10,464 nt of DNA, from positions 1-10,464 of the forward strand of contig JBFMCO010000001.1 in the NCBI GenBank assembly GCA_040754495.1. Direction: 5' to 3'. Both the position numbers and the translations under genes were made by a program. A model generated the notes under the pieces. It had not been told where the DNA came from. It saw only the letters and a program-made list of their open reading frames with translations, and made no database searches. Source of the stretch: Candidatus Micrarchaeota archaeon (lineage in GTDB: Archaea; Micrarchaeota; Micrarchaeia; Anstonellales; Bilamarchaeaceae). Below are positions 1-10,464 of the stretch, one piece after another. The first letter of the stretch is position 1. Every line of letters begins with the position of its first letter.

Positions 1-60
1 TCTCAGCATAGAATCCACGTCTAATTAGCCGGTGTTGCCGATATATGTAAAACAGTAATC

Positions 61-68
61 TATTAAAA
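61..68 (+). promoter_or_regulatory. Putative archaeal TATA box for the membrane-protein operon (leaderless start at 92)
   Basis: TATTAAAA at 61-68 lies 31-24 nt before ATG 92, the spacing expected of a leaderless archaeal transcript, in an AT-rich patch of a GC-rich window. A second TATA-like string (TATATAAA, 81-88) is too close to ATG 92 to serve it. Confidence 0.4.
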
Positions 69-91
69 AGCAGACCGGGCTATATAAATCC

Positions 92-1369
92 ATGGAGGTT
101 CTGCTGCCGTTACTCCTTACGTTGCCTCCGGCATCGGGCGCCATGATCGCCCTCGCCCTGGGCCTGGGGGTGCTCATGGTCGGCGGCATGTTCATGATAG
201 CATACGGGATGCAGAACCCCCAGCTCGTCGCCCTTGCGAGGGAGGAGCTGGCCGCCCTGATTTTCTCGGTCATCATCCTCATGTTCTTCATCGGCTCTGA
301 CACCATGCTCAACAGCATCGTAAGCGGCATCGTAGTGTCAACGCTGCCGCCGGATTTGCAGGGCTTTGCAGGCACGGCCACTCTCGGCGGCCTCACGCAG
401 AGCCATCTCAACCTGGCCCTGGCCTCCCTCGGCCTCATAGAGGAGAAGCTCAAGGACCAGTACAAGGACCTCTACATGTTCGAGATGCTGATAGGGTTCC
501 TCTCGACAATCAGCTTCCCGCTCGGCTCCCCGGTCCCGGCGGTCAACGTCATATCATTCTCGCTCGCACCCTTCACGGGCCTCAGCCTCCTCAGCCAGGC
601 GCACACCGTGATAGTCGAATCCATAGGCTACCTCATAACCGTGCTCTGGGCCAAGCAGTTCATACTCATATTCGCGCGCGACGCCGTCCCCATTCTCCTC
701 TTCCCGCTCGGCCTCGTGCTGCGGGTCATCCCCTTCTTCAGGAGGACCGGCTCCAGCGTCATAGCCGTGGCCTTCGCGATGTACTTCATCATGCCGTTTG
801 CCATCATACTCTCCAACTACCTCATCTTCGACGTGTTCAGGCCCGCGGATTTCGCCTACACGCCGAGCGCCGCGAGCTATTTCGGCACCGAGAGGAGCAG
901 GGACCAGGTCCACGGCCAGATCAACGAGGGCCGCGAGGGCGAGGCCGCGCACAACATGCTTGACCAGTTCTTCTCCCCGAGCGTGGTGGGAGAAGCCTCC
1001 GACGACGCCTCGGACGAGTGCTCGGGCAACGCCATTGTCCGGATGCTGTGCAGCGTGAAGAACGTCGTGTCCAGCGCCTTCACCGTCATAAGCGGCTTCG
1101 TCAGGACGGTCTGGAACATATGGAGGTTCATGGTGGGCATGACCGGGGACTTCTTCTGGACCGCGTTCAACAACCCGCTCATGCCGGCAAGCGCCTCGGC
1201 CGGGCTCTTCCATTTCATCATACAGGAGGTAGCCCTAATCAGCCCCTTCATCATCCTCGTGATGCTCACCACAGTGCTTGAAATCATCATAACAGTCACC
1301 GGATACCGGAGCATCGCGCTCCTCATCGGCGGCGAAGCCGAGATAGTGGGCCTTACGAAGGTGGTGTAG
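92..1369 (+). CDS. Multi-pass membrane protein, paralog 1 of 6 (uncharacterised; possibly CedA/VirB6-like), 425 aa
   Basis: Long ORF with strong GC3 bias and several hydrophobic segments. N-terminal hairpin MIAYGMQNPQLVALAREELAALIFS, core motif FPLGLVLRVIPFFRRTG (R codon at 722), C-terminal tail IGGEAEIVGLTKVV. Stop TAG 1367-1369 abuts the next ATG at 1370. Confidence 0.85.
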   Translation: MEVLLPLLLTLPPASGAMIALALGLGVLMVGGMFMIAYGMQNPQLVALAREELAALIFSVIILMFFIGSDTMLNSIVSGIVVSTLPPDLQGFAGTATLGGLTQSHLNLALASLGLIEEKLKDQYKDLYMFEMLIGFLSTISFPLGSPVPAVNVISFSLAPFTGLSLLSQAHTVIVESIGYLITVLWAKQFILIFARDAVPILLFPLGLVLRVIPFFRRTGSSVIAVAFAMYFIMPFAIILSNYLIFDVFRPADFAYTPSAASYFGTERSRDQVHGQINEGREGEAAHNMLDQFFSPSVVGEASDDASDECSGNAIVRMLCSVKNVVSSAFTVISGFVRTVWNIWRFMVGMTGDFFWTAFNNPLMPASASAGLFHFIIQEVALISPFIILVMLTTVLEIIITVTGYRSIALLIGGEAEIVGLTKVV

Positions 1370-2947
1370 ATGAGGCACGCGCTCCTGTTCATCCTGTTGG
1401 CCGCCCTTTCGATGGGCCAGCCCTTCTTCACCGAGCAGCCCAGGGAGCCGACGACGACCGTCATAGACCAGGTGACGGTGATAATGCAGATAATCATCCC
1501 CCTGATGCTCACCTTAGTCGCCGTCGCGGTCGCCGTCTACATGGCCGGCCAGATGTTCGGGGCCGAGACGCGCGCCCGGGCCACGGTGTGGGCGCACGGC
1601 GTGCTGGTCGCGGTGGGCATTTCCGCGGCGATGATAGCGGCGGTTTACATCGTCCTTCCGGGCTTCTTCAGCGGAAACATAACCGACTTCGACGTCGTCC
1701 AGAAAATCGTCCAGCTCCGGAACCTGGCCGCATCGGTCCTGGTCGCCCTCACCCTCGTCCTCGTAATCGTGGCCGGAGCGGTCTATGCGGCCGGCATGAT
1801 GGCAGGGGCCGAGACGCGAGCCAGGGCCAGCGCATGGTCGTCCGGCCTCATCAGCGGCGCGATTTTCACATCCGTCCTGTACGTGCTCATCGGCCAGCTG
1901 TTCCCGGCTGCCGGCGGTGCATTGGAGGCAGCCCTGGCAGTGGCGATTCCCGGAGCGCCTGCTGGCCTCGGCCTGTACGCATTCACCGTCGTGCAGATAG
2001 TCGCGTTCGTGGCCTTTTTCATCCTGATAACCTATCTCATGTCGAAGGTCTTCAAGGTTCCTGAGTGGGAGGCATACCTCAGCATAGAGCTCTCCAGCCT
2101 CATGAGCTCGTTCCTCCTGGTCTTCTTCGTGCTCGGCATGTTCGCGGTTGGGAGCGCAGTGGTCATGGTCTACAGCGGCGGGGGCACCACCAGCCCGCCG
2201 CAGGCGGCCATCGGCTTCATGCAGGGGACGGTCGTGGACAGCACGCTCATGGCTACCATCGACGTCTACAAGATACAGGCATGCACCTCCATCCTCTCCA
2301 CGTTCTCGAGGCGTATCGGCGAGTTCGTGCTCACGCAGACCTACAAGGTCTTCCCCGGCCTCGACACCTTCGTCTCGATAACAAACGTCCTGGGGTTCAC
2401 ACTTCTCTCGCTCTACAACACGGCGAAGGTGCAGGTAATCCTCATGTACGTTGTCGACTCCTTCGTCCTCCCGTTCATACTCCCGGCGGGGCTGGTGCTG
2501 AGGTTCTTCCCGCCGACAAGGGACGCCGGCGCCTTCCTGATAGCGCTCTCCTTCGGCTTCTACGTGGTCTTCCCCCTGACATACCTCCTGAACGCGAAGA
2601 TATTCGAGGAGGTGGGCGCAAGGGCATACAACGCGCCAGGGGAGCGTCCTGCCGCCCTCATCCAGTCGCTCTGCGGGCCCTTCAAGTACGGGGTGGCGGG
2701 CTTCCTGTTCAACCCGAGCGCCAACCCCATCTACGGCCTGATACCCGGCGGAGCAGTCGTAGGCAACGCCCTCTCAAGAATAGTGTCGGAGGGACTCCTG
2801 AACGCAATCTCCATGGCGGAATTCATCCCCATAATGAAGCATATCGGAAACCTCTCCCTGCTGGCCCTTTTCATGCCGGCGCTCTCGATGATGGTCACTA
2901 TAGCCTTCATAAACGCTATGACCAAATTCATAGTATCAAAGGTGTGA
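1370..2947 (+). CDS. Multi-pass membrane protein, paralog 2 of 6, with signal peptide and two extra N-terminal pilin-like (VirB2/TrbC/CedA1-type) hairpin repeats, 525 aa
   Basis: Signal-peptide-like start MRHALLFILLAALSMG. Two repeats, VYMAGQMFGAETRARATVW and VYAAGMMAGAETRARASAW. Core motif LPAGLVLRFFPPTRDAG (R codon at 2501). Lacks the GG-x-x-x-I-x-GL tail. The CDS is well supported; the pilin-like label is inference. Confidence 0.85.
   Translation: MRHALLFILLAALSMGQPFFTEQPREPTTTVIDQVTVIMQIIIPLMLTLVAVAVAVYMAGQMFGAETRARATVWAHGVLVAVGISAAMIAAVYIVLPGFFSGNITDFDVVQKIVQLRNLAASVLVALTLVLVIVAGAVYAAGMMAGAETRARASAWSSGLISGAIFTSVLYVLIGQLFPAAGGALEAALAVAIPGAPAGLGLYAFTVVQIVAFVAFFILITYLMSKVFKVPEWEAYLSIELSSLMSSFLLVFFVLGMFAVGSAVVMVYSGGGTTSPPQAAIGFMQGTVVDSTLMATIDVYKIQACTSILSTFSRRIGEFVLTQTYKVFPGLDTFVSITNVLGFTLLSLYNTAKVQVILMYVVDSFVLPFILPAGLVLRFFPPTRDAGAFLIALSFGFYVVFPLTYLLNAKIFEEVGARAYNAPGERPAALIQSLCGPFKYGVAGFLFNPSANPIYGLIPGGAVVGNALSRIVSEGLLNAISMAEFIPIMKHIGNLSLLALFMPALSMMVTIAFINAMTKFIVSKV
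1490..1906 (+). repeat. Two tandem intragenic repeats, 82 aa (246 nt) apart, in paralog 2
   Basis: GGGGCCGAGACGCGCGCCCGGGCCA at 1559-1583 versus GGGGCCGAGACGCGAGCCAGGGCCA at 1805-1829, both encoding GAETRARA between two hydrophobic helices. The outer boundaries given are approximate. Confidence 0.85.
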
Positions 2948-2948
2948 C

Positions 2949-4391
2949 ATGGCATTCCTGGACCTCTGGACGAGCTGGCTTTGGTTCGCGGGCATTTCGC
3001 TCGGCCTAGCCACGATACTCTCCGCCATAGTCTGGATGCTCTCCGAGCTGCTGCAGAACGACAAGATGAAGGGCTGGGCCAAGATGGAGCTTACCGAGGT
3101 GGTCTATTCGGCCATCATCATCTCTATGGCGGTCACCGGCCTCCCGCTCATAGACGGCGTCGTGCAGGGTGCGCTCGGCGTCTCGAACGTGGGCGGCACG
3201 GGCGGGGGGATGCCCGGCTGCGCCGGGAGCCCTACGAGCTTCTGGATTCCGACCACCGACTACGGGACGTTCAACACGGTCCAGCGCTACGAGTGCCTGG
3301 ACATATGCGGCGAGGCCATCGCGGCGAGCAACATCTCCGTCTATCACGGCGTCGAGTCCTGCCACCTGCGCCTCGGCATATGGTACCTGCGCGAGGTCTT
3401 CGACGAGGCCAAGACGTTCATCTTCGACATCTACCTCAGCTACATCAAGACCTCCATGATAGCCGAGTTCACGATAAACATAGAGTTCCTCTTCGAGAAG
3501 GCCGGCTTCTTCACCTTCACCCCCTGGAAGGGCTTCTACACGATGGGCAACAAGGTGAAGGAGCTCGTCTTCGACTGGACGATAAAGCTGATGATGCTGA
3601 CGAAATTCCAGGAGGTCATGCTCCGCTTCATAGCCACCGCCCTCTTCCCAGCCCTCTTCGTGGCCGGGGCGATGCTGCGCACCTTCACATTCACGCGCCG
3701 CCTCGGCGGCCTGCTCCTTGCGATGGCCATAGCGCTGTATTTCGTGTTCCCGGCCTTCTATTCGTTCGGCGCGCTGATAATGCTGGATTTGAAGAACGAC
3801 CCGCAGGTAAGGGACGCGTGGGCCAACAGCGATACCAATCCCGGCTACAGCAGCCCCACCCTCACCCCCGCCGATTTCCCGGACCCGCCGATTGCCAACA
3901 CCATGTACCTGAGGGGCGACATACCGATGCCGGGCGGAGGGAGGACGAACTTCACCTCCGATGAGGCGAGGGCGCAGCTGCGCAACTACGAGGGCATGAG
4001 TTCCACGGAGTACTACCAGATGATGGAGCAGGCAAGGGACAGCCAGGGCAATGCCCTTATGCCCATGACCGACCCCACCACCGGCAGGATGACGGACCTC
4101 TCCAGCCGCGCGCATGCCACGGCCACAGAGGCCGAGCAGAACGAGTCACTCGCCCGCGCGAGGGCCGAGGCCGACAACTGGTTCGGCAGCGTCTCGCGCG
4201 AGAGCAAGCTCGACAAGTTCATTAATTTCGCATGGGAGCCGAACGGCCCGCTGGACACCCTGGGCCGCCTGACCTTCTGGTCGGTGTTCTTCGCGCTCTT
4301 CGGGATAATCGGGACGATTGCGGCAATCCGGTCGCTCTCGGTCACATTCGGAGGCGACATCGAGATCGCCGGTCTTACGAGGCTGATATGA
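2949..4391 (+). CDS. Multi-pass membrane protein, paralog 3 of 6, with large hydrophilic loops, 480 aa
   Basis: Hairpin VWMLSELLQNDKMKGWAKMELTEVVYS. Cys-containing loop (GCAG...ECLDICG...SCHL). Core motif FVAGAMLRTFTFTRRLG (R codon at 3678). Hydrophilic insert of about 150 aa. Tail FGGDIEIAGLTRLI. 1-nt gap from the previous stop. Confidence 0.85.
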   Translation: MAFLDLWTSWLWFAGISLGLATILSAIVWMLSELLQNDKMKGWAKMELTEVVYSAIIISMAVTGLPLIDGVVQGALGVSNVGGTGGGMPGCAGSPTSFWIPTTDYGTFNTVQRYECLDICGEAIAASNISVYHGVESCHLRLGIWYLREVFDEAKTFIFDIYLSYIKTSMIAEFTINIEFLFEKAGFFTFTPWKGFYTMGNKVKELVFDWTIKLMMLTKFQEVMLRFIATALFPALFVAGAMLRTFTFTRRLGGLLLAMAIALYFVFPAFYSFGALIMLDLKNDPQVRDAWANSDTNPGYSSPTLTPADFPDPPIANTMYLRGDIPMPGGGRTNFTSDEARAQLRNYEGMSSTEYYQMMEQARDSQGNALMPMTDPTTGRMTDLSSRAHATATEAEQNESLARARAEADNWFGSVSRESKLDKFINFAWEPNGPLDTLGRLTFWSVFFALFGIIGTIAAIRSLSVTFGGDIEIAGLTRLI

Positions 4392-4453
4392 TGGAAAGAA
4401 CCGCTTATGCATCCCTGGCGTGGTTCTTTCGGGCTCCACATGAGGCACACAGC

Positions 4454-5686
4454 ATGAAAATGCGGATGCTCGCCCTCCTCCTGCTTATCGCGCCCGCCCT
4501 GCTGGCCACCGACGACGGCTCGCTGAGCGGCTTCTACAACAACACCACCACCTTCATCAGCGGGCAGGGGAGGGACTTCGTCGACGCCTACGGCACGGCC
4601 GGCAGCACCGTCCCGACGACTTTCACGTCCGTCTACGACGCCTTCGGGCCCGGGCAGTGCGGGGACGACTGGATTAACGCCTCGGCCGGGATATCAGGCG
4701 TCATAGGGCTGTGGTACGCGCCTGCAATCCTCGTGACATTCACCGTCCTCCTCGGGGTGGCGATAATCTACATGTGGGGGCAGGTGTTCAACTCCCCCCC
4801 GATGACAGCCCTGGCCAAGGACGAGCTCTTCCAGACCGCGCTCACGGTCGTCCGCGTCGCATTCCTGATAGGGATGCTGGGCGCCGGGGACATCTGGTAC
4901 CAGGTGGGTGCATTGGGGACCTCAGGCACCGACCAGATATACGGCAACCCCAACAACCGCTCGATGATGGACGCGGCGATGGCGTTTGCCAGGCTGATGG
5001 TCAGCGACATGGTCAACCACTACAGCATCCTTATCATGTACAACATGGTCATACACACGCTCTACTCGTCCACGATGTGGGTCGGCGTCACCTGGCGCGC
5101 CATGTACTCGTTCAACCTCGGTCCGGTCCTCAAGCCCCTCGTAGACATCGTAGGGAGCGCTCTCCAGTATCTCTCGCTAGGGATAAGCGAGTGGATGCTC
5201 CACATAGTGACCCTCTGCCTGATAAAGAAATGGACATGGGTCCTGTTCATCCCGATGAGCATGCTCCTCCGCGCATTCCCCTACACGAGAAGCGCGGGCG
5301 AGGCGCTTTTTGCGCTGTGCTTCGCACTGGCCCTGTTCTACCCGTTCATGTTCGTGTTCGATTACGAGGTCCACAAGATCATGAAGTACAACCTCGTGGA
5401 CTCGCAGAAGGCGATGAGCAGCTTCCTGCACAAGAGCGGCATCCTGAGCGTGTTCGGGGCGGCTATAGTGATGATGTTCCTGATGGCAGGGGTTTTCATG
5501 CCATTCTTCCTCGGAGGCGCGCTCACGCTCGCCTTCGAGCTCATACGCAGCGCCGTCTATTACATAGTGATAATGAGCATATTCATGCCATTCATCAATA
5601 TTTTCGTGACGCTCACGGCTGCCAAGGAGATAGCCAACTTCTTCAGAGTGGACGTGAATTTCATGTCGTTCCTGCGGATAATATGA
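4454..5686 (+). CDS. Multi-pass membrane protein, paralog 4 of 6, with signal peptide, about 410 aa (start revised from the ORF track's 4232)
   Basis: ATG 4454 follows GAGG (4442-4445) and gives a signal peptide, MKMRMLALLLLIAPALLA. In-frame ATGs at 4388/4391 overlapping the upstream stop are alternatives. Hairpin IYMWGQVFNSPPMTALAKDELFQTAL, core motif IPMSMLLRAFPYTRSAG (R codon at 5270), degenerate tail FRVDVNFMSFLRII. Confidence 0.8.
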   Translation: MKMRMLALLLLIAPALLATDDGSLSGFYNNTTTFISGQGRDFVDAYGTAGSTVPTTFTSVYDAFGPGQCGDDWINASAGISGVIGLWYAPAILVTFTVLLGVAIIYMWGQVFNSPPMTALAKDELFQTALTVVRVAFLIGMLGAGDIWYQVGALGTSGTDQIYGNPNNRSMMDAAMAFARLMVSDMVNHYSILIMYNMVIHTLYSSTMWVGVTWRAMYSFNLGPVLKPLVDIVGSALQYLSLGISEWMLHIVTLCLIKKWTWVLFIPMSMLLRAFPYTRSAGEALFALCFALALFYPFMFVFDYEVHKIMKYNLVDSQKAMSSFLHKSGILSVFGAAIVMMFLMAGVFMPFFLGGALTLAFELIRSAVYYIVIMSIFMPFINIFVTLTAAKEIANFFRVDVNFMSFLRII

Positions 5687-5689
5687 GGT
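5685..5689 (+). promoter_or_regulatory. Shine-Dalgarno-like GAGGT overlapping the paralog 4 stop codon, serving ATG 5696
   Basis: Sequence ATA-TGA-GGT-AATGAT-ATG: GAGGT ends 6 nt before ATG 5696. Confidence 0.55.
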
Positions 5690-5695
5690 AATGAT

Positions 5696-6832
5696 ATGGC
5701 GATGCTGACACCAGGGGAAATCGTGGCCGGAAGCGCTTCGCTTCCAGGGAGCGAGTTCTACCTCTGGACGTACGCCCTCCTGGCCGTGGGGGCGCTCATG
5801 GTATCCATCGTCCTCCTCGCGTTCATCTACCTGTGGGGCACCCTTTTCAGGAACGCCCAGCTCATCGCCTATGTGAAATCCGAGATGTACGAGCTCGTCG
5901 TCACGGCGGTGCTGATACCGATGATATACGGCGCGGTGGCGGCCATGGGCACGCTGACAATCGGCTCCTTCGTCCCGGCCGAGATGACGCCGGAAGACCC
6001 CGGGGGCGTGGGGACGACCTCGAGCACGCTCATCTACGACGCCGCGGCGCACTACTTCATGCGCGTCGAGCGGGACATGAGCGGATGGCTGGAGATGAAC
6101 TACATCATGAACATGTACGTCGACCAGGTCGCGTCCGTGACGCCGTACGCGAGGCCGCTCGGCGTCGGCCTGGTGGCCTCTCCGATGGCCGGCCTCGCCT
6201 CCCCCCTGAAGCAGCTCCTCTACAACATGAGCGTCGCCCTCTCGCTCGCCTTCGTGATAAACCACGCCCAGCTCGTGGTCTACGTCTTCTCAGTCCACGC
6301 GTTCCTCAAATACTACCTCCCGGTAGGGATATTCCTGCGGGCGTTCACGCCGACGCGCAGGCTCGGCGGGACGCTCATAGGCGTGTCGCTCGCATTCCTG
6401 TTTGTTTTCCCGGCCGTATCGGTCATAACCTATACGATGTTCTACAACAAGGGAGGGGGGCCGCTCGTCACCTTCCGCGGCATGCTCTCGCAGTACATGA
6501 GCGACGGGTGCGACCCGGAGTCCGCCCCGGACAGCATGTGCTTCTCCGGGCATTTCAGCCGGTTCTACGACCGGAACTTCAGCGGCATAGGCGGCGGCGT
6601 CATAGACCTGATAAGCGGCGTGGTCGGCGGCATCGGGAGCCTGCTCCAGAGCGTGGTGGGGAACCTGTTCCTGCTGCTGATGATATTCCCCATATCTGTC
6701 ATCAGTTGGGCATTCGCCATAGGATTCATCGTGCCGGCGTTCAACGTCATCATATTCACGCAGGCGGCAAAGTCGCTCAGCAAGAGCTTCGGGGAAGAGG
6801 TTGACATAAGCTCGCTAACGAGGATGATTTAG
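5696..6832 (+). CDS. Multi-pass membrane protein, paralog 5 of 6, 378 aa
   Basis: Hairpin IYLWGTLFRNAQLIAYVKSEMYELVVT, core motif LPVGIFLRAFTPTRRLG (R codon at 6338), Cys pair GCDPESAPDSMC, tail FGEEVDISSLTRMI. SD-like GAGGT upstream. Confidence 0.85.
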   Translation: MAMLTPGEIVAGSASLPGSEFYLWTYALLAVGALMVSIVLLAFIYLWGTLFRNAQLIAYVKSEMYELVVTAVLIPMIYGAVAAMGTLTIGSFVPAEMTPEDPGGVGTTSSTLIYDAAAHYFMRVERDMSGWLEMNYIMNMYVDQVASVTPYARPLGVGLVASPMAGLASPLKQLLYNMSVALSLAFVINHAQLVVYVFSVHAFLKYYLPVGIFLRAFTPTRRLGGTLIGVSLAFLFVFPAVSVITYTMFYNKGGGPLVTFRGMLSQYMSDGCDPESAPDSMCFSGHFSRFYDRNFSGIGGGVIDLISGVVGGIGSLLQSVVGNLFLLLMIFPISVISWAFAIGFIVPAFNVIIFTQAAKSLSKSFGEEVDISSLTRMI

Positions 6833-6834
6833 GG

Positions 6835-7893
6835 ATGGTGGACTTCACAAGCAGCTTCTACGGATATGACGACTGGAAGACGATATCCATAGGAGCGGCA
6901 GCCATCTCAATCATCGGCTCGGCGGCCCTCATCATGCTCTCCCGCCTCTTCAGCCTGCGCAGCCTGGAGCAGGTCGCGAAGACCGAGTTCGTCTATGCCG
7001 CATCCACCGTGCTCATCGTCATCATGGCGGTGGGCATGATACAGATAGCCGAGCCCCGCCTCGCCGGCCCGGACAACAGCCTCGCCCGCTGCCTCTACCT
7101 CGCCTCCTTCGGGCTCAACTGCACCGACCCTGCCACGTTCACCAACCAGACGACGCTCATAGACTGGATGAAGCTCTACATGGCGACGCCCACGAAATGC
7201 GTGCAGACGTTCATGAACGTCCTCTACGCCCTGGAAGTGCCCATAGCCGCCATGACCTCGGTGTACATGGAGATATTCATGAGCGAGCACGCCTCGGGCT
7301 TCGGCGTGAAGTGGATAGAGGAGCGCATCATGAACGCGACGGCGTCGTTCTCGTTCTACATGTACATGTTCTACCTCATGGTCCATGTGCTCAATTTCAT
7401 CAAGTTCTACGCCGGGTTCTTCTTCTCCATAGGCGTAGCCCTGCGTGCCTTCCCGCCGACCCGCGGCGCAGGCGCGTACCTGATGGCCATCTCCTTCGGC
7501 CTCTACTTCGTCTTCCCCCTCGCCTACATCCTGATAGCCACGCTCGGCCTCCCGCACGCGCAGTCCAACATCCTTTCCTTCAGCTCGAGCGCCGCAGGAG
7601 GGCCCGAATACATCTGCGCGCTTCCGGAAGTGCCCGACATCCAGCCCTACGCGTGCGGCACGGCGGACCCGAGCCGCTTCATGGAGTTCCGCGACGTCAT
7701 CCTCGCGAACCGGGCCCAGCTCGGCGACATGCTCACCCTGCGCCTGCCCGACTTCGAGCGCAACCTCGCCCACTCTATATGCATATTCCCGATGATCGCG
7801 TTCGTGGTGCTCCTGACGTTCGTCCTCAACGGCACCAACCTCTTCGGCGGGAACATCCCGGAGATAGGGCGCGGGCTGGTAAAACTGATATAG
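6835..7893 (+). CDS. Multi-pass membrane protein, paralog 6 of 6, 352 aa
   Basis: Hairpin LIMLSRLFSLRSLEQVAKTEFVYAAST, core motif FSIGVALRAFPPTRGAG (R codon at 7444), several loop cysteines, tail FGGNIPEIGRGLVKLI. 2-nt gap from the previous stop. Confidence 0.85.
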   Translation: MVDFTSSFYGYDDWKTISIGAAAISIIGSAALIMLSRLFSLRSLEQVAKTEFVYAASTVLIVIMAVGMIQIAEPRLAGPDNSLARCLYLASFGLNCTDPATFTNQTTLIDWMKLYMATPTKCVQTFMNVLYALEVPIAAMTSVYMEIFMSEHASGFGVKWIEERIMNATASFSFYMYMFYLMVHVLNFIKFYAGFFFSIGVALRAFPPTRGAGAYLMAISFGLYFVFPLAYILIATLGLPHAQSNILSFSSSAAGGPEYICALPEVPDIQPYACGTADPSRFMEFRDVILANRAQLGDMLTLRLPDFERNLAHSICIFPMIAFVVLLTFVLNGTNLFGGNIPEIGRGLVKLI

Positions 7894-7896
7894 CTG

Positions 7897-8838
7897 ATGA
7901 TTATGGGAGGAGAAAGGGTAAGGACAACCAGCGAATCTGCCGGGCGGCACGGCCAGGCCGAGCAGGCTCCTCCGCAGATGGAAACCGTATCCCCCCAGCG
8001 CCGGGCCCAGCTCGAAGCGAGCCTGAACTACCCTAACAATCCCGGATACCACACGCTGCGCAGCCCGGCTGCCGGCTCGCGCTCGTCTGAGCTGATGGCG
8101 CTCCGCGGCCTCGCCCCGGCCAACCCGGCCCTGCTGTCATTTGCCGATGCCCTCTACCAGCCCGAATTCGTGCACCTCATCCCGGCAAGGCAGGCGCGGC
8201 GGGCGGAAGCCCTCTCGCTGGAGATATTCCGCAGATACCTTTCAAGATACGCCGCCAGCGGGTTGGATGAGAACAACGCAGTCGTGTGGGCCAAGATGGA
8301 CCTGACCAGGACCTACATCGCAAGCACCGAGAACCAGCATAACACGTGGAACGTCCAGCCGATAGTGTACAATCAGACGCATATGAAGGGCGGGCGGTGC
8401 CTGCCCCGGTTCATAGCGGCATTGCACGAGTTCATGCACGTGGAGGAAACGCCCCGGGGGGCCGCGATGGGGTGGGATGCGGTGCCGTCCCCACCCCCTG
8501 CGCAAGCCGCGGGGCCCGTAAGCTCAGTGCAGGCTGCTGCCGGAGGGCCGAGTATCGAGATGCTCAGCGAGCTGATGCCGACAATCATGACGCTCGTGCT
8601 TTCCGACGAGGTGTATAAGCGGCTGAATAACATCCCCCTCAACCGGGCAGTCAATTACGGGCAGTCGGTGCAGTGGGACGGCCACTCGGTCCAGCTGGGA
8701 CGGGTCGCCAACTTCTACCGCTCCCTGATTGACCGCTACGGCTCGGTAGGGGCCGCGGCCGCCTCTCCTGAATCGCTCGAGTTCATGCGCCAGGGCCGCA
8801 TCCCTCCCGCGATGGTCACCCCGGTGCGCGCGCGGTAG
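7897..8838 (+). CDS. Hypothetical soluble protein with HExxH motif, putative zinc metallopeptidase, 313 aa (alternative start 7903)
   Basis: Starts 3 nt after the paralog 6 stop. FIAALHEFMHVEE (HEFMH at 8425-8439, H177-H181), with a candidate third-ligand Glu in SELMPT (E225, 8569-8571). No obvious signal peptide or long hydrophobic helix. Low-complexity N-terminus and a Pro/Ala-rich insert. Confidence 0.65.
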   Translation: MIMGGERVRTTSESAGRHGQAEQAPPQMETVSPQRRAQLEASLNYPNNPGYHTLRSPAAGSRSSELMALRGLAPANPALLSFADALYQPEFVHLIPARQARRAEALSLEIFRRYLSRYAASGLDENNAVVWAKMDLTRTYIASTENQHNTWNVQPIVYNQTHMKGGRCLPRFIAALHEFMHVEETPRGAAMGWDAVPSPPPAQAAGPVSSVQAAAGGPSIEMLSELMPTIMTLVLSDEVYKRLNNIPLNRAVNYGQSVQWDGHSVQLGRVANFYRSLIDRYGSVGAAAASPESLEFMRQGRIPPAMVTPVRAR

Positions 8839-8843
8839 AAACA

Positions 8844-8851
8844 TTTTTATT
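8844..8851 (+). promoter_or_regulatory. T-rich element: possible oligo-U terminator of the operon and/or TATA box of the HARP gene
   Basis: TTTTTATT begins 5 nt after the 8838 stop and lies 29-22 nt before ATG 8873, preceded by purine-rich AGAAA (BRE-like). Confidence 0.4.
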
Positions 8852-8872
8852 CCGCGTCTCTTTAACCAACTT

Positions 8873-9436
8873 ATGCCAGTCCGCAGGTACGTCATAGACA
8901 CATCCCTCTTCGTGAACCCGCACGCCCGCGAGAAGTTCGGGCCGGACCCGAGCTCGGCGGTCATGGCTTTCGTGAAGCAGGCCGGGGAGCTCGGCATAGA
9001 CGTCTTTATGCCGCCCTCGATATTCAACGAGCTGAAGAACTTCGTGGACGGGAAATCCATGGAGGAGCTCGAGCTTGTCGTCAAGAAGCGCGCCCCGAAC
9101 ACGTACAGCATCTACCTGCCAGCCGCGGTCCTATATGATTTCATCGAGGACGTCCGCCTCCGCATCAACAAGGGCCTCCGCCTCTCCGAGGAGTTCGCAA
9201 AGGACAACAGGCCGGACAACGACGAGAAGCTCCGCAGGCTGAGGGACAAGTACCGGGAAGCCATGCGGACCGGCATAATCGACAGCAAGGAGGATTTCGA
9301 GCTCGTGCTCCTTGCCAAGGAGCTGGAGGCGACGCTCGTCTCTTCGGACGAAGGGGTGCTGAAATTCGCGGACCAGGTAGGATGCGAGCATCTCCCGGCC
9401 GACAAGTTCCACGCACTATTAAGAAAGCTGAAATAA
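8873..9436 (+). CDS. RNA-free (protein-only) ribonuclease P, HARP / Aq_880 family PIN-domain protein, 187 aa
   Basis: Recognisable family motifs: N-terminal YVIDTS, spike-helix region LPAAVLYDFIEDVRLRINKGLRLSEE...LRDKYREAMRTG, and catalytic acidic cluster GIIDSKEDFELVLLAKEL...SSDEG. The length matches the family. Confidence 0.93.
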   Translation: MPVRRYVIDTSLFVNPHAREKFGPDPSSAVMAFVKQAGELGIDVFMPPSIFNELKNFVDGKSMEELELVVKKRAPNTYSIYLPAAVLYDFIEDVRLRINKGLRLSEEFAKDNRPDNDEKLRRLRDKYREAMRTGIIDSKEDFELVLLAKELEATLVSSDEGVLKFADQVGCEHLPADKFHALLRKLK

Positions 9437-9480
9437 CCGAAATATATTCGGATTGCCGAATAATTCGAATTCTTTAAAAA
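9437..9480. promoter_or_regulatory. AT-rich intergenic region with repeated CGAA-N-TTCG palindromes and a TATA-like TTTAAAAA
   Basis: CCGAAatataTTCGG at 9437-9451, CCGAAtaaTTCG at 9456-9467, TTCGAA/GAATTC at 9464-9472, TTTAAAAA at 9473-9480. Confidence 0.35.
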
Positions 9481-9484
9481 TATC

Positions 9485-10340
9485 ATGAGAGCTATTCCCG
9501 CAAGGTTTTACATGCGGCCTACTGTGCTCCTGGCCATCCTGGCTCTGGCAGGCATCTCGTTCACGGCAAGCATTTCAGGCTGCCAGCAGATAGACAACGT
9601 GACCGATACCACCTACGCCCTCGCGAACAACCTAGTCGGCGCGAACATCAGCGCGTCTCCATTCGGCGGCAACGCGTGCCTGAAAATCGTCTCCTCAAAC
9701 ATCGTCCTGGACTGCAACGGCTACAACATCACCGACAGCGTCGGAACTACGAGCTACGGTATCCTCCTCAACGGCTCCCTGACCAACGTCACGGTGAAGA
9801 ACTGCCCTAGGATATTCGACTATAGCTACGGGCTGTACTCATACCGCACCAAATCAAGCGCATTCTACAACAATTCAGCCAGAAACAGTGGCAGCACAGG
9901 TATCTATCTTGATGAAACTAACGAAAGCCTGTTCGTCAACAACAGCGTCAACGGCAGCACCTACGGCTTCTACCTCTCATCAAGCCACGACAATAGCCTC
10001 ATCAACAATAGCGGCGTCGGCGCAACCTTTGCCTTCTACGTCTCATCAAGCCACAACAACAACTTCACGGATAACCTTGCAATCCCGGCCAACAGCTACG
10101 GCTTCTACCTCACATCAAGCCACAACAACAGCCTCAGGAACAGCACGTTCAGCAACGCATACTACGGCTTCTACCTCTCATCAAGCCACAACAACACGAT
10201 GCTGGACAGCGCCTTCAGGACCAACAACGGCTACGGCATCACCCTCTCGGGCAGCCACAACAACACCATGGGCAACGTCAGCATCAACAACTCCTACTAC
10301 GGTTTCTATATCGCAAGCTCGAGCCATAACAACACGGTTG
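9485..10340 (+). pseudogene. Secreted right-handed parallel beta-helix (NosD/CASH-like) surface protein, interrupted by an IS3-family element at 10341; not in the ORF track because the frame has no stop in the window
   Basis: My translation from 9485: MRAIPARFYMRPTVLLAILALAGISFTASISGCQQIDNVTDTTYALANNLVG...CLKIVSSNIVLDCNGYNIT...YGILLNGSLTNVTVKNC, then YGFYLSSSHNN coils. Signal peptide (start may be ATG 9512), typical LDCNGY motif, many N-x-S/T sequons. Native-looking sequence ends at about 10340. Confidence 0.8.
9962..10333 (+). repeat. Six intragenic beta-helix coil repeats (TACGGCTTCTACCTCTCATCAAGCCACAACAAC consensus)
   Basis: Copies start at 9962, 10028, 10097, 10163, 10232 and 10298 (spacings 66, 69, 66, 69, 66 nt). 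All are in frame and encode YGFYLSSSH(N/D)N variants. Confidence 0.85.
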
Positions 10341-10464
10341 TGGACTGCACCCCTAAAAGTGGACAATTAGAAAAGACTCATCCCACTATTGAAAAGGGGT
10401 GCAAAAATGAAATTGAAGCGCAGGTTCACGAGAGAATTCAAGCTGGCAGTAGTACGGGAGCTGC
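10341..10464 (+). mobile_element. IS3-family insertion sequence (IS150-like end), left end, truncated by the window edge
   Basis: TGGACTGCACCCCTAAAAGTGGACA (10341-10365) fits the TG-x-ACTGCACCC...TGGAC pattern I recall for IS3/IS150-group terminal inverted repeats. The sequence turns abruptly AT-rich, the host coil pattern stops, and an SD plus an IS3 orfA-like ORF follow. Confidence 0.85.
10407..10464 (+). CDS. IS3-family transposase OrfA N-terminus (HTH_Tnp_1-like), partial
   Basis: ATG 10407 after SD-like AGGGGTG (10395-10401). Translates MKLKRRFTREFKLAVVREL, matching the typical OrfA start R-x-(F/Y)-(S/T)-x-E-F-K-x-x-x-V. Only 19 codons are visible. Confidence 0.8.
   Translation, partial: MKLKRRFTREFKLAVVREL

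Follow-up and report, generated by a model that had tools for sequence, protein, structure and literature searches.

A six-gene paralog cluster as the probable membrane platform of a Micrarchaeota-wide machine of the T4SS/Ced kind

The closest archaeal counterparts described so far to the machine proposed here are the DNA transfer systems of the Crenarchaeota. The Ced system of the Sulfolobales comprises the channel proteins CedA and CedE, the pilin CedA1, and the ATPases CedB and CedD, and the Ted system of the Thermoproteales comprises TedA, TedC, and TedB (PMC11868833, PMC9905601). Among bacterial episymbionts, the type IV secretion system (T4SS) of the CPR has been reported to be essential for epibiotic growth in one strain (PMC12102498). 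Host attachment and the uptake of host material by DPANN archaea are still unexplained. Here, we propose that six paralogous membrane proteins of a Micrarchaeota archaeon are probably the membrane platform, in the role of VirB6/CedA, of a Micrarchaeota-wide machine of the T4SS/Ced kind. We found no paper that describes this paralog machine in Micrarchaeota, and no database names the family.

The six genes lie in a stretch of 10,464 nt (the window), whose source, at first described only as DPANN-like, is a Micrarchaeota archaeon. They are co-oriented on the + strand (g1 to g6), and our recomputed open reading frames (ORFs) agree with the initial annotation in giving membrane proteins separated by gaps of 0, 1, 62, 9, and 2 nt. 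From its ORF and translation, g1 (92..1369, +, 425 aa) is a five-segment membrane protein with the tail motif GGEAEIVGLTKVV. It is followed by g2 (1370..2947, +, 525 aa), with a signal peptide, two tandem VirB2-type pilin hairpins, and a five-segment core, and by g3 (2949..4391, +, 480 aa; ORF and hydropathy), with the tail GGDIEIAGLTRLI. The fourth gene, g4 (4454..5686, +, 410 aa; ORF and ortholog lengths), has the signal peptide MKMRMLALLLLIAPALLA; its longest ORF begins at 4232, but we place the start at the ATG at 4454 because this fits the ortholog lengths of 409-415 aa, and the gap between g3 and g4 is therefore 62 nt. The last two, g5 (5696..6832, +, 378 aa) and g6 (6835..7893, +, 352 aa), both read from ORF and translation, end in the tails GEEVDISSLTRMI and GGNIPEIGRGLVKLI, respectively. 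Immediately upstream of the g1 start is an AT-rich stretch (61..88, +), read from the sequence, with TATTAAAAAG at 61-70 and TATATAAA at 81-88; the stretch may be an archaeal TATA box, from which the operon would be transcribed with almost no leader. The set sits in a housekeeping neighbourhood (such as AspRS, RNA polymerase, RNA ligase partner) and, as was noted initially, the window contains no ATPase.

Judged by their sequence profiles, g1 to g6 are true old paralogs. Their pairwise identity is only 15-24%, yet their similarity is far above chance, since hhalign comparisons between ortholog profiles (55-64 orthologs per gene) give probabilities of 97.5-99.7% and E-values of 7e-12 to 3e-27. 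In the tree the genes fall into separate clades, one per gene, supported at 99-100 (g1 100; g3 99; g4 99), and the order 1-6 is unchanged in 63/63 Micrarchaeota loci at 27-80% identity, which upholds the earlier view of old duplications retained as specialised copies and shows that their clustering is conserved in relatives. The g6 clade falls in an unresolved group (support 90) with a seventh paralog that is linked to a pilin and an ATPase. For g5 there are 177 homologs, of which those listed are 46-78% identical and all taxon-bearing source names are Micrarchaeota; the paralog family as a whole is present in 222/251 genomes. None of the six matches a Pfam (at E<=0.1) or NCBIfam family.

The paralogs share one architecture: a hairpin at the N-terminus, an LRxFxxTRxxG loop, and at the C-terminus a tail motif that is degenerate in g2 and g4. 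The loop, in the form LRx(F/I)xxxRxxG, occurs once per protein in all six. Its first-R codons are at 722 (in g1, as LRVIPFFRRTG), 2501, 3678, 5270, 6338, and 7444, with the G codon 27 nt downstream in every copy, a spacing reported initially and exact on recheck; the PxxG-like strings and the A-K/R-x-E hairpin motif also described there are both present in the translations. In an alignment of 95 sequences spanning all six families, g5 residue G224 is invariant, and conservation reaches 90% or more at E63, G211, R215, R221, and P239. By hydropathy, a five-segment core is common to all six, with signal peptides on g2 and g4, two extra hairpins on g2, and the largest extracytoplasmic loops on g3; in all six, loop 3 is short and net positive, and loops 2 and 4 are long and net acidic. 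The positive-inside rule predicts an N-terminus outside and a C-terminus inside. The two large loops would face outwards, and the short loop rich in arginine and the conserved tail would lie on the inner side. All six are polytopic proteins of about five helices with a large extracytoplasmic loop, a VirB6-type feature, and VirB6 itself has five segments and a positively charged inner loop. CedE is likewise reported to have five helices (PMC11868833). The AlphaFold2 model of g5 (pLDDT 79.6, pTM 0.70) is entirely helical, and a helical outer domain is visible both in it and in the model of a seventh, singleton paralog of the same genome.

The second gene contains pilin sequence of its own. Its two tandem VirB2-type hairpins, at about nt 1385-1951, match our pilin profile A9 (E 1e-28 and 1e-30) and are 30-31% identical to a stand-alone pilin of contig C46, and the N-terminal 200 aa of g2 weakly match NCBIfam TrwL/VirB2 (E 9e-4). 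Distant g2 orthologs are only about 300-340 aa long, so the N-terminal part is consistent with a lineage-specific addition. CedA and VirB6 are reported to start with a pilin-like region (PMC9905601), to be compared with the true pilin repeats of g2. The hairpin found family-wide reaches an hhalign probability of only 4% and 0.6% against the pilin profile. In the ESM Atlas, one Micrarchaeota cluster carries a CedA1 domain on 23% of its members (feature score 0.89).

In light of this architecture, with what partners might the six proteins work? In four more distant Micrarchaeota genomes (G003, G038, G011, G016), the strand that carries the six paralogs continues with two genes for two-helix (2TM) coiled-coil proteins and then with a CedB/VirB4-like ATPase of 500 aa, which shares 41-43% identity with that of the studied genome, and pilin-like genes lie just upstream of the set in these distant relatives (e.g. 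G016:C1:686371). Seven relatives (L079-L081, L083, L085, L089, L090) have a minimal module in which the genes for pilin, paralog, 2TM coiled-coil protein, and ATPase are contiguous, and a seventh family member thereby lies between a VirB2-type pilin and a second CedB/VirB4-like ATPase. Family members are encoded between a VirB2-type pilin and a VirB4-type ATPase in L079-L087, L089, and L090. The paralog of the minimal module groups (support 98) with the singleton of the studied genome (C32:44340-45413), which is 4 kb upstream of the ATPase on C32. Because the same genes lie between a pilin and a motor ATPase in relatives, the six paralogs probably form the platform of a transfer machine. The window itself has no such flanks, its ATPase and pilins being on other contigs; no ATPase is found beside the six-gene set in the studied genome or in the same-order relatives checked (G031, G001, G012), and that of G042 is likewise unlinked to the set.

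The ATPase has as its top NCBIfam matches CedB (5e-27), VirB4-like CD1110 (5e-24), and CedD, all above HerA (7e-15), and it exceeds the Pfam cut-offs for DUF87, AAA_10, and TrwB_AAD_bind; for both ATPases of the studied genome (C32 and C71) CedB, CedD, and VirB4 CD1110 are best (E 5e-27 to 4e-19), at scores far below the curated NCBIfam cut-offs, and the Pfam cut-offs for AAA_10 and DUF87 are exceeded. The stand-alone pilins are a 124-aa protein on C46 and a second on C5; 6/10 members of their family match Pfam TrbC/VirB2 (best E 7e-6) and T4SS_pilin, and the top PDB match of their profile is TrwL. Two Ced/Ted hallmarks are thus present, a CedB/TedB (VirB4-like) ATPase and a CedA1/TedC (VirB2-like) pilin. 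Across the phylum, ATPase orthologs occur in 57/61 genomes and pilins in 56/61, while G018, G020, G046, and G056 have no ATPase, paralogs, or pilin; paralogs, ATPase, and pilin are each in about 90% of the phylum's genomes, counts that come from related genomes and in which the three families may be too divergent to detect. The secretion ATPases and pilins expected from the initial annotation hence co-occur with the family and, in relatives, are physically linked to it.

Are the paralogs then diverged VirB6 proteins? No sequence or profile match to VirB6/TrbL (PF04610) was found, and in particular there was no Pfam match to PF04610 among 35 g2 orthologs. Against the TrwI family profile, the pan-family (A3) and g5 (A1) profiles give hhalign probabilities of 0.1-0.2%, although the TrwI profile is narrow (33 sequences, members at least 51% identical) and remote homology could escape it. 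In VIA-align comparisons with TrwI, the g5 model (Z 7.8, rmsd 6.7 Å, 238 residues) and the singleton model (Z 9.0, rmsd 6.2 Å, 235/261 aligned) are both within the helical chance range; Foldseek gives E 0.4-0.5, probabilities of 0.66 and 0.80, and a TM-score of up to 0.41. TrwI/VirB6 is the best near-full-length natural match for both models, yet a weakly scored one, and its scores are equalled by a designed repeat protein. The fold likeness of the models to TrwI is only suggestive. The initial comparison to VirB6/CedA therefore stands in genomic context, through the ATPase and pilin linkage in relatives, and falls short in descent, given the profile results and the lack of any Pfam or NCBIfam match.

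These last results leave room for a lineage-specific membrane complex that did not arise from VirB6/CedA, in which the likeness to a T4SS would be convergent and a HerA-type ATPase and small two-helix proteins would do other work in the envelope, for example anchoring the surface layer, remodelling the membrane, or assembling an adhesion pilus and nothing more. The missing profile link to TrwI, Pfam, or NCBIfam families, the weak fold matches, and the housekeeping neighbours of the core set all agree with such a complex. We nevertheless consider it unlikely, as the small proteins specifically match VirB2/TrbC pilin families, the ATPase is closer to CedB/VirB4 than to HerA, the order of pilin, polytopic protein, and ATPase is that of minimal T4SS/Ced/Ted loci (PMC9905601), and VirB6 is the sole near-full-length natural fold match of two separate models.

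That the six genes belong to a mobile conjugative element (an integrated plasmid or ICE) and not to a host system is very improbable. The parts are conjugation-like, and the studied genome does hold three six-gene sets and insertion sequences, but AspRS upstream and PIN_5 downstream recur in L001-L003, the loci read for their neighbours, gene order is fixed in all 63 loci, the family reaches 222 genomes, and GC content is uniform across the window; moreover, neither the relaxase (PF03432) nor the VirD4-type coupling protein (PF02534) of a conjugative T4SS was found at E<=0.01 in the studied genome, which is 80% complete. Equally improbable is a role of the six proteins in transporting solutes or ions, for example as parts of an ABC-type or secondary permease. 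Although the proteins are polytopic and operon-encoded, no curated-level Pfam or NCBIfam match to any family exists (isolated g2 orthologs weakly match DctQ and TctB at E 0.011-0.022, one member each), transporter chains appear in the fold search only at low probability and TM-score with none prominent, the neighbourhood has neither a binding protein nor an ABC ATPase, and the outer domains, large and helical, do not resemble a permease core. The initial annotation had named a confident structural match to such a family as grounds against its reading, and no known transporter family is matched.

Returning to the transfer platform, we propose that the six ancient, specialised paralogs of a five-helix protein would be the platform or channel of a chromosomal machine whose motor would be a CedB/VirB4-like ATPase, with a coiled-coil membrane protein of two helices as its partner, and whose filament or conduit would be made of VirB2-type pilins. 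In the studied genome the parts are scattered, the window holding the conserved core set and other contigs the ATPases, the seventh paralog, and the pilins. The six proteins may form one complex, as supposed initially, perhaps with a single copy of each beneath a hexameric ATPase. Contact with the motor might be made by the arginine loop together with the conserved tail on the cytoplasmic side, and the machine may carry DNA or other macromolecules during cell contact. A bolder and rather doubtful version is a one-of-each hetero-hexameric VirB6-like ring, docked through its tails and arginine loops on a hexameric CedB/VirB4-like ATPase, that with VirB2-type pilins would be a conduit for DNA, lipids, or proteins from host archaea. 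If true, this ring would be the long-sought organelle of symbiosis in a DPANN phylum, an archaeal counterpart of the essential CPR T4SS.

For DPANN host attachment and uptake, the machine offers a concrete candidate. It is near-universal, chromosomal, and conjugation-like, its six or seven channel-like subunits are an unusual set, and it gives precise targets for work in the few Micrarchaeota co-cultures. It would carry the Ced/Ted story from Crenarchaeota to DPANN and would parallel the CPR T4SS, suggesting that ultrasmall symbionts of both domains converged on such machines.

How does the Micrarchaeota machine compare with known systems? Like it, Ced/Ted is archaeal and encoded on the chromosome, and has a VirB2-type pilin and CedB/VirB4-like ATPases. 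Both have a polytopic membrane protein of five to six helices, whose N-terminal part is pilin-like in Ced/Ted and, in the Micrarchaeota set, clearly so in g2. In both, channel paralogs and ATPases are each present more than once (CedA/CedE and CedB/CedD in Ced), and no relaxase or coupling protein was found. Ced/Ted has one or two channel paralogs, whereas Micrarchaeota have six in fixed order plus a seventh, a conserved 2TM coiled-coil partner preceding each ATPase, and a distribution over a whole DPANN phylum of small, host-dependent genomes. Ced/Ted imports DNA; for the Micrarchaeota machine DNA import is at most a candidate function.

VirB6/TrbL (TrwI of R388, PDB 7o3v, 8rt9; PF04610) shares five segments, a large outer domain, and, with Micrarchaeota relatives, an operon place between pilin and VirB4-type ATPase, and TrwI tops the natural whole-chain fold matches, though weakly (Z 7.8-9.0, with about 235 of 261 residues aligned). 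It differs in lacking profile-profile similarity (0.1-0.2%) or a PF04610 match to the Micrarchaeota family, to which the LRxFPxTRxxG loop and C-terminal tail motif are specific, and in that TrwI is a homopentamer whereas Micrarchaeota encode six different subunits. The vir homolog T4SS of Rickettsiales also has several diverged VirB6-type genes side by side on the chromosome of an obligate host-associate, but it is bacterial, with sequence-detectable VirB6 that often bears giant extensions, and a full diderm T4SS (PMC2653234, PMC7648143); we draw this tie to its tandem VirB6 as an analogy only. The T4SS of Patescibacteria/CPR is likewise near-universal, chromosomal, and of monoderm type, and the ultrasmall episymbionts carry its VirB4, VirB6, and VirB2-like pilins in close proximity, but it is bacterial, usually with a single VirB6 and a VirB4 recognised by standard profiles (PMC12102498). 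In Micrarchaeota the VirB6-like genes instead number six or seven, and the ATPase is shorter, its membrane partner being a separate protein.

We propose that the six co-oriented membrane paralogs g1 to g6 quite probably make up the diversified membrane platform of a T4SS/Ced-like apparatus shared across the Micrarchaeota. This reading is based on the gene family occupying the position of VirB6/CedA, on its matching topology, and on the presence of a recognisable pilin and ATPase.

The six genes lie within the opening 10.5 kb of contig C1, in an assembly of 1.63 Mb (72 contigs, 80% complete), and are all encoded on the plus strand: g1 (92-1369, 425 aa), g2 (1370-2947, 525 aa), g3 (2949-4391, 480 aa), g4 (4454-5686, 410 aa), g5 (5696-6832, 378 aa), and g6 (6835-7893, 352 aa). 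The longest ORF for g4 opens at 4232; given that its orthologs have 409-415 aa and that the ATG at 4454 begins a signal peptide, we place the start at 4454, so that the gaps between the called ORFs are 0, 1, 62, 9, and 2 nt, in agreement with the initial annotation. Three nucleotides past g6 starts the gene for a soluble 313-aa protein (7897-8838) with a HEFMH motif and a Pro/Ala-rich insert, which has no match in Pfam or NCBIfam and whose homologs are found 3' of g6 in some relatives only (loci L009, L014, and L016, with none in L001). Downstream of g6 are also a PIN_5 "RNA ligase partner" (8873-9436) and a NosD/beta-helix protein (from 9485), the latter leading into an IS3-like start (10337-10464) in which an ORF at 10408, opening MKLKRRFTREFKLAVVRELQ, resembles IS3 OrfA.

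Each of the six proteins contains a single LRx(F/I)xxxRxxG loop (R codons at 722, 2501, 3678, 5270, 6338, and 7444), the G codon lying 27 nt past the R codon in every case, and the A-K/R-x-E hairpin motif and PxxG-like strings first described along with this loop are likewise present in the translations. A C-terminal tail motif, G-G-x-x-E-I-x-G-L-x-K/R-L/V-I, can also be seen there, in degenerate form in g2 and g4. By hydropathy, a five-segment core is common to all six, to which signal peptides are added in g2 and g4 and two extra hairpins in g2. The short loop with the LR..TR..G motif carries a net positive charge and both long loops are net acidic, charges that under the positive-inside rule would place the N-terminus outside and the C-terminus inside. 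Pairwise identity among g1-g6 is 15-24%, and hhalign between the six ortholog profiles (55-64 orthologs per gene) gives probabilities of 97.5-99.7% (E 7e-12 to 3e-27), identifying the genes as true, old paralogs.

In all loci of sufficient length, the order g1-g2-g3-g4-g5-g6 recurs (27-80% identity to the window), so that the lack of conserved clustering in relatives, named in the initial annotation as a refuting result, is not what is observed. A genome scan recovered 63 loci, nearly all titled Micrarchaeota and a few titled just "archaeon" or "ainarchaeum". Similarly, the 177 homologs of g5 are always from Micrarchaeota where the source name gives a taxon; the named ones are all "hypothetical", and those listed are 46-78% identical to g5. 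Phylum-wide, the g5 profile matches 222 of 251 sampled genomes and 147 of the 166 high-quality ones, tallies that include two unpublished genomes (G029 and G198) on which no individual claim depends. The profile is universal in most families, is found in 2 of 11 genomes of family f14, and is without a match in f13 and f17 within the 251-genome sample. At the three loci with neighbours read, AspRS is upstream and divergent, and PIN_5 and RNA ligase are downstream, with RNA polymerase A'/A'', L7Ae, and NusA also close by at two loci (L001 and L002).

The six profiles detected two more six-gene sets in the assembly, at C31:34530-41923 (in region C31:33001-41923, L073) and C37:1025-8122 (in region C37:1-8122, L074), along with a singleton paralog at C32:44340-45413. 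Downstream of each extra set lies a cysteine-rich protein, secreted and lipoprotein-like, that has a lipobox-like signal; the two proteins (511 aa and at least 341 aa) share 30% identity. In both sets the third gene is enlarged (740 and 890 aa). In a FastTree phylogeny, g1 to g6 each form their own clade (support 99-100), and the extra sets, together with one from genome G012, pair by position with g1, g3, g4, and g6 (support 83-90), a grouping which suggests that the entire operon was duplicated long ago. The C32 singleton falls in one group (support 98) with a "module 2" paralog from other genomes.

How closely, then, do these proteins resemble VirB6? Pfam and NCBIfam scans of the six proteins and 35 g2 orthologs gave nothing usable, the sole exception being TrwL, a VirB2 pilin, which the g2 N-terminus matches weakly, and the g5 family profile found nothing among PDB sequences. 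Compared with a TrwI/VirB6 family profile built from R388 homologs, the pan-family core profile (all six families together) and the g5 family reach hhalign probabilities of 0.1-0.2%, and thus their sequences do not place them in PF04610. TrbL_3 (PF19590) matches 0 of 251 phylum genomes, but no control genome matched either, making this search uninformative. Transporter families produced no significant match in the fold searches, where transporter chains appear as low-scoring rows only. The AlphaFold2 models of g5 (pLDDT 79.6, pTM 0.70) and of the singleton (pLDDT 85, pTM 0.78) are all-helical, and among natural proteins that align over nearly the full length, TrwI ranks best for both: VIA-align to TrwI/VirB6 (7o3v_F) gives Z 7.8 with 238 residues aligned for g5 and Z 9.0 with 235 of 261 residues (rank 3) for the singleton, and Foldseek gives probabilities of 0.66 and 0.80, respectively, with a TM-score of up to 0.41 for the singleton. 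Most of the g5 model can also be aligned with DotA, from the Dot/Icm T4SS (VIA-align Z 7.4). Neither model has a Foldseek match to the PDB at E<=0.001, and TrwI is ranked alongside TTYH channels and designed helical proteins; as the scores lie inside the chance range for helical proteins, the predicted folds are only suggestive. Two ESM Atlas leads, an Altiarchaeota cluster in which 14% of the members carry TrbL_3 and a Micrarchaeota cluster in which 23% carry a CedA1 domain, suggestively agree in direction with the fold evidence.

The pilin component is represented by a stand-alone 124-aa protein on C46, in which a signal peptide precedes two hydrophobic helices linked by GAETRARA, a loop that is common to this protein and both N-terminal repeats of g2. 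Alone, it has no pilin match in the PDB or NCBIfam, and the link emerges only through its family, 6 of 10 members of which match Pfam TrbC/VirB2 (best E 7e-6) and T4SS_pilin; the top PDB match of the family is TrwL (E 0.18). Aligned by hhalign to the paralog hairpin, the pilin profile finds the correct region, at probabilities of only 4% and 0.6%. Small ORFs elsewhere in the assembly match the g2 N-terminus, and pilin-profile matches number up to seven per genome. Relatives of the same order have three to four VirB2-type pilin genes in tandem (G025:C16:7542-8984, G013:C13:12738-13774, and G012:C13:9691-10708). Adjoining the C46 pilin is a 390-aa ORF (L076:4026-5198), by the look of its sequence a TnpB/OrfB-type transposon protein.

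Past the singleton on C32 come a 264-aa protein that combines two helices with a coiled coil (L075:7440-8231) and, ~3 kb on, a 524-aa ATPase. The top NCBIfam matches of this ATPase are CedB (5e-27), VirB4-like CD1110 (5e-24), CedD, and Mbov_0397 VirB4, which outrank HerA (7e-15), all being under curated cut-offs; it exceeds the Pfam cut-offs for DUF87, AAA_10, and TrwB_AAD_bind. A second CedB-like ATPase is on C71, and the C31 ATPase is a true HerA. A tblastn search of plasmids with the ATPase returned generic matches alone (~25% identity). Of the 19 CedB-like ATPase loci examined, 14 have the 2TM coiled-coil gene just 5' of the ATPase (homologs in L079-L082, L084-L087, L090-L093, L095, and L097), abutting it when an immediate neighbour, and in G050, a genome of the same genus, the two are ~50 nt apart. 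The product of the 2TM gene, 240-290 aa long, has two helices at its N-terminus and a coiled-coil domain, matches no family, and may be a counterpart of VirB3 or of the VirB4 N-domain. Between the 264-aa gene and the ATPase lies a 926-aa ORF of unassigned family (L075:8253-11033, minus strand). In families f10/f11, a 98-aa gene 3' of the ATPase (L084:11373-11666) shows homology to the C-terminal ~90 residues of the ATPases, suggesting that a C-terminal module was duplicated or split off; the ATPase of genome G011, with such a gene downstream, also retains the homologous ~90 residues. After the 98-aa gene comes a ~119-aa zinc-ribbon and TM protein.

These parts are linked in some relatives. In four genomes (G003, G038, G011, and G016), pilin-like genes are immediately upstream of the six-gene set, which continues on the same strand into two 2TM coiled-coil genes and a CedB/VirB4-like ATPase 41-43% identical to that of the study genome. 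The succession of pilin, paralog, 2TM coiled-coil protein, and ATPase is contiguous in seven loci; the six-gene set is not linked to the ATPase in G042, in the study genome, or in the relatives of its own order that were checked (G031, G001, and G012). Among 61 sampled genomes, the ATPase is present in 57 and the pilin family in 56, components that the initial annotation proposed to look for alongside the cluster, and ATPase, pilins, and paralogs are all missing from G018, G020, G046, and G056 (f13, f14, and f17). Since the genomes are mutually related, we regard this co-occurrence as a pattern and not as a statistical test.

In such an apparatus, the six proteins would co-assemble, their cytoplasmic tail and arginine loop could dock the ATPase or the 2TM partner, and the cargo may be DNA or other macromolecules. 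Complex prediction for g5 and g6 scored 0.00 in both runs, which weighs neither for nor against binding.

Literature searches on Micrarchaeota or DPANN with VirB6, VirB4, CedA, type IV secretion, or conjugative pilins turned up no account of the system. PF02534 (VirD4-type coupling protein) and PF03432 (relaxase) were not found in the study genome (80% complete), a likeness to Ced/Ted, where coupling protein and relaxase are missing too. Other parallels exist in known systems: CedA/CedE occur together with CedB/CedD in Sulfolobales (PMC11868833), the N-termini of CedA and VirB6 are pilin-like (PMC9905601), VirB6 paralogs are found in tandem in Rickettsiales (PMC2653234), and the T4SS is near-universal in Patescibacteria (PMC12102498).

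Follow-up and report, generated by a model that had tools for sequence, protein, structure and literature searches.

Within the 10,464-nt stretch of Micrarchaeota DNA analysed here (the window; contig JBFMCO010000001.1 of assembly GCA_040754495.1), one of six paralogous membrane proteins carries two tandem copies of a two-helix module that profile comparisons show to be homologous to free pilin-like proteins, and paralogs 2, 4 and 6 have acquired this module through independent fusions in different lineages. Our best explanation, which we hold at about even confidence, is that residues 27–192 of paralog 2 consist of two VirB2/T4SS_pilin-class modules, duplicated in tandem long ago and joined as built-in pilin protomers to a six-paralog, distantly CedA/CedE-like platform. 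In that explanation the six-paralog complex is chromosomal, conserved across one Micrarchaeota family and distantly CedA/CedE (VirB6)-like. The fusion bears on how DPANN archaea connect physically to their hosts and feed on them.

Organization of the operon and of paralog 2

The operon and the synteny of the six paralogs are conserved across the relatives examined (Table 1). A longer open reading frame for paralog 4, starting at 4232, is probably not used. Ahead of the repeats of paralog 2, where the initial annotation had placed a signal peptide, we found a cleavable-looking one; it forms a helix (residues 2–14) in the AlphaFold2 model, is retained in the ortholog consensus and, judging from its sequence, would be cleaved. 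The same model (pLDDT 89.5, pTM 0.78) contains three helix pairs, at residues 27–62/65–95, 109–144/147–192 and 200–228/231–269, and packs R2 with the family hairpin as one bundle, such that residues 108–231 and 113–255 align as a unit. Searches with residues 190–525 recovered 177 homologs (E <= 0.001); among the matches listed, most are 497–581 aa long and those with a name belong to Micrarchaeota. Columns L377, R378, R384 and G387 are invariant in the paralog body.

Table 1. Coordinates of the six paralogs in the window and of features within paralog 2
Feature	Positions	Strand	Description
Paralog 1	92..1369	+	425 aa
Paralog 2 gene	1370..2947	+	525 aa: signal peptide, two pilin-like modules, family body
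Predicted cleavable signal peptide	1370..1417	+	~residues 1–16; hydrophobic core then small residues
Module R1	1448..1654	+	residues 27–95, loop GAETRARA at 1559–1582; hhalign, NCBIfam and Atlas matches
Predicted extracellular linker	1655..1693	+	residues 96–108, with N-I-T sequon; non-helical in model
Module R2	1694..1945	+	residues 109–192, loop GAETRARA at 1805–1828; hhalign and BLASTP matches
Family-wide N-terminal hairpin	1967..2176	+	residues 200–269, common to the six paralogs; alignment of 43 paralogs
Paralog body	2177..2944	+	invariant L-R-x-F-x-x-T-R-x-x-G core at 2498–2530
Paralog 3	2949..4391	+	480 aa
Paralog 4	4454..5686	+	410 aa from ATG starting a signal peptide
Paralog 5	5696..6832	+	378 aa
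Paralog 6	6835..7893	+	352 aa; other-lineage ortholog with one pilin module

Two homologous modules and a possible third copy

The initial annotation had described two helix-loop-helix repeats centred on GAETRARA, and these are borne out: the motif occurs at residues 64 and 146 (codons 1559 and 1805), 82 aa apart, and the repeats are homologous by both BLASTP (52% identity over 46 aa, E 1e-10) and hhalign of ortholog sub-profiles (99.8%, E 1e-27). Their spacing is conserved, at 82–83 aa in 68 of 117 orthologs. No DNA-level repeat was found between R1 and R2, and the duplication is therefore old; both module copies have long been conserved. R1, R2 and the free proteins share a nearly unchanged loop signature (Y, G, G, E-x-R-x-R, W), and the linkers of fused modules vary in sequence and length across orthologs. 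Two features that the initial annotation had read as signs of membrane topology fared unevenly—the N-I-T sequon occurs in the linker of paralog 2 but is not conserved, any sequon being present there in only 7 of 117 orthologs, and the net charge is +1 in loops 1 and 2 but about 0 in loop 3.

The same annotation had proposed that the family-wide hairpin is a third unit in register with the other two. A hairpin profile built from the paralogs other than paralog 2 matched residues 200–269 of paralog 2 at 95.9% and R1 at 87% (hhalign, E 4e-6, 51–52 collinear columns), with controls scoring lower (reversed profiles 13–18 and 40 column shuffles <= 13.9, versus 30.5 for the real comparison). Against this, the family-wide hairpin profile gave 22–24% with R2, 13–15% with free pilins and 39% with merged modules, and a hairpin profile drawn from paralog-2 orthologs alone found nothing among the modules (<= 1.4%). 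The third hairpin breaks the regular period: its distance from R2 is 85 aa in paralog 2 by our anchors and 75–77 aa in most orthologs. At the level of sequence profiles, these results lend weak to moderate support to the family-wide hairpin as a degenerate third copy of the module.

Free relatives of the modules and the VirB2 class

Stand-alone GAETRARA proteins, mentioned in the initial annotation, do exist in Micrarchaeota. They form a large family of secreted two-helix proteins of ~90–170 aa, often encoded in tandem arrays of up to four genes in a row, and a search of the source genome yielded one, of 124 aa, on contig 46; the predicted model of a free protein has helices at 35–73/76–111. 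Both modules match the free pilins closely in hhalign (R1: 99.6%, E 1e-24; R2: 99.8%, E 2e-27). Modelled as a complex, the tandem modules and the mature free pilin scored 0.00 in a run that lacked controls and gives no verdict.

That the repeats belong to a VirB2/T4SS_pilin-class family, as first suggested, is supported. The Pfam profile check proposed for paralog 2's own repeats fell short, with R1 reaching 10.1 bits (E 0.91) and the R1–R2 piece 8 bits against PF18895 (T4SS_pilin; curated cut-off 26.6); a genome-wide scan with this model likewise gave 10.6 bits over the module region (1451–1624), below the cut-off. GAETRARA-type proteins in relatives exceed it, at 32.8, 32.3, 30.6, 29.8, 29.3, 28.5, 27.4, 26.9 and 26.7 bits. 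At E <= 0.01, PF18895 matched 24 of 87 free members. The TrbC/VirB2 and TrwL models were next best for the family: PF04956 matched 12 of the 87 at the same threshold (best E 1.1e-6) and the NCBIfam TrwL model NF033899 matched 8 (best E 1.9e-5), both below their curated cut-offs. NF033899 (TrwL/VirB2) is also the only NCBIfam match of the whole of paralog 2 (P0001; E 0.0055, residues 9–92), again below the curated cut-off. In shape, R1 matched a PF18895 cluster of the Atlas (rmsd 1.5 A over 68 aa). Clusters bearing the names TrbC/VirB2 or T4SS_pilin lie closest in the Atlas, with 8 of the 10 best named matches falling in one family or clan. The architecture agrees with that of VirB2-class pilins—signal peptide, amphipathic helix, two hydrophobic helices, short charged loop, and a mature length of ~70–100 aa.

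The resemblance could instead be convergent, with the GAETRARA proteins an unrelated small two-helix membrane family whose fusion to the paralogs is uninformative about pili. Consistent with such a reading, hhalign of the modules against a profile of 120 Agrobacterium-type VirB2 sequences gave no signal (0.3%), PDB sequence searches with a free pilin and its profile returned no pilin at E <= 10 (those with the paralog 2 and paralog profiles returned nothing relevant), and spurious profile matches of these hydrophobic hairpins to other transmembrane families were similarly frequent (Cyt_bd_oxida_II in 21 of 87 free members, Yip1 in 15 of 87). Fold searches were uninformative: Foldseek of the full paralog 2 and free-pilin models against the PDB gave nothing at E <= 0.001, and solved pilins were absent from the Foldseek and VIA matches, which were headed by generic helical hairpins (Z <= 8.2), the fold being too simple to discriminate. 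The likeness to solved pilin structures raised in the initial annotation is thus not supported, as a two-helix hairpin resembles any hairpin. We nevertheless consider convergence quite improbable, given that PF18895, PF04956 and NF033899—three independent VirB2-class models—give the lowest best E-values within their own libraries, with near full-length, collinear alignments, that several free members exceed the curated Pfam cut-off, that the Atlas neighbours agree, and that the only curated matches of the partner family are the CedA/CedE channel proteins described below.

The paralog family is distantly similar to CedA and CedE

As first described, the repeats are indeed joined to one of six paralogous membrane proteins. 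Among 39 paralogs searched against NCBIfam, the only matches below 0.01 were to the CedA/CedE models (NF041796, NF053657), with CedE at E 4.5e-4 and CedA at E 1.5e-3. Run over the whole genome, the CedA/CedE models matched only the core region of two paralogs on contig 37 (E 1e-4 to 7e-4), at 18.6 and 21.6 bits versus cut-offs of 330 and 400, which indicates distant sequence similarity of the paralog body to these proteins and not membership of their families. Scanned against Pfam and NCBIfam, the proteins of the window yielded no significant family for any paralog; Pfam gave no match below 0.01 for the paralog family, the TrbL and TrbL_3 models (PF04610, PF19590) did not match the paralogs, and hhalign between the paralogs and one VirB6 sequence gave no signal. 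A wide VIA search returned generic helical matches only; that of R2 plus the hairpin bundle with TrwI/VirB6 (7o3v_F; Z 8.8, rmsd 4.4 A, 139 aa) is within helical-protein noise.

We found no VirB4/HerA-like ATPase adjoining the six-paralog operon in five genomes, and none within ~9 kb of the free pilin arrays in four relatives. The genome encodes two HerA/VirB4-like ATPases elsewhere, on contigs 71 and 32. A search for a cluster of pilin, paralog and ATPase genes found the contig-37 and contig-31 arrays, these two ATPases and the contig-5 pilin to be mutually non-adjacent, with the sole exception of a solitary paralog ~4 kb from the contig-32 ATPase.

Recurrent fusion and the role of the modules

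We surveyed 24 sampled genomes with a paralog-2 ortholog. The two-module form (510–535 aa) is present in 11, from two genera, and the other 13 encode a bare form (299–353 aa), making the fusion on paralog 2 lineage-specific. One lineage combines a bare paralog 2 with a single module on paralog 6, and another carries modules on paralogs 4 and 6; the module-bearing paralog 6 ortholog P0118 is 41% identical to paralog 6 (E 3e-84). In the module tree, R1, R2 and the free pilins form separate clades, and the paralog 6 module is nested among the free pilins. A further candidate module protein, P0044 (649 aa, seven matched stretches), was rejected as a low-complexity false positive.

We argue that since the module has been fused repeatedly to different paralogs, pilin and paralogs act together, and that the pilin and the membrane platform probably work together. 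Recurrent fusion of pilin modules to CedA-like paralogs offers "Rosetta stone" evidence for a single apparatus made up of the small pilin-like proteins and the products of the six-paralog operon, and gene-fusion evidence for co-assembly of the six paralogs. Each module consists of an amphipathic helix followed by two hydrophobic helices, which are joined by the short, conserved E-x-R-x-R loop, and the pair, behind its own signal peptide, is fused N-terminally to one subunit of what would be a hetero-oligomeric platform made of the six paralogs. With module ends predicted to lie outside and loops to face the cytoplasm, the fused copies may serve as built-in protomers at the platform—a permanent layer for docking or nucleation, to which free GAETRARA pilins, probably together with lipids, would add to form a conjugative-type pilus or tube.

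The modules might instead be pilin-derived and have no present role beyond that of additional membrane hairpins, which might broaden the ring, stabilise it or bind lipid, with no filament and with the free GAETRARA proteins acting separately. This would fit the bare paralog 2 of 13 of the 24 genomes, the distinct R1 and R2 clades, the lack of linkage of free pilin arrays to paralogs or ATPase at the loci checked, and the contrast in cysteines, which are absent from the fused-module region of 92 of 117 orthologs, whereas 79 of 81 free family members have one in the N-terminal helix and another in the C-terminal tail. We regard it as somewhat unlikely: the shared loop signature of fused and free copies is unexpected for a generic anchor, and fresh fusions from free-pilin-like genes recur, as with the paralog 6 module.

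A role as built-in protomers also has to be weighed against release. VirB2-class pilins are typically processed, and paralog 2 could be a polyprotein that, once inserted in the membrane, is cut to release both modules as mature pilins; the amphipathic helix at the start of each module resembles the mature N-terminus of the free pilins, and small-residue stretches follow R2. The pilin TedC is among those processed (PMC9905601). Processing of this kind would, in our view, be very unlikely here, as the variable linkers hold no conserved signal-peptidase-like site between modules, the cysteine pair of the free pilins is lost from most fused copies, and the model packs R2 and the family hairpin as a single bundle.

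A more specific extension of the built-in protomer reading, which we put forward as speculative and unlikely, is that the six-paralog ring with its built-in protomers forms the base of a lipid-lined, conjugation-derived tube to host cells for uptake of lipids, DNA or cytoplasm. In that case the fused modules would determine where the tube starts and what symmetry it has, and could move between subunits in evolution, since all that would count is that the ring contains them. Micrarchaeota growth depends on hosts (PMC8975820).

Comparison with known systems

To our knowledge, no archaeal machines derived from conjugation have been described other than Ced and Ted. These crenarchaeal systems comprise a CedA/CedE or TedA channel, a CedA1 or TedC pilin and a CedB/TedB ATPase (Beltran et al. 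2023, PMC9905601). The Micrarchaeota proteins resemble them in being chromosomal and archaeal, in pairing a VirB2-like two-helix pilin with a polytopic VirB6-like protein whose N-terminal region is pilin-like, and in that CedA/CedE are the only NCBIfam models to match the paralog family below 0.01; they differ in having six paralogs rather than one or two, in the one or two further complete pilin modules ahead of the family hairpin, and in having no adjoining VirB4-like ATPase, and scores far below the family cut-offs. The N-terminus of CedA is homologous to the CedA1 pilin, as is that of VirB6 to VirB2 (PMC9905601), and the fusion extends this published idea of an ancestral hairpin common to VirB6-like proteins and VirB2-like pilins.

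The likeness to bacterial VirB2, TrbC and TrwL lies in the signal peptide, the two hydrophobic helices, the short charged loop and the predicted placement of both ends outside, with the TrwL, TrbC and T4SS_pilin models as best matches; unlike in bacterial type IV secretion systems, the pilin is here covalently fused and duplicated, a profile-profile link to Agrobacterium VirB2 is absent, and the Pfam TrbL/VirB6 models match nothing. VirB2 and TrbC pilins are cyclised, whereas the free Micrarchaeota pilins carry a cysteine pair.

Patescibacteria, which are also ultra-small symbionts, encode many diverged VirB2-like pilins (PF18895/PF04956), often in tandem arrays (PMC12102498). Micrarchaeota share such arrays, with PF18895 matches in 76 of 121 genomes, but the patescibacterial pilin genes often lie near virB4, which is not so here at the loci checked, and fusion of a pilin to a polytopic paralog is absent from the patescibacterial account (PMC12102498). 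The rvh system of Rickettsiales, found in an obligate symbiont, has tandem diverged VirB6-like genes with large extensions (PMC2653234, PMC7648143). By this published description it would resemble the Micrarchaeota operon in these respects, and differ in being bacterial, with clear VirB6 homology and with extensions that are C-terminal and not pilin-like.

Two tandem modules in paralog 2

The window spans its entire 10,464-base contig, from a 1.63-Mb genome that is 80% complete, and its six abutting, mutually related genes all lie on the + strand. By the source names of its nearest homologs, the organism belongs to Candidatus Micrarchaeota. An N-terminal helical hairpin and an invariant L-R-x-F-x-x-T-R-x-x-G core are present in all six paralogs and a C-terminal G-L-T-R-x-I-like tail in five, the exception being paralog 2, which has a different end. 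The source genome encodes 19 such paralogs, one of them solitary and the others in three arrays of six genes; among these arrays, GAETRARA modules are confined to that of the window.

Coordinates of features in the window and elsewhere in the source genome (G000)
Feature	Location	Strand	Description
Paralog 1	92-1369	+	polytopic membrane protein gene
Paralog 2	1370-2947	+	polytopic membrane protein gene, 525-aa product
Paralog 3	2949-4391	+	polytopic membrane protein gene
Paralog 4	4454-5686	+	polytopic membrane protein gene
Paralog 5	5696-6832	+	polytopic membrane protein gene
Paralog 6	6835-7893	+	polytopic membrane protein gene
313-aa ORF	7897-8838	+	without family
NosD/beta-helix protein	9485-10462	+	secreted repeat protein, continues past contig end
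Antisense frames	3006-4115, 5177-6265, 6907-8052	-	long open frames, 360-380 aa
Second array	contig 31, 30683-41876 (L010)		six paralogs
Solitary paralog locus	contig 32, 42503-50962 (L009:4503-12963)		
Free GAETRARA gene	contig 46, 49269-49640 (L002:1471-1845)	-	pilin-like, 124 aa
Tandem small proteins	contig 68, 16476-16781 and 16769-17002 (L016:1408-1713, 1701-1934)	+	different T4SS_pilin subfamily

The two GAETRARA copies of the initial annotation were recovered in the 525-aa product, one at residue 64 (codon 1559) and the other at residue 146 (codon 1805). The corresponding modules, R1 and R2, share 52% identity over 46 aa (residues 30-112 against 113-195; E 1e-10), and their sub-profiles, drawn from 117 orthologs, match at 99.8% (E 1e-27), with no DNA-level repeat left between them. 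An AlphaFold2 model with 117 orthologs as input (pLDDT 89.5, pTM 0.78) has three consecutive helix-turn-helix units, at 27-62/65-95, 109-144/147-192, and 200-228/231-269, the last being the family-wide hairpin. Spacing between R1 and R2 is 82-83 aa in 68 of the 117 orthologs. The regular period proposed for all three units does not extend to the third, as most orthologs place this hairpin 75-77 aa after R2, the window protein alone having a longer distance; likewise, the linker N-I-T sequon is no general feature, with a sequon in only 7/117 orthologs. On these spacing, homology, and ortholog counts, the two repeats are solid, whereas the three-unit period and the sequon are not.

We compared a family hairpin profile, built from 36-46 other paralogs of five to seven genomes, with the modules by hhalign. 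It matched paralog 2's own hairpin at 95.9% and R1 at 87% (E 4e-6, 51-52 collinear columns), the latter alignment pairing Y-M-x-G with Y-A-x-G and A-K with W-A across a loop three residues shorter. All controls for the R1 match were lower (P of at least 0.026 for other helical segments, scores of 13-18 for reversed profiles), and 40 column shuffles reached a maximum score of 13.9, against 30.5 for the real comparison. The suggestion that the hairpin is a degenerate module copy gains some support from R1, but matches were weak to R2 (22-24%) and free pilins (13-15%), reached 39% with a merged module profile, and were at most 1.4%, or no similarity, for a hairpin profile from paralog 2 only. Judged from these profiles, the chances that the family hairpin is a third copy of the module appear about even.

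Free relatives and the VirB2-like class

When residues 30-195 were searched exhaustively with phmmer among 1.8 billion representatives, the hits comprised about 20 fused proteins of 510-570 aa and over 100 free ones of 90-170 aa. The free proteins consist of a signal peptide, an amphipathic helix with Cys, a hydrophobic helix, a loop (Y-A-x-G-Q-x-x-G-A-E-T-R-A-R-A-x-V-W-A), another hydrophobic helix, and a Cys at the C-terminus. R1 and R2 match the profile of these proteins at 99.6% and 99.8%, respectively. The stand-alone form that the initial annotation mentioned for Micrarchaeota does exist, with one such gene in the source genome itself (contig 46). Cys occurs in both the N-terminal helix and the C-terminal tail of 79/81 aligned free proteins (alignment A2), and is absent from the module region of 92/117 fused orthologs. 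The Cys pair could form a disulfide joining both ends, which might take the role that head-to-tail cyclisation has in TrbC and VirB2.

The proposed Pfam relationship to pilins applies to the free family, which matches PF18895 (T4SS_pilin; 24 of 87 members at E <= 0.01), regarded in the literature as a VirB2-like profile (PMC12102498), and PF04956 (TrbC; 12/87 at the same threshold), but the window's own repeats score far under Pfam cut-offs. Six-frame scanning of 121 Micrarchaeota genomes (one unpublished, G029, counts towards the PF18895 and paralog-2 tallies but underlies no individual claim) matched PF18895 in 76 and above its curated cut-off in 29, clear GAETRARA types being among the proteins above it (26.7-32.8 bits). 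The whole 525-aa protein has TrwL (VirB2 family) as its sole NCBIfam match (E 0.0055, near full-length), a model also matched by 8/87 free members (best E 1.9e-5). In the ESM Atlas, the free protein has as neighbours clusters that bear the name TrbC/VirB2 or contain PF18895 or PF04956, and 68 residues of modelled R1 superimpose at 1.5 A on the representative of a PF18895 cluster. Free members match other transmembrane families about as often, but with weaker best E-values. The modules showed no similarity to a profile of 120 Agrobacterium-type VirB2 proteins, and searches of solved structures yielded generic hairpins only. On balance, we consider homology of the modules to the VirB2-like class quite likely.

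Recurrent fusion to different paralogs

With body residues 200-525 as query, paralog-2 orthologs were found in 24 of the 121 sampled genomes, comprising every one of the 23 in the source's GTDB family plus a single genome outside it. The two-module form (open frames of 510-535 aa) is encoded by 11 genomes, from two genera, and a module-free form (299-353 aa) by 13. Another lineage, represented by a 526-kb contig with unchanged synteny, has a bare paralog 2 of 328 aa (43% identity to residues 217-525 of the window protein), and its paralog 6 (41% identity to its window counterpart, E 3e-84) carries one module, matching free pilins at 99.5%; in genome G104, paralogs 4 and 6 carry one module each and paralog 2 is bare. 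The two-module fusion is therefore lineage-specific, and fusion is recurrent. We found no published description of such a fusion in Micrarchaeota.

In a module tree that is indicative only (69 columns), R1 copies form one clade, with one exception, and R2 copies another, except that both repeats of one protein group together within the R1 clade; free pilins form a third, within which the paralog-6 module of the 526-kb contig is nested. This clade pattern argues that the tandem pair is old and the other fusions independent in origin. The strongest evidence that pilin and paralogs work within a single assembly, and that the six paralogs assemble together, is that the same small protein has been fused repeatedly to different paralogs of the set.

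As for the partner family, the paralogs have no Pfam match, and none to the TrbL/VirB6 models specifically; among 39 paralogs, the only NCBIfam matches below 0.01 were CedE (4.5e-4) and CedA (1.5e-3). In a six-frame scan of the whole genome, CedA/CedE matches were restricted to the conserved core of two paralogs in the contig-37 array, with scores far under family cut-offs. TrwI/VirB6 is among the fold matches (Z 8.8, inside helical noise), and Atlas leads include clusters partly carrying CedA1 or TrbL_3. Given this evidence, the paralog body is at best distantly CedA/VirB6-like.

Homologies, conservation, and fusion pattern are observed; beyond these, we infer that the signal peptide would place the N-terminus of paralog 2 outside and that each hairpin would dip into the membrane, its E-x-R-x-R loop (net +1) cytoplasmic and the linkers outside. 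Such a topology agrees with the long N-termini, led by signal peptides, of some paralogs. The modules may pack against the family hairpin, with which R2 aligns as a single bundle in the model, and would be built-in pilin protomers that free pilins could stack onto.

Genomic context

Operon synteny is kept in five genomes, with PIN_5 and RNA ligase downstream in 5/5, AspRS upstream in 4/5, and no ATPase nearby in any of the five. The source genome encodes two HerA/VirB4-like ATPases away from the operon, one of them (DUF87/AAA_10) ~4 kb from the solitary paralog, itself directly 3' of DsbD and thioredoxin-like genes; in one relative (L022), the six-paralog operon likewise has DsbD and redoxin genes upstream. 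No secretion cluster surrounds the contig 46 free pilin gene, which is flanked by an IS200/IS605-type TnpB-like ORF and a large polytopic glycosyltransferase-looking protein. Neither paralogs nor HerA/VirB4-like ATPases occur within ~9 kb of free pilin arrays in four relatives, and no pilin-paralog-ATPase cluster was found in the source genome or these four loci.

Paralog 6 is followed in order by the 313-aa gene, a PIN_5 ribonuclease, and the NosD/beta-helix protein, which is very rich in N-x-S/T sequons and probably a glycosylated surface protein. In three relatives the position of the 313-aa ORF is empty; in L055 it is taken by one methyltransferase gene of opposite orientation, and in L023 by two extra genes. 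The frames antisense to paralog genes are Arg/Gly/Glu-rich, without membrane-protein features, and are taken for by-products of high G+C content. One member of the contig 31 array has a ~400-aa Cys-rich insertion, and a 1283-aa Cys-rich secreted protein without Pfam match follows. One of the contig 68 pair scores 31.1 bits, above the cut-off; because the pair adjoins a Dcm-like cytosine methyltransferase and a Vsr-like endonuclease, this locus may be a mobile element. In four proteins from other metagenomes (P0092, P0117, P0127, and P0131), a single pilin module precedes large Cys-rich or Ig-like C-terminal domains, and pilins may therefore display adhesin-like domains outside the cell.
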